DNA of 64,000 bases from Bryobacterales bacterium (GCA_963814795.1 CAWFEK010000013.1:4094-68093), one strand, 5' to 3'. Positions 1 through 64,000 are shown, counted from the stretch's first letter. Notes: generated by a model from the letters alone, not told the origin. Numbers and translations are program-made.

Positions 1-23
1 CCAGCGGCCCTTTGCGAGACAAC

Positions 24-51
24 GTGGCAGGCGTTTCCTTTCCGCCTGCCC
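24..51. repeat. Degenerate REP1-like hairpin
   Basis: GTGGCAGGCG, 9-nt loop, CGCCTGCC read directly. Same stem as the REP1 copies elsewhere in the window, but with a longer loop. Confidence 0.4.
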
Positions 52-140
52 ATCGATTCCCACCTCGCGCGCCGCACACTGCTTCCGGCTTGGCGCGGTT
101 TACCATCGAGATTCAGAAATCCCGCGAAACGACCGTTCAG

Positions 141-220
141 ATGTTGCCCAGTCAAGATGTTGCCCAGTCAGGATGTTGCCCAGTCAGGATGTTGCCCAGT
201 CAGAATGTTGACCCGTCAGA
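141..220. repeat. 16-bp tandem repeat x5 (ATGTTGCCCAGTCARG, last unit diverged)
   Basis: Head-to-tail units start at 141, 157, 173, 189 and 205. The array lies about 135 nt upstream of ATG 355. Confidence 0.9.
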
Positions 221-354
221 TAGACGGCGCGGCCCCTTCCTGTTTGGCACGTTCAACTCGGTCCAGGCTGTCTGGCCCAAGAGATCCCGCTCAGCATCGG
301 TTGGTGGCATCACCACCAGCAACAAAGTTACCATCGCTGTTACGAACTAACGCT

Positions 355-1940
355 ATGTTGGAACGCGCCACAATTCCCGTCTTGATTGCTTGTGTCATGG
401 TCGTCCCCGCTGGCGGCCAAGTGACCACCTCGCAATACGACAACGCCCGCACCGGCGCCAACCTGAACGAAACAACCCTGACTCCTCGAAACGTGAATGC
501 CGCGCAATTCGGAAAACTGTTCACTCTTCAAGTCGATGGCGATGTCTATGCCCAGCCCCTCTACCTGCCTGGAGTCGAAATCCCCGGCAAAGGCAAGCAC
601 AACGTCGTCTTCATCGCCACCGAACACGACAGCGTTTTCGCCTTTGACGCCGCTGGGCGGCCCTCCACTCCGCTCTGGCAAGTGAGCTTCCTGGCCGGCG
701 CAGGCGTCACCACCGTACCCGCATCGGCCGTTCAGTGTCCCTTCATACGGCCGGAGATCGGCATCACTCCCACCCCCGTCATCGATCGCGCTACGGGAAC
801 GCTCTACGTTCTGGCTCGCACCAAAGAAAGCCAGGGTTTGCTGGGAAGCTCGCGCTACGTCCAACGCCTGCACGCGCTAGCCATCACCACCGGTGCTGAA
901 AAATTCGGAGGCCCGGTGGAGATCAAGGCCTCTGTAAAAGGCCGTGGCGCCGCGGGTTCCGGAGGGCAAATCGATTTCGATCCGCTCCGCGAGCTTCCCC
1001 GCGCCGCTTTGCTGCTGGCCGCGGGACAGGTGTCCTCACCTGGGCTTCCTCCTGCGACGTCGGGCCATATCACGGTTGGGTGCTGGCCTACGACGCGCAC
1101 ACCCTGGCCCAGACCGCCGTGTTGAATACCTCACCCGATGATGAAGAGAGCGGAATCTGGCAAAGCGATACCGGTCCCGCCGCCGACCAGGATGGCGACG
1201 TGTTTCTGGCCACCGGCAACGGTAAGTTCGACGCCGATTCCGGCGGCCGCGACTACGGTGACAGCGTTCTCAAACTGTCGCTCCAAAAAAACAACCTGCT
1301 GGTGACCGATTTTTTCACTCCCTTCAACCAGCAGGAACTCAACTCCAACGATCTCGACATCGGCTCCGGCGGTCCCCTGCTTCTGCCCCAGCAGCCCGGC
1401 CCGCACCCGCGCTTGCTACTGGTAGGCGGCAAAGGCGGCAGCCTTTATCTAATAGATCGCGACCACCTGGGGAAATATCATTCCGGCGATGATAGCCACG
1501 CCGTCCAAGTGCTGCGCATCGGCAGCGGAATCTACAGCGCTCCGGCATATTGGAACCAGCACGTCTACATTTTCGCCGCCGACGATGTCCTCAAAGCTTT
1601 CGCCCTGCAACAAGGCCGGCTTTCTCTGGTGGCGCAGGGCGCAACGAAATTCATTGACCCTGGCGCAACCCCCACCGTCTCGGCGAACGGCCGGAGCAAC
1701 GGCATAATCTGGGTGCTGCTCTCCAAAGGCTGGCGCTCGCCGGATACCAAAGCCGTGCTCTACGCCTACGATGCCGCAAATGTCGCCCACGAACTCTACT
1801 CGAGCGAACAAAACACTCCACGCGACCACGCCGGCCTATGCCTACGCTTCAACATCCCCACAGTAGCCAACGGCAAAGTCTACGTCCCCGCCAGACGCGA
1901 AGTAAACGTCTTCGGCCTCCTACCAACCAGCAATCAATAA
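355..1940 (+). pseudogene. Secreted PQQ-like beta-propeller protein with the frame broken near 1030-1036; propeller-only paralogue of 13828..16074
   Basis: ORFs 157..1125 (frame 1) and 1080..1940 (frame 3) are collinear with the paralogue. QVTTSQYDNARTGANLNETTLTP aligns to QVNVVTYQYDASRAGANLNESVLTP. Frame-3 text VLTWASSCDVGPYHGWVLAYDAHTL aligns to [24 protein letters not shown]. Met at 355 is followed by a hydrophobic signal-like segment. Confidence 0.8.
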
Positions 1941-2064
1941 CCAGCAACCAGTAACCAGTAACCAGCAACCAGCCACCAGCCACCAGCAACCAGCCACCAG
2001 CCACCAGCCACCAGCGACCAGCCACCAGCCACCAGCCACCAGCCACCAGCCACCAGCCACCACC
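1939..2064. repeat. Heptanucleotide microsatellite (NACCAGC) x18
   Basis: Counted directly: AACCAGC/AACCAGT/CACCAGC/GACCAGC units without interruption. Starts at the stop codon of the upstream gene and ends about 84 nt before the aroC start. Confidence 0.95.
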
Positions 2065-2147
2065 CATGAGCCCCCAGTCCCAAGCCCCGCCCTTTCCGTA
2101 GCAGCCCCGTGTTTCCGCTACCATGAAGTTTTCCCCAAACCACTCCA

Positions 2148-3320
2148 ATGCTTCGCTTCGAAACGGCCGGTGAATCACACGGAGAATGCCTGGTCGCCAC
2201 CCTGACCGGACTTCCCGCCGGCATTCCCATCTCGCTCGACGCCATCAATCGCGAGCTCTGGCGCCGCCAGCAAGGCTACGGGCGCGGCGGCCGCATGAAA
2301 ATTGAAAAGGATCAGGTCGAAATCGTCGCCGGCGTCCGCCACTCCCAAACCATCGGATCGCCCATCGCCATCATCCTTCGCAATAACGATTGGAAAAACT
2401 GGACCGAAGCTCTTCCCGTAGAGGATATCGACGGCGCCGAAGATAAACGCAAGCCGGTCACCCGTCCACGCCCCGGCCATGCCGACCTCGCCGGTTCCCT
2501 CAAATACAATTTTCATGACGCCCGCTACATTCTGGAACGCGCCAGCGCGCGCGAAACCACGGCCCGTGTCGCAGTCGGCGCCCTGGCCAAAACCTTTCTT
2601 GCCCAATTCGATATCGGCGTCTTGAGCCACGTCATCGCCATTGGCGACGCTAGTTTAGATCGAGAAGTCTTCTGGCAGGAACTGGTCGAACTGAGCGAAA
2701 AGCAGGAAGTGACCCTGGGCTGCGTCGACGCCGCCATCGAGCATCGCATGAAAATGTTCGTCGATCAGGCTTACAAAACCGGCGACACCGCCGGCGGCGT
2801 CTTCGAGGTGGTGGCGCACAACGTTCCGCCCGGCCTCGGCTCCCACATCACCTGGGATTCCCGCCTGGACGGCCGTCTGGCCCAGGCCGTGGTGTCCATA
2901 CAAGCCGTGAAGGGCGCCGAGATCGGAAACGCAGCTGAGGGAGCTGCCTCCTTCGGATCCGGAGTGCAGGATACAATCCAGTACAATCGTGAACAGCGGC
3001 AGTTCACTCGCGGCGCCAATCGCGCCGGGGGCCTGGAAGGCGGGATGACCAACGGCCAGGATGTGGTGGTCCGCGGATTTCTAAAACCGATTTCCACGCT
3101 GCGGCGTCCTTTGGAATCGGTGGATTTCGAGACGCGGGAGCCCGCTCTGGCCGCCTATGAGCGCAGCGATGTGTGCGTGGTTCCGGCCGCCGGCGTCATC
3201 GGCGAAGCGATGGTGGCCATCGTGCTGGCGCAGGCGTTTTTGGAAAAATTTGGAGGCGATTCGCTGGAGGAAACCCGGCGTAATTTTACCAGTTACATGG
3301 AGCAGGTACGGAACTTCTGA
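2148..3320 (+). CDS. aroC: Chorismate synthase
   Basis: N-terminus MLRFETAGESHGECLVATLTGLPAGIPI, RPGHADL and the overall 390-aa length are typical of AroC. Confidence 0.95.
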   Translation: MLRFETAGESHGECLVATLTGLPAGIPISLDAINRELWRRQQGYGRGGRMKIEKDQVEIVAGVRHSQTIGSPIAIILRNNDWKNWTEALPVEDIDGAEDKRKPVTRPRPGHADLAGSLKYNFHDARYILERASARETTARVAVGALAKTFLAQFDIGVLSHVIAIGDASLDREVFWQELVELSEKQEVTLGCVDAAIEHRMKMFVDQAYKTGDTAGGVFEVVAHNVPPGLGSHITWDSRLDGRLAQAVVSIQAVKGAEIGNAAEGAASFGSGVQDTIQYNREQRQFTRGANRAGGLEGGMTNGQDVVVRGFLKPISTLRRPLESVDFETREPALAAYERSDVCVVPAAGVIGEAMVAIVLAQAFLEKFGGDSLEETRRNFTSYMEQVRNF

Positions 3321-3835
3321 TGACGCACGCCATCGTGTTGTACGGCGAACCGGTTCTCGAAACCGAAGCCAAAAAGATTACCGAATTCGATACTCCCGAA
3401 TTGCATAAGCTGATCGACGACATGTTCGAATCCATGTACGCGGCCAAAGGAGTGGGACTCGCCGCGCCTCAAATCGGCCTTTCCAAGCGCATTGCCGTCA
3501 TCGATCTGTCGGTGGCCGAAGATCCCCAGCAGAAGCTGGTGCTCATCAATCCGGAAATCATTCGCCGTGAAGGAACGCAGACGTCGGAAGAAGGCTGCCT
3601 CAGCATCCCCGGATTTCGCGAGCAGGTGCGGCGCGCCAAATCCGTGACCGTCCGCGCCCAGAACGTCAAAGGCGAGCCATTTGAAATGACCGGCGAAGAC
3701 CTGCTGGCCCGCGCCTTCGCGCATGAGATCGATCATCTCAACGGCCGCCTCTACATCACCCACGTCAGCGCCCTCAAGCGCGATCTGATCCGCCGCAAAG
3801 TGCGCAAACTGGTGAAAGCCGGAGAATGGGGCTAA
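3320..3835 (+). CDS. def: Peptide deformylase
   Basis: The three PDF motifs are present: GVGLAAPQIG, EGCLSIPG and HEIDHLNG. The start overlaps the aroC stop by 1 nt. Confidence 0.95.
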   Translation: MTHAIVLYGEPVLETEAKKITEFDTPELHKLIDDMFESMYAAKGVGLAAPQIGLSKRIAVIDLSVAEDPQQKLVLINPEIIRREGTQTSEEGCLSIPGFREQVRRAKSVTVRAQNVKGEPFEMTGEDLLARAFAHEIDHLNGRLYITHVSALKRDLIRRKVRKLVKAGEWG

Positions 3836-3895
3836 CACCTTTGCTAAGTTTTGCCCAATGCCACCAGCCTATCCTTTTGCCCAATGCCGCACATC

Positions 3896-3943
3896 GTGGC
3901 GCACGCACTCCTGCGTGCCGCGTCGGCACTCCTGCCGACGCCT
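3896..3943 (+). repeat. REP2 double-hairpin element
   Basis: GTGGCGCACGCACTCCTGCGTGCCGC followed by GCGTCGGCACTCCTGCCGACGC, two adjacent stem-loops. It ends a few nt before the fmt start. Confidence 0.75.
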
Positions 3944-3949
3944 CTTAAC

Positions 3950-4869
3950 ATGACCCTAGTCTTCCTAGGCACCCCCACCTTCGCCGCCCCAACGCTAGAG
4001 CGCGTGGTCCAGGCCGGACATCGCGTCCTCGCCGTCTACACCCAACCGGATCGCCCGAAGGGCCGGGGCGGGGAACTGTCCGCGTCCCCAGTAAAACAAA
4101 CCGCGCAGCAGCTTTCGCTCCCAGTCCACCAACCGGAACGCATTCGCAAGCCCGAGCCAGTGGAGCAGTTAAAACAAATGCAGCCGGACGCCATGGTGGT
4201 GGTGGGCTACGGGCAAATCATCCCGCAATCCATCATCGATATTCCACGCCACGGCATCATCAACGTGCACGCGTCGCTGCTGCCCAAATATCGTGGCGCC
4301 GCACCCATCCAATGGGCCATCGCGAACGGCGAATCCACCACCGGTGTCACCACCATGCGAATCGACGCGGGCCTCGACACCGGCGACATGCTTTTGAAAT
4401 GGGAAACCCCCATCGGATCTCGGAAGAAAACGCCGTCGAGCTGGGCCAGCGCATGTCCGTGGCCGGCGCGGATCTTCTGGTCCAAACTCTCGCCGGCATC
4501 GAAGCCGGAAGCGTTCATCCCCAGCCGCAAGACAGCTCCGAAGCGTCCCTCGCCCCGATCCTGAAAAAAGAAGATGGCGAAGTGGATTGGAATTGGCCAG
4601 CGCCGAAAATTTCCAACCGCGCGCGCGGCTTCCTGCCGTGGCCCGGCGCGTACAGCCACTTTCGCGGCCAGCTCTTCCATATCTGGAAAGCCCGCGTGGC
4701 CGAAGAGCCGGCGAAAGGCCCCCCAGGCCGCCTAATGCCGCTTAAGAAGCGTCTCCTCGTCTCGAGCGGTGAATCCAGCGCCCTGGAACTGATCGAAGTT
4801 CAAATCGAAGGTCGCAAGCGAATGCCGGTAGAAGCATTCCTGAACGGTCATCGCCTGGAAGTAGAATGA
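3950..4869 (+). pseudogene. fmt: Methionyl-tRNA formyltransferase with an apparent 1-nt deletion near 4418-4423
   Basis: Frame 2 (ORF 3851..4564) gives MTLVFLGTPTFAAP...INVHASLLPKYRGAAPIQWAI...DMLLKWETPIG. Frame 1 (ORF 4312..4869) continues SEENAVELGQRMS...KKEDGEVDW...ARGFLPWPGAY. Together they make a full-length Fmt. Confidence 0.9.
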
Positions 4870-4884
4870 ACACTTGGGCCGTTT

Positions 4885-6063
4885 ATGAACCTTCCCCAGG
4901 GCTACCGCTATTCCTCCACCTACGCCGGAATTCGCAAACAACGCAAGGACGATCTCGCGCTGATCGTTTCCCACCCCCCTGCTTCCGCCGCCGCCGTCTT
5001 CACCGAGAACCGCGTCCAGGCCGCCCCTGTAAGAATCGCGCGCTTCCATCTGGAACAGTCGCGCGGTGTAGTCGCCGCCGTTCTCATCAACGCCGGCAAC
5101 GCGAATTGCGCCACCCGAACAGGCGACCGCGTGGCCTTGGCCTGCTGCGACGCCGTGGCCAAACACCTGCGCGTTCCCGCCGCACAAGTCTTTCCTGCTT
5201 CCACCGGCGTCATCGGTGTGGAACTCGACGCCGGGCTGATCACCAACGCTCTGCCCAAGCTGATTGAAGGCCTGTCCCCCTCCCGTTTCGACGATGCCGC
5301 GCGCGCCATCCTCACCACCGACACGGTCATGAAAACCGCGCACCGGAAGCTCACCCTGCGCCGCCGCGCCGTACGCATCGCCGGCATGACCAAAGGCTCC
5401 GGCATGATCCATCCCCGCATGGCTACTACGCTGGCATTCGTAATGTCGGACGCCGCGCTCAGCCCATCTCTGCTCGCGTCATTGCTTAGCCGCGCCGTCA
5501 AGCGCAGCTACAACCGCATCAGCGTGGATGGCGATACCTCCACCAACGACACTCTGCTGCTGCTCGCCAATGGAGCGTCCGGCATTGAGCCCACCGATAA
5601 AGAACTGCTGAAGTTTGAGGAAGCTCTCTCGGAAGTGCTCGAAGACCTGGCCAAGCAGATCGTCCGCGATGGCGAAGGAGCGCGCAAGCTCATCACCATC
5701 GAAATCTCGGGCGCCTCCAGCGAAGATGCCGCGGACCGTTTGGCCCGCGCGATCGCCAACTCGCCGCTGGTGAAAACGGCCATCGCCGGATCGGATCCCA
5801 ACTGGGGACGCATTCTCTCCGCGGCCGGAAACGCCGGCGTAGCATTTGACCCGTCCAAAGTCGACATCCATCTGCAAGGCACCTTGGTCTGCCAGGCCGG
5901 CGTCGCCGCCGACTTTTCGGAATCGGAACTCAAGAAAAAGCTCGACGAAAAAGAATGCCTGATCGCCGTTGTCCTCCACGGCCGAGGCCAGGCCGCGGCC
6001 CGCTTCTGGACGTGCGACCTAACGGAAAAGTACATTGAAATTAATGCCAGCTACCGCACCTAG
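4885..6063 (+). CDS. argJ: Bifunctional glutamate N-acetyltransferase / amino-acid acetyltransferase
   Basis: MTKGSGMIHPRMATTLAFVMSDA (self-cleavage region), GDTSTNDT and a C-terminal INASYRT are typical of ArgJ. Confidence 0.9.
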   Translation: MNLPQGYRYSSTYAGIRKQRKDDLALIVSHPPASAAAVFTENRVQAAPVRIARFHLEQSRGVVAAVLINAGNANCATRTGDRVALACCDAVAKHLRVPAAQVFPASTGVIGVELDAGLITNALPKLIEGLSPSRFDDAARAILTTDTVMKTAHRKLTLRRRAVRIAGMTKGSGMIHPRMATTLAFVMSDAALSPSLLASLLSRAVKRSYNRISVDGDTSTNDTLLLLANGASGIEPTDKELLKFEEALSEVLEDLAKQIVRDGEGARKLITIEISGASSEDAADRLARAIANSPLVKTAIAGSDPNWGRILSAAGNAGVAFDPSKVDIHLQGTLVCQAGVAADFSESELKKKLDEKECLIAVVLHGRGQAAARFWTCDLTEKYIEINASYRT

Positions 6064-6528
6064 ATGAACACGCCCAATGAAGAATCTCTGTGCTGCCAGT
6101 GGGGCAGGCGCTTCCGCCTGCCAACCGCGCTACTCCTCACAACGTCCCTCCTCGCCGACACCCCCCGCGAAATCATCGACGTCTTCGGCGCCATGGCCGC
6201 CGCGCTCACCGACAACAACCTCCCCGAATTCATGGACGCCTTCGATAAAGACATGCCCGGCTACGGCAAACTCAAAACCGACGTCAACGCTCTGATGACG
6301 CAGGCCAATATCACCAGCTCCATCGAGCCCATCAAAGACGAAGGCGACGGCTCCATGCACAAAGTGGATCTCGACTGGTTTCTCCAAGTCCGCAGCCTCT
6401 ACCCGGACGGCCCCATCGTCAACCGCCGCGAAGTAATCCACTGCGAGCTGCGCAAACAAGGCAAGCATTGGAAAATCGTTTCGCTGCAACCGCTTGAATT
6501 TTTCGCGCCCGCCAAACTCGACAAATGA
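6064..6528 (+). CDS. Hypothetical protein, start uncertain
   Basis: Open frame whose stop overlaps the next gene start (ATGA). The N-terminal 20 codons run through a REP1 copy. The next ATG is at 6193. Confidence 0.5.
   Translation: MNTPNEESLCCQWGRRFRLPTALLLTTSLLADTPREIIDVFGAMAAALTDNNLPEFMDAFDKDMPGYGKLKTDVNALMTQANITSSIEPIKDEGDGSMHKVDLDWFLQVRSLYPDGPIVNRREVIHCELRKQGKHWKIVSLQPLEFFAPAKLDK
6099..6126 (+). repeat. REP1 hairpin (GTGGGGCAGGCGCTTCCGCCTGCCAACC)
   Basis: Stem GGCAGGCG / loop CTTC / stem CGCCTGCC read directly. Confidence 0.85.
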
Positions 6529-8471
6529 AAAACTTCTGCATTCTTCTTCTGAGCGCTGCAACATTCCTTTCCGCGCAGCCCAACCTCATGCCGTGGCCCA
6601 AGAAAATCTCGATGGGGGAAGGCGCTCTCGCCATCGATCAAACCTTTAGCGTTTCGCTCTCAGGCTCTCCCGACGCGCGTGTCGGCGCCGCCGCCGGAAG
6701 ATTGGTTCATCAACTCGCTCTCCAAACCGGCATTCCGCTCGCCCAAGTCACCCGTGATCCTTCGCACGCCAAGCTCGAAATCCGCTGCGACACCCCCGGC
6801 GAACCAATCCAAAAGCTCGGCGAAGACGAAAGCTATCGCCTGGAAGTGACCCCGCAACGTGCGGTGCTGAGCGCTCCCAACCCACTCGGCATCCTCCACG
6901 GCCTCCAAACATTCTTACAACTCGTAGAACCCGGCGCAGTGAGCTTCACCGTCCCCGCCGTGGTCATCGAAGACCAGCCGCGCTTCCCCTGGCGCGGCCT
7001 GCACATCGATGTCTCGCGTCACTGGATGCCGCTCGAAGTGGTCAAGCGCAATCTGGACGGCATGGCCGCCGTTAAGCTCAACGTCTTCCACTGGCATCTC
7101 TCCGACGATCAAGGCTTCCGCATCGAGAGCAAGCGCTATCCAAAGCTGCAGCAGCAAGGTTCGGATGGCAACTATTACACGCAGGATCAAGTCCGCGAAG
7201 TGATCGCCTACGCGCGCGATCGCGGCATTCGCGTGGTTCCGGAATTCGACATGCCCGGCCACGCCACCAGTTGGTTCGTCGGATACCCGGAACTGGCCAG
7301 CGCCCCCGGCCCTTACGCCATCGAGCGGCATTTCGGCATCTTCGACCCCGCCATGGACCCCTCGCGCGAAGCGACCTACGAATTCCTGGACGCGTTCATC
7401 GGCGAAATGGCCGGCCTATTTCCGGACGCCTTCTTCCACATCGGCGGCGACGAAGTGAACGGCGAGCAGTGGAAGAAATCTGCGCACATTCAGGCCTTCA
7501 TGAGCGACCATCGCATCAAGGACAGTCATGACCTGCAGGCGTATTTCACCAAGCAAGTCCAGCGAATAGTTGCGAAACACGGCAAGCGAACTGAAGGTTG
7601 GGACGAAGTGCTGGCCGCCGAATTGCCCAAGGACATCGTGATTCAATCCTGGCAAGGCCAGAAACCTCTTGCCGAAGCCGCGCGCCAGGGCTATTCGGGA
7701 ATCCTTTCCGCCGGCTACTATCTGGATCACATGGAGCCCGCCTCCACGCTCTATCAGGTAGATCCGCTCGAGCAGGAAACAGCCGCGCTGACACCAGAAG
7801 AAAAATCGCGCATCCTGGGCGGCGAAGTCTGTATGTGGAGTGAATACGTCAGCCCCGAAAATGTCGACTCCAGAATCTGGCCGCGCACCGCCGCCGTCGC
7901 CGAACGATTCTGGTCGCCCCAGGAAATAAAAGACATCGCGTCCATGTACCGCCGCCTGGATGCCGTAAGCCGCAAGCTGGAATGGACCGGACTCACGCAT
8001 CTTTCAAGCTACCTGCCCATGCTGCGAAGAATGGCCGGCGATCAGCCCATCGATGCACTCAAGGTTTTAGCCGATGTCGTCCAGCCGGCCAATCAGGACG
8101 CGCGGGACGAAGCCAACAACACTCAACAGACTCCGCTCAACCGCCTGGTAGACGCCGCGCGCTCGAAAAGCAAAACTGCCCGCGATTTCGCCGCGTTAGT
8201 CGACAAAATGGATCGCCCGCAAATCCGCGCCTGGCTAATCCTGTGGCGCGACAACGATGCAAAACTCGAACCCTTGCTGGAAAAATCGTTCCTGCTAAAA
8301 GAAAACATCCCCGCATCGCAAGACCTGGCCCGCCTGGCCACAATCGGCCTCGATGCCCTGGACGGCCACGCATCCGATCAAAGCGCCTTCCTGGAACAAG
8401 CCAAAAAGCTCCACGCCGAAGTAGAACTAGCGATAGTCCCCGCCATAGAAAAACTAATCCACTCCCACTGA
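6525..8471 (+). CDS. GH20 beta-N-acetylhexosaminidase, secreted
   Basis: RFPWRGLHIDVSRHW, FHWHLSDDQGFR, PEFDMPGH and HIGGDE motifs, plus an N-terminal signal-like segment. Confidence 0.9.
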   Translation: MKNFCILLLSAATFLSAQPNLMPWPKKISMGEGALAIDQTFSVSLSGSPDARVGAAAGRLVHQLALQTGIPLAQVTRDPSHAKLEIRCDTPGEPIQKLGEDESYRLEVTPQRAVLSAPNPLGILHGLQTFLQLVEPGAVSFTVPAVVIEDQPRFPWRGLHIDVSRHWMPLEVVKRNLDGMAAVKLNVFHWHLSDDQGFRIESKRYPKLQQQGSDGNYYTQDQVREVIAYARDRGIRVVPEFDMPGHATSWFVGYPELASAPGPYAIERHFGIFDPAMDPSREATYEFLDAFIGEMAGLFPDAFFHIGGDEVNGEQWKKSAHIQAFMSDHRIKDSHDLQAYFTKQVQRIVAKHGKRTEGWDEVLAAELPKDIVIQSWQGQKPLAEAARQGYSGILSAGYYLDHMEPASTLYQVDPLEQETAALTPEEKSRILGGEVCMWSEYVSPENVDSRIWPRTAAVAERFWSPQEIKDIASMYRRLDAVSRKLEWTGLTHLSSYLPMLRRMAGDQPIDALKVLADVVQPANQDARDEANNTQQTPLNRLVDAARSKSKTARDFAALVDKMDRPQIRAWLILWRDNDAKLEPLLEKSFLLKENIPASQDLARLATIGLDALDGHASDQSAFLEQAKKLHAEVELAIVPAIEKLIHSH

Positions 8472-8483
8472 CAGGGAAAAAGT

Positions 8484-8552
8484 TGGGGACATGACGGGCA
8501 AGCGTCCGAACAGTTTCAACCTTTAGCGCGCCGAGTCGTGTCCCCGAATTTC
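8484..8552. terminator. Family-3 inverted-repeat element between convergent genes (GGGGACATGACGGGC ... GCCGAGTCGTGTCCCC)
   Basis: Imperfect inverted arms were read directly. On the minus strand the hairpin is followed by a T-run (CCCCAACTTTTT). It lies between the GH20 stop and the TolC-like stop. Confidence 0.45.
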
Positions 8553-8564
8553 AACACGACCACC

Positions 8565-10439
8565 CTACTGCGCCGGCAACTTCGACTCCCGCCCCACATG
8601 CCCGTTGAGCCCATCCTCAAGCGAAACATGGTTCTTCTCCAACGTCTCCCCCAGCACCTGATCCAACGCTACGCGCGCATGCGCATAAGCAGCCCGAGCC
8701 TGAGTTTCAGACACCTGAGCAGCCAGCAAAGTCGATCGCGCCGCGACAACATCCGCGATCTGCGCCGCCCCGAACGAAAACATCTGCTGTTCCTTATCAA
8801 GCAGCTGCTCTTGCAATGACCGCGAGTCGACAGCTTGCGTATACCTGGCCCTGGCCTGCCGCAGCGCGATCACGTCGTTCGAAATATCCACCACAATCTG
8901 ATTCATGCTGCGGCGCTCCGCCAGATCGCCCTGTCGCATCGTCAACTGATCGATTCCATAATCGCCCTGCGCCTGCCGGTTCAGGAGCGGAACAGAGAAG
9001 CCCACCGCGGCACTCAGATTGTAGAAATTTCTCCTGAATACCTGTCCTAGCGCAGTTCCAAGCCCCCCCACGTAGTAATTGGAAGCCCCGCCCCCTGGCA
9101 CTTGCGCGCCCGCCTGCCCGACGTCCGAAGTCGAAAGACGAGTTCCAAGGTTCGGTAGCAGAGTATTGATGGTGGCCACTGCCAGCGCCTCCTGGGTTTC
9201 GTCGTTAATCTTATTCAGTACGACGTCGGGCCGCTTTGCCAACGCTCGTGCCAGCAGGTCGCGCAAGCCCGGCAGCTCCTCGTCCGCGGGGACCTCGACA
9301 TGGTCCAGCGGAACGATGGCCACAGCGTCAATCAGCGGATCCGCAGTTCCGTTCAGGCTAATTGCATTCTTCAGCAAACTCTCCTGCTGCTGAAGCGATA
9401 CCTGCGCGATGGCCAGATCCTGGCCGCGGGTTGCTGCCTCGGATTCCGCGCGATAGATATCGGCCCGAGCCTCAGCGCCCAATGCAATCTGTTTTTTGGT
9501 ATCGTCCAGGAATTTCTGTGCTGCCTCTAAAGCACGCTGGCGAACCCGCAACTCATCGTCGGCGGCAACCAAATTCCAATAAAGATTCAGAACGCTCGCC
9601 ACCGTGTTCAGCAGTTGCGAGCGATATGTTTCGCGCGCCGCCTGGACTCCCAGCTCCCCCTGCGTAATGAACCGGCGATTGACCGCGATTCCGAATCCTT
9701 GCAGGAACTGATGACGGATGGTAATCGCCACGGTCGGAAGGACGGTAGGGTTCAAATAATCGCTGGGCGCATTTTCCTTGAGGTACGACTCGTTGGCCGT
9801 CACCTGCACCGTGCCGCCGGTAATGAGGCCTTCTTGAACGAAAGAATTGAAGAAGTGACGGTCTTGAACCAAGACATTCGTCTGGCTGGCGACCAAATTG
9901 GACTGCGGTTGAACAAGACGCTGAAACTCAGTGGCGTTTTGGAAGTCGGGGTCCAGGTTGGGCGTAACTGGGCCTAGCTGTTGAACCTGACCGCCTGACC
10001 CTCCGTTGGACCCTCCACTGCTCTGCAAAAGTCCCGTGGTCTGTTCGCTTCCGAGGACGCCTTGCCCGCCGGTCACTTCGTTCTGAGCGATATTCTGCGT
10101 GGTAACCCCGCGCAAGGGCCCGCCAGCTTCCGCCCGCCTCAAATTCCATTCCGCGATCAGAGGCCCATAGCGGTCCACCTCTAGATCAAGATTGTTCTCG
10201 ATAGCTAGCGCGATCGCGTCCTGCACGGTCAAATAAAGCTTGCCGCCGCGAATCAATCCATTCAGCCGGCTTGAATTCGTCAATCGAACAGGTGGAATAT
10301 ATGTGGGCCTGTACGGCCGGATGACAATTGGTACGCTGGGCTTGGTGACCACCTGTGGCGATTCCTGCGCGGGCAGTTGAAACGCCGCACTCACACAAAG
10401 GATCGAAACCACCAGGGTTTTTTGTGGTGATCGGCTCAT
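8565..10439 (-). CDS. TolC-family outer membrane efflux protein (paralogue 2)
   Basis: Signal peptide, LYLTVQDAIALAIENNLDLEVDRY N-terminal OEP motif, and long Ala/Gln/Leu-rich coiled-coil repeats. The start overlaps the upstream stop by 4 nt. Confidence 0.85.
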   Translation of the reverse strand: MSRSPQKTLVVSILCVSAAFQLPAQESPQVVTKPSVPIVIRPYRPTYIPPVRLTNSSRLNGLIRGGKLYLTVQDAIALAIENNLDLEVDRYGPLIAEWNLRRAEAGGPLRGVTTQNIAQNEVTGGQGVLGSEQTTGLLQSSGGSNGGSGGQVQQLGPVTPNLDPDFQNATEFQRLVQPQSNLVASQTNVLVQDRHFFNSFVQEGLITGGTVQVTANESYLKENAPSDYLNPTVLPTVAITIRHQFLQGFGIAVNRRFITQGELGVQAARETYRSQLLNTVASVLNLYWNLVAADDELRVRQRALEAAQKFLDDTKKQIALGAEARADIYRAESEAATRGQDLAIAQVSLQQQESLLKNAISLNGTADPLIDAVAIVPLDHVEVPADEELPGLRDLLARALAKRPDVVLNKINDETQEALAVATINTLLPNLGTRLSTSDVGQAGAQVPGGGASNYYVGGLGTALGQVFRRNFYNLSAAVGFSVPLLNRQAQGDYGIDQLTMRQGDLAERRSMNQIVVDISNDVIALRQARARYTQAVDSRSLQEQLLDKEQQMFSFGAAQIADVVAARSTLLAAQVSETQARAAYAHARVALDQVLGETLEKNHVSLEDGLNGHVGRESKLPAQ

Positions 10440-12340
10440 TGCTTCACCCCTTGCGGAACATTGGCCGGTATGGAGGATTCCCGCTCCACGCGCCCCGCCA
10501 CTACTTCCTTCATGGAAATGCCGTTGACGTCCAAAGTGTCTCCTACGGCCTCATCGAAAGCGATCTTCGCGTGCGTGTAATTCGCCATGGCCTGTATTTC
10601 CGCGTCTTGCGATGTCGCCAAATCGCGTTGCGCCTGCACCACTGCAGGGATCGTCGATTCGCCGAATTTGAAGCGATTCGTCTCTGCGCCCAGTGTTTCC
10701 TCCGACAACTTGCGCGTGCCCACCGCTGTCTCATAACGTGCGCGAGCTTGCTCCACGCCGATGACTGCGTTCTTTACATCCGCGCGAACCAGGTTCATGA
10801 ACTTCTGAAGTTGCAGCTCGCCCTGGCGCACGGCCAGTTGATCCAATACGTAATCGGCTTGCGCCTGGCGGTTTCGAATCTGAATATTCAATGAGAACCC
10901 GGCGGCATAATTTGGGTAGTGGTGTTCGAAGAGCTGGCCTAGGAAGTTCCCATATCCTCCCACCACCGCCGGCGGAACTGGGCCGTTGCTCGGGTTGTAA
11001 ATCGGATTCAGGGCTCCAGTCAGAGCTTGGTCGTTCAAGTCGACGAAAGCGTTCAATACCGGCAGAAGAAGGCTCTTCGTGCCGGCTGCGTTAGCCTTAT
11101 TGCTATCAATGTTGATTCGAGCCTGCTCCAGCTCCGGCCGGTGATCCAACGCCTGAGCGATCAGCTCTGCCGTTGGCTTGAGATCCTCTTTCTCGGGCAC
11201 CACAATCTTATCGAGCGGAATGATGTGTACTTCGTCCAGCCAGGGGCTCGCCACGCCATTTCTGCTCAATGCGTTCTTCAGCACGATTTCCTGTTGGGCC
11301 ACGTTGGTTTGAGCAATCAACAAATTTTCCTTGGAAGATGAAACCTCGGCCCGCGCGCGAGTCACTTCCAACTTCGGCAGCGTTCCCAAGTCGGCTTGAT
11401 GTTGATTTCCCTCCAGCAGCTGCTGCGCAGTCGCCAGCGCTTGCTCCCGAATACGCACGGAATCGTTGAAACTCACCAGATCCCAATACAAATTCAAGAC
11501 TGCCGAAATCGTGGTCGTGGTTTGGCGTTTCAGCTGAAGATCGCTCACCTTTTGATTGTTCTTTGCTACCCGAATGAAACGGTTGTTAACCGGGATGCCA
11601 AAGCCCTGCAATAAAGGTTGCGTTATGTAGAGATCGAGAGAGCCGCTGGTGTTCGGGTTGATGGCGTTATTCGGGCTGTTGGCATCTATCCGATAACTTG
11701 AAAACGTAAACGCGGCGCTGGTCCCCGTCGTGAAGCTCTGGGAGTATCCAGTCTGGAAGAATCGTGAGTCCTGTAAATAGAAGGGGACGCCCGCCAGCAG
11801 CAGATTGCTCAACGGCGTTGTCTGGTGAGCGAGCTGGGTATAGAAGAACAGGCCGGGATCAAGATTGGGCGGCGTGGTGCCGCTGCTGATGATGTATCCG
11901 CCGCCTGAACCCACGCCGGATCCGGTGTCCGGTAATCCAACCGCACCCGAAGTCACGCCGGTCAGACTGACGCTTTGCGGTCCAGGGCTGATTGGCAGGC
12001 CCACGCCGCGCAGAGGCTGCCCGCTCTCCGCTCGCCGCAAAACCTCCCGCGCCAGATACGGCGCGTACCTCTGAATCGCGATATCCAAATTATTTTCGAG
12101 CGTCACCGCAATCACATCCTGCACCGACAAATACAAATTCCCTCCCCGCACCAGCGATTCCAACCGCGGCGTGTTCGACAACACCGCCGGCCCGATAATC
12201 CTGCGCTGGATGTGGAACGGTCTCATGATCGGCCCGATCACCGGCGGCAGCTTCGGCTCTTGGATCGATACTTCTGGCGTCTGCGCCCAGCACATCAGCC
12301 CCGCGCAAAGCACTGGAGCGAATCTTCGAAAGTGGCTCAT
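10436..12340 (-). CDS. TolC-family outer membrane efflux protein (paralogue 1)
   Basis: Signal peptide, LYLSVQDVIAVTLENNLDIAIQRY motif and the same two-repeat OEP architecture as its neighbour. Confidence 0.85.
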   Translation of the reverse strand: MSHFRRFAPVLCAGLMCWAQTPEVSIQEPKLPPVIGPIMRPFHIQRRIIGPAVLSNTPRLESLVRGGNLYLSVQDVIAVTLENNLDIAIQRYAPYLAREVLRRAESGQPLRGVGLPISPGPQSVSLTGVTSGAVGLPDTGSGVGSGGGYIISSGTTPPNLDPGLFFYTQLAHQTTPLSNLLLAGVPFYLQDSRFFQTGYSQSFTTGTSAAFTFSSYRIDANSPNNAINPNTSGSLDLYITQPLLQGFGIPVNNRFIRVAKNNQKVSDLQLKRQTTTTISAVLNLYWDLVSFNDSVRIREQALATAQQLLEGNQHQADLGTLPKLEVTRARAEVSSSKENLLIAQTNVAQQEIVLKNALSRNGVASPWLDEVHIIPLDKIVVPEKEDLKPTAELIAQALDHRPELEQARINIDSNKANAAGTKSLLLPVLNAFVDLNDQALTGALNPIYNPSNGPVPPAVVGGYGNFLGQLFEHHYPNYAAGFSLNIQIRNRQAQADYVLDQLAVRQGELQLQKFMNLVRADVKNAVIGVEQARARYETAVGTRKLSEETLGAETNRFKFGESTIPAVVQAQRDLATSQDAEIQAMANYTHAKIAFDEAVGDTLDVNGISMKEVVAGRVERESSIPANVPQGVKQ

Positions 12341-12555
12341 CTTAATAGAATCCTAATTGACGGCAGCCCCGTAGCGCTGGCCGATTGATTTTCTTGATAA
12401 GAACGTTCGCCCTCCAAGTGCAATTCACCTTCCACTTGCGCTTCGAGGGGAGACGGCGTTTTTCAACGCTTTTCCAAGAAGATGCACCGCCCGGACGCGC
12501 CGAAATCCCCCTACTGTCCGTTTTCGCTACGCGCTGTCCGATTTCGTCACAAATC

Positions 12556-12600
12556 GTGGCGCACGCTCTCAGCGTGCCGCGTTCACACTCATGTGAACGC
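12556..12600 (+). repeat. REP2 double-hairpin element
   Basis: GTGGCGCACGCTCTCAGCGTGCCGC followed by GCGTTCACACTCATGTGAACGC. It overlaps the 3' end of the minus-strand amidohydrolase. Confidence 0.8.
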
Positions 12601-13831
12601 CGTTCCTATAAACCTTCCCGCCCTTCATCACAAACACAACTCTCCGCACGCTAGTAATATCCTCCAGCGGATTCCCGTCAGTAGCCACCAAATCAGCCTC
12701 GAATCCAGCCGCAACAGTTCCCACACGATCCCCCAGCCCCAGCGATTCCGCCGCCACCGAAGTCGCGCTCTTGATCGCCTCCATCGCCGCATCATGCCCA
12801 TCCCTCACCCGATAAATAAACTCCTCCGCATTCCTGCCATGCGCTCCCGCCACAGCATCCGTGCCGAACACAACCTTCACGCCATGCCGCCGCGCGCGCC
12901 GCAGAACATCCGCCGTAGGCGCGAGCGCCTTCTCCAACGCCGCCAACGTGGATTCCGGAAAATTGAAGCTCGCGCGATTCTCCAGATAATTGTGCAGCAC
13001 CAGAAAATTGGGATCGAAATAAGTGCCTCGCTCCGCCATCAGCTTGAGCGTTGCATCGTCCAGAAAATCTCCATGCTCGATGGATGTGCAGCCGGCCAGC
13101 ACCGCCGCCCTTGCCCCACCTGTTCCGATAGCGTGCACCACCGCCCGCAGCCCCACCGCCTTAGCCTCGCCGCAAGCAGCCTCAATCTGCGCATCCGTCA
13201 TGCTCTGCGCGCCGCCCGCGCCTAATCCGGATGTCGCGAACAGCTTGATCACATCCGCGGTTTCCGCTTTGGTCTTGCGCACCAGCGCGCGAATCTCCTC
13301 CGGCGTGCCACTCTTATCTGTGATCTGCCGCACCGAGGTCAGGATGCGCGGCCCCGCGAGTGACCCTTCGGAAATCCGGTCGCGAACATCCACGTCCAGC
13401 GCCGCGCCCACACTCTGCACCGTAGTGAACCCACCCTCTAGCGTCAGCCAGGCATTCTCCGCCGCGTAGAGCGCCGTAGCTTGCGGCGGCTCACTCTGGT
13501 TCATGAGCTTGTGATGGGAATCAAAATGCCAGGTCAAATGAATGTGCGTATCAATCCAGCCAGGCATCACCGTGAGCCCGCGCAGATCGTAAGTCGCGGC
13601 CGCCTTCCCCACTCCCACGCTGCGAATGCGCGACCCCTCAACCACAATCTGCTGCCCCTGCAGCACCCCGCCCCGCCCATCCAGAATGGTCGAAGTCTCC
13701 AGCACAATTGGCTGCGCAAAGCCAACCGCGGACCACGCGAATAAAAGGTGACGCAGCATCCCAGAATTGTACAACCCACCGGCTCCGTACCGAGCCGCGA
13801 CCGTAAGGAAGTCGGTGCCTTCAGGGCTCAA
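12569..13831 (-). CDS. Metal-dependent amidohydrolase family protein
   Basis: MPGWIDTHIHL metal-binding motif and later HA/HG and FGTDA motifs. A likelier start is MLRHLLFAWSAV at about 13762. The last 10 codons are encoded by REP2. Confidence 0.8.
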   Translation of the reverse strand: MSPEGTDFLTVAARYGAGGLYNSGMLRHLLFAWSAVGFAQPIVLETSTILDGRGGVLQGQQIVVEGSRIRSVGVGKAAATYDLRGLTVMPGWIDTHIHLTWHFDSHHKLMNQSEPPQATALYAAENAWLTLEGGFTTVQSVGAALDVDVRDRISEGSLAGPRILTSVRQITDKSGTPEEIRALVRKTKAETADVIKLFATSGLGAGGAQSMTDAQIEAACGEAKAVGLRAVVHAIGTGGARAAVLAGCTSIEHGDFLDDATLKLMAERGTYFDPNFLVLHNYLENRASFNFPESTLAALEKALAPTADVLRRARRHGVKVVFGTDAVAGAHGRNAEEFIYRVRDGHDAAMEAIKSATSVAAESLGLGDRVGTVAAGFEADLVATDGNPLEDITSVRRVVFVMKGGKVYRNGVHMSVNAAR

Positions 13832-16074
13832 CGAATACTAATCAATCCCGAATTACTCTCCACCCCGTTCACCGCAACCACCAGCCCCAGATTCCCCTCC
13901 GCGACCTGTGGCACGACGATATTTACTTGATACAATCCCGCAAACCCGGGCGCAAGCCCGGCAAACGAAACCAGCGCCGCCTGCCCGCCAACAACGGCGC
14001 TAACCGTTCCCGTGACATTCGAAATCGGATTCGCGGAAGCCGCCGCGCCAGTAGCCACAGCGTGGTTCACCGCCCCCAGCCCAGCGAGAAAAACGGCAAT
14101 CACACTCCCCACCGCCGCCGGATTCTCAGGACCATTCGCGCTCCCATCCTGATTCAACGCCGCCGCCTGTCCACCGGGCCCGAGAAATAATCCCGGAGCA
14201 ACGCTCTTCACCGTAATACTCGTTGAACCCACTACATTGGAACCCAACTTCACAACCACCGCCGCATTCCCCGGCGTCACCTGAAAAGGAACCTGCGCAT
14301 TGATCTGCAGCGGGCTGGCATAAAAAATCGGCGCGCTGATTCCATTAACCGTCACCGTCGCGCCCGCCAGTGTTGCAGGCAGCGGAAGTCCGGCCGCCGG
14401 CAATGTCGACTGCGCCATCCCCGAACCGTAAATCGAAATGATCGATCCCGGCGCGGCAATGCCCGCCTGCCCGCTCGCGGCGTTCGCCACTCCCAACGTT
14501 GGACCCGCCAGCAGTCCAAACACCGCCAGAGAATTTTGCGTCCCCACATACACTCTGCCGTTCGCAATCGTAGGAACCGAGAATTTTACGTAGCTGGCCA
14601 GCGCGTCGCGTGAGCGGTTCTGATTGCTGTTATAAAGTTCATGCCCCAAATTCGAAGCATCGTAAGCGTGCAAGGTGTTCGATGTTTCCAGAAACCAGAC
14701 AATCCCGTTCGAAGTTCCGTTCGCCGAAATCGATGGCACTCCTCCGGGATACGCAAACTGCCCGCTGCTCTCCGACGTCGGCGACGTTCCCAACTTTGCG
14801 TTCTCGAGCGAAAAAGCCTTCAGATTATCTCCCGCGCCGCCGAAATAAACCGTCTTGTTGAAGTACGCCGGATTGCCGAACAATCCTCCGCCTATCGCGC
14901 CCGCTAACGACGCCACAATCTGGCTGTCCGCTCCGTTTCGCCATTTGCCCAGGTTGTCGCGATCCAGCACGTAGATCCGGCCTTCTTTTCCCGCTCCCAC
15001 CATCAGGTGCGGATGGCTGGCGCTGCCGGCTTCGTCCCCAATCAGCGCCACGCCCGCCGAGCCAACATCCAGATCGGCGCCATCCAGCTCCCCGAAATTG
15101 AAGGGAGCGAAATAGTCGATTGCCGCCAGGCCCCCAGTGCTCGAAAGTTTGATATAGCTCTCGCCCAGATCCCCGCCGCTGTCCGGATAATCGAACGTCC
15201 CGTTGCCCGCCACCACGTAGATGTTGCCATCCGCGTCCGCCGCCGGCGCGGCATTGCCTTGCCAGAACGACCCCTGATTTCCGTTGGGCGTGTTGTTATA
15301 CAACGCTACCTGCTTCAAAGTCTTCGCGTCGTATCCCATCAGCCAGCCATGATAGGTCCCGATATCGCAGTGCGATGAGAATGCCGCATAGACTACGCCA
15401 TTCAGCAGCAACAGCCCCGGGCGCTGTTTATAGTTGCGAGGCGCGAACACCACCGTGCCGCCGCCCTCGCCCGTCCCGGGGTACGAAGCCTGAATCGCCA
15501 CCGGGCTCCCGGAACGCTCCGCGCCGTTCGAAATATCCAGCGCATGCAGCCGCTGAACATAAGTAGGCGACCCGCCCGCTGTTTCCTTGGTCATGGCGAC
15601 AACATACACGGTTCCCGTGGCCGGATCGATCACCGGTGTGCTGCTTACGCCCAGTTCGGGCACAATCTGATTGCAGCCGGTGTCCTGATACGGCACCGTG
15701 GTCACTCCCGCGCCGGCATTGAGGAAGCTCACGTGCCATAACGGCGCGGCATTCGCGCCCGAACCGCTGTCCGCGTCGAAAGCATAAACGCTGTCATGCT
15801 CGGTGGCCGCCAGAACCACGTTGTGCGTCCCCTTGCCTGCGATGCTCACATTTCCCAGATAAAGCGGCTGCCCATAAACGTATCCATCCACCGCAAAGGA
15901 AAACAATTTTCCGAACTGGCTTTGGCTCACATTGGCCGGCGTCAGCACGCTCTCGTTCAGATTCGCGCCGGCGCGGCTCGCGTCGTATTGGTAAGTAACC
16001 ACGTTCACTTGGGCGCTAAGTGGAAGCGCGGCAACAAACACCAGGCTCCGGGCGCGACTCGGTGTGATAAGCAT
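13828..16074 (-). CDS. Secreted PQQ-like beta-propeller protein with a C-terminal 'Soli_cterm'-type domain
   Basis: The N-terminal 500 aa are paralogous to 355..1940. The C-terminus (SIISIYGSGM...VTVNGISAPIFYASPLQINAQVPF...FAGLAPGFAGLYQVNIVVP) matches the tail of 16245..19610. Confidence 0.8.
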   Translation of the reverse strand: MLITPSRARSLVFVAALPLSAQVNVVTYQYDASRAGANLNESVLTPANVSQSQFGKLFSFAVDGYVYGQPLYLGNVSIAGKGTHNVVLAATEHDSVYAFDADSGSGANAAPLWHVSFLNAGAGVTTVPYQDTGCNQIVPELGVSSTPVIDPATGTVYVVAMTKETAGGSPTYVQRLHALDISNGAERSGSPVAIQASYPGTGEGGGTVVFAPRNYKQRPGLLLLNGVVYAAFSSHCDIGTYHGWLMGYDAKTLKQVALYNNTPNGNQGSFWQGNAAPAADADGNIYVVAGNGTFDYPDSGGDLGESYIKLSSTGGLAAIDYFAPFNFGELDGADLDVGSAGVALIGDEAGSASHPHLMVGAGKEGRIYVLDRDNLGKWRNGADSQIVASLAGAIGGGLFGNPAYFNKTVYFGGAGDNLKAFSLENAKLGTSPTSESSGQFAYPGGVPSISANGTSNGIVWFLETSNTLHAYDASNLGHELYNSNQNRSRDALASYVKFSVPTIANGRVYVGTQNSLAVFGLLAGPTLGVANAASGQAGIAAPGSIISIYGSGMAQSTLPAAGLPLPATLAGATVTVNGISAPIFYASPLQINAQVPFQVTPGNAAVVVKLGSNVVGSTSITVKSVAPGLFLGPGGQAAALNQDGSANGPENPAAVGSVIAVFLAGLGAVNHAVATGAAASANPISNVTGTVSAVVGGQAALVSFAGLAPGFAGLYQVNIVVPQVAEGNLGLVVAVNGVESNSGLISIR

Positions 16075-16244
16075 GCCCTGCGGCCATTTTATACCGCTTA
16101 GCCGGAATTATAAATCGTTAACAACATAAATCCGCGCTGAAATGAAACCACCCGGGGGGTCGGTTGGTCTAACGGTTCGTGGCAGTGAGATTGCTTCTAC
16201 CTGCGTAGCCGCGTCCGAAGTTAAGCTTCTCACCTCGATCTTAC

Positions 16245-19200
16245 GTGGAGGATCTCGTGCAAAACGCTCAAAAGTCTTTCGTCTGTCTCGGCAGCTTGTT
16301 GGGTGCCCTACTGTGTTTTTCGGATACGGCCATCGCCCAAAATGGGACGCTCACGCTAGCCGCCAGCCCGACCCAGCTCACCTTTAGCGCGCAAACTTCG
16401 ACCATCACCCCCCAGTCGATTCTGATAACGTCCTCCGCCGGCGCCACCAGCGTTACTGTGTCGGCCAGCTCGGCCAACAGCTGGCTGCAGGTCACACCCA
16501 CCAGCGGAACAACGCCGCTGCAGGTCACCGTCTCCGTCAATCCGGCTCTTTCGGCCCTGGCCACGGACGACGGCTTTATAAACATCGCGGCTACCGGCGC
16601 CTCCGTTTCCGTGCGCGTCGAACTCGATACCTTGCCCGGAACCAGCCCTCTTTCCGCGAACCCGAATTCTTTGAGCTTTCAATTCCCGGTTAACAGCACG
16701 GTTCCCGTTTCGAAATCCGTGACCTTGTCCACCGCCACTGCCAGCCTGACATCGTTCACCGCCACTCCCCGAACCGCGGACGGCGGAAATTGGCTGAGCG
16801 TAAATCCCACCTCCGGTAACATCTCCGGCGGCCTCGAAGTCAGCGTGAATCCTTCCGCGTTGCCCGCCACGCCGGGTCCGTTCAGCGGAGCGATTGCCAT
16901 TAACGCGCCGGGTACCAACGGTATCAGCATACCGGTATTGGTTACTGTCGCCGGGACGCCCGCCATCCAACTCGGCGCCACTCAACTTGCTTTCGCCTGG
17001 CAAACAGGAACCAATGCGCCCGCTGCGCAATCATTCGCCATTACCAGCAGCACCGGCGCCAATGTCGCTTTCACAGCATTTTCGAAGACCGCATCCTGTG
17101 GAAGTTGGCTGGTAATTTCACCAGATAGTGGCGCGACGCCGAGCAACATCACGGCTTCGGTGAATACCGCGGGCCTTACCACCACCACTACCACGGAACC
17201 GTGCGCGGGAGAAATCGATATCACCGCAGCCGGCGCTTCCAACCCGCTTGTAGTGCTCCCCGTCACTCTTCTTGTCAGCGCCAATCCGCTGCTCTTAGTT
17301 CCCGCCACTGGTCCGGCATTCACTTACCAACTTGCCACCAGTGCTCAACCGGCCACTCAGAACGTCCAGATCACCAGTTCGGGTACCCCGCTGACCTTCA
17401 CCGTCACCACCGCTCCCACCACTACCGGAGGCGTGGATTTCGTAACCGTCACTCCCACCACCGGCACTACGCCGCAGAGCCTGGCGATCTCGGTAAACTC
17501 CACCGTGCTGGCCACTCTCGCTCCCGGCTCGTACAGCGACACCGTTACCTTGACTTCCGCCGATGCCGGCAATTCACCGCAATCGTTCGTTGTAACTCTG
17601 ACCGTAAATAGCAATCCGCTGCTTACTGCCACTGCCCAATCTCTAACTTTCAATTACGAAATTGGAAAGACCGCGCCCACCAACCAGACCTTTAATGTCA
17701 TGAGCACCGCGTCGCCGCTCAATTTCCAGGTGGCTGTCGACACCAGCAATTGCTCTGGATTCCTCTCTGCCACGGCGATTAGCGGGGCCACCGGCCTTAC
17801 GTATCAGGACCAGTCTCAGGTAGTGGCTTCCGTCGACGTAACCGGGCTCAAGACGGCACAGGTCTGCAACGGGCACATCACCCTGAGCGTTCCCAACTCC
17901 TCCACGCCGGCGCTTTCCATTCCCGTCACGCTGAACGTCAGCGACAAAGCTCTTCTCGACGTCAGCTCCAATTACATCTACATCACCGCGCTTGCGGGAG
18001 CCAACCCCTCCTCCCAGACCGTTTCGGTGACCAGTACGGATTCCACCGTGCTTTCCTTCACCGCTATCGCCGCCACTAATCCCGTCGGATTGACCTGGCT
18101 CTCGGTAGCCCCCAATGGCGGAAATACGCCCAACACTCTGCTCATCGGCATCAATCCCGCGAATCTCGGCGTCGGCGGCTACGATGGAACCGTTACCGTC
18201 ACCTCGGACGGACTCCCGGCTGAAGTGATTCATGTCCACCTGCAAGTGGTCGCTTCCAACGTCAGCGCCACTCCGCCAAACGTCTCGCTCTCGCAATCGG
18301 TGGGAGGAACCGCTGCCACCCAAACCATCCAGATCAATGGCGTGCCGGCGGGGACAACCATCGGCACGCTGACCACTACGTTCCCTTCAGGCGGCACTTG
18401 GCTGCAGGCTTCCGCATCCGGAAACACCGTTACGGTAACCGCCGGTGGCCCCACTCTCTTTCCAAATTCGTATAGCGGAGTGGTGACGGTCATCGTACCG
18501 GGCGCCGGAGCCAGCCCCTTGTACATTCCGGTCAACCTGGCCGTTACCGCGGCCAACACTCTGGCGGTCTCCGTCGGCACCGTGAGCTTTGGGTATCAGA
18601 TTGGTTCCAATGTTTTGCAAGGTCCGGCGCTGGTTCAGGTCACTGCTTCGGGAGGCAGCGTTCCCATCACGGCCACCTACACTCCCACCACCGGCGGTAA
18701 TTTCGTAACCGTCACGCCAGCCAGCGGCAATACGCCGGTCACGCTGAGCATCGCGCTGAATACGGCGATCTTGAACACCCTCGGCGCCGGAAATTATACC
18801 GGCAACGTGGTGGTAACCTCGCCCAACATTCCCGGCGGCAGCACGCAGATGATCAAAGTAAATCTCATGATCACCGGCCCCTCCGCTCCGGCAATCACCT
18901 CTCTTGTGAATGCCGCCAGCTTCCTGTCTGGAGCTGTTTCGCCCGGAGAGCTGGTCTCCATCTTCGGCTCCAATCTCGGCCCCAGCACCGGAATCAACTT
19001 TACGCCTACCAACAACACCGTCGGTACCACACTGGGCGACACCACCGTGACTTTCAACGGTGTAGCCGCGCCGTTAATTTATGTCGGACCTACTCAGATC
19101 AATGCCATCGTGCCTTATGAAATCGGCAACGTGCCATTGGGCGAGTCCATCAACGTTACGGTTAACCACGGAGGCATCATTTCCGCAACCTTCATGGTCA

Positions 19201-19610
19201 CGGTCACCAACACCGCGCCTGGAATTTTCTCGGCCAATCAAACCGGCATCGGCCAGGGAGCCATTCTGAATTCAAACGAAAGTGCGAACAATGTAGGCAA
19301 TCCTGCCCCCAGAGGCAGCACTGTGTCCATTTACGCCACCGGCGAGGGAGTGCTGGTACCGCCGGCCGCAACCGGTTCCATGTCCGGTCCATCGCTGCCG
19401 CTTCCGGTACCGGCGGCCAATGTCTCAGTGACCATCGGTGGCCAGAACGCCACCATTTCGTATGCGGGTGAAGCACCCACCCTGGTCTCCGGCGTCCTGC
19501 AAGTGAACGTGGCCATCCCGGCCGATATCAATCCGGGAAATCAGCCAGTTGTTCTCACCATCGGAAACAACAGCACCAAGCTGCAGGCCATCACCGTAGC
19601 CGTGCAATAA
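16245..19610 (+). CDS. Large secreted protein with at least eight Ig/BACON-like repeats plus a 'Soli_cterm'-type domain
   Basis: Recurring about 100-aa units carry W-L-x-V-x-P-x-S-G-x-T-P ... V-S-V-N, e.g. NSWLQVTPTSGTTPLQVTVSVNPAL and GNWLSVNPTSGNISGGLEVSVNPSAL. Tail: LVSIFGSNLG...FNGVAAPLIYVGPTQINAIVPY...YAGEAPTLVSGVLQVNVAIP. Confidence 0.8.
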   Translation: MEDLVQNAQKSFVCLGSLLGALLCFSDTAIAQNGTLTLAASPTQLTFSAQTSTITPQSILITSSAGATSVTVSASSANSWLQVTPTSGTTPLQVTVSVNPALSALATDDGFINIAATGASVSVRVELDTLPGTSPLSANPNSLSFQFPVNSTVPVSKSVTLSTATASLTSFTATPRTADGGNWLSVNPTSGNISGGLEVSVNPSALPATPGPFSGAIAINAPGTNGISIPVLVTVAGTPAIQLGATQLAFAWQTGTNAPAAQSFAITSSTGANVAFTAFSKTASCGSWLVISPDSGATPSNITASVNTAGLTTTTTTEPCAGEIDITAAGASNPLVVLPVTLLVSANPLLLVPATGPAFTYQLATSAQPATQNVQITSSGTPLTFTVTTAPTTTGGVDFVTVTPTTGTTPQSLAISVNSTVLATLAPGSYSDTVTLTSADAGNSPQSFVVTLTVNSNPLLTATAQSLTFNYEIGKTAPTNQTFNVMSTASPLNFQVAVDTSNCSGFLSATAISGATGLTYQDQSQVVASVDVTGLKTAQVCNGHITLSVPNSSTPALSIPVTLNVSDKALLDVSSNYIYITALAGANPSSQTVSVTSTDSTVLSFTAIAATNPVGLTWLSVAPNGGNTPNTLLIGINPANLGVGGYDGTVTVTSDGLPAEVIHVHLQVVASNVSATPPNVSLSQSVGGTAATQTIQINGVPAGTTIGTLTTTFPSGGTWLQASASGNTVTVTAGGPTLFPNSYSGVVTVIVPGAGASPLYIPVNLAVTAANTLAVSVGTVSFGYQIGSNVLQGPALVQVTASGGSVPITATYTPTTGGNFVTVTPASGNTPVTLSIALNTAILNTLGAGNYTGNVVVTSPNIPGGSTQMIKVNLMITGPSAPAITSLVNAASFLSGAVSPGELVSIFGSNLGPSTGINFTPTNNTVGTTLGDTTVTFNGVAAPLIYVGPTQINAIVPYEIGNVPLGESINVTVNHGGIISATFMVTVTNTAPGIFSANQTGIGQGAILNSNESANNVGNPAPRGSTVSIYATGEGVLVPPAATGSMSGPSLPLPVPAANVSVTIGGQNATISYAGEAPTLVSGVLQVNVAIPADINPGNQPVVLTIGNNSTKLQAITVAVQ

Positions 19611-19612
19611 AA

Positions 19613-19640
19613 GTGGGGCAGGCGCTTCCGCCTGCCAACC
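19613..19640 (+). repeat. REP1 hairpin (second copy at 20076..20103 within the duplication)
   Basis: Exact GTGGGGCAGGCGCTTCCGCCTGCCAACC. Confidence 0.9.
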
Positions 19641-19653
19641 GCCCATTCAAAAA

Positions 19654-19753
19654 ATTCGGGGACATGACGGGCAAGCGGCAAAAAAATTCGGGGACATGAC
19701 GGGCAAGCGTCCGGCCCACTTCAAGCTTTACCCCGCCGAGTCGTGTCCCCGAG
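19654..19753. terminator. Family-3 element with a duplicated left arm (repeated at about 20116..20215)
   Basis: TTCGGGGACATGACGGGCAAGCG occurs twice, then GCCGAGTCGTGTCCCCGAGTTT. It lies between convergent genes and has T/A runs on both sides. Confidence 0.45.
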
Positions 19754-20225
19754 TTTGTTCTCCCTACTCATACCGCAGCGCGTTCATCGGATCAATCCCG
19801 GTAGCGCGCCGCGCGGGCAAATAACCAGCCAACACCGTCACCGCAACGATGACCCCTACCGCCGCCAGCATCACCACCGGATCATTCGCCTTGACCCCGA
19901 ACAACTGGCTTTCCACCAACTTCCCAGCGGGTGAAGCACCCACCCTGGTCTCCGGCGTCCTGCAAGTGAACGTGGCCATCCCGGCCGATATCAATCCGGG
20001 AAATCAGCCAGTGGTTCTCACCATCGGAAACAACAGCACCAAGCTGCAGGCCATCACCGTAGCCGTGCAATAAAAGTGGGGCAGGCGCTTCCGCCTGCCA
20101 ACCGCCCATTCAAAAATTCGGGGACATGGCGGGCAAGCGGCAAAAAAATTCGGGGACATGACGGGCAAGCGTCCGGCCCACTTCAAGCTTTACCCCGCCG
20201 AGTCGTGTCCCCGAGTTTGTTCTCC

Positions 20226-22715
20226 CTACTCATACCGCAGCGCGTTCATCGGATCAATCCCGGTAGCGCGCCGCGCGGGCAAATAACCAGCCAACACCGT
20301 CACCGCAACGATGACCCCTACCGCCGCCAGCATCACCACCGGATCATTCGCCTTGACCCCGAACAACTGGCTTTCCACCAACTTCCCCAGCGCCAACGCC
20401 GCCACCACCCCCGCCACCACGCCCGCACCCACCAGCACAACTACCTCGCGCAGAATCAGCCGCAGTACATTCGCGCGTGAGGCGCCCAGCGCGATACGAA
20501 TTCCGATCTCCTGCGTCCGCCGCGCTACCGCATAAGCGGTAACTCCGTACAACCCCACCGACGCCAGCAGCGTAGCCAGCACTCCAAAAGCAATGGAGAG
20601 CCACGCGAACAGGCGATCCAGAAAATGTGTCTCTTTGACCTGTGCCTCCACCGTCTTTACGTTGAACACCGGCAGCGAAGCGTCCACACCGGCCACGCTT
20701 TGCCGCGCCGCCTGCGCCACCGACAGCGGATCCTGACTGGTCCGCAAATAGTAAGTCACCTCCGCGGGCGCGTCGTCCTGTAACGCCGGCGTGAATGTCC
20801 ACGGCTTCGCCTTTTCCCGCAGGTCGCCGCCCTTCATGTCCCGCGCCACGCCCACGATCTCCATATCCAGCGGCCCACTCTCGCCCCATCCAATGCGATG
20901 CCCCAGTGGACTCTCGTGTGGATAAAACCGCTTTACGAAGGTCTCGTTCACAATCACAACTTTCGGCGCCCCAGCCGTGTCCCGCTCCGTGAAATCGCGC
21001 CCCGCGATCACGCGAGCGCCGGTGGTCTGAAAAAATCCCGGCAGCACTTCATTGAACCCGGGATTCATATCTTCGCCCTCGTGCGCATGATATCCATCCA
21101 TGTGCACCGTATTCTGCCAGTTCACATTCGCCAGTACCGGATACGCCGCGCCGCTGGCGGCTTCCACTCCCGGCAGCCTCTTCAGCTTGTCTTCCAGCTC
21201 GATAAAAAGATGCCTGGCCCGCTCCGGAGTGTAGCGATGCAGCGATGGATCAATCGTCAGCGCCAGCAATCGCGTGGTCTCGATCCCCGAATTGATGGTC
21301 AGCAGCGTATACAAACTCCGCGCAAACAACCCCGCGCCCACCAGCAACAGCAGCGACAATCCCACCTGCGCCGACACCAGCAGCTTTCGCAGCCTGGTCT
21401 GCCCGCCTCCGGACGAATGCTTGCCGGATTCGCTCTTCAACGTCGCGGCTAAATCCGGACGCGTCCCCTGCAGCGCCGGCGCCGATCCAAAAAGAATCGC
21501 GGCCAGTAAACTCACGCCCGCCGTGAAAGCGAAGATGCGGACGTCCGGCGTGGTGTGCAGCGCCGCCCCGATATTCTCGTACGGCAAAATCCCAACCAGC
21601 AGCGATGCCATCCACATCGCGATCAAAACGCCGAGCAGTCCGCCCGCCATGGCTACCAGCAAACTCTCCGTCATCACCAGCCGCACCAGCGAGCCCCGCG
21701 TCGCCCCCAGCGACAACCGTATCGCGATCTCTTTTTGCCTCGCCGCCGCGCGCGTAATCAGCAAATTTGCAATGTTCACGCAAGCGATCAGCAGCAGCGT
21801 CCCCACCATGGCCAGCAAAACGTAAAGCGGCTTTCCAAACATTTGCTGGAATCCCCCGAAGCCTTTCGATGCGTCCGTGAACTGCAGCTTGTTCGCCAGG
21901 TATTTGCTCCGAAATGCTTCCGGTTTCCCAATCGTCTTCAGATCGTTCTCGAGAACATTGCGATACGCAATCGCCATCGCGCTCGCGGCCGCCCGCGGGT
22001 CCTCGCCGGGCTTCAGCCGCGCGAAAACCCTCAGCCAGATGCTGTTGCGCCGCGCCCGATCGTCCCAGGTAGGCGTCACCACCGTCTTCATCGCCAGCGG
22101 AACAAAAACGTCCGCCGGACTCATCGGCGCAAAGCTAGAAAAGCCCCGCTGTGCCACGCCGATTATGGTCATGGGATGTCCATTGACCTCAATGGCCCGG
22201 CCCAGAACCTCAGCATCCCCGCCAAAGCGCCGCTGCCAGTATTCATAACTGATCACCACGTACGGCTCACCGTCTTTGATCCGATCGTCCGCCGCCGCAA
22301 GCGTTCTGCCCATCGCCGGTTGCACGCCCAGCACATCGAAATAGTTACCCGAAACCAGCTCCGCCACGCCGCGTTGCACCACGCCTTTATCAGCGATGTC
22401 CACCGAGTCCTGATAGCGCGCCGCAATCCCGCTGAACACTCCCGGATTGCCATCGCGCAGCTCCACGTATGCTGGATAAGAAAACGAATCCTCGTACCCG
22501 CGCGTCGACCCTCCAATGAACCGCCCGGCCCACTGAAACAGCACCAGCCGCCGCGGCTCCTTCACCGGCAGCGTCCTCAGCAGGATCTGGTCCGTCAACG
22601 TAAAAATCGCCGTGTTCGCCCCAATCCCCAGCGCCAAAGAAACCACCGCCGCCGCAACCAGCGACGGATTCCGCCCCAGGCTCCGCAATACAAATTTAAT
22701 GGTCCGCATCGTCAT
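20226..22715 (-). CDS. ADOP-type duplicated FtsX/MacB-like permease (copy 1)
   Basis: N-terminus RSLGRNPSLVAAAVVSLALGIGANTAIF, two periplasmic-domain plus FtsX-type 4-TM halves, and C-terminal RATGIDPMNALRYE. Confidence 0.9.
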   Translation of the reverse strand: MTMRTIKFVLRSLGRNPSLVAAAVVSLALGIGANTAIFTLTDQILLRTLPVKEPRRLVLFQWAGRFIGGSTRGYEDSFSYPAYVELRDGNPGVFSGIAARYQDSVDIADKGVVQRGVAELVSGNYFDVLGVQPAMGRTLAAADDRIKDGEPYVVISYEYWQRRFGGDAEVLGRAIEVNGHPMTIIGVAQRGFSSFAPMSPADVFVPLAMKTVVTPTWDDRARRNSIWLRVFARLKPGEDPRAAASAMAIAYRNVLENDLKTIGKPEAFRSKYLANKLQFTDASKGFGGFQQMFGKPLYVLLAMVGTLLLIACVNIANLLITRAAARQKEIAIRLSLGATRGSLVRLVMTESLLVAMAGGLLGVLIAMWMASLLVGILPYENIGAALHTTPDVRIFAFTAGVSLLAAILFGSAPALQGTRPDLAATLKSESGKHSSGGGQTRLRKLLVSAQVGLSLLLLVGAGLFARSLYTLLTINSGIETTRLLALTIDPSLHRYTPERARHLFIELEDKLKRLPGVEAASGAAYPVLANVNWQNTVHMDGYHAHEGEDMNPGFNEVLPGFFQTTGARVIAGRDFTERDTAGAPKVVIVNETFVKRFYPHESPLGHRIGWGESGPLDMEIVGVARDMKGGDLREKAKPWTFTPALQDDAPAEVTYYLRTSQDPLSVAQAARQSVAGVDASLPVFNVKTVEAQVKETHFLDRLFAWLSIAFGVLATLLASVGLYGVTAYAVARRTQEIGIRIALGASRANVLRLILREVVVLVGAGVVAGVVAALALGKLVESQLFGVKANDPVVMLAAVGVIVAVTVLAGYLPARRATGIDPMNALRYE

Positions 22716-22761
22716 CTATAGACGCACGAACTACTGTACAGTGAGGGTGAGGTTCACGATA

Positions 22762-22974
22762 ATGAGGCGAACCATACAAGTACGGTTCTTTCGGGGCGAA
22801 AAGAAGTATGTGGCCGAGTGCCTGGACCTTCCCGTGGTCACCGAGGCCGACACCCTGGACGAATTGGCATCGAACATGCGCGAAGCGCTCGCGCTTCACT
22901 TAGAACGCGAAGACCTCGCGGAATTGGGCTTTAGCCTCAATAGGTTAAGCTCCGCCGTTTCAGAGCTGCCTTGA
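22762..22974 (+). CDS. HicB-like (DUF1902-type) antitoxin-domain protein with no DNA-binding domain and no adjacent HicA
   Basis: KYVAECLDLPVVTEADTLDELASNMREALALHLE matches the HicB N-terminal domain pattern from memory. An in-frame GTG at 22741 is an alternative start. Confidence 0.55.
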   Translation: MRRTIQVRFFRGEKKYVAECLDLPVVTEADTLDELASNMREALALHLEREDLAELGFSLNRLSSAVSELP

Positions 22975-22991
22975 ACTTTCCTATACTGAGT

Positions 22992-24131
22992 ATGCAAATG
23001 GAGACCCGCTCTCTCATCAGACGCGTAGTGCTGGAGAACTATAAGAGCATTGCATTCTGCGATGTCAAGCTTGGACCATTATCGATTCTCGTAGGGCCGA
23101 ACGGGGCAGGCAAGAGCAATTTCCTAGATGCACTGCGTTTCCTGTCTGAGCTGATGAACGGTCCCGTCGAGACCGCGTTCCAGCACCGCGAAGGATTCTC
23201 CAACGTCCTCCGACGAGGTGCCGGCCCCGGAGGTCAGTTAGGGATACGAATCGAATTTGTCACATCCGAAGGGGCCGCAGGATTATATTCGGTTCGATTT
23301 TCGCCAGGGGATGTAAAGGACTACGTCGTCGAGCGCCAGAAGTGCAAGGTCGGCGGCGTGGGCTTCGACAGCACAGCTGACCGAGTCGGCGGGTCGGACA
23401 TGTCGCAAAATCCGAAGCTCGCATCCACGTGGCGATTACTTAGCGACTGCCGCTTCTATAACTTTGTCTCTGAGAGGCTTCGCCCGCCAGTTCCTTCGAG
23501 CCGAGAGCGCGTGCTTTTCGGCGACGGTGCAAATCTTGCAAACGTTGTGCACCACATCTCCCGAATGCACCCTGCAGAGTTTGAACGAATAGCTCAGTAC
23601 CTCCAGGCAATCTATCCGGCCCTCCTAGCGGTCGAGTCGACAGAAGCCGGAAGCCATCGCTTCCTTAAATTCCGCGAGAGCAAGGGGATTTTCGACCCGT
23701 TACAGATGTCTGAGGGCACTCTGCGGTCCCTAGCCGTACTAGTTGCTCTGTTCCAGCGAGTGGCCGGCGCGGAGAACGTCTCCTTAGTCGGACTGGAAGA
23801 ACCCGAGACTGCCTTACATCCGGCCGCCGCGGGTGTGCTCTTCGACGCCATGCGGGAGGCCAGCGCCAGCGTCCAGGTCGTCGCAACTACCCACAGCGCC
23901 GATCTGCTGGACAAAAAAGAAATCGATACCAACGCGATCCTTTCGGTAGAACTTATGGACGGTACTACCCGCATCGGCCATCTGGATCAGACTGGTCGGC
24001 AAGCCTTGAGGCAGGAGCTATACACCCCGGGCGAACTGCTGCGAATGAACTACCTCCGGCCGGAGCCCTCCAAAATTCCAAGTGATTCCGAGATTGAGTC
24101 CGTATTGTTCGAGGGCCTGGTCCCCGCCTGA
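22992..24131 (+). CDS. SMC/ABC-type ATPase (AAA_15/AAA_21-like; PtuA/AriA/OLD-ATPase-like)
   Basis: Walker A GPNGAGKSN (about 23094), MSEGTLRSLAVL signature-like motif (about 23706), Walker B SLVGLEEPETALHP (about 23781) and VVATTHS H-loop. The ORF opens at TTG 22971, with ATGs at 22992 and 22998. Confidence 0.8.
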   Translation: MQMETRSLIRRVVLENYKSIAFCDVKLGPLSILVGPNGAGKSNFLDALRFLSELMNGPVETAFQHREGFSNVLRRGAGPGGQLGIRIEFVTSEGAAGLYSVRFSPGDVKDYVVERQKCKVGGVGFDSTADRVGGSDMSQNPKLASTWRLLSDCRFYNFVSERLRPPVPSSRERVLFGDGANLANVVHHISRMHPAEFERIAQYLQAIYPALLAVESTEAGSHRFLKFRESKGIFDPLQMSEGTLRSLAVLVALFQRVAGAENVSLVGLEEPETALHPAAAGVLFDAMREASASVQVVATTHSADLLDKKEIDTNAILSVELMDGTTRIGHLDQTGRQALRQELYTPGELLRMNYLRPEPSKIPSDSEIESVLFEGLVPA

Positions 24132-24736
24132 TGCCCTTCCGGATCGTGCCGATTGTGGAAGGCCACGGGGAAGTGGAAGCATTGCCCATTCTGTTCAGCC
24201 GGCTCATCGCTGAAGTTGATCTTGGAGTCCAAATTAAAGTAGCCCGGCCGATAAGGCAGCAAAAGGGCAGTCTCATCAAGGAGGGCGGAATTGAGAGGGC
24301 CGTCCAACTCGCCGCGATCCAAATCGAAGGAAATGGCGCCATTTTTGTCCTCATTGACAGCGACGGGGACTGTCCTTGCATTCGTGGACGGGAACTTTTA
24401 GCACGTGCTAAGAAGGCCCGTGCCGATATGAGAATTTGCTTGGTCCTGGCGCATCACGAATACGAGGCCTGGTTTCTAGCTTCAGCCTCCAGCCTTAAGG
24501 GATGTCGCCGATTGAGCGACGAAATCCAGGACCATCCCGCGCCTGAATCGGTGCAAAACTGCAAGGGCTGGCTGGAGGAGTCGATGCCACGCACATCAAA
24601 GTATTCAGAAACCGCCGATCAGGCGGCCTTGACAGCGGTATTCGACATCAACCTAGCTCTGCGTGCGCCATCATTCGAAAAATTCTATCGAGACTTTAAA
24701 GGGGTGTGCCAGGAAGCCAAATTGGCCCAGCCTTAG
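24131..24736 (+). CDS. Toprim-like small protein (DUF4276-type)
   Basis: IVPIVEGHGEVEAL (Glu10/Glu14), FVLIDSDGD (Asp76/78/80) and HHEYEAWFLAS give the Glu plus DxD order of Toprim. Its ATG overlaps the ATPase TGA (TGATG). Family assignment is from memory of the DUF4276 consensus. Confidence 0.6.
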   Translation: MPFRIVPIVEGHGEVEALPILFSRLIAEVDLGVQIKVARPIRQQKGSLIKEGGIERAVQLAAIQIEGNGAIFVLIDSDGDCPCIRGRELLARAKKARADMRICLVLAHHEYEAWFLASASSLKGCRRLSDEIQDHPAPESVQNCKGWLEESMPRTSKYSETADQAALTAVFDINLALRAPSFEKFYRDFKGVCQEAKLAQP

Positions 24737-25608
24737 CCTCCCCTCACCAACTCCAAAAACGCCTTCGCCGCATGACTCAAACTTCGCCGCGCCGGACTCA
24801 CCAGATGGATCTTCCGCTCCACGCTCAGCTCCTCCACCCCCACCTCCCGCAGCGTGTCCTGCTTCAACTCCTGCTCCACGCACATCCGCGGCAGGAACGC
24901 CACCCCTTCATTCCGCTGCACCATCTTCCGGATCGTCTCCACCGTCGGCATCTCCACGTCCATGTTCAACGCAACCTTATAACGTTGAAATTCTTTCAAC
25001 ACCACCGCCCGGTAAGGCGACAAAACATTGTGAGCGATAAATGTCTCCATCCCCAGTTCGCTGATGGAAACCTTCCCCCGACTGGCGAACCGGTGCTCGG
25101 GCGAAACCACGAACGCCAGGTGATCGGTGAACAATATCATTGACACCAGCCGGTCATCCTCCGGATCGTAGCTGATCACTCCCAGTTCCAGATCGCCGTC
25201 AATCAGCTGCGATGGAATCTTGCTCGAAAGCGAACGCCGCACCTGCACCTTCACTTTGGGATACAACCGCCGATACCGCTCAATGTGCCCCAACAAATAC
25301 AGCGACGTCGATTCGTTCGCCCCCACCGTCAGCCTCCCGGCCGAGTTATCGCGCAATTCCGCCAGCGCAACCTCCAGGTCACCCTCCAGATTCTCGAATC
25401 GCCGCGCGTATTCGTAAACAATCCGTCCCGCATCGGTCAAAAGCAGCTCCTTGCCCGACCGGTCAATCAGCCGCTCTTGCAAATCCGATTCCAGCTTCTG
25501 AACCGCCAGCGACACCGCCGGCTGTGTGCGCAACAGCTTTTCCCCGGCCCGTGAGAAGCTTTTCTCGTTAGCAACCGTCAGGAAGACCTTTAGCGGATAC
25601 AGTTCCAT
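24733..25608 (-). CDS. LysR-family transcriptional regulator
   Basis: N-terminal wHTH MELYPLKVFLTVANEKSFSRAGEKLLRTQPAVSLAVQKLE plus a substrate-binding domain. It is divergent from leuA. Confidence 0.9.
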   Translation of the reverse strand: MELYPLKVFLTVANEKSFSRAGEKLLRTQPAVSLAVQKLESDLQERLIDRSGKELLLTDAGRIVYEYARRFENLEGDLEVALAELRDNSAGRLTVGANESTSLYLLGHIERYRRLYPKVKVQVRRSLSSKIPSQLIDGDLELGVISYDPEDDRLVSMILFTDHLAFVVSPEHRFASRGKVSISELGMETFIAHNVLSPYRAVVLKEFQRYKVALNMDVEMPTVETIRKMVQRNEGVAFLPRMCVEQELKQDTLREVGVEELSVERKIHLVSPARRSLSHAAKAFLELVRGG

Positions 25609-25713
25609 AAGCGAAGTTTATCTCATCATAATATTTAATTCAACAAGCACGCATTATAAATTTGCCAAATCATCCGGCGCCGTCCATAATTGAGTCAAGA
25701 CTTGGAGGACCCT
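25609..25713. promoter_or_regulatory. AT-rich divergent lysR/leuA control region
   Basis: Markedly AT-rich (TTATCTCATCATAATATTTAATTCAACAAGCACGCATTATAAATTT) with an ATAAT...ATTAT dyad. GGAGGA lies 5 nt before ATG 25714. No promoter was experimentally defined. Confidence 0.35.
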
Positions 25714-26890
25714 ATGCCGAATCGCGTCTACCTCTTCGACACCACCCTCCGGGATGGAGAACAATCCCCCGGTTGCAGCATGACCGTGCCCGAAAAGCTT
25801 CGGCTCGCACGCAAACTGGTCGAACTTGGCGTCGACGTTCTGGAAGCCGGCTTCCCCATCGCTTCCGACGGCGATTTCGAAGCAGTGGACGCCGTCAGCC
25901 GCGAATTCCCGTGGGCCCAGGTAGCCGCCCTCGCGCGAGCCAACACGCCGGATATCGAACGCGCCGCCGCCGCTCTGAAACATGCCAAGCGCCCGCGCAT
26001 TCACACCTTCATCGCTACCAGCGACATTCATCTCAAATACAAATTGAAGAAATCGCGCCAGCAGGTCTTGGATGAAGCCGTCGCCGCCGTCGAGCTTGCG
26101 CGCGAGCATACTGACGACGTCGAGTTTTCCGCCGAAGACGCCACCCGTACTGACTGGGATTATCTCGAACAAATCTGCCACGCCGTGGTCGCCGCCGGCG
26201 CCCGCACCGTCAACCTTCCGGACACCGTCGGCTACTCCATCCCCGAAGAATATGCCGCGTTGATCGGCCGCATGGTCCGCGCACTCGGGAACAGCGCCAT
26301 CGTCAGCGTCCATTGTCACGATGACCTGGGCCTGGCTGTCGCCAATTCCATCGCCGCCGTCCAAGCCGGCGCCCGCCAGATCGAATGCACTATCAACGGC
26401 ATCGGTGAGCGTGCCGGCAACGCCGCGCTCGAAGAAATCGTGATGGCCTTCAAAACCCGGCCCGACAAGCTGCCCTACGAAACTAAAATCGTCACCGAGC
26501 ACATTTATTCCACCAGCCAGCTTCTCGCGCAAACCATCACTTTCGGACCCCAGCCCAACAAAGCCATCGTCGGCGAGAATGCCTTCGCCCACGAAGCCGG
26601 CATTCATCAGGACGGCTATTTGAAGGAACGCACCACTTACGAAATCATCGAACCAACCTACCGTCGGCGTCCCGGAAAGCAAACTCGTCCTAGGCAAACA
26701 CAGCGGCCGCCACGCTCTGCACCAACGCGCCGAAGTCCTGGGCTTCGAACTCAATAAAGAAGAACTGGACCACCTGTACCATCGCTTCACCGCCATCGCC
26801 GACCGCAAAAAGGGCCTGCGCAACGAAGAAATAATCGCCCTGATCCACGAACTGATAGGCGAAACTTCGAAAGCCGCCGCCAATGACTGA
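25714..26890 (+). pseudogene. leuA: 2-isopropylmalate synthase family, short form; apparent 1-nt insertion near 26653-26663
   Basis: Frame 1 gives [20 protein letters not shown]...[13 protein letters not shown]...[10 protein letters not shown]...TYEIIEP. Frame 2 continues [51 protein letters not shown]...AAND to the stop at 26888-26890. Confidence 0.85.
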
Positions 26891-26904
26891 CCCAGTTGAG
26901 CCAA

Positions 26905-27080
26905 GTGGGGCAGGCGCTTCCGCCTGCCAACCAGAATTCGGCGGAACACTTAGAATTTGGGGGAACGACCAGTGGGGTGAACAATCAGAGCTTGGCGGAA
27001 CATCTAGAATTTGGGGGACATGCCGGGCTGATCTGCACCCACCAGCAACGTCGAAGAGCGCAGACGTGTCCCCCAAATTC
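26905..27080. repeat. Repeat cluster filling the leuA-leuB spacer: REP1 plus a family-3-like element
   Basis: REP1 at 26905-26932. Direct repeats GGCGGAACAYYTAGAATTTGGGGGA at about 26939 and about 26994. Inverted arm GTGTCCCCCAAATTC at about 27066. Confidence 0.8.
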
Positions 27081-27091
27081 TTTCCCACGAC

Positions 27092-28189
27092 ATGCAACTA
27101 AACATCCTAATCCTCCCCGGCGACGGCATAGGCGCCGAAGTAACCAACGAAGCCGTAAAAGTCCTTAATCAAGTAGCCAAAACCTTCCACCACCAACTCA
27201 ACCTAACCGAGGGCCTGCTAGGCGGCGTAGCCATCCACAAAACCGGCACCCCACTCCCGCAAGAAACCATCGACCTCGCACTCCAGGCCGACGCCACACT
27301 CATGGGCGCCGTCGGACTCCCCGAATTCGACCAGGCCCCACCCGAAAAGCGTCCCGAAAAAGGCCTGCTCGGCATTCGAAAAGTCCTGGGCGTCTACGCC
27401 AACCTCCGCCCCGTCCGATCCTACAAAGCCCTGCTAGATTCCTCGCCGCTGAAAAACAACATCGTAGACGGAACCGACATGATCATCGTCCGCGAGCTCA
27501 CCGGCGGCATCTACTACGGAACTCCGCGCGGAATCCACCAGGATGGCGCCGAAACCCGCGCCGTCAACACCATGACCTACTCCAGCTCCGAAATCGCCCG
27601 CGTCTCGCGCATGGCCTTTCGCCTGGCGCGCAACCGCCGCAATAAGGTCACCAGCGTGGACAAATCGAATGTGCTGGAGAACTCGCAGCTCTGGCGAAAA
27701 GTCGTGGTGGAAATCGCCGCCGAATTTCCCGATGTCGCACTCGACCACATCCTGGTGGACAATTGCGCCATGCAACTGATCCTCAATCCGCGCCGCTTCG
27801 ACATATTGCTCACCGAGAACATGTTCGGCGATATCCTAAGTGATGAAGGTGCGGTCCTGGCCGGATCCATCGGCATGCTGCCCTCGGCATCGCTCGGCGA
27901 CAAAAAAGGCCTATACGAACCAGTCCACGGCAGCGCCCCGGATATCGCCGGCAAGAACAAAGCCAACCCCTTCGGCGCCATCGGATCAGTAGCCGCCATG
28001 CTCGAATACAGTTTCGGTTTAAAAGAGGAAGCCGCGGCAGTGTACGCGGCCGTAGAAGCAGTCCTAAACTCAGGCCAAGTCACAGCCGACCTCAACGGAA
28101 AATCCACCACGTCCGAAGTAGGCGACGCCGTGGCGCACGCACTCGTGCGTGCCGTGTTCGCACCCATGCGAACACCAAGCAAGCCATGA
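27092..28189 (+). CDS. leuB: 3-isopropylmalate dehydrogenase
   Basis: [33 protein letters not shown] and [14 protein letters not shown] motifs. The last 16-19 codons are encoded by REP2. Confidence 0.95.
28130..28176 (+). repeat. REP2 double-hairpin element inside the leuB 3' end
   Basis: GTGGCGCACGCACTCGTGCGTGCCG followed by GTGTTCGCACCCATGCGAACAC. It is translated as [15 protein letters not shown]. Confidence 0.8.
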
Positions 28190-29604
28190 AAGACAAAATG
28201 CAACCACGCACCATAATCGAAAAAGTCTGGGACAACCACATAGTCACCCAAAGCGCGTCAGCCCCCACGCTGCTCTACATCGACCTCCACCTGGTCCACG
28301 AAGTAACATCCCCTCAAGCTTTCGACGGCCTCCGCACCCGCGGCATCAAAGTCCGCCGACCCGATCTCACCATCGCCACTACGGACCACAGCACTCCCAC
28401 CACCCCCCGCTCCTTCCCCATCATCGATAAAGTCGCCGCCGCCCAAGTCGCTAAGCTAGAAGCCAATTGCAAAGAATTCGGCATCCGCTGCTTCGGCCTC
28501 GATAGCCCGCAGCAAGGCATCGTCCACGTCATCGGCCCCGAACAAGGACTCACCCAACCCGGCATGACCGTAGTCTGCGGCGATAGCCACACCGCCACGC
28601 ACGGCGCATTTGGCGCGTTAGCCTTCGGCATAGGAACCAGCGAAGTAGAACACGTCCTGGCTTCCCAATGCCTTTTGCAAAACAAACCCAAAACCTATCA
28701 AGTCCGTGTCGACGGCGTTTTGAAACCCGGCGTCACCGCCAAAGACATCATCCTGGCCATGATCGCCCGCATCGGCATCGGCGGAGGCACCGGCTGCATC
28801 TTCGAATATTCGGGCTCAGCCATTCGCGCTCTTTCCATGGACGAACGCATGACCGTCTGCAACATGTCCATCGAAGCCGGCGCGCGCGGCGGATTGATCG
28901 CGCCAGACGACACGACATATCAATACGTCGCCGGCCGTCCCTACGCACCGAAAGACGCAGCCTGGGACGCCGCCGCGGCGCGCTGGCGCCAATTACCCAC
29001 CGATGAAGGCGCAGCCTACGACAAAAATCTCTCGCTCGATGCCTCCGCGCTCGAACCCATGATCACTTTCGGCACCAACCCCGGCATGGGCATCCCCATT
29101 ACCGCCCGAATCCCCAATCCCAGCGACATCACCGACCCCTTGGAGCGCGACACCCTCGCCAAAGCTCTCCGCTACATGGATCTCGAAGCCGGCAAGCCTT
29201 TACTCGGCCATCCCTTGAACGTAGTCTTCATCGGAAGCTGCACCAACTCCCGAATCTCGGATCTCCGTAGCGCCGCCAATATTCTGCGCGGCCGAAAAGT
29301 TCATCCCGGATTACGTGTCATGGTAGTCCCCGGCTCCCAACAAGTGAAAGCGCAAGCGCAAGCCGAAGGCCTGGATCAAATCTTCCGCGATGCCGGCGCG
29401 GACTGGCGTGAGGCCGGCTGCTCCATGTGCATCGCCATGAATGGCGATCAACTCCAGCCCGGCGAATACAGCGTCTCCACCAGCAATCGCAACTTCGAAG
29501 GACGCCAAGGCAAAGGCGGCCGAACCTTCCTGGCCAGCCCCTTGACCGCCGCCGCGTCCGCCATCACCGGCGTAGTTTCAGATGTAAGAGAGTTACTCCG
29601 ATGA
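28186..29604 (+). CDS. leuC: 3-isopropylmalate dehydratase large subunit
   Basis: [24 protein letters not shown], the CNMSIE region and GSCTNSR aconitase-family motifs. ATGA overlap with leuB. Confidence 0.95.
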
Positions 29605-30179
29605 ACAAATTCACCCCATTTGAAAGCCGCCTGGTCCCGCTCCCGATCGACAACATCGACACCGACCAGATCATCCCGGCAAGGTTCCTCAAAACAATTT
29701 CCAAAGACGGCTTAGGCGACCAGCTTTTCTACGACTGGCGCTACGATGCCGAGGGAAATCCCAAGCCCGACTTCATCCTGAATATGCCCGAAGCCAAACA
29801 ATCGCAGATCCTGTTAGCCGGCGACAACTTCGGCTGCGGCAGCAGTCGGGAGCACGCCCCCTGGGCCCTGACCCAATACGGATTCCGCGCCGTAATCAGC
29901 ACCAGCTTCGCCGACATCTTCAAACAAAACTCCCTGAAAAATTCCCTGCTCCCAATCGTCGTCCCCCGCGAAGTCCACGCCGAGCTATTCGCGGATCCCA
30001 CCACCCCGGTAAAAATAAATCTGTCCACCCAAACCCTAACTCTCCAGAACGGCCGCACCATAGAATTTCCAGTAGACCCCTTCGCCAAGCACTGCCTCTT
30101 AGAAGGCATCGACGAACTAGGCTACATCCTGCAACAAGCCCCAGCCATCGCTGCGTTCGAGCATGCGAAAAAGTGGTGA
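29601..30179 (+). CDS. leuD: 3-isopropylmalate dehydratase small subunit
   Basis: [16 protein letters not shown] and [17 protein letters not shown] motifs. ATGA overlap with leuC. Confidence 0.95.
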
Positions 30180-30351
30180 CAGGCTTCGAATTTCCGCACC
30201 AAACAATCCTTTAGAACGAGGAACGTCCCTGCGGAATTTCGTTGCCTGTCACCATTTTTTCCTACAAAAAATCGGTGACAGGATACCAATTTCCGCACCA
30301 AGCGATGCCCTGTGGAACGGGAACGCCCGCGTATTTTCGTTGCATGTCACC
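30175..30351. repeat. Two tandem family-4 palindromic units of about 78 nt (30175-30253 and 30274-30351)
   Basis: GGTGACAGGCTTCGAATTTCCGCACC ... GCGGAATTTCGTTGCCTGTCACC, then GGTGACAGGATACCAATTTCCGCACC ... CGTATTTTCGTTGCATGTCACC. The first arm overlaps the leuD stop. Confidence 0.8.
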
Positions 30352-30352
30352 A

Positions 30353-30545
30353 TTCTTCTCCAGCGCCCTATGCCGGTCGCATCGCAGATGTCGTAACCAG
30401 CCGCGCGAAGCAGCTCAGCCAAGAGCGGCAAAGCGTGATCGATCAGGACTTTCAAGCTGAATCTGGAAGCGGCAGCCACGGGAATCCGCGGGTGGCGCAC
30501 GCAAGGGACTCCACCCATCTGCGCGGGATCCACTGAATTCTTCAT
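30353..30545 (-). pseudogene. Remnant of a DUF433-like / DUF5615-like (PIN-related) pair, fused and truncated
   Basis: DPAQMGGVPCVRHPRIPV resembles the DUF433 core. LKVLIDHALPLLAELLRAAGYD resembles a DUF5615 N-terminus. The frame then runs into the family-4 repeat. Confidence 0.4.
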
Positions 30546-30724
30546 CGTGTCGCCCTCTTAGCCGCCAGGCGTTTCTTCCCACCCGACACCACGTCCTCAA
30601 AGAACTCCCTCAACTCCGCGTCGCCCCTTAGCTCGATCGAATCGCCCCGCTCAAGGGAAGCAAAGCCTTCAAGAACCGCCTCCCGCGCCCCGTCCGGATC
30701 GAGTAGCGTCTCTCGATCGCTCAA
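30542..30724 (-). CDS. Small ORF resembling the C-terminal half of a ParD/RHH-type antitoxin, possible fragment
   Basis: AVLEGFASLERGDSIEL...FFEDVVSGGKKRLAAK. Only a TTG start is available and no N-terminal ribbon-helix-helix is visible. Confidence 0.25.
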   Translation of the reverse strand: MSDRETLLDPDGAREAVLEGFASLERGDSIELRGDAELREFFEDVVSGGKKRLAAKRATR

Positions 30725-30947
30725 GAAGCCACCCGTGGCGCCCGCTGAACATCGCTCGGCAGCGCCAGCTTCCGGAACAACCGCGCCGGATACAAGTAAT
30801 CCTCACCCGACTCATCAACCACCCGAATCAGCTTGTTGCTTCCGCGTCCGGATCATCAATGAACGGATACAGTTTCCTGACCTCGAGTGAAGCAGCGAAT
30901 CCATTGTTCCGCAGGCAGACGGCAAATCCATTCTTCTTGGCCGGCAT
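30721..30947 (-). pseudogene. Small conserved hypothetical protein (xLRNxGFxASLExRKxY ... IRVVDESGEDYLYP type), frame broken near 30828-30842
   Basis: From ATG 30947: MPAKKNGFAVCLRNNGFAASLEVRKLYPFIDDPDAEA, then a stop. A second frame continues NKLIRVVDESGEDYLYPARLFRKLALPSDVQRA. Both halves are under 60 aa, so neither is in the ORF track. Confidence 0.55.
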
Positions 30948-30949
30948 AG

Positions 30950-31186
30950 TCAATCCACAAAACGCTTGATCTTGATTTCCTTCTTCCCGATGCCAGAGGC
31001 TTCATACCAGTGAAGCTCCGCTCTTCGTGTCCTACCATCGGTCAGACGCACACTTGCGAATCCTTTGCGCTTCCTATTGACCGGCCCCTCGCGAATGTCT
31101 CGATCTCTACGATGTCGCCCAGGACACTGAAAAACACTCTTGCGGAATTCTACCAGGAAACCACCAACCGCCGGATGCTCGTTCAC
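30950..31186 (-). CDS. Hypothetical small protein, possibly also degenerate
   Basis: The ORF-track entry ends ...VRLTDGRTRRAELHWYEASGIGKKEIKIKRFVD. No family is confidently recognised. Confidence 0.3.
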   Translation of the reverse strand: MNEHPAVGGFLVEFRKSVFQCPGRHRRDRDIREGPVNRKRKGFASVRLTDGRTRRAELHWYEASGIGKKEIKIKRFVD

Positions 31187-31504
31187 AGCGCGGCTAGCGT
31201 CATCAACCCCTCCCGATCAACAACCTCCACGAATTCCCACAGCCATCCCGCCCACCCTCGTGCTATTCATTCACCCAGGGAGACATCCATGCAACCTACC
31301 CCCACCCGCCGTTTCTCCTCCGCCACTTACCCACCCCTGGCTTCGTTTTTTCAAAAGACAAAATTCCACCACCACCCCGCACACAAGATCCGTCAGATGC
31401 GTCAGGACAAACCGCCCGCTTCGTCCCAGAAACGAACACTAACAAGCGCCAAACCATTGCATACACATCACTTAACTTGGCCCCCAACCTGCTCCGCCCT
31501 CCCC

Positions 31505-33901
31505 ATGGACCTGAAATTCGCCTTTCGATCCCTGCGCAAGAACCCCGGATTCACACTGCTCGCCGTCCTGGTCATGGCCCTCGGCATCGGCGCCAACACC
31601 GCTGTCTTCAGCGTGGTCAACGCCGTGCTTTTCAAGCCGCTGGCCTACTCCCATCCGGATCGCATCGTCACCCTCAGCTCACTCTGGCGCAAGAGCGGAT
31701 CTCACGGTACCGTCTCCGCCCCCGATTTCCACGATTGGCACAACCAAAGCACCGCCTTTACCGCCATGGCCTACTACGCGAATGACGAAACTTCGGTCAC
31801 CGCGGGTTCCTCGGCCGAATATGGAAATGTGGCTGTCGTCACCCCCGAATTCTTTAGGGTTTTCGAACTGGAACCACGCTCCGGCCGCCTGTTCACTCCC
31901 GAGGAGCAGAAGCCCGGCGGCTCGCCCGTGGTTCTCATCAGCCATTCCTTTTGGCAGAGCCACTTTGGCGGCAATCAACGCGCTCTCGGGCAAACCGTGA
32001 AGATGCTCGACAAGACCTTCAACATCGTGGGCGTCCTTCCTCCAACATTTCATTTCCCGGACAAAACCGACATCTGGTTTCCCGCCTCCACCTTTGAAGA
32101 GACCGAACATCGGTCGGCCCACAACTACCGTGTGGTCGGCCGGCTGAAACCGGACGCTACTTTGGAACAAGCCCAAGCCCAGATGACCTCCATTGGGACT
32201 CGCCTCGAGCAGCAATATCCGGCCAGTAATAAGGACAAGAATGTCGCCGTCACGCGCATGCGCGACGACATGGTGTCGAACGTCCAGCTCACCCTGTATC
32301 TTTTACTGGGCGCGGTCACCCTGGTGTTGCTCATCGCCTGCGCCAACGTGGCGAACCTGCTGCTGGCCAAGTCCACCACCCGAACCCGCGAAATCGCTGT
32401 TCGCGCCGCAGTAGGCGCCAGCCGCGCCCGCATTATTCGACAATTGATCACCGAAAGTCTCTTGCTGGCCCTGTTGTCGGCCGGCGCCGGATTGATCCTC
32501 GCCGTATGGGGATCGGCCGCGCTGGTGGCGCTGGCTCCCAAAAACGTGCCGCGCCTCGCCGAAACCAGTATCGATGGCTGGGTGCTGGCCTTTACCCTGG
32601 GGCTCTCCGTGATCTCCAGCCTCCTCTTCGGACTTGCGCCCGCGCTGCACGCCTCTCGCGTCGATTTGAACGACGCGCTCAAGCAGGGTGGGGGACGCGC
32701 CGTAATGGGCGGCGGCGGACGAATTCGCGCAGCGCTCGTTGTCGCCGAAATCGCCTTGTCCGTGATCTTGCTGGCCGGCGCCGGCCTGCTTATCAAGAGC
32801 TTCAATGCTCTAAATAGTGTTGCGCTGGGATATCATCCTGAACACGTTTTGGTGATGGAAACCAGCGTCCCCGCCAGCGACGATGTCCCCAGCGCCCGCC
32901 GCGCCACCCGCTTCTATAAGGACTTGCTCAACGACGTCGCCGCTCTGCCTGGCGTCACCGCATCCGGCGCCACCCGCACCACGCCCGGTCACGTCAGCTC
33001 CAACGGCGGCTACTGGCTGGACCATCTTCCGCCGCTGGACCAATTGTCCGTCAGCGCACCTCAGGCCGTTTTTTCCATCGTGACTCCCGGCGCGTTCCGG
33101 ACCCTCGGAATTCCGCTTCGCACCGGCCGCGACTTCAACGACGGCGATGTATACGAAGCCCCCTTCACCGCCATCGTCAATGAAGCCTTGGCGCGCAAGT
33201 CGTTTCCTGGCCAGGATCCTATCGGTCACCTGATCTTCTGCGGCATGGATTCTTTGAATCCCATGAAAATTGTCGGCGTCGCCGCCGACGTGCGGCAGTA
33301 CGGCCCAGCCCAACAGCCTTCGCCCGAGATTTATATGCCCTATGAGCAGCATCCGCAGCCATCCACTGCGCTGAGCATCTTGGTTCGGACCACCAACGAT
33401 CCCGCGGTGTTCGAGGAAACTCTGCGCCGCAAAACACGCGAGCGCTCTTCCGATGTCCCCGTCAAGTTCACCACCATGGACGCGTCGATCGCTGAAAATG
33501 TCGCCGCGCCCAGATTCCGAACCCTGCTGCTCGCCATCTTCGCGGCGGTGGCCGTCTGCCTGGCCATGGCCGGCGTCTACGGTGTGATGGCCTATCTGGT
33601 GAGCCAGCGCTCCAACGAAATCGGCCTGCGCATGGCCTTGGGCGCCAGCCCCGCCGATGTCTCGCGATTGGTTCTGCGGGAGGGAACGCTGCTCACCGGC
33701 GCGGGCTTGGTGCTAGGCCTGGCCGGCGCCTTCGCCGCTACCCGCCTGCTCTCCAGCGTCCTCTTTGAAGTGAAACCGGGTGACCCCATGACCTATGCCG
33801 CCGTGTCGGTCCTGCTGGCAGTTGTGGCCCTCGCTGCCAGCTGCATTCCGGCTTACCGCGCCTCCAAAGTCGATCCAATTGTCGCCCTACGTCAGGAATA
33901 G
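31505..33901 (+). CDS. ADOP-type duplicated FtsX/MacB-like permease (copy 2)
   Basis: MDLKFAFRSLRKNPGFTLLAVLVMALGIGANTAVF at Met166 of ORF 31010..33901. Same two-half architecture. C-terminal RASKVDPIVALRQE. Confidence 0.9.
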   Translation: MDLKFAFRSLRKNPGFTLLAVLVMALGIGANTAVFSVVNAVLFKPLAYSHPDRIVTLSSLWRKSGSHGTVSAPDFHDWHNQSTAFTAMAYYANDETSVTAGSSAEYGNVAVVTPEFFRVFELEPRSGRLFTPEEQKPGGSPVVLISHSFWQSHFGGNQRALGQTVKMLDKTFNIVGVLPPTFHFPDKTDIWFPASTFEETEHRSAHNYRVVGRLKPDATLEQAQAQMTSIGTRLEQQYPASNKDKNVAVTRMRDDMVSNVQLTLYLLLGAVTLVLLIACANVANLLLAKSTTRTREIAVRAAVGASRARIIRQLITESLLLALLSAGAGLILAVWGSAALVALAPKNVPRLAETSIDGWVLAFTLGLSVISSLLFGLAPALHASRVDLNDALKQGGGRAVMGGGGRIRAALVVAEIALSVILLAGAGLLIKSFNALNSVALGYHPEHVLVMETSVPASDDVPSARRATRFYKDLLNDVAALPGVTASGATRTTPGHVSSNGGYWLDHLPPLDQLSVSAPQAVFSIVTPGAFRTLGIPLRTGRDFNDGDVYEAPFTAIVNEALARKSFPGQDPIGHLIFCGMDSLNPMKIVGVAADVRQYGPAQQPSPEIYMPYEQHPQPSTALSILVRTTNDPAVFEETLRRKTRERSSDVPVKFTTMDASIAENVAAPRFRTLLLAIFAAVAVCLAMAGVYGVMAYLVSQRSNEIGLRMALGASPADVSRLVLREGTLLTGAGLVLGLAGAFAATRLLSSVLFEVKPGDPMTYAAVSVLLAVVALAASCIPAYRASKVDPIVALRQE

Positions 33902-33928
33902 CGCTTCCGCCTGCGGCCCGCCAAATGT

Positions 33929-34013
33929 CAGGAAGACGCGTTGTGGCAAGCTCGGTTGGCAGTGGGGCAGGCGCTTCCGCCTGCCAACCGGCGTCTTCAA
34001 CGGAGCCGATGCC
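33929..34013. repeat. Composite REP1 element with GAAGACGC/GCGTCTTC outer arms (left REP1 truncated)
   Basis: CAGGAAGACGCGTTGTGGCAAGCTCGGTTGGCA | GTGGGGCAGGCGCTTCCGCCTGCCAACCGGCGTCTTCAACGGAGCCGATGCC. Confidence 0.75.
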
Positions 34014-34050
34014 TTGTAGGTTCCGGCCACCGTTTGTGCGAAAATAAGGT

Positions 34051-34293
34051 ATGGCTCGAGGTTGGGAAAGCAAGTCGGTCGAGTCTCAAATCGAATTGGC
34101 AGAGTCCCGGCGATCCGCCAGCCGTGGCGTAGCTCTTAACGCCCTGGAAGCGGAACGAATCAAGAAGCGTGAAAGTCTGCTCCTCTCTCGCACTCGTGTT
34201 CTTCATGATCTTGAAACCGCGCACAATCCACGCTATCGGGAAATCCTGCTGGCCGCGTTGAAACATCTCGACGACAAGCTTTTAGAAGTTTGA
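34051..34293 (+). CDS. Hypothetical small protein
   Basis: 80-aa ORF with charged helical composition. Its stop overlaps the next gene's (non-ATG) start by 4 nt. No family was recognised. Confidence 0.45.
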   Translation: MARGWESKSVESQIELAESRRSASRGVALNALEAERIKKRESLLLSRTRVLHDLETAHNPRYREILLAALKHLDDKLLEV

Positions 34294-34796
34294 GTAAACA
34301 TCCCGGCCCCAATCTACGGCTCCGCATTGCGGAAGCCGCTGACGCCGAAGCCGTCACTCGCCTCATTAACGCCGCTTTCCAGGTGGAGTTTTACTTTCTT
34401 GGCGCGGACCGCATCGGCCTCCCAGAAATCCGCGAGCGTCTGAGTCGAGGGAAATTCATTCTGGCTGAAGAAGACGGCCGGCTCACCGGCTGCGTCTACG
34501 TGGAGGCGGGGGGCGAGCGCGCCTATCTCGGCTTGCTATCGGTAGAGCCTTCGCTGCAGGGCACCGGACGCGGCAAGCAGTTGATGGACGCCGCGGAGCA
34601 GCATTGCCGCGCCGCCGGCTGCCTCTTCATGGATCTTCGCGTGGTCAATCTGCGGACAGAACTCCTGCCGTTTTACCGGAAATTCGGCTACGCTGAAACC
34701 GGCAGTATGCCGTTTCCCGAGAAAGTGCGCACCATTCTGCCCTGTCATTTACTGATCATGTCCAAGCCGCTCACTCCTCCAGGAATTGAGCCTTGA
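34290..34796 (+). CDS. GNAT-family N-acetyltransferase
   Basis: LRIAEAADAEAVTRLINAAF and acetyl-CoA motif LSVEPSLQGTGRGKQLMDAAE. Confidence 0.85.
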   Translation: MSKHPGPNLRLRIAEAADAEAVTRLINAAFQVEFYFLGADRIGLPEIRERLSRGKFILAEEDGRLTGCVYVEAGGERAYLGLLSVEPSLQGTGRGKQLMDAAEQHCRAAGCLFMDLRVVNLRTELLPFYRKFGYAETGSMPFPEKVRTILPCHLLIMSKPLTPPGIEP

Positions 34797-37563
34797 ACAG
34801 CGGCCGTCCGCCCAGCGCCGTGTGGAACGCATAGGCGGTCAGTGCCGCAATACAGGCCAGCGTGAAGATGGCGCTGCCCGCATACCAGGCCGAAAAATCA
34901 GCGGTGATCGGAAACAGCACCAGCACGGCGGCTACCGCGGCTCCTACCACGTAGGCGAAGAGGCCGCATCGCAGCATCACGTACAGCATCAGTGAAAGTT
35001 GCAACAAACGAACCGGCAGCGTGACCAAAGCGACATCGGCGTGGGCTAAACTGCCCAGCGCCGCGAAGAACAGGACGAAAATTACCGCGGTCAGCCATTC
35101 CTTGCGGAAGATCAGCCGGAATACAAACAGCAGAAAGAAAATTCCCAGCGTATTCAAGATGGAACCCGGCAGTATTCCCAGCAGTGCGCTGGCGATGTGT
35201 GTCGCGCCCAGCATAGAGCCTAACCTGACGGTTTGGGAAGGCACTCCGCTGGAATGCGTGTTCACAAATGACGTGATGCCGGTGGCGAACGCTGAGAAAA
35301 CTCCGAAGAAAATACCCGCCAGCATGTGCCCGCCAACTACCGGATCGCGCATTTTTCCGTTCAGGACGCGCGTCCACGAAATTATGGTTTGGGGCCAGCG
35401 CCGGCGCACATATGGCTCCAATGCCACGTAGAGAACCCAGATCAGCGCCGCGGCCAGCAGATTGATGCTGAGGCCCATCATGAAAATAATCAGTTCGCTG
35501 GCGCTGGCCAGGTGGTGTGTTGCCAAAGCCCACGAAGCCATGCTCAGCGCGAACAGGAATCCAGACAAACGAAAAGCGTTGCGCCAGTCCGCCCGCCCCG
35601 CTCGAACGTTGTGCCGCGCCAGCAGGCCTGCCGCGATCACGATGATGCAAAGCAAGCTCAGAATAACCACCAGCAGCGCTTTTTGGCTCAAGGTTTGTTC
35701 CGCGGGCTGCATTCGATCCGCTCGCGTCCAGGGGCTGATCAGCGCGAAGTACACCAGTTTTCCGCGCCACGATGCCGCTTCCACCCGCAGGGGATTCGCA
35801 TCGTTGGGGTAGGTTCCAGTCCAGGCCGCCCGCTGATCCGAACTCGCTGGCGGAGTCCATTGCGGCTCCGCGCTTTTGAAGCGCGCCGGATCTAATCCAG
35901 CCGCCGTGAGCAATGCATTCCCGTTCAGCGGCTCAGTAGATGGCGCCGATTTGTCCACCTGCGGGGGCACGGCTGCAAACGATACCAGATGTCCTTGCGG
36001 GTCCAATTCCAGTTCCACCATTCCACTGACGTCCAGGGTTGGATCATCCGGCTGTACTTCTCCATCGTTTCCGAAATTGCCCGCCAGCATTTCGCGCGGG
36101 CTGGTGCGATACCAAAAAAGAATGGGCGCGGGTTGTCCCGTGTTGAGGTGGGCCAGTGTACTGCGCGCCTTGCCGCCTGTTTGATCCAGGTCCCGCAGAT
36201 AATCGGTGGCGTAGTGCATCCCGTAAGCGCTGTCGAAGGGCTTCCCGGTGTAACCAAAAGCTCGCGCCGTCTCTCGCGCTTTTTGGGCCAGCGCATCCGG
36301 CGAATTGTCCAAGGGAGTCTTCGAAATCCACGCCGTTTGTGATCCCAGGAAAGGAATTGCCGCCAGGCAGGCCACAATTCCGGCCAGCACCGCCAGAGCG
36401 AACATCGGCCGCAGCGCCTCGCGGTCCGTCGCCCGCGCCACCAGTTCCGGCGATGGCGTTTCACCCGCCGCTAATGCGGCCGCCAGGGGATTTCCTCCGG
36501 GAAGCGCCGCCGCAACGGCCAACGCGGACTGCGGCCGGTTTTGCGGATCCTGATCCAGGCATCGCCGGATAACCCGTTCCACGGCCGGATCGAGATCGCG
36601 CACTGTCGAAACCAGGCTGCGTGGTCCTCCGGTTTCCGCGCGCAGCCGCGTCATCTCGGCCAGGCTGTTGGCTTCGAAGGCGCGCTTGCCCGAGAACATT
36701 TCGTACAGCACCAGTCCGAGCGCATAGATATCGCTGCGTACTGTCACTTCGGTTCCGGCCAATTGTTCGGGGGCCATGTAAGCGGGCGTTCCATGCTTGA
36801 TCTCGGCGCCTTGAATCTGGCTGGCGATTCCGGCCAGCCCGAAGTCCGTTACCAGCACCTGTCCGCGCCCGTCGATCATGATGTTGGCCGGCTTCAGATC
36901 GCGATGCAGCACGCCTTTGTCGTGCGCCGCGGCCAATCCCGCGCACAGCTTCCGCGCCATCTCGAGGGCCGTATCGTTAGGCAGCCGGCCGATACGCCGC
37001 AGCAGCGCGCTCAAGTTTTCGCCGTCCACGTATTCCATCGAAATGTACGGCTGCCCATCCACTTCGCCGATGTCATAAACGCGGCAGACGTTGGGATGCG
37101 AGACCTGCCGCGCAATGCGCACTTCGTTATGGAAGCGCGCCAGAGTATCGGGATCGGACGCGGATTCCGGCAGAAATTTCAACGCTACTTGCTGGCTGAG
37201 ACGGAGATCGGTAGCGCGATATACTTCGCCCATTCCGCCGCGGCCCAGCAGCCCCAGGATGCGATAGCGCTCGGCTACAAGTGTGCCGGGCAAGAATCGT
37301 CCTTCATCGGGCGAATCGGACGACCCGGAGTTAAATGAGGCGCTGGTTCGCGGCGAGGACGAGGAGGATGATGATGGCCCCGGCATGGCCATGGTTTCGT
37401 CACCGTTAGATTTCGGCGTAAGCACGGACCCGCAGGCCCCACAAAAACGATTGCTTTCCAACATCTCGGCGGAGCAGGATGGGCACTTGGTCATACAGCG
37501 CGACTCACTAAAGCGGTACACAAGTTTCCCATTTGCGAACAGTGGACCGCAAGTCCGCCCCAC
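34771..37563 (-). CDS. Ser/Thr protein kinase with an N-terminal zinc ribbon and a C-terminal polytopic membrane domain
   Basis: CPSCSAEM...CGACG; GRGGMGEVYRA, VALK, HRDLKPANIMID, DFGLA and GTPAYMAPE, then many hydrophobic helices. The likely start is MTKCPSC at 37494. Confidence 0.9.
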   Translation of the reverse strand: MGRTCGPLFANGKLVYRFSESRCMTKCPSCSAEMLESNRFCGACGSVLTPKSNGDETMAMPGPSSSSSSSPRTSASFNSGSSDSPDEGRFLPGTLVAERYRILGLLGRGGMGEVYRATDLRLSQQVALKFLPESASDPDTLARFHNEVRIARQVSHPNVCRVYDIGEVDGQPYISMEYVDGENLSALLRRIGRLPNDTALEMARKLCAGLAAAHDKGVLHRDLKPANIMIDGRGQVLVTDFGLAGIASQIQGAEIKHGTPAYMAPEQLAGTEVTVRSDIYALGLVLYEMFSGKRAFEANSLAEMTRLRAETGGPRSLVSTVRDLDPAVERVIRRCLDQDPQNRPQSALAVAAALPGGNPLAAALAAGETPSPELVARATDREALRPMFALAVLAGIVACLAAIPFLGSQTAWISKTPLDNSPDALAQKARETARAFGYTGKPFDSAYGMHYATDYLRDLDQTGGKARSTLAHLNTGQPAPILFWYRTSPREMLAGNFGNDGEVQPDDPTLDVSGMVELELDPQGHLVSFAAVPPQVDKSAPSTEPLNGNALLTAAGLDPARFKSAEPQWTPPASSDQRAAWTGTYPNDANPLRVEAASWRGKLVYFALISPWTRADRMQPAEQTLSQKALLVVILSLLCIIVIAAGLLARHNVRAGRADWRNAFRLSGFLFALSMASWALATHHLASASELIIFMMGLSINLLAAALIWVLYVALEPYVRRRWPQTIISWTRVLNGKMRDPVVGGHMLAGIFFGVFSAFATGITSFVNTHSSGVPSQTVRLGSMLGATHIASALLGILPGSILNTLGIFFLLFVFRLIFRKEWLTAVIFVLFFAALGSLAHADVALVTLPVRLLQLSLMLYVMLRCGLFAYVVGAAVAAVLVLFPITADFSAWYAGSAIFTLACIAALTAYAFHTALGGRPLFKAQFLEE

Positions 37564-37620
37564 TGATTCAACTGCTTAATGTGGCACCCTGCTTGCCCTT
37601 AACACATCAAACGCGTAACC

Positions 37621-38793
37621 ATGATTTGTGTGACCAAAGAGGGAACTGATCGTCCACAGCAAGAGAACACTAAGTTGCGAATTCTGGTGGGCGACGATCA
37701 GGTGGACGTTCTGGAAGCTCTGCGCCTGTTGCTCAAGGGCGCCGGATATGACACCGTGCTGGTGGATTCGCCGCAGGCCGTGCTGCGCGCCGCGCGGTCC
37801 CAGCCGTTCGACTTGATTCTGATGGATCTGAACTATGCGCGCGACACCACCTCGGGCGCCGAAGGCCTGGACCTGTTATCCAGCCTCGAAGCGCAGCAGA
37901 ACGCCGCACCGGTGATTGTGATGACCGCGTGGGGCAACGTGGAACTGGCGGTGGAAGCCATGCGGCGCGGGGCCTGCGACTTTGTTCAAAAGCCGTGGGA
38001 CAATGCGCGGCTGCTGAGCACCATCCGCAAGCAGGCCGATGAGGCCGTGGCGAAAATAAAAGCCGACCGGCAAGTAAAATCCGAGCTGGAAATCGCCCGC
38101 AACGTACAGCAGAAGCTTTTTCCGCACCAGAGCAGGCGCCTTCCCAGCATCGACTACGCCGGCCAGTGCGTGCCGGCGCGGGAGGTCAGCGGCGATTACT
38201 ACGATTTTCTGGACATCGGCGAGAGCGGCCTGGGATTTGTGCTGGCGGATGTTTCCGGAAAAGGCGTGGCGGCAGCGTTGCTGATGGCCAATCTGCAAGC
38301 CTGCTTCCGCAGCCAGTCACAGGATGCGCTGCGGCAGCCGGCTTCGATGTTGCGGGCGGTCAACAAACTGTTTTACGAATCCACGCCGCCCGAACATTTC
38401 GCCACATTGTTCTTTGGGAACTACGACGACTGCTCCCGCCGCTTGCGCTACGTCAATTGCGGCCATCTGCCGCCGATCCTGATTCGCGCCGATCAAAGTG
38501 TGGAGCGGCTGCCTGCTACGGCTACGGTACTGGGCGTCTTCAGCAACTGGAGCAGCGAGGAACGCACCGTGAGTCTCGCGCCCGGCGATACATTGGTGCT
38601 CTTCTCCGATGGAGTAACAGAAGCGGGAGTTGAAACGGAGGCGGAGTTTGGCGAAGACGGGTTGATGGCCGTGATCCGCGCCAATCAAGGCAGCAACGCC
38701 GAGACGCTGGTAAACGCGGTCGTCAGCGCGGTAGCCGGTGAAAAAGAGGACGACGTCACGGTAGTGGTGATCCGTTCGTCGCCATCCAGCTAG
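37621..38793 (+). CDS. Response-regulator receiver fused to a PP2C/SpoIIE-type phosphatase
   Basis: Receiver: ILVGDDQVDVLEAL...DLILMDLNY...VIVMTAWG. Phosphatase: GDYYDFL...LADVSGKGVAAALLMANL...LFSDGVTEA. Confidence 0.85.
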   Translation: MICVTKEGTDRPQQENTKLRILVGDDQVDVLEALRLLLKGAGYDTVLVDSPQAVLRAARSQPFDLILMDLNYARDTTSGAEGLDLLSSLEAQQNAAPVIVMTAWGNVELAVEAMRRGACDFVQKPWDNARLLSTIRKQADEAVAKIKADRQVKSELEIARNVQQKLFPHQSRRLPSIDYAGQCVPAREVSGDYYDFLDIGESGLGFVLADVSGKGVAAALLMANLQACFRSQSQDALRQPASMLRAVNKLFYESTPPEHFATLFFGNYDDCSRRLRYVNCGHLPPILIRADQSVERLPATATVLGVFSNWSSEERTVSLAPGDTLVLFSDGVTEAGVETEAEFGEDGLMAVIRANQGSNAETLVNAVVSAVAGEKEDDVTVVVIRSSPSS

Positions 38794-39301
38794 CGCGATC
38801 GATTGCATACCGGACCAGCCGCAGGCCATCCCGTTCAAATTCGCACTCGCGGGTCAGTCCCAGTTTTTCCATGATCCGAGTGGAGGCCGTATTTTCCGGC
38901 CGCGCGATGGAGATAATGCGTTCCAACCCGGCGTGTTGAAACGCGTGTTGCAGCGCTGTTCGGGCCGCTTCGGTGGCCAATCCCTGGCCCCACCAACGCC
39001 GCGCCAGCCACCATCCAATCTCCGGATCCGGAGCATCGCGCCAGAACCCCACGCCGCAGAAGCCAATGGTTTCGCGCGCTGGTTTTCGAAGCAGCTTCCA
39101 GCGGCAGAAGTTCCGCTCGGATAGCGTGGTCACCTGACGCTCCACAAACGCCTGGATCTGCTCGTCGGTCCAGGGCACGCCGCCGGTGATATAGCGCATG
39201 ACATCTGGATCGGTTGCAATGGGACGCAATTCTGTCCAATCGGAACCCTGCCACTTATCCAGCACCAGGCGCTTGGTCTCGGAGGGTAAAATAGGGTCCA
39301 C
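38756..39301 (-). CDS. GNAT-family (RimJ/RimL-like) acetyltransferase
   Basis: RLVLDKWQGSDWTELRPIATDPDVMRY...GWWLARRWWGQGLATEAARTAL. Confidence 0.75.
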   Translation of the reverse strand: MDPILPSETKRLVLDKWQGSDWTELRPIATDPDVMRYITGGVPWTDEQIQAFVERQVTTLSERNFCRWKLLRKPARETIGFCGVGFWRDAPDPEIGWWLARRWWGQGLATEAARTALQHAFQHAGLERIISIARPENTASTRIMEKLGLTRECEFERDGLRLVRYAIDRASWMATNGSPLP

Positions 39302-40099
39302 GTGTCCTATACTATTCTCGCCGTTCTGCTGGCCTGTTCAATGATCGAAGCCGAACAACTCCATATCGATCATGTCACCGTCGCGGGCCGCGACTTGCGC
39401 GCCATGCAACAAGCCTTGCAGGCGGCCGGCCTTCCTTCGGAGTACGGGGGGCTGCATTCCAATCACGCCACTGAAATGGCGCTCACCAGTTTCCCCGACG
39501 GCTCTTATCTGGAGCTGATCGCGATCCAGCCGCACGCTGACCCGGCCGCCGTGGCCGCGCATACCTGGAGCAAGTTTCTGGATGGTAATGCCGGGCCATG
39601 CGCCTGGGCCACGCGCGTATCGAGCATCGCCTCGAAAGACAAGCCGCTCAAGAACGGGCGCAAGCGTCCCGACGGCGTGCAGTTGGAATGGGAAACCGCC
39701 CAGGTGGGCCATGGCGAAGGAACATTTTTCCCGTTTTTGATCCACGATTTTACACCGCGCGATCTGCGCGCGTACCCCAGCGGCAAGCCCACCACGACGA
39801 AGTTCACCGGAATTGTCAAAGTCTACATCGCCGTAAAGAATCTGGATGCCGCCATTGCGGAATACCGGAAGGCCTACAAACTTGCCGCGCCTAAGCGCGC
39901 TGATGATCCGGGATTTGGCGCCAGGACGGCATGGTTTGAAGGTACGCCGGTTGTTCTGGCCGCGCCGCTCCCTGATTCCTGGCTGGTGGAACGGCTGCAA
40001 CGCTTTGGCGAAGCGCCATGCGCATTCGTGCTGGGCCGCGCGAAACCGGCCGAGAAAATCACCTGGCTCAATCCCGGCTGGCACCTGGGCGTCCAATGA
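39302..40099 (+). CDS. VOC/glyoxalase-like domain protein
   Basis: IDHVTVAGRDLRAMQQALQAAGLPSEYGGLHSNHATEMALTSFPDGSYLELIAIQ is typical of the glyoxalase-like family. Confidence 0.6.
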   Translation: MSYTILAVLLACSMIEAEQLHIDHVTVAGRDLRAMQQALQAAGLPSEYGGLHSNHATEMALTSFPDGSYLELIAIQPHADPAAVAAHTWSKFLDGNAGPCAWATRVSSIASKDKPLKNGRKRPDGVQLEWETAQVGHGEGTFFPFLIHDFTPRDLRAYPSGKPTTTKFTGIVKVYIAVKNLDAAIAEYRKAYKLAAPKRADDPGFGARTAWFEGTPVVLAAPLPDSWLVERLQRFGEAPCAFVLGRAKPAEKITWLNPGWHLGVQ

Positions 40100-41403
40100 A
40101 ATTTGCAGTGGTGCTGTTCGCGCTCGCCGGATTTGCCTGTGCCCAGCTCTCTATTGACCCGCAGCTTTCGGTTGAGATCGCCAAGATCAAAGCCATCGAC
40201 AACCACGCGCATCCCGTCCGGCCGGTCTTTGATGGAAAAGACAAAGACACTGAGTTCGACGCGCTGCCGGTGGATGTAATGGAACCGTACACGGAGCCAG
40301 TGCGTACGCGCGAAGGAAGTCCGCTGGTAATCGAGGCCTGGCGCCAGCTTTTCGGCTACCGCTATCACGACCGCGCGCCGGAACATGTTGCGGAGTTACA
40401 GCAGCGGAAGAAGCAGTTGCTCCAGGAAAAAGGTGACGGCTACGCCAACTGGGTTCTGGATCAGCTGGGCATCGAAACCATGCTGGCCAATCGCGTGGCC
40501 ATGGGCCATGGCCTGGCCGCGCCGCGATTCCTGTGGGTGCCGTTTGAAGATGCTCTGCTTTTCCCGCTGAACAATGCGAGCCTCGCGTCCAGGAATTCCG
40601 ACCGCAAGACGTTTTTTGACGACGAAGAGCGGCTGCTCAAGCGCTATCTCAAAGATTCCGGCTGGTCCGAAACTCCCGCTACGCTGGATGAATATCTGGC
40701 AAAGGTTGTTAGCGCCACGCTGGAGCGCCAGAAGCGGGCTGGAGCGGTGGCGGTGAAGTACGAAGCGGCCTACCTGCGTTCTCTCGATTTCGAAGAGGTC
40801 AGCAAGAGCGATGCCCGGAGCATTTATTTCGGATCGCGCCAGAGCGCTCCTCCCGATGCGGCTTACAAAAAGCTGCAGGATTACATCTTCCGTTACATCG
40901 CAGCCGAGTGCGGACGCCTGGGTCTGGCCGTCCATCTGCATGCCGCTTATGGCGCGGGCGGTTATTTCCATATTGGGGGCGCCAATCCGCTGTTGCTGGA
41001 ATCCGTTCTCAACGATCCCAAACTGCGCAAGACGAATTTCGTGATGTTGCATGGCGGCTGGCCGTTCACCCGTGAAGTGGCGGCGTTGCTTTCAAAACCG
41101 AATGCGTATGCCGATTTCTCCGAGCAGACTTTTATGAACTATCCGCGAGGCGTGGCCGATGCCATCCGCGAATGGTTGGAGCGTGCGCCGGAGAAAGTGA
41201 TGTTCGCTACCGATGCTTATCCGTTTTCGGAAGAAATGGGTTGGGAGGAAGCGGGTTGGGTAGCGGCCACCACGGGGCGGGAAGCGCTGGGATTGGCGCT
41301 CACGGAGATGATGCAGGATGGAGAAATCACGCGCGAGCGGGCGGTGGAAATAGCGCGCATGGTGATGCGGGAGAATGCGCGGAAGTTATATAAGCTCCCG
41401 TAG
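40096..41403 (+). CDS. Secreted amidohydrolase-2 family protein
   Basis: Signal peptide MKFAVVLFALAGFACAQ at Met27 of ORF 40018. IDNHAHP metal motif and later HLHA / MLHGGWP motifs. ATGA overlap with the previous gene. Confidence 0.7.
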   Translation: MKFAVVLFALAGFACAQLSIDPQLSVEIAKIKAIDNHAHPVRPVFDGKDKDTEFDALPVDVMEPYTEPVRTREGSPLVIEAWRQLFGYRYHDRAPEHVAELQQRKKQLLQEKGDGYANWVLDQLGIETMLANRVAMGHGLAAPRFLWVPFEDALLFPLNNASLASRNSDRKTFFDDEERLLKRYLKDSGWSETPATLDEYLAKVVSATLERQKRAGAVAVKYEAAYLRSLDFEEVSKSDARSIYFGSRQSAPPDAAYKKLQDYIFRYIAAECGRLGLAVHLHAAYGAGGYFHIGGANPLLLESVLNDPKLRKTNFVMLHGGWPFTREVAALLSKPNAYADFSEQTFMNYPRGVADAIREWLERAPEKVMFATDAYPFSEEMGWEEAGWVAATTGREALGLALTEMMQDGEITRERAVEIARMVMRENARKLYKLP

Positions 41404-41446
41404 CCCCGCGTGTCAGCAAGGGGACCTGTTATTCTTAAGATTCACC

Positions 41447-42802
41447 TTGAAAATCGGTTTTGTAAGTCTCGGCTGTCCCAAAAACCTCGTCGACACGGAG
41501 GTCATGATGGGCCAATTGGTGGAACGCGGCCACCAGCTCACGCATGATCCTCAAGATGCCGAAGTCCTGGTGGTCAATACATGTAGTTTCATCGATCCGG
41601 CCAAGCAGGAATCCGTCGACACCATTCTCGAGATGGCGGAATTCAAGAAATCCGGCCAGGCGCGCAAGCTGATTGTCGCGGGCTGCTTAGTGGAACGCTA
41701 TCGCGCCGAGATCCAGAAGAACATTCCGGAAGTAGACGCGGTGATCGGCACCAACGAACTTCAGAATATTGTCGCGCTATGCGAGGGCGAGCAGCCGGCA
41801 GCGAATCCCTTCGAGCCTTATCTCTATCACGACCTCACGCCGCGAGTGCTCTCCACCGCGCGCCACTACGCTTATATAAAAATCGCCGAAGGCTGTGACC
41901 ATCCTTGCTCGTTCTGCGTTATCCCGCAGTTTCGCGGCCAGTTTCGAAGCCGCCGTTTCGAATCCGTGATCGCGGAAGCCACGCGTTTGTTTGCGCAGGG
42001 AGTCCGCGAGATCAATCTGATCGGCCAGGACACCACTTCCTATGGTGTGGATCTGGGGATCAAAGACGGGCTCGCCGAGTTGATGGCGCGTCTGGCCCAA
42101 ATCCCGGCACCGCATGAAAAATGGATCCGCTTCCTTTATTGCTATCCCAACCGCATCACGCAAAAACTGCTGGATACCATCGCCGAGCATGACGCGCTGG
42201 TGAAATATATCGACATGCCGCTGCAGCACGCCAGCGCAGCTGTTTTGAAGCGCATGAAGCGCGGCTCGCACGGCGATTTCTTTCTGAAACTGCTGGAGCG
42301 CATCCGGGCCACAATTCCCGGCGTGGCCATCCGCACCAGCATGATCGTAGGATTTCCGGGCGAAACCGAATCCGACTTTGAAACGCTGTGCAGCTTCGTG
42401 AAAGCGGCCCAGTTCGATCGCCTGGGTGTCTTCGCCTATTCCGACGAAGAAACCAGCGCCAGCTTTCAACTGGATGCGAAAGTGGATGGGCGCACCATTC
42501 ACAATCGCCAGCGCAAACTGATGGCTCTGCAACGCAGAGTCTCTCGGGCGCGGAATCGCAAGATGATCGGCCAGGATGTTGACGTGCTGGTGGATGGGCC
42601 GTCGGAAGAAACGGACCTGCTGTGGCAGGCGCGCATGTCGACGCAGGCGCCTGAGATCGACGGTGTTTGCTACATCAACGATTTCGGCAACGCACCTCCG
42701 CGGTCTGGTGAGATTCGCCGGATGCGAATCACCGAAGCGCACGACTACGATCTGGTGGGCTCGCTCGAGCCTGAAATGTTTCCCATACTCGCCGCAGTAT
42801 GA
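41447..42802 (+). CDS. rimO: Ribosomal protein S12 methylthiotransferase
   Basis: KIGFVSLGCPKNLVDTE, radical-SAM CDHPCSFC and a C-terminal TRAM-like domain. Start assigned to TTG 41447 and is uncertain. Confidence 0.9.
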   Translation: MKIGFVSLGCPKNLVDTEVMMGQLVERGHQLTHDPQDAEVLVVNTCSFIDPAKQESVDTILEMAEFKKSGQARKLIVAGCLVERYRAEIQKNIPEVDAVIGTNELQNIVALCEGEQPAANPFEPYLYHDLTPRVLSTARHYAYIKIAEGCDHPCSFCVIPQFRGQFRSRRFESVIAEATRLFAQGVREINLIGQDTTSYGVDLGIKDGLAELMARLAQIPAPHEKWIRFLYCYPNRITQKLLDTIAEHDALVKYIDMPLQHASAAVLKRMKRGSHGDFFLKLLERIRATIPGVAIRTSMIVGFPGETESDFETLCSFVKAAQFDRLGVFAYSDEETSASFQLDAKVDGRTIHNRQRKLMALQRRVSRARNRKMIGQDVDVLVDGPSEETDLLWQARMSTQAPEIDGVCYINDFGNAPPRSGEIRRMRITEAHDYDLVGSLEPEMFPILAAV

Positions 42803-42960
42803 AGTGCCCGATTTGCAAAAAAGAGGCCGATGCGGGTGGAGAGTTCTATCCGTTTTGCAGCGAGCGCTGCAAGATAATCGATCTTGGGAATTGGGCTAGC
42901 GAGAAGTATGTTATCTCCACTCCGGTGCAGGCGGATGAGGAAGAGCCGGATGAAACGTAG
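42799..42960 (+). CDS. yacG: DNA gyrase inhibitor YacG-like zinc-finger protein (53 aa, below the ORF-track cutoff)
   Basis: My translation: MKCPICKKEADAGGEFYPFCSERCKIIDLGNWASEKYVISTPVQADEEEPDET. It has the CPxC...CSxRC...DLGxW pattern and an ATGA overlap with rimO. Confidence 0.75.
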   Translation: MKCPICKKEADAGGEFYPFCSERCKIIDLGNWASEKYVISTPVQADEEEPDET

Positions 42961-42990
42961 CGAACGCGGCACGCATGAGTGCGTGCGCCA
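42961..42990 (-). repeat. Partial REP2 (one full hairpin) in the yacG-pgpA spacer
   Basis: CGAACGCGGCACGCATGAGTGCGTGCCACG, in reverse orientation relative to the other copies. Confidence 0.6.
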
Positions 42991-42996
42991 CGGGTG

Positions 42997-43446
42997 ATGC
43001 GGATTTTCGCATATGCTCTGGGCACTTTCTTTGGGTGCGGCTATTCGCCTGTTGGGCCTGGGACTGTAGGATCACTGGCCGCAATTCTCATTGCGATTGC
43101 CATTGACAATCGCGCAATAATCCTACTGCTTAGTGTTGTGCTGCTGGGGCCGGCTATTTGGGCGGCCGGAAAAGTTGCGCAATATGAATCTCGCAAAGAT
43201 CCGCAGATTGTAGTCATCGACGAAGTGCTGGGCCAGTGGATCACGTTGGCCGGCGCAAGCACTCTCAACTGGAAAAGTTTTCTCGCGGCGCTGCTCTTTT
43301 TCCGGCTGTTCGACATCTGGAAGCCTCCGCCGGTGCGGCAACTGGAGGCTCTGCCTTCGGGCATCGGCATTGTCGCCGACGATTTGATGGCGGGTCTCTA
43401 TGGCGCGCTTGCTATATTCGTATTAGATCGATTCCGATTTTTTTGA
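42997..43446 (+). CDS. pgpA: Phosphatidylglycerophosphatase A
   Basis: FFGCGYSPVGPGTVGSLAA, VIDEVLGQW, FRLFDIWKPPPV and IVADDLMAGLY. Confidence 0.9.
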   Translation: MRIFAYALGTFFGCGYSPVGPGTVGSLAAILIAIAIDNRAIILLLSVVLLGPAIWAAGKVAQYESRKDPQIVVIDEVLGQWITLAGASTLNWKSFLAALLFFRLFDIWKPPPVRQLEALPSGIGIVADDLMAGLYGALAIFVLDRFRFF

Positions 43447-43447
43447 C

Positions 43448-44476
43448 ATGGCATCTAAGAAGGACTCCAACGGCCGCCCTGAGATTTCGAACGTTACTCC
43501 CGAAGCGGCTATTCCGGGCGGCGAATTTCAGATCCGCGGCGCCGGCCTGGCGCGCTCCAGCCGTCCCCGTGTCACCATCGGCGACGTGGATGCCCCCATC
43601 GTGATCGGATCCGATTCCTACGTCATCGTGCGCGTGCCGGATGGCGCTTCGGCGGGCGAGTTGGTGGTGGAAGCGGGGAATCAGAGCAGCCGCGCCTGGA
43701 CTTGCGATATCGGCGTCCAGATCGCCGACAATTTGTATCCGGTGGGAAATCCGGCGGTAGACGCATACGGCAACATCTTCGTGACATTTAGCGGGTCGCG
43801 CGGACAAAAAACTCCTGTCTCCGTTTATAAAATCGATCTCAACTACAATCCGAAACCGTTTGTCAGCGATCTGATGAACGCCACCGGCCTGGCGTTCGAC
43901 AAAGACGGAATTCTCTACGTATCCAGCCGCTACGACGGCATCGTGTATCAGGTCACTTCCAGCGGCAGCCTCTCTGTTTATGTGGAAGGGATGGGCGTGG
44001 CCACCGGTCTCGCGTTTGATCAGGATGAGAACCTCTACGTAGGCGATCGCGGCGGCACGATTTTCAAGATCAGCCGCTCGCGCCAGATTTACGTGTTCGC
44101 TACGCTCGAGGCTTCCATTGCCGCGTATCATCTCGCGTTTGGAACCGATCATCATCTCTACGTAACCGGACCCACGACGTCGAGTTTCGATTCTGTTTAC
44201 CGGATTTCGCCGGCCGGTGAAGTGGAAGCTTACTACCGGGGCCTCGGCCGTCCGCAGGGCATGGCGTTTGACTCCGACGGGCGCTTGTACGTGGCCGGAT
44301 CGCTTGGCGGACGCCGCGGGGTGGTGCGCTTCGATCAAAAACGGAATCCTGAATTGTTTCTTTCCGGGCCGGGCATCGTTGGCCTGGCCTTTACGCCCTC
44401 TCGCGCGCTGCTGGTTACCACCAACAGCTCTTTGTTCCGCGCCGATGTAGGTATCAGCGGCAGGCCTCTTCCGTAA
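43448..44476 (+). CDS. IPT/TIG domain plus NHL/SMP-30-like beta-propeller protein
   Basis: N-terminal PEISNVTPEAAIPGGEFQIRGAGL, then repeated G(L/M)AFDxDGxLYV blades. Confidence 0.65.
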   Translation: MASKKDSNGRPEISNVTPEAAIPGGEFQIRGAGLARSSRPRVTIGDVDAPIVIGSDSYVIVRVPDGASAGELVVEAGNQSSRAWTCDIGVQIADNLYPVGNPAVDAYGNIFVTFSGSRGQKTPVSVYKIDLNYNPKPFVSDLMNATGLAFDKDGILYVSSRYDGIVYQVTSSGSLSVYVEGMGVATGLAFDQDENLYVGDRGGTIFKISRSRQIYVFATLEASIAAYHLAFGTDHHLYVTGPTTSSFDSVYRISPAGEVEAYYRGLGRPQGMAFDSDGRLYVAGSLGGRRGVVRFDQKRNPELFLSGPGIVGLAFTPSRALLVTTNSSLFRADVGISGRPLP

Positions 44477-45702
44477 TGCCGGATGCGGAAATAATCGCGA
44501 TTGGCTCCGAGCTGCTCACGCCTCAAAAGGTCGACACCAATTCTCTTTACCTCACCGATCAACTGAACGCGCTGGGCGTTGAAGTGGTTCGCAAAACCGT
44601 GGTGGGCGACGAACGCGAGCGGCTGATGGATACCATTCTGGGCGCCGTGGCCCGCTCCCAGATCATCGTACTGACCGGAGGTTTGGGGCCGACGGAAGAT
44701 GACCTTACGCGCGATGCCGTGGCCAGCGCATTGGGCCGGGCGATGATTTTCCGCCAGGACATCTGCGACCAGATTGAAGAGCGCTTCCGCCGGTTCGGAC
44801 GAAAAATGGTGGAGATCAACCGGCGCCAGGCATACATTGTGGAAGGCGCGGAGGTGCTGCCCAACGATCGCGGCACCGCGCCGGGGCAATGGATCGAACA
44901 GAACAGCACGAAGTTGATGCTGCTGCCCGGTCCGCCCAATGAGCTGAAAGCGATGTTCGAAAAGCAATGCCTGCCGCGCCTCCAGAAAGTTCTGCCGCCG
45001 CAGGTAATTTCGACGTTGATGCTGCGCGTGGTGGGCATGCCCGAATCCGATCTGGATCAGTTGATCTCGCCGATTTACCTGCGCTATCCGAACCTGGCCA
45101 CCACCATTCTGGCGGTGTCGGGTGAAATCCACATTCACTTGCGAGCGCGGTCCGCCGATGCGGGCGCGGCTGAGGCGCTGATTGCCGAAGTTGCCGCGCA
45201 GATTGAGCCGCTCATCGGCGATCGAATTTATTCCCGCAATGGCGACTCGCTTGAAAAGGTGGTTGGCGATCTGCTTCGCGCCCGGCGCGCGCATCTGAGC
45301 GTGGCCGAAAGCGCTACAGCCGGTTTGTTGGGCGGACGCATAACATCGGTGCCCAACAGCTCCGACTATTTTCTGGGCGGATTCCTGGCCTATTCCGACC
45401 GGATGAAGAGCACGCTGCTGGGCGTCCCGGCCGAGATGCTATCCGCGCACGCCGCCGTGAGCGAGCCGGTGGCGAAAGCCATGGCCGAGGGCGCGCGGGA
45501 ACGAACGGGCTCCGATTACGCTTTATCGATCACCGGCTACGCGGGGCCGGACGGTGATAAGGTGGGCCTGGTGTTCATCGGACTGGCGACGCCCAATGGC
45601 AGCGAAGTCCGCCGCGTGCAACTGCCTGGCGATCGCGAACGCGTGCGGGCGTTTTCCACCAACACTGCTCTCGATCTGTTGCGGCGAAATCTTTTGGCAT
45701 GA
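44476..45702 (+). CDS. cinA: CinA-family protein (competence/damage-inducible; NMN amidohydrolase domain)
   Basis: AEIIAIGSELLTPQKVDTNSLYLT...VLTGGLGPTEDDLT and C-terminal SVAESATAGLLG...ITGYAGP. Confidence 0.9.
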   Translation: MPDAEIIAIGSELLTPQKVDTNSLYLTDQLNALGVEVVRKTVVGDERERLMDTILGAVARSQIIVLTGGLGPTEDDLTRDAVASALGRAMIFRQDICDQIEERFRRFGRKMVEINRRQAYIVEGAEVLPNDRGTAPGQWIEQNSTKLMLLPGPPNELKAMFEKQCLPRLQKVLPPQVISTLMLRVVGMPESDLDQLISPIYLRYPNLATTILAVSGEIHIHLRARSADAGAAEALIAEVAAQIEPLIGDRIYSRNGDSLEKVVGDLLRARRAHLSVAESATAGLLGGRITSVPNSSDYFLGGFLAYSDRMKSTLLGVPAEMLSAHAAVSEPVAKAMAEGARERTGSDYALSITGYAGPDGDKVGLVFIGLATPNGSEVRRVQLPGDRERVRAFSTNTALDLLRRNLLA

Positions 45703-46880
45703 AGTGGGCTGTTCAAGCCTGCTTGCTTATTTGCGTTCATTCGCGTTCATTCGCGGCCAATCCTGATCTGCTGATCCGCAATGCCGCCATAATCGATGTC
45801 GCCGCCGGCATTGCGATGCCCGAGCGTTCCATTCTGATTCACGACGGGAAGATCGCCGCTGTCGGTACGGGCCTTCCTGCGCCGCCGGGGGCGCGAATCG
45901 TTGACGCTCGCGGGAAATATGTGATCCCCGGGTTGTGGGACATGCATGTGCATCTCACTGAGCGCGATCAGCTGCCGGCTTACCCGCTCTACGGCGTTAC
46001 CGGCGTGCGCGATATGGGCAGCGATTACGATCGCGTCAATATCTGGCGCGGCGAAATACAGAAGGGCAAGCTTATTGGACCGCACATAGAAACTTGCGGT
46101 CCGGCGCTCAATGGCATTCCTTCCCCCGGCGCCAGGCTAGCGGTGCGCGTGGTGCGCACTCCGGACGAAGCGCGAACCGTTTTCAACCAACTGGACGACG
46201 AAAGCGTGGATTTCATCGGCATACTTCCCGAACTTCCGCGCGACGCCTATTTCGCGCTGATTGAACGCGCCCGAAAATATTATTCCGCGGTGGGGGGCGA
46301 TGTTCCCTGGGGAGTGGGCGCGCTGGAGGCAGTGGAAGCACGCCAGCGGAGCATCGATCACATGACGGGAATCCTGCTGGCTTGTTCCAGTGAGGAGAAA
46401 CGGCTGCGGAGGGCTTACGCCGAAGCGCCGGACGACGTGGAGACGGCCGCGCTTGAAACTTACGATCCACAAAAGGCGGAAACGTTGTTCCACCGCATGG
46501 CGCTTTTCGAAACGCGCTCCGTTCCGACGCTTCGAGTGTTTCACAAGAAGCTGGCCGCGGTGCTACTGGACATGCAACGCGCGGGGGTTATTATCCTGGC
46601 TGGAAGCGATGGCGGGAAGCCCGGAGAATCCTTACACCAGGAATTGGAGCTGCTGGTGGCATCCGGATTGACGCCCGCGCAAGCGCTGCGAAGCGCTACC
46701 ATCGAGCCGGCCAGGTATCTGGGCGCCGCTTCGCTGGGCGCCGTGGAGCAAGGAAAAACGGCGGACCTGGTGATATTGGATGGGGATCCGTTGGCGGATA
46801 TCCGCAATACACGTAAGATCGCTGCCGTGGTGCTGGGCGGGAAATATCTTGCTTCGTCCAAGCGCGATAACGGCCGATAA
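45699..46880 (+). CDS. Secreted amidohydrolase family protein
   Basis: VIPGLWDMHVHL, AGSDGG and ADLVILDGDPLADI motifs, plus a signal-like N-terminus. Confidence 0.8.
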   Translation: MKWAVQACLLICVHSRSFAANPDLLIRNAAIIDVAAGIAMPERSILIHDGKIAAVGTGLPAPPGARIVDARGKYVIPGLWDMHVHLTERDQLPAYPLYGVTGVRDMGSDYDRVNIWRGEIQKGKLIGPHIETCGPALNGIPSPGARLAVRVVRTPDEARTVFNQLDDESVDFIGILPELPRDAYFALIERARKYYSAVGGDVPWGVGALEAVEARQRSIDHMTGILLACSSEEKRLRRAYAEAPDDVETAALETYDPQKAETLFHRMALFETRSVPTLRVFHKKLAAVLLDMQRAGVIILAGSDGGKPGESLHQELELLVASGLTPAQALRSATIEPARYLGAASLGAVEQGKTADLVILDGDPLADIRNTRKIAAVVLGGKYLASSKRDNGR

Positions 46881-46938
46881 CAAACGGTTTTGACAGAGCT
46901 GCGACCGCAAGGGAGTGTTGCGAGACGCGAGACCGATC

Positions 46939-47005
46939 GGTTGGCAGACGAAAGCGCCTGCCCCACTGCGAGCTGACGTGGGGCAGGCGCTTTCGCCTGC
47001 CAACC
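46939..47005. repeat. Inverted pair of REP1 hairpins
   Basis: GGTTGGCAGACGAAAGCGCCTGCCCCAC (46939-46966), an 11-nt spacer, then GTGGGGCAGGCGCTTTCGCCTGCCAACC (46978-47005). Confidence 0.85.
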
Positions 47006-47128
47006 CAACTTTTCACACTGCGTCTTCATGACTTTTGGTGGGCCGGCCGGCCCATGGTCACATCGCGGCTCGGTCAGGCGTCTGTTTACATTCAGGGGCT
47101 AACGTTTTATACTTGCCATAGTCTAACT

Positions 47129-47470
47129 ATGTCAGAGAATAAAATGCGCGATGAAATTCCTCCCGGCACGCTTTACATGCTGATCCTGAAAACCCTGCTG
47201 CGGGGCGGGGAAATGCATGGCTACGAGATTGCGAACTCCATCCAGCAGGTTTCCGATGACATTTTGCAGGTGGAAGAAGGCTCGCTTTATCCGGCGCTGC
47301 AGCGGATGCTTTTGAAGGGCTGGGTTACGGCCGAATGGGGAGTGACGGCCGGGAACCGGCGCGCCCGCTATTACCGCCTGACGGCGCTAGGGCGCAAGCA
47401 GCTGCAGGCGGAACTGGCGCAATTCCAGAGAGTGAATGGGGCGATCCAAAGAGTCTTGCAGACAGTATGA
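47129..47470 (+). CDS. PadR-family transcriptional regulator
   Basis: LYMLILKTLLRGGEMHGYEIANSIQ...EEGSLYPALQRMLLKGWV...RRARYYRLTALGRKQL. It lies immediately upstream of an ADOP permease. Confidence 0.9.
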   Translation: MSENKMRDEIPPGTLYMLILKTLLRGGEMHGYEIANSIQQVSDDILQVEEGSLYPALQRMLLKGWVTAEWGVTAGNRRARYYRLTALGRKQLQAELAQFQRVNGAIQRVLQTV

Positions 47471-47482
47471 CGAGGTAATCAG

Positions 47483-50179
47483 ATGGAATGGCTTAGTGAA
47501 TTCGGACGGCGGATGCGGCAGCTTTTTCGGCGCAAGCAGTGGGAGGACGATCTGGCGGAGGAGATGCGGCTGCATTTGGATCTGCGCGCGGCGGAGAAAG
47601 GGTCGGAGGCTCTGGCCAAGCGCAAGTTCGGCAACGCTGCGCTGATCAGCGAGGAAAGCCGCGGCGTTTGGGGGTGGGCTTTTTGGGATTCGCTGGCGCA
47701 GGACCTGCGTTATGCGCTGCGCGCTCTGGCCGCCAACAAAGGGTTCACCGCGGCGGCAATTCTTTCGCTCACTCTCGGGATCGGAGCGAATACGGCAATT
47801 TTCAGCATCGTGGATGCGGTTATGCTGCGGTCTCTGCCGGTGGAGGATCCGCATCGTCTGGCAAAGATCCACGTGGGAATTGCCAATGAGGATCGGCGAC
47901 GCGGGGCTGTGGTTACGAATCCAATTTGGGAAGCGGTGCGGAACTCCGAGCAGGCTTTCTCCGGCGTGCTGGCTTACTCGCCAAACCGCTTTGATCTGGC
48001 CGACGGAGGCGAGAGCCATTTCTCCAATGGTCTGTGGGTGAGCGGCGATTTCTTCCGGGTTCTTGGTGTTCGGGCCTGGCGCGGGCGCGTGATCGGCACT
48101 GATGACGACCGGCATGGTGGAGGCAGCGCCGGTCCCGTGGCGGTGATCAGCTATGGCTTTTGGCAAGCGAATTTCGCCGGCGATCCGAACGTGCTGGGCC
48201 GAACCATCAGTCTGGACAGACACAAATTTGAGATTGTCGGAGTGACACCTCCGTGGTTTCGCGGATTGATCGCGGACCAACCTTTTGACGTGGCCATTCC
48301 GATCGGATGCGAACCGCTGCTGCATACCGATATGAGCGCGCTGGACCACCGGAGTTGGTGGTGGCTGCGAATGATGGGGCGCCTTAAGCCAGGAGAAACG
48401 CCGGAACAGGCCCAAGCGCAGATGAATTCGCTCGCGCCGGAGATCAATCGCGCGACCGTGCCCACGGGTTGGGCGGCACCGGATCGCCAGCGGTATCTCA
48501 AGCGCAGCTTCTGGCTGGAATCCGGCGCCACCGGCATCTCCATCACGGGGACGACGTACAAGACGGCGCTGTTCACGCTGATGACAGTGGTGGGCCTGGT
48601 GCTTCTGATCGCGTGCGTCAATATCGCGAACCTGCTGCTGGCCCGCGCCACTTCACGCGAGCGCGAGATTTCCATTCGTCTGGCGATTGGCGCCTCGCGT
48701 TCCCGCGTAATCCGGCAAATGCTGACAGAGAGCCTGGTGCTGGCTTTGGCCGGCGGGGCCTGCGGCCTGCTGTTTTCCGTTTGGGGCGCGCGGCTGCTGG
48801 TGCGCTTGCTCTCTACCAAGACCAACCAGGTTGATATGAACTTATCGCCGGATCTGCATGTGCTGGGTTTCACGCTGGCCGTCGCGGTGCTCACTGGTGT
48901 GCTCTTCGGGCTGGCGCCCGCCCTTCGCGCCACGGGTGTTGGTCCGAGCCAGGCGTTGAAGGAAAACGCGCGCGGATCGGTTCATGGCGAAACGCGTTTC
49001 ACGCTCGGCAAAATGCTGGTGACCGGGCAAGTGGCGTTATCGCTGATGCTGCTGACCGCGGCGGGGCTCTTTCTCGGAACGATGCGCAATTTCCTGAAAG
49101 TGGACGCGGGATTCAACCCTCATCATGTTCTGCTGGTGGAAGCGGCAGTGCCGCCGGACCGTATTCCACAACAACTTCGCGCTCCGCTGTTTCGCAAGAT
49201 CCTTGCGGATTTACGCGCTCTTCCTAACGTTCGTTCGGCGGCGAGCTCCAACATGGCTCCCGTCGGTCACGATTTTTGGAACCAGGACGCGCATCCGGAG
49301 GGATACCAGCCGAAACCGGTGGAAGACGATGTTCTGGTAAATCTCAACCGCGTCTCGCCCGGCTATTTTCGGACCATGGAGACGCCTCTCGCGATGGGCC
49401 GCGATTTTTCGGATCGAGATACGCTTGGCTCGCCTAAAGCGATGATCGTGAGCGCGTCAACAGCGCGCCACTTTTGGGCCGGCCAGAATCCGATCGGCAA
49501 GACCATCGGGCTGGACGGACCGGGCGGCAAGATGGATAACTATCAGGTGATCGGTGTAGTCAAGGATGCGAAGTACGCGGAATTGGATGAGCCGCTCATC
49601 TGGACGGGCTTCGTCGCCTCTACGCAGGAAGCCGAGTCGGGGCCGCAGTTGCGGTTCGAGATCCGCTATGACGGCCCAGCGGAAGCGGTGGTGGCGGCAA
49701 TTCGCCCGGCAATCGCTGCCATGAACAAGGACGCTGCGCTCGAAATCCGGACGCTGGATGAGCGGATCAGCGACTCGCTGGTGCAACCGCGTTTGGTTGC
49801 TCTGCTTTCGTCCTTCTTCGGACTGCTGGCGCTTTTGCTGGCTTCTATCGGACTCTACGGCGTGATCTCCTACGCCGCCGCGCGCCGGCGTGGAGAGATT
49901 GGTATTCGCATGGCGCTGGGCGCGGCCCAGGGCGCGGTGATGTGGCTGGTGCTGCGCGACGTTGCGTTCATACTGGCGGTCGGAACGGCGTTAGGAGTGG
50001 CATCCTCGCTGGTCGCCGGGCGCTTTATAAAGAGCTTGCTCTTTGGTTTGGAGGCAACCAATCCGGCAACTCTGGCGACGGCTGCCGCGGTTTTGTGCGT
50101 GTCCGCTATTTTCGCGGCGTATGTTCCCGCGCGGCGTGCCGCGAAAATGGATCCGATGACGGCGTTGCGCGAAGAATAG
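47483..50179 (+). CDS. ADOP-type duplicated FtsX/MacB-like permease (copy 3, with N-terminal extension)
   Basis: LRYALRALAANKGFTAAAILSLTLGIGANTAIF, two FtsX halves and C-terminal RAAKMDPMTALREE. Confidence 0.9.
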   Translation: MEWLSEFGRRMRQLFRRKQWEDDLAEEMRLHLDLRAAEKGSEALAKRKFGNAALISEESRGVWGWAFWDSLAQDLRYALRALAANKGFTAAAILSLTLGIGANTAIFSIVDAVMLRSLPVEDPHRLAKIHVGIANEDRRRGAVVTNPIWEAVRNSEQAFSGVLAYSPNRFDLADGGESHFSNGLWVSGDFFRVLGVRAWRGRVIGTDDDRHGGGSAGPVAVISYGFWQANFAGDPNVLGRTISLDRHKFEIVGVTPPWFRGLIADQPFDVAIPIGCEPLLHTDMSALDHRSWWWLRMMGRLKPGETPEQAQAQMNSLAPEINRATVPTGWAAPDRQRYLKRSFWLESGATGISITGTTYKTALFTLMTVVGLVLLIACVNIANLLLARATSREREISIRLAIGASRSRVIRQMLTESLVLALAGGACGLLFSVWGARLLVRLLSTKTNQVDMNLSPDLHVLGFTLAVAVLTGVLFGLAPALRATGVGPSQALKENARGSVHGETRFTLGKMLVTGQVALSLMLLTAAGLFLGTMRNFLKVDAGFNPHHVLLVEAAVPPDRIPQQLRAPLFRKILADLRALPNVRSAASSNMAPVGHDFWNQDAHPEGYQPKPVEDDVLVNLNRVSPGYFRTMETPLAMGRDFSDRDTLGSPKAMIVSASTARHFWAGQNPIGKTIGLDGPGGKMDNYQVIGVVKDAKYAELDEPLIWTGFVASTQEAESGPQLRFEIRYDGPAEAVVAAIRPAIAAMNKDAALEIRTLDERISDSLVQPRLVALLSSFFGLLALLLASIGLYGVISYAAARRRGEIGIRMALGAAQGAVMWLVLRDVAFILAVGTALGVASSLVAGRFIKSLLFGLEATNPATLATAAAVLCVSAIFAAYVPARRAAKMDPMTALREE

Positions 50180-50261
50180 GGATTCTTCTGGTTTCTGGCG
50201 AGATATTTTGGGGTGGCTCGGAAAGACTGTGTTCCCGGCCGCACAGGCCTGCACCAAAGGT

Positions 50262-50382
50262 CAGGAAGACGCTTTGTGGCAAATTCGGTTTGGCAGGCGG
50301 AAGCGCCTGCCCCACGTTGGCCCCAGTGGGGCAGGCGCTTCGCTTCCGCCTGCCAACCGGCGTCTTCAACGGAGTTGGTGCC
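50262..50382. repeat. Composite REP1 element (inverted REP1 pair flanked by GAAGACGC/GCGTCTTC)
   Basis: CAGGAAGACGCTTTGTGGCAAATTCGGTTTGGCAGGCGGAAGCGCCTGCCCCAC ... GTGGGGCAGGCGCTTCGCTTCCGCCTGCCAACCGGCGTCTTCAACGGAGTTGGTGCC. Confidence 0.85.
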
Positions 50383-50448
50383 TTGTTAGAGAAGATCTGC
50401 GCCGCTGAGCAACTTGGCTGGCGGCGCAGATTGTGCGTGCGGGGAAAA

Positions 50449-50931
50449 TCAATGCCCGGGGCCGCCGGGACCGCCCGGTCCACCGCCGGGACCACCGGGA
50501 CCGGCCAGGTAAACGTGCGTGACGCCGCTGTCGGTGTCGAATGTTTCTAGCGAGGTCCGCAGCGCACAAGGCGTTCCGGACGCGGTGGTGAGTGAGACGA
50601 CGCCGACAATCTCAACGCGTGTGCCGGTGGCCGAGGTTTTCGTGAAGGGCAGCGTGGCGGAAGAAATCTCGCCGCTGGTGACGGTGAAACTTGCCGCTGT
50701 TCCCAAGGCTGTGCCTCCGGATGTCATAAATGAGATAGTTCCGGTGCAGGAAGCGGCTGTCGCGCTATTGGCGACGTTGATCTGCATGGTTTCGCTGGAG
50801 GCCAGGCCTACCGGGGGAAAATTGAAACTTCGCGTCGCCGAAGCAGAAGTAGTGGTGGTCTGTGCGGACGCTGAAAAGGCAATCAAGATCGTGATTGCCA
50901 TCATTGGAACGATGCTTTTTCGTAAGAACAT
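50449..50931 (-). CDS. Small secreted Thr/Ser/Ala-rich protein with a GPGG-repeat tail
   Basis: Signal peptide MFLRKSIVPMMAITILIAFSASAQ and C-terminus AGPGGPGGGPGGPGGPGH. No family was recognised. Confidence 0.5.
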   Translation of the reverse strand: MFLRKSIVPMMAITILIAFSASAQTTTTSASATRSFNFPPVGLASSETMQINVANSATAASCTGTISFMTSGGTALGTAASFTVTSGEISSATLPFTKTSATGTRVEIVGVVSLTTASGTPCALRTSLETFDTDSGVTHVYLAGPGGPGGGPGGPGGPGH

Positions 50932-51104
50932 TGTGTTCGTCTCCTGACCTGTCTCGACGCCTGATGCTGGATGGCAGTTTCAGCGCGCCCCGGGAGTTTA
51001 CAACTCTTAACGCTTTACAAAACTTAACCGACGGCCGCTGGCGCGGGTCCGTCAGAAGTTATTAGAGCGGCTAAGTCGTATTCTGAAATGAGACGCCGGT
51101 GTCA

Positions 51105-52847
51105 ATGGAGAAGAACAAAAAGCAATCGATTCTTTCCTGGTCGCTCATGCTGGCGCTGGTGGGTTTTTGCGCGCTGCTGGGTGTTCTGCAATACCGCTGG
51201 ATCGCGGAGGTGAGCGTGGCCGCGCGGGAACGGCTGCGAACGGATCTGGACAACAATCTGCGGCGGCTGAGCCGCGATTTCAGCTCTCAAATCGCCAGCG
51301 CGTGCCGCCAGCTCACGCCCGCAGGCACGATACAAAACATGGAAGCGGCGGAGGCCGATGTTACGGACCGGTATCTGGCGTGGAAGCCGGAGGGCCAGCC
51401 ACGCATGTTCCGCGCGATCGCGGTGGCCGCCAAGGCAGACGGGCGGCTTAAGCTTCGACGGTTGGACTTCGCGAACGGAACTTTTCGAGCGGCCGATTGG
51501 CCGGTGGAATGGTCCGGCCTGCGCGAGCGGCTGGAGTTTCGTTTGGCGCCCCATTCCGCGCCGGCGTTCGGGGCGGCCGTGGGTTCATCGGCTTTGCTTG
51601 AGTCGCCGCTGTGGGGGCCTGAAGGTCCATTCGGAAGACGCGAAAGTGGATGGATCGTCTTTGAGCTGGATACTTCGTATTTAGGGAAGGTCCTTCTTCC
51701 GGAAATGATTCAGCGGCATCTCGGTTCGCGCGACGGGTCAGAGTACGAAGTAGAAGTTGTGGACGCGCGGAGCCCGGCCACGGTGATTTACCCCGCGCGC
51801 GAGGATTTGGTCAGCATCCACGACGCGAGTGTCGGGCTGCTGGATATTTCCTCGATGGCCGGCGCGCGAAATCATGAACCGCGGCCCATTACGGAATTCG
51901 GTCCGCCGGAGCGTGGGCCTGGTGTCCCTCCGCCCGGTGGACCGCCGCCTGATTCGGGGCGCTGGCGGATGTACGTGCGCAGCCGGGCGGGATCGCTTGA
52001 GGCGCTGGTGGCGCGGGCGCGATGGCTGAACATTCTGGTGACCACGGGAATATTGTTGTTGATTGTCTCCAGCATGGGCGCGCTGATTCTATATACACGC
52101 CGCGCGCGCCGGCTGGCGGAGCTGCAATTGGAATTCGTGGCGGGCGTTTCGCATGAGCTGCGAACGCCGCTGACGGTGATCCACACGGCCGCGTACAACC
52201 TGCGCGGCGCCGTGGCCAGCCAGCCGAAGCAGGTGGAGCGCTACGGGGAATTGATCCAGCGTGAAAGCGCCAGGCTGAGGGAGCTGGTGGAACAGATTTT
52301 GCAATTCGCCAGCGCGCGCGCCGGCATGGTGATTCGCGAGCGCGCGGCAGTGGACGTTCCGGAAATGATCAAGGCGGCCAGCCAGGAGGTCCACAGCATG
52401 ATGGAACAGCGGGGCTGTGTGTTGGAGCAAAACGTGGATCCGTCGCTCCCGGCCATTTTGGGCGATTCCACGGCGCTAAAACAAGCCATCGCGAATTTGT
52501 TGAGCAACGCGGCGAAATATGGGGGCGGCGAGAACCACTGGGTGGGCCTGTTCGCATCGAAATCGCGCGAGAATGGCCGCGACGTGGTGGAGATCCGAGT
52601 GCTGGATCGCGGACCGGGAATTCCGGACGACGAGCAGGGCCGTATTTTTGAGCCGTTTTTCCGGGGCCGCATGGCCATCCGCGATCAAGTGCATGGTACG
52701 GGGCTGGGCCTGAATCTGGTGAAGCAGGTGGTGGAAGCGCATCATGGAAGTGTGCGGGTGAACAGCCACGTTTTTGAGGGCGCCGAATTTATTATTCGAT
52801 TGCCGGCCGTGTTCGATGAGGAGCCACATGCGAATTCTCTTGGTTGA
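51105..52847 (+). CDS. Sensor histidine kinase
   Basis: TM segment, large periplasmic-like region, second TM, HisKA box FVAGVSHELRTPLTVI and HATPase GTGLGLNLVKQVVEAHHGSV. Confidence 0.9.
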   Translation: MEKNKKQSILSWSLMLALVGFCALLGVLQYRWIAEVSVAARERLRTDLDNNLRRLSRDFSSQIASACRQLTPAGTIQNMEAAEADVTDRYLAWKPEGQPRMFRAIAVAAKADGRLKLRRLDFANGTFRAADWPVEWSGLRERLEFRLAPHSAPAFGAAVGSSALLESPLWGPEGPFGRRESGWIVFELDTSYLGKVLLPEMIQRHLGSRDGSEYEVEVVDARSPATVIYPAREDLVSIHDASVGLLDISSMAGARNHEPRPITEFGPPERGPGVPPPGGPPPDSGRWRMYVRSRAGSLEALVARARWLNILVTTGILLLIVSSMGALILYTRRARRLAELQLEFVAGVSHELRTPLTVIHTAAYNLRGAVASQPKQVERYGELIQRESARLRELVEQILQFASARAGMVIRERAAVDVPEMIKAASQEVHSMMEQRGCVLEQNVDPSLPAILGDSTALKQAIANLLSNAAKYGGGENHWVGLFASKSRENGRDVVEIRVLDRGPGIPDDEQGRIFEPFFRGRMAIRDQVHGTGLGLNLVKQVVEAHHGSVRVNSHVFEGAEFIIRLPAVFDEEPHANSLG

Positions 52848-53508
52848 AGACGAGCCTGGATTGGTGCTGACTCTGTCGGACTTGTTGGCGGGCGCGGGCT
52901 ATATCGTCGAGACCGCGATGGATGGTATCTCAGCGCTCGAAAAGGCTTCCAAACAGCAATTCGACTTGTTCATTCTCGACGTTATGCTTCCCGGTAAGGA
53001 TGGATTCCGGGTGTGCCAGGAGCTGCATGAGCGAGGCACCGAGGGCGCTGTTCTTATGTTGACCGCGCGGACGCAACTGGCGGATCGCGTTGCGGGATTG
53101 AAGGGCGGCGCGGACGACTATATGGTGAAGCCATTTGAGCCACCCGAACTTCTGGCCAGGATCGAGGCGCTGATGCGGCGCGTGAACAAGCAACGACAGG
53201 TGAGCGTGTCACGCTTCCATTTCGGTGACGTCGAAGTGGATTTTGAAAAGGCGGACGTGAAGAAGCAAGGCAAGCCGATTCTGCTGGCGGGCAAGGAGCT
53301 GGATCTTTTGCGCTACCTGGTGAACCATCGCGGGATGGTGGTGCCGCGAAACGATTTGCTGGAGGAAGTGTGGCAATACCAACCCGGAGTTTCGTCCCGC
53401 ACCATTGACGTGCATGTGGCTTGGCTGCGGCAGAAGCTGGAAGATCGCCCGCAGCGGCCGCGTCATATCCACACCATTCGCGGCGTGGGTTATCGCTTCT
53501 CGCCGTAG
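52828..53508 (+). CDS. OmpR-family response regulator
   Basis: MRILLVEDEPGL...DLFILDVMLPGKDG...GADDYMVKPF and winged-helix tail IHTIRGVGYRF. It overlaps the kinase gene by 20 nt. Confidence 0.9.
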   Translation: MRILLVEDEPGLVLTLSDLLAGAGYIVETAMDGISALEKASKQQFDLFILDVMLPGKDGFRVCQELHERGTEGAVLMLTARTQLADRVAGLKGGADDYMVKPFEPPELLARIEALMRRVNKQRQVSVSRFHFGDVEVDFEKADVKKQGKPILLAGKELDLLRYLVNHRGMVVPRNDLLEEVWQYQPGVSSRTIDVHVAWLRQKLEDRPQRPRHIHTIRGVGYRFSP

Positions 53509-53511
53509 TTG

Positions 53512-53560
53512 TGCGCGTTCACAGGAGTGTGAACGCGGCACGCACGAGTGCGTGCGCTAC
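53512..53560 (-). repeat. REP2 double-hairpin element (reverse orientation)
   Basis: GCGTTCACAGGAGTGTGAACGC followed by GGCACGCACGAGTGCGTGCGC. Confidence 0.8.
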
Positions 53561-53569
53561 GTCGAACCC

Positions 53570-54439
53570 ATGGGAGAATGGTTGTTATCCATGGCGTTTG
53601 AGGTTTTCCATGCCGAGGCGAAGAGTGTTCTGAGCCCCACCAGCGGATTTATAGCGCAGGCTGGATTTACCCATTCGCTTACGCCCGCGCGCAATTGCAC
53701 TTTCGGATGTTCCTATTGCTATGTCCCGACCATGGGGATTTTCGGAGGGTTGAAGCCCGGCGATGGGAAGCACTGGGGGCAATTCACAACATTCAAATCG
53801 AACGCACCGGAACTGTTGCGGCGCCAGTTGCGCGCGGGGCAGGTGATTTACTGCTCGCCGGTAGTGGACCCCTACCAGCCGGCGGAGGCGTCCGCGGAAT
53901 TGATGCCGCGGATACTGGATGAGTTGCTGGCGCGGCCGCCGCGGACATTCGTTATCCAAACGCGCGGGCCGATGATCCTGCGGGATCTCGACAAGCTGAT
54001 CGCGCTGGCACGCGCCACGGCGCTGCGGGTGAGTTTTTCGATTACTACCAATCGAGAAGACGTTCGCAAGCTGTATGAGCCGCATTGCGCATCGATCGAG
54101 CAGCGAATTGAGACCATACGCCGGTTGCGTCGAGCGGGCATTGACACTTTCGCTACGCTGGCGCCGCTGCTGCCGTGCGATCCTGAGGAGTTGGCGGGAC
54201 GGGCGCTCGATGCGACCGAAAGGGACATCGTGGGCGACGCGCTGCATATCCGGTCCGTGAAGCCGAATGGCGCAACCACGCGGGCGGCGGCGTTTCAGAT
54301 CAGCCGGCGCCACGAATATACGGAGTGGCTGGATCCGGATTTTCAGGCTGAAATCGCGGCGCGCATCGGACGCGTGGTGAACAAGGCAGGACGCAGGTTC
54401 GGAACTGGTCCGGAGGGTTTCAGATGGCTGACACAATAG
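53570..54439 (+). CDS. Radical SAM protein (SPL / DNA-photolyase-like group)
   Basis: NCTFGCSYCYV CxxxCxxC cluster near the N-terminus. The start is at 53570 or 53591. Confidence 0.7.
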   Translation: MGEWLLSMAFEVFHAEAKSVLSPTSGFIAQAGFTHSLTPARNCTFGCSYCYVPTMGIFGGLKPGDGKHWGQFTTFKSNAPELLRRQLRAGQVIYCSPVVDPYQPAEASAELMPRILDELLARPPRTFVIQTRGPMILRDLDKLIALARATALRVSFSITTNREDVRKLYEPHCASIEQRIETIRRLRRAGIDTFATLAPLLPCDPEELAGRALDATERDIVGDALHIRSVKPNGATTRAAAFQISRRHEYTEWLDPDFQAEIAARIGRVVNKAGRRFGTGPEGFRWLTQ

Positions 54440-55951
54440 TGGCGAATCCTGTTTTAGAGCGGCTGGGGATTGAGGCCGTGAATTCGGGCGCCTGCGGTCG
54501 CGAATGGATCGCGAGCTACGGGCGGGCGCAGTATCGCGTCTATTAATCCGGCCGATGGACAGGAGCTGGCGCGCGTCCGCCTGGCGTCCGAGCAGGATTA
54601 CGAGACCGTGGTTTCGGAGGCGGCGGAAGTATTTGAGGGCTGGCGCATGGTCCCGGCGCCGAAGCGCGGCCAGATTGTGCGGGAAATCGGCGATGAGCTG
54701 CGCGCTTGCAAGGATGACCTGGGCGCGCTGGTGACGCTCGAGATGGGCAAGATCCTGGCCGAAGGCAAAGGCGAAGTGCAGGAGATGATCGACATCGCGG
54801 ATTTCGCCGTGGGGCTTTCGCGCCAGCTTTACGGGCTTACCATGCCGAGCGAGCGGCCGGAACATCGAATGTATGAGCAATGGCATCCGCTGGGAATTGT
54901 GGGCGTAATCTCCGCCTTCAACTTTCCGGTTGCAGTTTGGTCCTGGAACGCGCTGATCGCGGCCGTCTGCGGGGATTGCGTGGTGTGGAAGCCGTCGCTG
55001 AAGACTCCGCTCACGGCCATCGCGGTGCAGAAAATATGCGATCGGGTGATGCAGCGGCATGGCTGGCGCGGAGTTTTCAATCTGGTGATTGGCGAGGACG
55101 CGACGGTGGGCACGCGTCTGCTGGAAGACCGGCGGATTCCGCTGGTGAGCGCCACGGGTTCCTGCCGCATGGGACGCATCGTGGCGGAAACCGTGGGCCG
55201 GCGCCTGGGACGCACACTGCTGGAGCTGGGCGGCAACAACGCCGTTATTGTTATGAACGACGCCAATCTGGATCTGGCCGTGCGCGCGGCGCTGTTCGGC
55301 GCGGCGGGAACCGCGGGCCAACGTTGCACCAGCATTCGCCGCTTGTTTGTGCAGCGCGGCATCGCCGGCGAAATGATTCAAAAGCTGCAGTCGGCGTATG
55401 CGCACATTCGCGTGGGCAATCCGCTGGATGAATCCACGCACATGGGTCCGCTGGTGGATGAGGCGTCAGTTGCAACCATGCGAAACGCGCTGGAGCGAAT
55501 TCGATCCGAGGGTGGCGAAATAATCTTCGGCGGCCAGGAACTGGGTGGCTGCTATGTACAGCCCACGCTGGTGAAGGCGCATCCGGGCATGGCCATTTTG
55601 CAGGAAGAGGTTTTCGCGCCCATCCTATATCTCATTGAATTCGATTCGCTTGAGCAAGTGATGGAATGGCACAACGGCGTCCCGCAGGGGCTCTCTTCGG
55701 CCATGTTCACTACGAATCTGATTTCGGCGGAAACGTTTCTGAGCGCGCGCGGCAGCGATTGCGGAATCGCCAACATCAATATCGGCACCAGCGGAGCGGA
55801 AATCGGCGGGGCGTTCGGCGGTGAAAAGGATACGGGCGGTGGACGCGAATCGGGCAGCGATTCGTGGAAAGCCTATATGCGGCGGCAGACGGTCACCATC
55901 AATTGGTCGAACGAGCTGCCGCTGGCGCAGGGAATCAAGTTCGAGCTTTGA
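54424..55951 (+). pseudogene. ALDH7-like (piperideine-6-carboxylate / aminoadipate-semialdehyde) dehydrogenase; apparent 1-nt insertion near 54514-54522
   Basis: Frame 1 from ATG 54424 gives MADTIVANPVLERLGIEAVNSGACGREWIAS. Frame 2 continues GGRSIASINPADGQELARVRLASEQDYETVV and joins ORF 54608..55951 (PAPKRGQIVREIG, ELGGNNA, GTAGQRCT). Confidence 0.85.
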
Positions 55952-56381
55952 TCTGATCCAAGTGATGCCTCATATGGCGGAGGTAATCCGCTGCCAGTTC
56001 TTCCAGAGTCATCACTGGATTGTCTCCGATGAAACAGGGCGTACTTCGCTTCGGCTCCGGAACGCCCGCCAAGATGTGCGCCAGGAAGCGGTTGTAGCTT
56101 GCCCATAAATTGGCGAGGTCGGCCCACTGCAATTCCTGATAGCGCTCCACGCGGACGCAGCCTTCCTGATCGTAGGTGGGCAGGCGAATCTCGGGCTGCA
56201 GCAGAGCGCGAACAAATCGCTGATGATTGTTTGCGGCTGAATCGATCAGATGTCCGAGAATCTGCTTGCGCGACCAACCGCCCGCGATGGCCGGCCTGGA
56301 GGCGTCCTCATCGCTAACCGTCTCAAAATCGTGTTTAGTTTTCGCTACCAGCGTTTCCAGTTCGTGGCTGATTTGAAGCAT
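55935..56381 (-). CDS. DinB-family protein
   Basis: WSRKQILGHLIDSAANNHQRF...YLRHMRHHLDQI His-triad pattern typical of the DinB superfamily. Confidence 0.75.
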   Translation of the reverse strand: MLQISHELETLVAKTKHDFETVSDEDASRPAIAGGWSRKQILGHLIDSAANNHQRFVRALLQPEIRLPTYDQEGCVRVERYQELQWADLANLWASYNRFLAHILAGVPEPKRSTPCFIGDNPVMTLEELAADYLRHMRHHLDQIKART

Positions 56382-56388
56382 GTAGTTT

Positions 56389-57177
56389 GTGATGCCGGCA
56401 AAGCTAATCCGGTACCATGAATTTGTGCGTCGTTCGGCTGTGCTGTTCGCGTGCGTTGCTTTGCTGAGCGCTCAGACTCCGCTCGAGAACACCGGCAAAC
56501 CCATGCGCGTGCCGTTTGAATGTACTGAGGCTGATAGCGAGGCCGCCAGCTTGAGCTGCACTGAGCAAGAGCCGTGCCCGGTGTTTCTGGAACTGAGCGG
56601 CGTGGAAGCGGCCGGAAACAAAATATTTCTGGCCGGGAACTTGCATACCAGCACAACCACGCTCTATTCCGCTCTTTTAGCCAGCGAGGATGGCGGGAAA
56701 ACCTGGACTGAGCCGCATCCCCGCATCCGCTTCGCCGGCCTGGATCAGATCGAATTCATCGATTTCCAGAACGGATGGGTCGCCGGCGCGAACCTGCAGA
56801 GCACGCCGCGCGATCCCTTTCTTCTGCTGACCACGGATGGCGGCAAAACCTGGCGCCAGCGGCCCATCTTCGATGAAACGCGCGTGGCGGTTATCGAACA
56901 TTTCCGGTTCGATTCGCGCGAGAATGGATTGCTGCTGATAGACGCGCGGCTGGACAACAATCTGCATGAGCTTTATGAAACGCGGACCGGCGGCGAAAGT
57001 TGGTCGATGAAGCAGGCCAGCGCAAACGCCATTTCGTTTCCGGCGTCCGCCAAAACAACCGCATGGCGTCTACGTACTGACGCATCCACGCATAGCTTCG
57101 ACCTTGAAAAATCGGACGGCGCGCATTGGCAAAAGATCGCCGGCTTTCTGGTGAACGTAGGAGCCTGCAAACAGTGA
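56389..57177 (+). CDS. Secreted BNR/Asp-box (Ycf48-like) beta-propeller protein
   Basis: Repeated SxDGGKTW-type boxes: EDGGKTWTE, TDGGKTWRQ and TGGESWSM. Confidence 0.65.
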   Translation: MMPAKLIRYHEFVRRSAVLFACVALLSAQTPLENTGKPMRVPFECTEADSEAASLSCTEQEPCPVFLELSGVEAAGNKIFLAGNLHTSTTTLYSALLASEDGGKTWTEPHPRIRFAGLDQIEFIDFQNGWVAGANLQSTPRDPFLLLTTDGGKTWRQRPIFDETRVAVIEHFRFDSRENGLLLIDARLDNNLHELYETRTGGESWSMKQASANAISFPASAKTTAWRLRTDASTHSFDLEKSDGAHWQKIAGFLVNVGACKQ

Positions 57178-58742
57178 AACCCGATCCTATCGAGCTGGAG
57201 CTGTTCCGCCATCTGCTGGTTTCGATCGCCGAAGAGATGGGCGCAGTGCTGCGCAAGACTTCCTATTCGGCCAACATCAAAGAGCGGCGCGATTATTCGT
57301 GCGCCGTTTACGACGCTTCCGGCGAAACCGTGGCTATGGGCGATCACATGCCTGTACACCTGGGAGCTATGCCTTTGTCGGTGCGGGAAGCCATGCGGGC
57401 TTTCGATTTCGCACCGGGAGATGTGGCCATTCTGAACGATCCTTTTCGCGGGGGAACGCATTTGCCGGACATCACCGCGGTGGCCGGCGTCTTTCTGAAA
57501 GGAACGCGCCAGCCGGCATTCTATGTGGCGAACCGCGCGCATCACGCCGATGTTGGCGGTATGAGTCCGGGCTCCATGCCCCTGGCGCGCGAGATTTATC
57601 AGGAAGGTATCCGGATTCCCCCCATTTTGCTCAAGCGCGGCGGAAAGTTCGATCGCGAGCTGTTGGCTTTGATTCTGGCCAACGTGCGAACCCCGGTGGA
57701 GCGCGAAGGCGATTTGTTAGCCCAGTGCATGGCTATCCGGCGCGGCGAGCAGCGGCTGCTGGAGCTGGCGGCCAAATACGGGATGACGAAAGTACGCCGC
57801 AACATGACCGCGCTCAAGGATTACAGCGAACGCATGATGCGGGCCGCCATCCGGCGCCTGCCGCCGGGCGAGTATCGCTTCGAAGATTATCTCGACAATG
57901 ACGGCATCTCCGAGCGTCCGGTGACGATCGCGGTCAAGGTGATTGTTCACGGAAATCGCGCCACCATCGATTTCACGGGATCGAGCCCGCAGGTGGTAGG
58001 TTCCGTGAATGCGAACTATGCCGTGGCGATTGCGGCCACAACTTATGTGTTTCGATGCCTCGTGCCGGAAGACATTCCGTTTACAGCGGGCGTGATGCGG
58101 CCACTTGAGGTGATAGCGCCGCTGGGCTCCATAGTGAACGCGCAGCCTCCCGCCGCCATGGCCGCGGGAAATGTGGAAACGTCGCAGCGCATCACCGATG
58201 TTGTGCTGGGCGCGCTGGCGCAGGCGGTGCCGCGGCTTATTCCGGCGGCCAGTTACGGCACCATGAATAATGTCACGTTTGGTGGCGTAGACCGAGTGCG
58301 CGGCAAAGCCTTCGCTTATTACGAAACCATCGCGGGAGGGATGGGCGCTTCCCAGGCGGCCGACGGCCCCAGCGCAACTCATGCGCACATGACCAACAGC
58401 TGGAACACGCCGGTGGAGGCATTCGAGCATCAGTATCCGCTGCGCATCCGCGGCTATCGCATTCGCTCCGGATCGGGCGGCGCGGGACGCCATCGCGGCG
58501 GGGATGGAATCGTCCGCGAGTTTGAATTTCTGACGCCCGCGGATGTGACTATTCTCTCGGATCGGCGATTGCGCGGTCCGTATGGATTGTTCGGCGGCGG
58601 GGATGGTACGCCTGGAAGGAACACCTTGTTGAAGGGAAAACGATCCGTGGCGATTCCCGGCAAGGCGCGGTTCGAAGTGGGCGCGGGTGACGTGCTGCGC
58701 ATGGAATCGCCTGGCGGAGGCGGTTATGGAAAGCCGGACTAA
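57174..58742 (+). CDS. Hydantoinase B / oxoprolinase family protein
   Basis: DPIELELFRHLLVSIAEEMGAVLRKTSYSANIKERRDYSCAVYD...NDPFRGGTHLPD. The GTG start overlaps the upstream stop (GTGA). Confidence 0.85.
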   Translation: MKPDPIELELFRHLLVSIAEEMGAVLRKTSYSANIKERRDYSCAVYDASGETVAMGDHMPVHLGAMPLSVREAMRAFDFAPGDVAILNDPFRGGTHLPDITAVAGVFLKGTRQPAFYVANRAHHADVGGMSPGSMPLAREIYQEGIRIPPILLKRGGKFDRELLALILANVRTPVEREGDLLAQCMAIRRGEQRLLELAAKYGMTKVRRNMTALKDYSERMMRAAIRRLPPGEYRFEDYLDNDGISERPVTIAVKVIVHGNRATIDFTGSSPQVVGSVNANYAVAIAATTYVFRCLVPEDIPFTAGVMRPLEVIAPLGSIVNAQPPAAMAAGNVETSQRITDVVLGALAQAVPRLIPAASYGTMNNVTFGGVDRVRGKAFAYYETIAGGMGASQAADGPSATHAHMTNSWNTPVEAFEHQYPLRIRGYRIRSGSGGAGRHRGGDGIVREFEFLTPADVTILSDRRLRGPYGLFGGGDGTPGRNTLLKGKRSVAIPGKARFEVGAGDVLRMESPGGGGYGKPD

Positions 58743-58746
58743 AGCC

Positions 58747-58814
58747 GTTTCCTCGTTTCTCGTTTCTCGTTCAAAATGCTCCACGGTCCTAACGAGAAAC
58801 GAGAAACGAGAAAC
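58747..58814. repeat. Long hairpin built from heptad repeats (CGTTTCT x3 / AGAAACG x3)
   Basis: GTTTCCTCGTTTCTCGTTTCTCGTT, a 19-nt loop, then AACGAGAAACGAGAAACGAGAAAC. It starts a few nt after the hyuB-like stop. Confidence 0.85.
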
Positions 58815-58842
58815 AGTTATCCGCCTGTGCTAAAACTGTGGG

Positions 58843-60711
58843 GTGCTTCTTTCCTTGTACAACGACCGGCCTTCGTCGGAGGCGCACGCGAGCGCGCTCC
58901 GCAAGGACAGTCTGCTGGACCGGTTGAAGGCGCTGGATTCGCGCGCGAATCGCAAAGGATTGGACGGGCTGGACCCGGACCGGAACCGGCTGATCCGCAT
59001 CGGAATGGAAATCAACTCCGGGGGCCGCGTTACCAAAAGCGGCTACGGCGTATTCGATCTGGCGTGGCAGGCCGCGCATCATAGGGAATGGCCGGTCGCG
59101 ATCGCCCAAGAGCTGGAGGAGATACAGCGGCGCATTAAAGAAGTTCACGGCACGCCGGTGCGGTTTCTGATCTGGGCCGGCATGGGCGGATCGGCCGAAG
59201 ACAAGAACATGTACAACGCCATCGGCCTGTTGAAACGGGGCCCGCGCTGCTACGTGCTGGATTCCACAGACCCGGCGAAGCTTAAAAACATTCTGGCCGA
59301 TATGTCGCGCCGCTCCAAGCTCGGGCTTCCCAAAATTCTCAAGAGCACATTAGTTGTTGGCATGGCGATGGGGATGACATCGTATGAGCCGGTAGTGAAT
59401 CTTCAAAAGCTGGCGCTGCTTTACCAGCGGCATAAGGTGGATTCGCGCCCCAACTTTATATATATGACGCTGCCCGGCTCGCTGCTGGATCAGTTTGCCC
59501 GGAGCCAGGATTACCGGCGCGTGGAGTTGCAGCCGGATCATCGCAATAGCGTGGCCGGCCGGCATAGCTCGCCGCTTACGCGCGGAAGCCTGTATCCGTT
59601 GGGCTTGAGCGGAGTGGATCTGAAAGGGTGGATCGAAGAGACGCAGCTCGAAGAAGACGAGATTGACGCGGCGTGGAGATTGGCCGCTTTTCTGGAAGCG
59701 CAGGGACAGGCGGGCCGCGACAAGGTGACGCTGATCCTGGCGCGGGAGTGGGCCGGCGCGTCGCTGTGGACCAAACAGGATTTCGAAGAAAGCCTGGGCA
59801 AATGCGAGCAGCAAGGCATAAAGATCGTTATTGATGAAAAGATCCGGCTGCAGCATTACCGCGCGCCCAAGGATCCGCGGCAGGACCGTGTTTTTCTGGC
59901 GGTGCAGCGAAGAGGAACGCCCGCCGGCGATGCGCGGAAGATTGCCATGCTGCGCCATGCCGGATATCCGGTGGCCACTGTCACTGTGCCGGCGCGATGC
60001 GGACTCTCGCGATACATGCAGTTCATCCACTATGCGGTGTTCGGGCTGGCCTATTTGCGGGACATGAATTTCGTTACCCAGCCCAGCGTGGAGCTGTATA
60101 AATCGATTACCAACCAGTTGCACGCGTCGGCCGAAAAATTGGGAGGCATCGAGAAGACCAAAGCCTGGGAGCAAATGCGAAACTCTCCGCAGCAGGCGCG
60201 GTGGCGGGGGCGAGTGACTTTGTTTTATGATGGCGCGGTTTCGCCGGGCTCCGCGCCGGCCGCGGCTCCTGAAATTTATGCGGCGATTCTGCGCGGCGTG
60301 ACGGCGGCGCGGGAGGTGGAATACGCGGAGCTGACATTTTTTGGCGACACGCGTTATTCGGCACGAGGCCGCGCTCTGCGGACGCGCTTGAATCGCGCCG
60401 CGGAAACGCTATTCCGCTCGCGCCTGAAGATGCCGGTGGATGTCTACGAAGGTCCGGCGATGAATCATTCCTATCATGAAATGATCATCGGCCACGGAAA
60501 ATGTTTTTCCACGGTTTTGATCTCGGATGCGTACGAGGAGATTCCTTCCATCGGGTACACGGCGGATTATCATCGCGCGCAGTTTCTGGCAACCATCCGC
60601 GCACTCGCTGAACGCCGGCGGCCGGTGGTAGCGCTGGCGCTACGCGACATGGAGGAAGCCAGTTTCGACGCGCTGGATGAATTTTTCCGGCAGGCGGCAA
60701 GGTATTTATAA
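58843..60711 (+). CDS. Phosphoglucose-isomerase-like (SIS-type) protein
   Basis: FLIWAGMGGSAEDKN resembles the PGI GxGGS motif. This large 622-aa protein could not otherwise be placed. Confidence 0.4.
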   Translation: MLLSLYNDRPSSEAHASALRKDSLLDRLKALDSRANRKGLDGLDPDRNRLIRIGMEINSGGRVTKSGYGVFDLAWQAAHHREWPVAIAQELEEIQRRIKEVHGTPVRFLIWAGMGGSAEDKNMYNAIGLLKRGPRCYVLDSTDPAKLKNILADMSRRSKLGLPKILKSTLVVGMAMGMTSYEPVVNLQKLALLYQRHKVDSRPNFIYMTLPGSLLDQFARSQDYRRVELQPDHRNSVAGRHSSPLTRGSLYPLGLSGVDLKGWIEETQLEEDEIDAAWRLAAFLEAQGQAGRDKVTLILAREWAGASLWTKQDFEESLGKCEQQGIKIVIDEKIRLQHYRAPKDPRQDRVFLAVQRRGTPAGDARKIAMLRHAGYPVATVTVPARCGLSRYMQFIHYAVFGLAYLRDMNFVTQPSVELYKSITNQLHASAEKLGGIEKTKAWEQMRNSPQQARWRGRVTLFYDGAVSPGSAPAAAPEIYAAILRGVTAAREVEYAELTFFGDTRYSARGRALRTRLNRAAETLFRSRLKMPVDVYEGPAMNHSYHEMIIGHGKCFSTVLISDAYEEIPSIGYTADYHRAQFLATIRALAERRRPVVALALRDMEEASFDALDEFFRQAARYL

Positions 60712-60841
60712 GCGTCTCGGACGGGCCTTTGAAGCGCATTTGTGAGCACTCCAGCTTTGGCGAATTCGCGGCTCGGAAAGAGTGTGTTACCGAACCGCGA
60801 CCGTAAGGGAGTTCCCATGGGCCTGCGGCCCACCAAAGGTG

Positions 60842-60930
60842 ATGAAGACGCTGTGGGAAAATCGGTTGGCAGGCGAAAGCGCCTGCCCCACTTCCGCCTG
60901 CCAACCGGCGTCTTCAACGGAGTCGGTGCC
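60842..60930. repeat. Composite REP1 element (right REP1 truncated)
   Basis: ATGAAGACGCTGTGGGAAAATCGGTTGGCAGGCGAAAGCGCCTGCCCCAC | TTCCGCCTGCCAACCGGCGTCTTCAACGGAGTCGGTGCC. Confidence 0.8.
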
Positions 60931-61376
60931 TTTCTGGCTCCGGCAATACCAGGTCACGGAGTCAATGCTTTTCCTGGTCGGCTGAGAGCGGTTATTCGAA
61001 TTTTGCAAGTACTCGAAAGCGCCGACTGTCCCCAGGCCCGTTCCGCTTCCGCTTCGATTTCCGCGGGGAGCCTTGGCCGCGCGAAAAACCGCGTCGAGTT
61101 GGTTCTTTACCTCGGGCTAGCGCTGATCGTCATCTTAGGCGATGGCGATATACAACGGCAGTAGCCATGCGTGCCGATCTTCCGTTTGCGATCCGCCGAC
61201 CGAGTTGCCGAATAGCCGGGCGCAGGCCAGGTGAATCGTGGCAGATCAGAACGCCGGGATATTCTCATGACACTAGCGTACGGCTGGGTCTCGGTTAAAG
61301 TCGCAAATCTCCCCGTTGCGCAGAAAAGCGAAGAATTAGAAAACCAATAAGGTACAATAGCCTGGAACATTGTCAA

Positions 61377-62921
61377 ATGGCGCAAAAGGTAATGGTCTTT
61401 TGTTTTCTATTCACCCTCTGCGCCACCGCAGCCACTCTGCACGGAACCGTAATCGACAGCGAATCCCGCGCTGCACTTCCTTCCGCGGCGGTGCAGCTCT
61501 TGCTGGGCGACGACATCATCGCCGAGACATCCACGGACGAACGCGGACAATTTTCGTTCGATGACGTGAAATCGGGATACCGCGTGACCGCCAAAAAGAA
61601 TGGCTACCTGCACGCCTTTCCTCCGGAGAATCTTCCCCGAGCCGTTGCCGCATCGGATTTTGAAGAATCTGTCACGCTAACCTTAACCCCAGCCTGCGCG
61701 GTCTCGGGACGGGTATTGGATTCCTCAGGCCAGCCTGCGCGCGGCGCGAAGGTAATGGCCGTGGCGCGGAGAGCCGGCGCCGGCGGCGTCCGCTTCACCC
61801 CAGAAGGCGCCAGCGCGGAAGTGGATGACCGCGGCATGTATCGTATCTTCAACCTTACGCCGGGGCGTTACGCCATTGCGGTAGCGCCTGACCCGGACGC
61901 GGGCGGCGCGGTCTCTGCGCCCATTTATTTTCCCGGCGCCATTGATCCCGCTCGCGCTGAATTTCTCTCGCTGCGACCAGGGGAGACTCGCAGCAATACA
62001 AATATCACGCTAACGCCGGTACAGAGCTACACGGTCAAAGGAACCGTCACCGGCATACCCGGCAACTGGCCACACCGCAGAGTGGTTGCCGTCTCCATGA
62101 TTCCTGCGGCAGGAATCAGCACCGAGGCGCCAATCGTAGATACCGACCTGGAAGGACACTTCACTTTCTCGAGCGTCCCTCCCGGCTCCTATCAAATCAT
62201 CGCGTCCGGGCCGGGGCCAACGGTCGTTATGGGAAGTGCAGCGCCCGTGCCAGAGATAAAACCGCGTCAAGGCTCCATGCGAGTTGATGTCGCCGGCGCG
62301 GACCTCAGCGACGTCACGGTTCCGCTCAGAGATGTAGCCGCAGTGGACGCGAGATTCGTCGCGGATCGCGAAACCGGCGTCACGCCGGCCTGTTACCTGG
62401 CGGCCAAGCTGGCTCTCAGGCCCGTGGATCCGATGCCCGTGTCGCGTCAATTCAGCGCCACACTCACCTCCACCGGCGCCTTTACCCTGCGCGACATTCC
62501 TGCCGCCCGCTATCGCGTCGAGTTGAATGGCTTCGAGGGCAGCTGCTTCTTGCGAGAAATCCGCATGGAAGGTAAGAAGCTGCTGCAGGGGATGGTGACT
62601 ATCGAGAGCAACGTCAGCTTGGAACTGGTGGTCAGCGCGGGCAGCGGCAAGGTGACGGGCACTGTTACTAACGCTACGTCCGGACTGGTAATTCTGGCGC
62701 CTGCCGACGATGAGACGCGCGAAGTTCGAACCACGCCGCTGGACGCCACGGGGCAATTCCATCTGGAGCAGATTCCTCCCGGCCGCTATCGCCTTCTTGC
62801 CACGCAAAGAATCGGCTCGAACGATTATCTGGATCCTCTGTTTTGGCAGGAAAGCCAGGCGCCCGAGATCGAGATAAAACAAGGAAGCTCCATCACGCAG
62901 GATTTGAAAATCACAAAATGA
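61377..62921 (+). CDS. Secreted carboxypeptidase-regulatory-like domain repeat protein
   Basis: Signal peptide, then LHGTVIDSESRAALPSAAVQLL...DERGQFSFDDVKSGYRV, with recurring GxV...G...PGxY units. Confidence 0.7.
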   Translation: MAQKVMVFCFLFTLCATAATLHGTVIDSESRAALPSAAVQLLLGDDIIAETSTDERGQFSFDDVKSGYRVTAKKNGYLHAFPPENLPRAVAASDFEESVTLTLTPACAVSGRVLDSSGQPARGAKVMAVARRAGAGGVRFTPEGASAEVDDRGMYRIFNLTPGRYAIAVAPDPDAGGAVSAPIYFPGAIDPARAEFLSLRPGETRSNTNITLTPVQSYTVKGTVTGIPGNWPHRRVVAVSMIPAAGISTEAPIVDTDLEGHFTFSSVPPGSYQIIASGPGPTVVMGSAAPVPEIKPRQGSMRVDVAGADLSDVTVPLRDVAAVDARFVADRETGVTPACYLAAKLALRPVDPMPVSRQFSATLTSTGAFTLRDIPAARYRVELNGFEGSCFLREIRMEGKKLLQGMVTIESNVSLELVVSAGSGKVTGTVTNATSGLVILAPADDETREVRTTPLDATGQFHLEQIPPGRYRLLATQRIGSNDYLDPLFWQESQAPEIEIKQGSSITQDLKITK

Positions 62922-64000
62922 GGACACCTCTCTTAATTTTAATTCTGGCCGTCCTTATGCCTGCGCAGCAGAAGCCGCAGCCATGGACAGTGGAAGGCGA
63001 CGTCACCAGCGACGGTGGCCCCGTGAAGGGATCAACGGTCCGGATCGACGGTCCCGAATCCATCCAGCCCGCCTCTACGGACGCGAACGGTCATTACACT
63101 TTGAAAGGATCGCGCCCCGGGAATTATTCCATCACCGCCGAGAAAGATGGATTCGGAGACGCAAAGCCAAGGTCCATCAGCGTTCTCCCGGCGCTCCAGG
63201 TAGATCATGTCGATTTCCAACTCACCAAAGGCGCAGTAATAGCGGGCCGCGTCTTGGATGCAGACAAGAACCCTCTGCCGGGGGTTATGGTCTCCGCTCT
63301 AGTGAACAATTTCCAGGACGGCAAGCGTAGCTTCGCGGCGCGCGGCAGCGCTAAGACCGACGATCAAGGCGAGTATCGCATTCCAGATCTGCCGGAAGGC
63401 CAGTATTTTGTGACCGTCATTCCGGATCTCCTTCATCCTCATAAGCGCCCGCCTGCGGTCACCGGAGAAAAGCCAAAACAAACCCAGCGCCAGGGCCTGG
63501 TACGCAACATGTTCTATCCCAACGTCCCAACGCCTACGGGGGCTTCGCCTATCTACTTGCACTGGGGTGACCAGCGCGAATCAGTGGACATGGTCCTAAA
63601 CCGCGTCGGGACCTTCTGCATGACCGCTACTCTCATAGCAGCCGCAAACAATGGTCTTGCCGAGAGTCCGGCTTTGTTCCTGGGAGTGGCCACGCCCGAA
63701 TGGCATGCTTCGGTGGCACATGGTGATGGTAAGGTCAAGCTCGGAGAAGAGTTTGAGATCTGTGGACTGCCTCCGGGGTCATACCGAATTATGTCCGATT
63801 CCTTCGCCAAGGTGAACTCCGCAACGTACAAGATCACCGGTTGGGTGGAAACGGAGTTCGCCGTCTCGAAGGCCGACGTCGAACTGGGAAGTCTCTACAT
63901 CGCGCCGCCCCTGACCTTGCAGGGCAAAGTGACCGTTGATGGCGCCCGACCCGAAGATCGAGTGCCGGACGGCCTTGTGATTTCGCTCGACCGTAATCAA
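62918..64000 (+). CDS. Second carboxypeptidase-regulatory-like domain protein, 3'-partial (runs off the window; not in the ORF track)
   Basis: My translation is open from ATG 62918 (MRTPLLILILAVLMPAQQ...) to 64000: EGDVTSDGGPVKGSTVRIDG...TDANGHYTLKGSRPGNYSITAEKDGF...GRVLDADKNPLPGV...DDQGEYRIPDLPEGQY. ATGA overlap with the upstream gene. Confidence 0.7.
   Translation, partial: MRTPLLILILAVLMPAQQKPQPWTVEGDVTSDGGPVKGSTVRIDGPESIQPASTDANGHYTLKGSRPGNYSITAEKDGFGDAKPRSISVLPALQVDHVDFQLTKGAVIAGRVLDADKNPLPGVMVSALVNNFQDGKRSFAARGSAKTDDQGEYRIPDLPEGQYFVTVIPDLLHPHKRPPAVTGEKPKQTQRQGLVRNMFYPNVPTPTGASPIYLHWGDQRESVDMVLNRVGTFCMTATLIAAANNGLAESPALFLGVATPEWHASVAHGDGKVKLGEEFEICGLPPGSYRIMSDSFAKVNSATYKITGWVETEFAVSKADVELGSLYIAPPLTLQGKVTVDGARPEDRVPDGLVISLDRNQ

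Follow-up and report, generated by a model that had tools for sequence, protein, structure and literature searches.

A HEC-01 ATPase-DUF4276 gene pair downstream of a truncated hicB gene in a Bryobacterales bacterium

Introduction

HEC-01 (Hma-embedded candidate 01; PADLOC-DB v2) is a candidate anti-phage system composed of an ABC ATPase together with a TOPRIM-like protein whose metal site is conserved (Payne et al., bioRxiv 10.1101/2024.01.29.577857). The family was found embedded in Hma defense operons, and one HEC-01 that was tested gave no protection in E. coli (bioRxiv 10.1101/2024.01.29.577857). A second representative of HEC-01 did protect E. coli B from one or more of the phages T4, T5, and T7, so that the only phage tests of this widespread system disagree. 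No mechanism has been published for HEC-01. In MADS, which contains a similar pair of genes, deletions of mad2-4 lower defense. DUF4276, which has been equated with Mad4, has been classed in the Toprim superfamily (PMC12065111).

Here, we analyze a 64,000-nucleotide stretch of DNA from a Bryobacterales bacterium (the window), in which a short HicB-like open reading frame (ORF) is followed by genes for an ABC-type ATPase and a DUF4276 protein. An initial annotation had read the three as a horizontally acquired defense cassette resembling split OLD, PARIS, or Septu systems. Profile matches and gene order make it nearly certain that positions 22998 to 24736 belong to the candidate anti-phage system HEC-01, and the ATPase-DUF4276 pair is not new, as it is already catalogued as HEC-01 in PADLOC. 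We read the seemingly novel HicB-headed triad as an accident in the history of a hicBA locus that introduces no new system architecture. The locus provides a case of an orphan antitoxin under selection beside a defense module.

Results

All three ORFs of the cassette lie on the plus strand (Table 1). The stop codon of the first ORF (TGA, 22972 to 22974) overlaps a TTG at 22971, and an ATG is present at 22992. The start of the DUF4276 gene overlaps the ATPase stop codon in a TGATG at 24129 to 24133, and its own stop overlaps that of the convergent lysR gene by 4 nt (TTAG, 24733 to 24736); on the left, a permease gene that is divergent from the cassette starts at 22715. The initial annotation had placed all of these ORFs and junctions correctly, and its hand counts of G+C (28/60 and 38/60) were exact. 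Its ATPase length of 380 aa was wrong, as the ORF encodes 379 aa from the ATG at 22992, and the start that is used by gene callers and conserved in relatives is the ATG at 22998, which gives 377 aa. The description of the cassette as lacking spacers was right about the overlaps but missed a conserved promoter-like element between the first ORF and the ATPase gene.

Table 1. Features of the cassette and its borders in the window
Feature	Position	Strand	Description
Perfect 10-bp palindrome ACTGTACAGT	22733..22742		Permease-hicB intergenic region; read from the sequence
ORF1, hicB'	22762..22974	+	70 aa; orphan HicB-family antitoxin domain with altered C-terminus
Left end and leader of cassette	22940..22997	+	Sigma-70-like promoter by promoter scan
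HEC-01A, ABC-type ATPase (AAA_21/AAA_15)	22998..24131	+	377 aa when begun at the conserved ATG; could also start at 22992 or 22971
HEC-01B, DUF4276 protein	24131..24736	+	201 aa; presumed Toprim-like nuclease effector, by analogy
LysR-family regulator	24733..25608	-	Pfam HTH_1 and LysR_substrate; adjoins leuABCD; a neighbor outside the system

PADLOC identified the pair as HEC-01A and HEC-01B. The ATPase matched the HEC-01A model (PDLC04178) with an E value of 4.9e-114 and 379.5 bits, residues 1 to 364 aligning with profile positions 1 to 389 of 399, and the 201-aa protein matched HEC-01B (PDLC04196) with an E value of 9.3e-67, residues 4 to 194 aligning with positions 3 to 193 of 197. Pfam DUF4276 also matched the latter (E = 3.5e-12; 47.4 bits against a cut-off of 30.2). 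These matches bear out the earlier view of a two-gene module in which an ABC ATPase accompanies a separate Toprim-type effector, as in OLD- and PARIS-like systems. The ATPase further matched Pfam AAA_21 (2.3e-28) and AAA_15 (2.7e-18) and contains each motif that had been described in it, GPNGAGKSN (Walker A), MSEGTLR (signature), LVGLEEPE (Walker B), and TTHS (H-loop). The next-best PADLOC matches were far weaker, to AriA (1.3e-28; 98.8 bits), Old (6.4e-20), and GajA (2e-14), and the N-terminus gave weak matches to RecF/SMC models. Within the ATPase, an insert at residues 56 to 195 shares 25 to 68% identity with relatives against 61 to 87% for the core, and this variability makes the insert a candidate specificity determinant.

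The A and B genes, adjacent and co-oriented in the window, are also strictly paired elsewhere, with the ATPase gene directly upstream of the DUF4276 gene in all 78 GTDB loci that had upstream DNA. A close relative of the DUF4276 protein occurs in more than 550 GTDB species representatives, and HEC-01 is rare in plasmid records (3/72,556) and phage records (1/50,697). Conservation of the gene neighborhood thus extended to the pair (78/78) but not to the triad, since a HicB-family ORF was nearby in only 1 of 80 loci.

The acidic motifs reported in the DUF4276 protein, IVEGHGE (E10 and E14), LIDSDGD (D76, D78, and D80), and EYEAWFLA (E110 and E112), are all present. D76, E110, and E112 do not vary among 27 relatives, and E10 and E14 hardly do. 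In the AF2 model of the protein (pLDDT of 94), the predicted order is beta1, glutamate, alpha, beta2, alpha, beta3, DxD, alpha, beta4, and ExE. E10 follows a strand at residues 3 to 9 and D76-S-D78 ends a strand at 69 to 76, which is the Toprim-type order, and a strand at 101 to 107 precedes E110 and E112. Foldseek searches of this model against PDB and BFVD returned nothing at E ≤ 0.001; the 50 best-ranked matches included no Toprim protein, and none was to OLD, GajA, or AriB. The top matches were weak and unrelated (lumazine synthase and giant-virus proteins, TM of ~0.4) and neither support nor deny a Toprim fold. Searching PDB sequences with a profile in hmmsearch turned up no relative. When aligned by hhalign to the single P2 Old sequence, VPIVEGHGE fell within the Old TOPRIM domain with a probability of only 0.5%, an alignment too weak to carry weight, and RloB gave sub-threshold matches (E = 0.098) in 3 of the 27 relatives, the window protein having no RloB match. 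The protein is of the DUF4276 family and has the Toprim-type motif order, and published assignments call it Toprim, but neither Foldseek nor the profile searches gave a significant match that would confirm the fold. By analogy, the DUF4276 protein may be a nuclease.

The pair occupies the same lysR junction in four relatives of the window. The DUF4276 and lysR stops overlap convergently in L012 and L016, and the two genes are directly adjacent in L017 and L018. By synteny, lysR beside leuABCD is a conserved right-hand anchor of the cassette, and L012, L017, and L181 carry partial duplicates of the lysR 3' end on the left side of the cassette. Flanking genes in relatives that share this Terriglobia slot differ by a dS of 0.5 to 1.4, and comparison of the window with L012 yielded dS values of 0.76 for leuA, 0.80 for lysR, and 1.35 for the ATPase gene (omega of 0.11). 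Because of this synteny and divergence, we reject the recent horizontal acquisition that had been proposed, as the pair has the same position in species-level relatives, diverges in line with its flanks, and has an omega of ~0.1. The AT-richness on which that proposal drew is real but modest, at ~3 points (56.5% GC in the cassette versus 59.6% in the window), and is insufficient to indicate recent transfer. In a windowed scan, the cassette had a z score of -1.96, with ~3% of equal-sized windows equally low. GC3 was 0.65 for the ATPase gene and 0.59 for the DUF4276 gene versus a mean of 0.70 ± 0.04, and the adjoining lysR gene is also low in overall GC. On this comparative evidence, the pair is an old resident in Terriglobia, long inherited at the lysR 3' end.

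Stable vertical inheritance with an omega of ~0.1 counts against a defense reading of the locus, as it also fits a non-defense role. One such role would be housekeeping maintenance of nucleic acids, with the pair working in repair or recombination like RecF (an ABC/SMC-like ATPase) and RecR (a Toprim protein). Consistent with this role are persistence beside lysR-leuABCD across a dS of at least 1.4, the weak RecF/SMC likeness of the ATPase N-terminus, the rarity of HEC-01 on plasmids and phages, the one HEC-01 found inactive against phages, and the neighbors at the 80 loci, which are mostly metabolic genes. The local context in the window is likewise housekeeping (permease, lysR, and leuABCD) rather than a defense island. 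However, presence of the pair is polymorphic, as close relatives L010/L011 and L098 have the slot without it, and the proteins of the pair diverge far faster than LysR or LeuA. The hypervariable ATPase insert is typical of arms-race sensors, and a helicase, methylase, HsdR, or second ATPase is a neighbor at ~10 to 15% of loci. The occurrence of the family in Hma operons, the contribution of Mad3/Mad4 to MADS defense, and the one protective HEC-01 representative also speak against housekeeping, which we regard as improbable. We retain a defense function as the preferred reading of the pair.

The promoter scan placed a -35-like TTCAGA at 22959 to 22964 and, after a 17-nt spacer, a TATACT at 22982 to 22987. 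The conserved ATG at 22998 follows the end of this -10 element by 10 nt, no Shine-Dalgarno sequence is present, and the ATPase mRNA would be leaderless or nearly so. TTTC(C/A)TATACT lies 8 to 10 nt before the ATG in 11 lineages (the window, L012, L015, L016, L017, L018, L019, L022, L178, L179, and L182), among which the upstream flanks are unrelated. From its sequence and conservation, the HEC-01 pair has its own promoter-like TATACT leader, separate from hicB'.

The first ORF belongs to a hicB family of 870 members with a consensus of 73 aa. It scored 121.7 bits (E = 6e-37) against a family HMM built in this study, and its Pfam matches were sub-threshold (DUF1902, E = 0.001; HicB_lk, E = 0.015). 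An AF2 model of the family predicted strands at residues 7 to 11, 16 to 20, and 26 to 29, a helix at 32 to 48, and a low-confidence tail. The ORF had been described as HicB-like, devoid of a DNA-binding tail, and unaccompanied by HicA; we agree on each point, having found no HicA-like ORF in any frame of the 64-kb window. In L010/L011, the same slot holds permease-hicB-hicA-lysR, with HicA matching PF07927, and homology of the window to these relatives is lost from ~22931 to ~24731. In the 78 hicB-family loci whose downstream sequence is long enough, hicA is intact in 62 and disrupted in ~10, and HEC-01 occurs in none; hicA has been lost or disrupted, leaving hicB alone, at ~20% of family loci. 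The upstream ORF very probably descends from a resident hicB-hicA pair. The palindrome ACTGTACAGT is kept upstream of hicB or hicB' in L010, L178, L179, and L182 and partly in L015, and it may serve the hicB unit as an operator or promoter element. The slot as a whole, which synteny delimits precisely, contains a natural allele series, comprising hicBA, hicB alone, hicB'-HEC-01, lysR'-HEC-01, and HEC-01 alone.

Two successive kinds of damage are visible in hicB'. One truncated hicB'-HEC-01 junction is common to at least five lineages (the window, L015, L178, L179-181, and L182), and four further hicB' alleles with this same junction encode 68 aa. In the window, residues 1 to 57 are native. Alignments show a 20-nt deletion, limited to the window lineage, that puts the last 13 residues (the FSLNRLSSAVSELP tail) out of frame and removes the conserved DPTILATMEL segment, in which conservation reaches 90% or more at T62, I63, T66, and E68. 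The near-identical strains L001 and L002 carry a further 1-nt deletion at codon 51, resulting in a 61-aa product.

We first took hicB' for a remnant in decay that simply adjoined the cassette, and we softened this reading because of the four 68-aa alleles with the same junction and their dN/dS of ~0.1. If hicB' were a pseudogene without present function and the pair alone functional, the lineage-specific frameshift, the extra deletion in L001 and L002, and the recurrent loss of hicA with hicB left behind would all be expected. However, across codons 1 to 57, dN/dS was 0.04 to 0.13 among five hicA-less lineages (p of 1e-5 to 1e-11 versus neutrality), with p ≤ 1.2e-5 in the comparisons that include the window. 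The predicted structured core at residues 7 to 48 is intact in every copy, as are the start codon and the conserved upstream region. A functionless pseudogene is hence unlikely, and by its substitution pattern hicB' is kept by purifying selection in a few related soil bacteria.

The strength of this selection, together with the one shared junction, makes a regulatory or neutralizing role for hicB' possible in this sub-lineage. HEC-01 might have captured a toxin-less, truncated HicB as a functional third component in one Terriglobia sub-lineage, where its RNase-H-like N-domain, co-transcribed with the pair, would serve as a brake on the DUF4276 effector, regulating or neutralizing it, or would sense phage factors or act as their decoy. 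This is the role suggested in the initial annotation, narrowed to a single sub-lineage. Such co-option would fit the retention of a single hicB'-cassette junction in at least five lineages with four different left-hand neighbors and the low dN/dS since hicA loss. Also in its favor, hicB' and the ATPase gene share a strand, the ATPase start is ~25 to 50 nt away, and nothing resembling a terminator intervenes; in the distant WOR-3 locus L054, an ORF weakly similar to HicB/UPF0150 immediately precedes the ATPase gene. Against it, a HicB-family ORF is missing from the other 79 of 80 distant loci, and closer relatives (L012, L016, L017, L018, and L019) have the pair without hicB, which also disposes of the idea that HicB is a general component of a three-gene cassette. 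The cassette retains its own promoter-like leader downstream of hicB', and the hicB' tail is variable (VAAIG, ADAIV, VVVAAG, LVSIG, and the frameshift in the window), with the further frameshift in near-identical strains. Moreover, adjacency persists by default, so that linkage alone is weak evidence, and orphan antitoxins may persist to counter paralogous toxins. We consider co-option of hicB' by HEC-01 doubtful; if true, a type II antitoxin fold would have been exapted into a defense system without a toxin or DNA-binding domain. The reading that we prefer is of hicB' as a leftover of hicBA that selection has kept.

Discussion

We judge it probable, taking the parts together, that this locus is a HEC-01 pair acting in ATPase-controlled effector defense, preceded by a hicBA leftover that is maintained by selection. 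As to how the pair works, we lean slightly toward an ATPase-controlled nuclease, a mechanism proposed by analogy. An ATPase dimer or oligomer would be both sensor and scaffold, as in PARIS, OLD, and Gabija, and its hypervariable insert (residues ~56 to 195) would recognize a phage-derived cue. ATP binding or hydrolysis would then license or release the acidic, metal-binding DUF4276 effector (E10, D76/D78, and E110/E112), which may cut phage DNA or host RNA such as tRNA, leading to abortion of the infection. Upstream, hicA and the last ~9 codons of hicB would have been lost in an ancestor, leaving hicB' to abut the cassette. Its likeliest use may be to neutralize HicA paralogs elsewhere in the genome, with modulation of the cassette a less likely one. 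That selection has kept hicB' beside the cassette in five lineages would be explained equally well by co-option and by cross-neutralization.

Membership of this locus in the OLD, PARIS, Septu, or AbiL systems is in each case rejected by the partner domain and by scores. PARIS supplies the mechanistic template for our proposal in that a split AAA_15/21 ABC ATPase is combined with a separate, small, acidic Toprim-type effector, but the window partner is a DUF4276 protein whereas AriB is DUF4435, and the window ATPase is ~100 residues shorter than AriA. Neither PADLOC nor Pfam matched the 201-aa protein or its 26 relatives to AriB or DUF4435, and the ATPase scored 98.8 bits for AriA against 379.5 bits for HEC-01A, marking it as a paralog rather than AriA. 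Septu is rejected by an NCBIfam PtuA score of 18.5 bits against a cut-off of 500 and by a DUF4276 partner in place of the HNH protein PtuB. An AbiL/RloAB-like system is rejected because the window protein has no RloB match and AbiLi matched the ATPase at only 7e-18. OLD and GajA share the ATPase class, and the VEGxGE motif aligned, not significantly, to the Toprim Glu region of P2 Old. However, the window encodes two separate polypeptides rather than a fusion and no GajB-like helicase partner, and neither protein matches PF20469 (OLD-like_TOPRIM), which the P2 Old control does.

The likeness to MADS is closer, with MAD3 and MAD4 also pairing an AAA_21-type ATPase with a DUF4276 partner (Maestri et al.; DUF4276 as Mad4, PMC12065111). 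The window ATPase is distantly similar to MAD3 in NCBIfam (NF047739; E = 1.5e-30, 106.7 bits against a cut-off of 420) and mad3 in PADLOC (4e-24), and by these matches the pair is related to MAD3/MAD4. Membership in MADS itself is rejected, as the MAD3 score is far below the cut-off and the neighbors are a permease, lysR, and leuABCD; the adjacent annotated genes include no methyltransferase or other mad genes, and the 201-aa protein matched no mad4 model in PADLOC. The hicB' gene resembles HicAB type II systems, as its family has the hicB-hicA order, with an ATGA start/stop overlap at most loci, and encodes a short HicB without a DNA-binding domain. The window copy differs from these systems in having no hicA and in its C-terminus, where ~9 residues were replaced at the ancestral junction and the tail was later frameshifted.

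The closest correspondence is to HEC-01, with which the window shares the same two genes in the same order, translational coupling, and a second protein of ~200 aa that is DUF4276/TOPRIM-like and retains the acidic metal-site residues. The window copy is outside any Hma, MADS, or restriction-modification operon and stands alone between the permease gene and lysR-leuABCD, and it is further distinguished by the orphan hicB' upstream and by a lineage-specific TATACT leader.

Identification of the pair as a HEC-01 member

The ABC-type ATPase (HEC-01A) and the 201-aa DUF4276 protein (HEC-01B) represent a new member of HEC-01, a known candidate antiphage system; a lineage-specific orphan antitoxin lies beside them. 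The ATPase matched the PADLOC HEC-01A model over its full length (E = 4.9e-114) and the AriA, Old, GajA, AbiLi, and mad3 models far more weakly, and its partner matched HEC-01B (E = 9.3e-67). Pfam assigned AAA_21 and AAA_15 to the ATPase and DUF4276 to the partner, above cut-off. Payne et al. defined HEC-01 as an ABC ATPase with a TOPRIM-like protein, embedded in Hma operons, and observed no protection by it in their E. coli assays (bioRxiv 10.1101/2024.01.29.577857). In E. coli B, a different HEC-01 representative did confer protection, against one or more of the phages T4, T5, and T7. DUF4276 has been classed as a Toprim superfamily member and as equivalent to Mad4 from MADS (PMC12065111); mad2-4 deletions reduced MADS defence. 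These matches and descriptions indicate that the "split OLD / PARIS-like" reading of the initial annotation was right in kind, although the module is already catalogued yet mechanistically unexplored.

A scan of GTDB species representatives yielded at least 554 relatives, and the best 80 loci, from many phyla, were examined for neighbours. The ATPase gene lay directly upstream of the DUF4276 gene in all 78 of these loci that had upstream DNA. Nearest neighbours were mostly metabolic genes, with helicases, methylases, HsdR, or a second AAA_21 ATPase accounting for about 10 to 15%. Relatives were scarce on plasmids (three records) and phages (one record). ATPase residues 56 to 195, from Walker A to the signature motif, were hypervariable (25 to 68% identity versus 61 to 87% in the catalytic core), as expected for a specificity or sensor region, for which this insert is a candidate.

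Layout and expression of the cassette

Every coordinate and motif of the initial annotation proved correct on rechecking (see table), except that the ATPase, read as 380 aa, is 379 aa counted from ATG 22992; relatives keep, and gene callers choose, ATG 22998 as the start, which makes 377 aa. The AT-richness of the cassette was real but modest (56.5% versus 59.6% GC, z = -1.96), and the DUF4276 gene had the lowest GC3 (0.594) among the 33 long ORFs of the window.

Features of the cassette and compared loci
Feature	Locus	Positions	Strand	Detail
Perfect 10-bp palindrome	window	22733-22742		ACTGTACAGT; permease-hicB intergenic
HicB-like ORF (hicB')	window	22762-22974	+
hicB' single-base site	window	22909-22913
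Promoter-like element	window	22959-22987	+	promoter scan: TTCAGA, 17-nt spacer, TATACT
Stop/start overlap	window	22971-22974		TTGA
ATPase ORF	window	22971/22992-24131	+
-10-like hexamer	window	22982-22998		TATACT
ATPase variable insert	window	23163-23582
Stop/start overlap	window	24129-24133		TGATG
201-aa ORF	window	24131-24736	+
Overlap with convergent lysR stop	window	24733-24736		TTAG, end of 201-aa ORF
leuA extra C	window	26650-26660		AACCAACCTACC
Weak HicB/UPF0150-like ORF	L054	2538-2912
Third slot allele	L098	3219-3350
Partial lysR 3' duplicate	L012	4654-4872
Partial lysR 3' duplicate	L017	8350-8664
Partial lysR 3' duplicate	L181	49-156

The cassette had been described as lacking spacers, but a conserved promoter-like element sits between the first ORF and the ATPase gene. 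Every Terriglobia-lineage copy carries TTTC[CA]TATACT 8 to 10 nt before the ATPase ATG, without a Shine-Dalgarno sequence. This leader and the promoter scan indicate that HEC-01A has its own promoter in Terriglobia, and we infer that its mRNA and translation are leaderless or near-leaderless. The TATACT hexamer was present at this spacing in L012, L015-L019, L022, L178, L179, and L182, and more distant relatives have ordinary GGAGG sites. The palindrome, kept upstream of hicB or hicB' in L010, L178, L179, and L182, may be an operator.

Origin and retention of hicB'

The HicB-like ORF falls in a large protein family (870 matches) whose members are 73 aa long. In the related loci L010 and L011, the slot between permease and lysR holds hicB (73 aa) and hicA (81 aa, PF07927), and their alignment with the window is homologous from the permease through hicB codon ~57 and then not until the lysR stop. 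The ORF descends from a hicBA pair. The reported absence of hicA was borne out in all frames of the window. Among 78 metagenomic hicB-family loci with downstream room, hicA was intact in 62, disrupted in about 10, and absent in about 6, so that it is missing or disrupted in roughly 20%; none had HEC-01 downstream. A third slot allele, L098, has an intact hicB and a hicA cut after ~10 codons, with a short CCCGAGTCCCCAG-type repeat replacing the remainder before lysR.

Four further truncated 68-aa hicB' alleles (L015, L178, L179-181, and L182) have a common junction, after ...PDPT[IV], and a common leader; their left neighbours differ, and the ATPase gene comes next in all. L015 is a long-read metagenome contig with many frameshifts (ATPase, lysR, leuA, leuB, and leuC are each split); single-base differences in this contig cannot be trusted, and it was used solely for its large-scale junction. 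Across codons 1 to 57, pairwise dN/dS among the five hicA-less lineages was 0.04 to 0.13 (dS 0.3 to 2.2; binomial p 1e-5 to 1e-11 against neutrality), indicating that hicB' has been maintained by selection after toxin loss.

The initial annotation had treated HicB as part of the module. With a family HMM, just one of the 80 distant HEC-01 loci (L054, weak) showed a HicB-like ORF, so HicB is no general component of HEC-01; what stands is a truncated hicB' under selection beside the ATPase in five lineages. Co-option of hicB' by the cassette would account for that juxtaposition, and we consider it unlikely. In L054, from a WOR-3 bacterium, the ORF lies immediately upstream of the ATPase gene, with small opposite-strand ORFs nearby.

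Unlike the other four alleles, window hicB' has a 20-nt deletion that frameshifts its tail to FSLNRLSSAVSELP. This deletion is common to the independent assemblies L001-L004, and a second deletion, of 1 nt, in L001 and L002 shortens the product to 61 aa. Recent decay within the window's lineage would explain these lesions; the predicted structured core (residues 7 to 48) is intact in all copies, and we view decay as an unlikely account. Most likely, hicB' is retained for cross-neutralisation of paralogous HicA toxins. For further study, the slot's allele series and the retention of hicB' offer useful handles.

At the single-base site, the window reads GAAGACC, the in-frame state of other lineages, versus GAAGCC in L001 and L002, strains otherwise identical at the locus (70 versus 61 aa). 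Window leuA has an additional C relative to AACCAA-CTACC in L001, L012, and L010, causing a frameshift past codon 323. An indel error in the assembly of the window record is the probable cause, a leuA pseudogene being the alternative, and the case advises caution on single-base indels read elsewhere in the window.

History of the locus

The initial annotation proposed horizontal acquisition; the relatives show that the module is not a recent import. In L012, L016, L017, and L018, whose upstream flanks are mutually unrelated, the pair abuts the same lysR stop, followed by leuABCD, with DUF4276 identities to the window of 75, 61, 62, and 59%, respectively. Flank dS is already large (0.76 for leuA and 0.80 for lysR against L012; 1.4 to 1.7 against L016), and the ATPase has dS 1.35 and omega 0.11 against L012. 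Together, the shared junction, flank divergence, and low omega indicate that the module is an old resident, vertically inherited and selectively maintained. It is polymorphic for presence, because the equally close relatives L010/L011 and L098 are without it.

In L012, L017, and L181, the cassette, or hicB' together with the cassette, has a partial duplicate of the lysR 3' end on its left. With full lysR on the right in L012 and L017, the module there is flanked by direct repeats; the right side of L181 is outside coverage. The duplicates resemble what Campbell-type or duplicative recombination at lysR would leave behind.

The Toprim assignment and a proposed mechanism

In 27 relatives of the 201-aa protein, D76, E110, and E112 were invariant and E10 and E14 nearly so. 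In its AlphaFold model (pLDDT 94), beta1 is closely followed by E10, beta3 ends with D76-x-D78, and E110/E112 come after beta4, which is the Toprim order. Foldseek against PDB and BFVD gave no significant match, its top 50 included no Toprim protein, and no hit emerged when PDB sequences were searched with a profile. Using hhalign, VPIVEGHGE aligned to P2 Old residues 394-447, within the Pfam OLD-like_TOPRIM domain (389-455), at a probability of only 0.5%. No search confirmed the Toprim fold, and the support for "Toprim-like" accordingly comes from motifs and literature.

Family membership, pairing, motifs, and selection are established, and we infer the mechanism of the pair by analogy. With its variable insert the ABC ATPase would detect a cue of infection, and in an ATP-dependent step it would license or release the DUF4276 protein, a putative metal-dependent nuclease, which would cut DNA or RNA and stop phage replication. 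The templates for this model are PARIS and OLD/Gabija.
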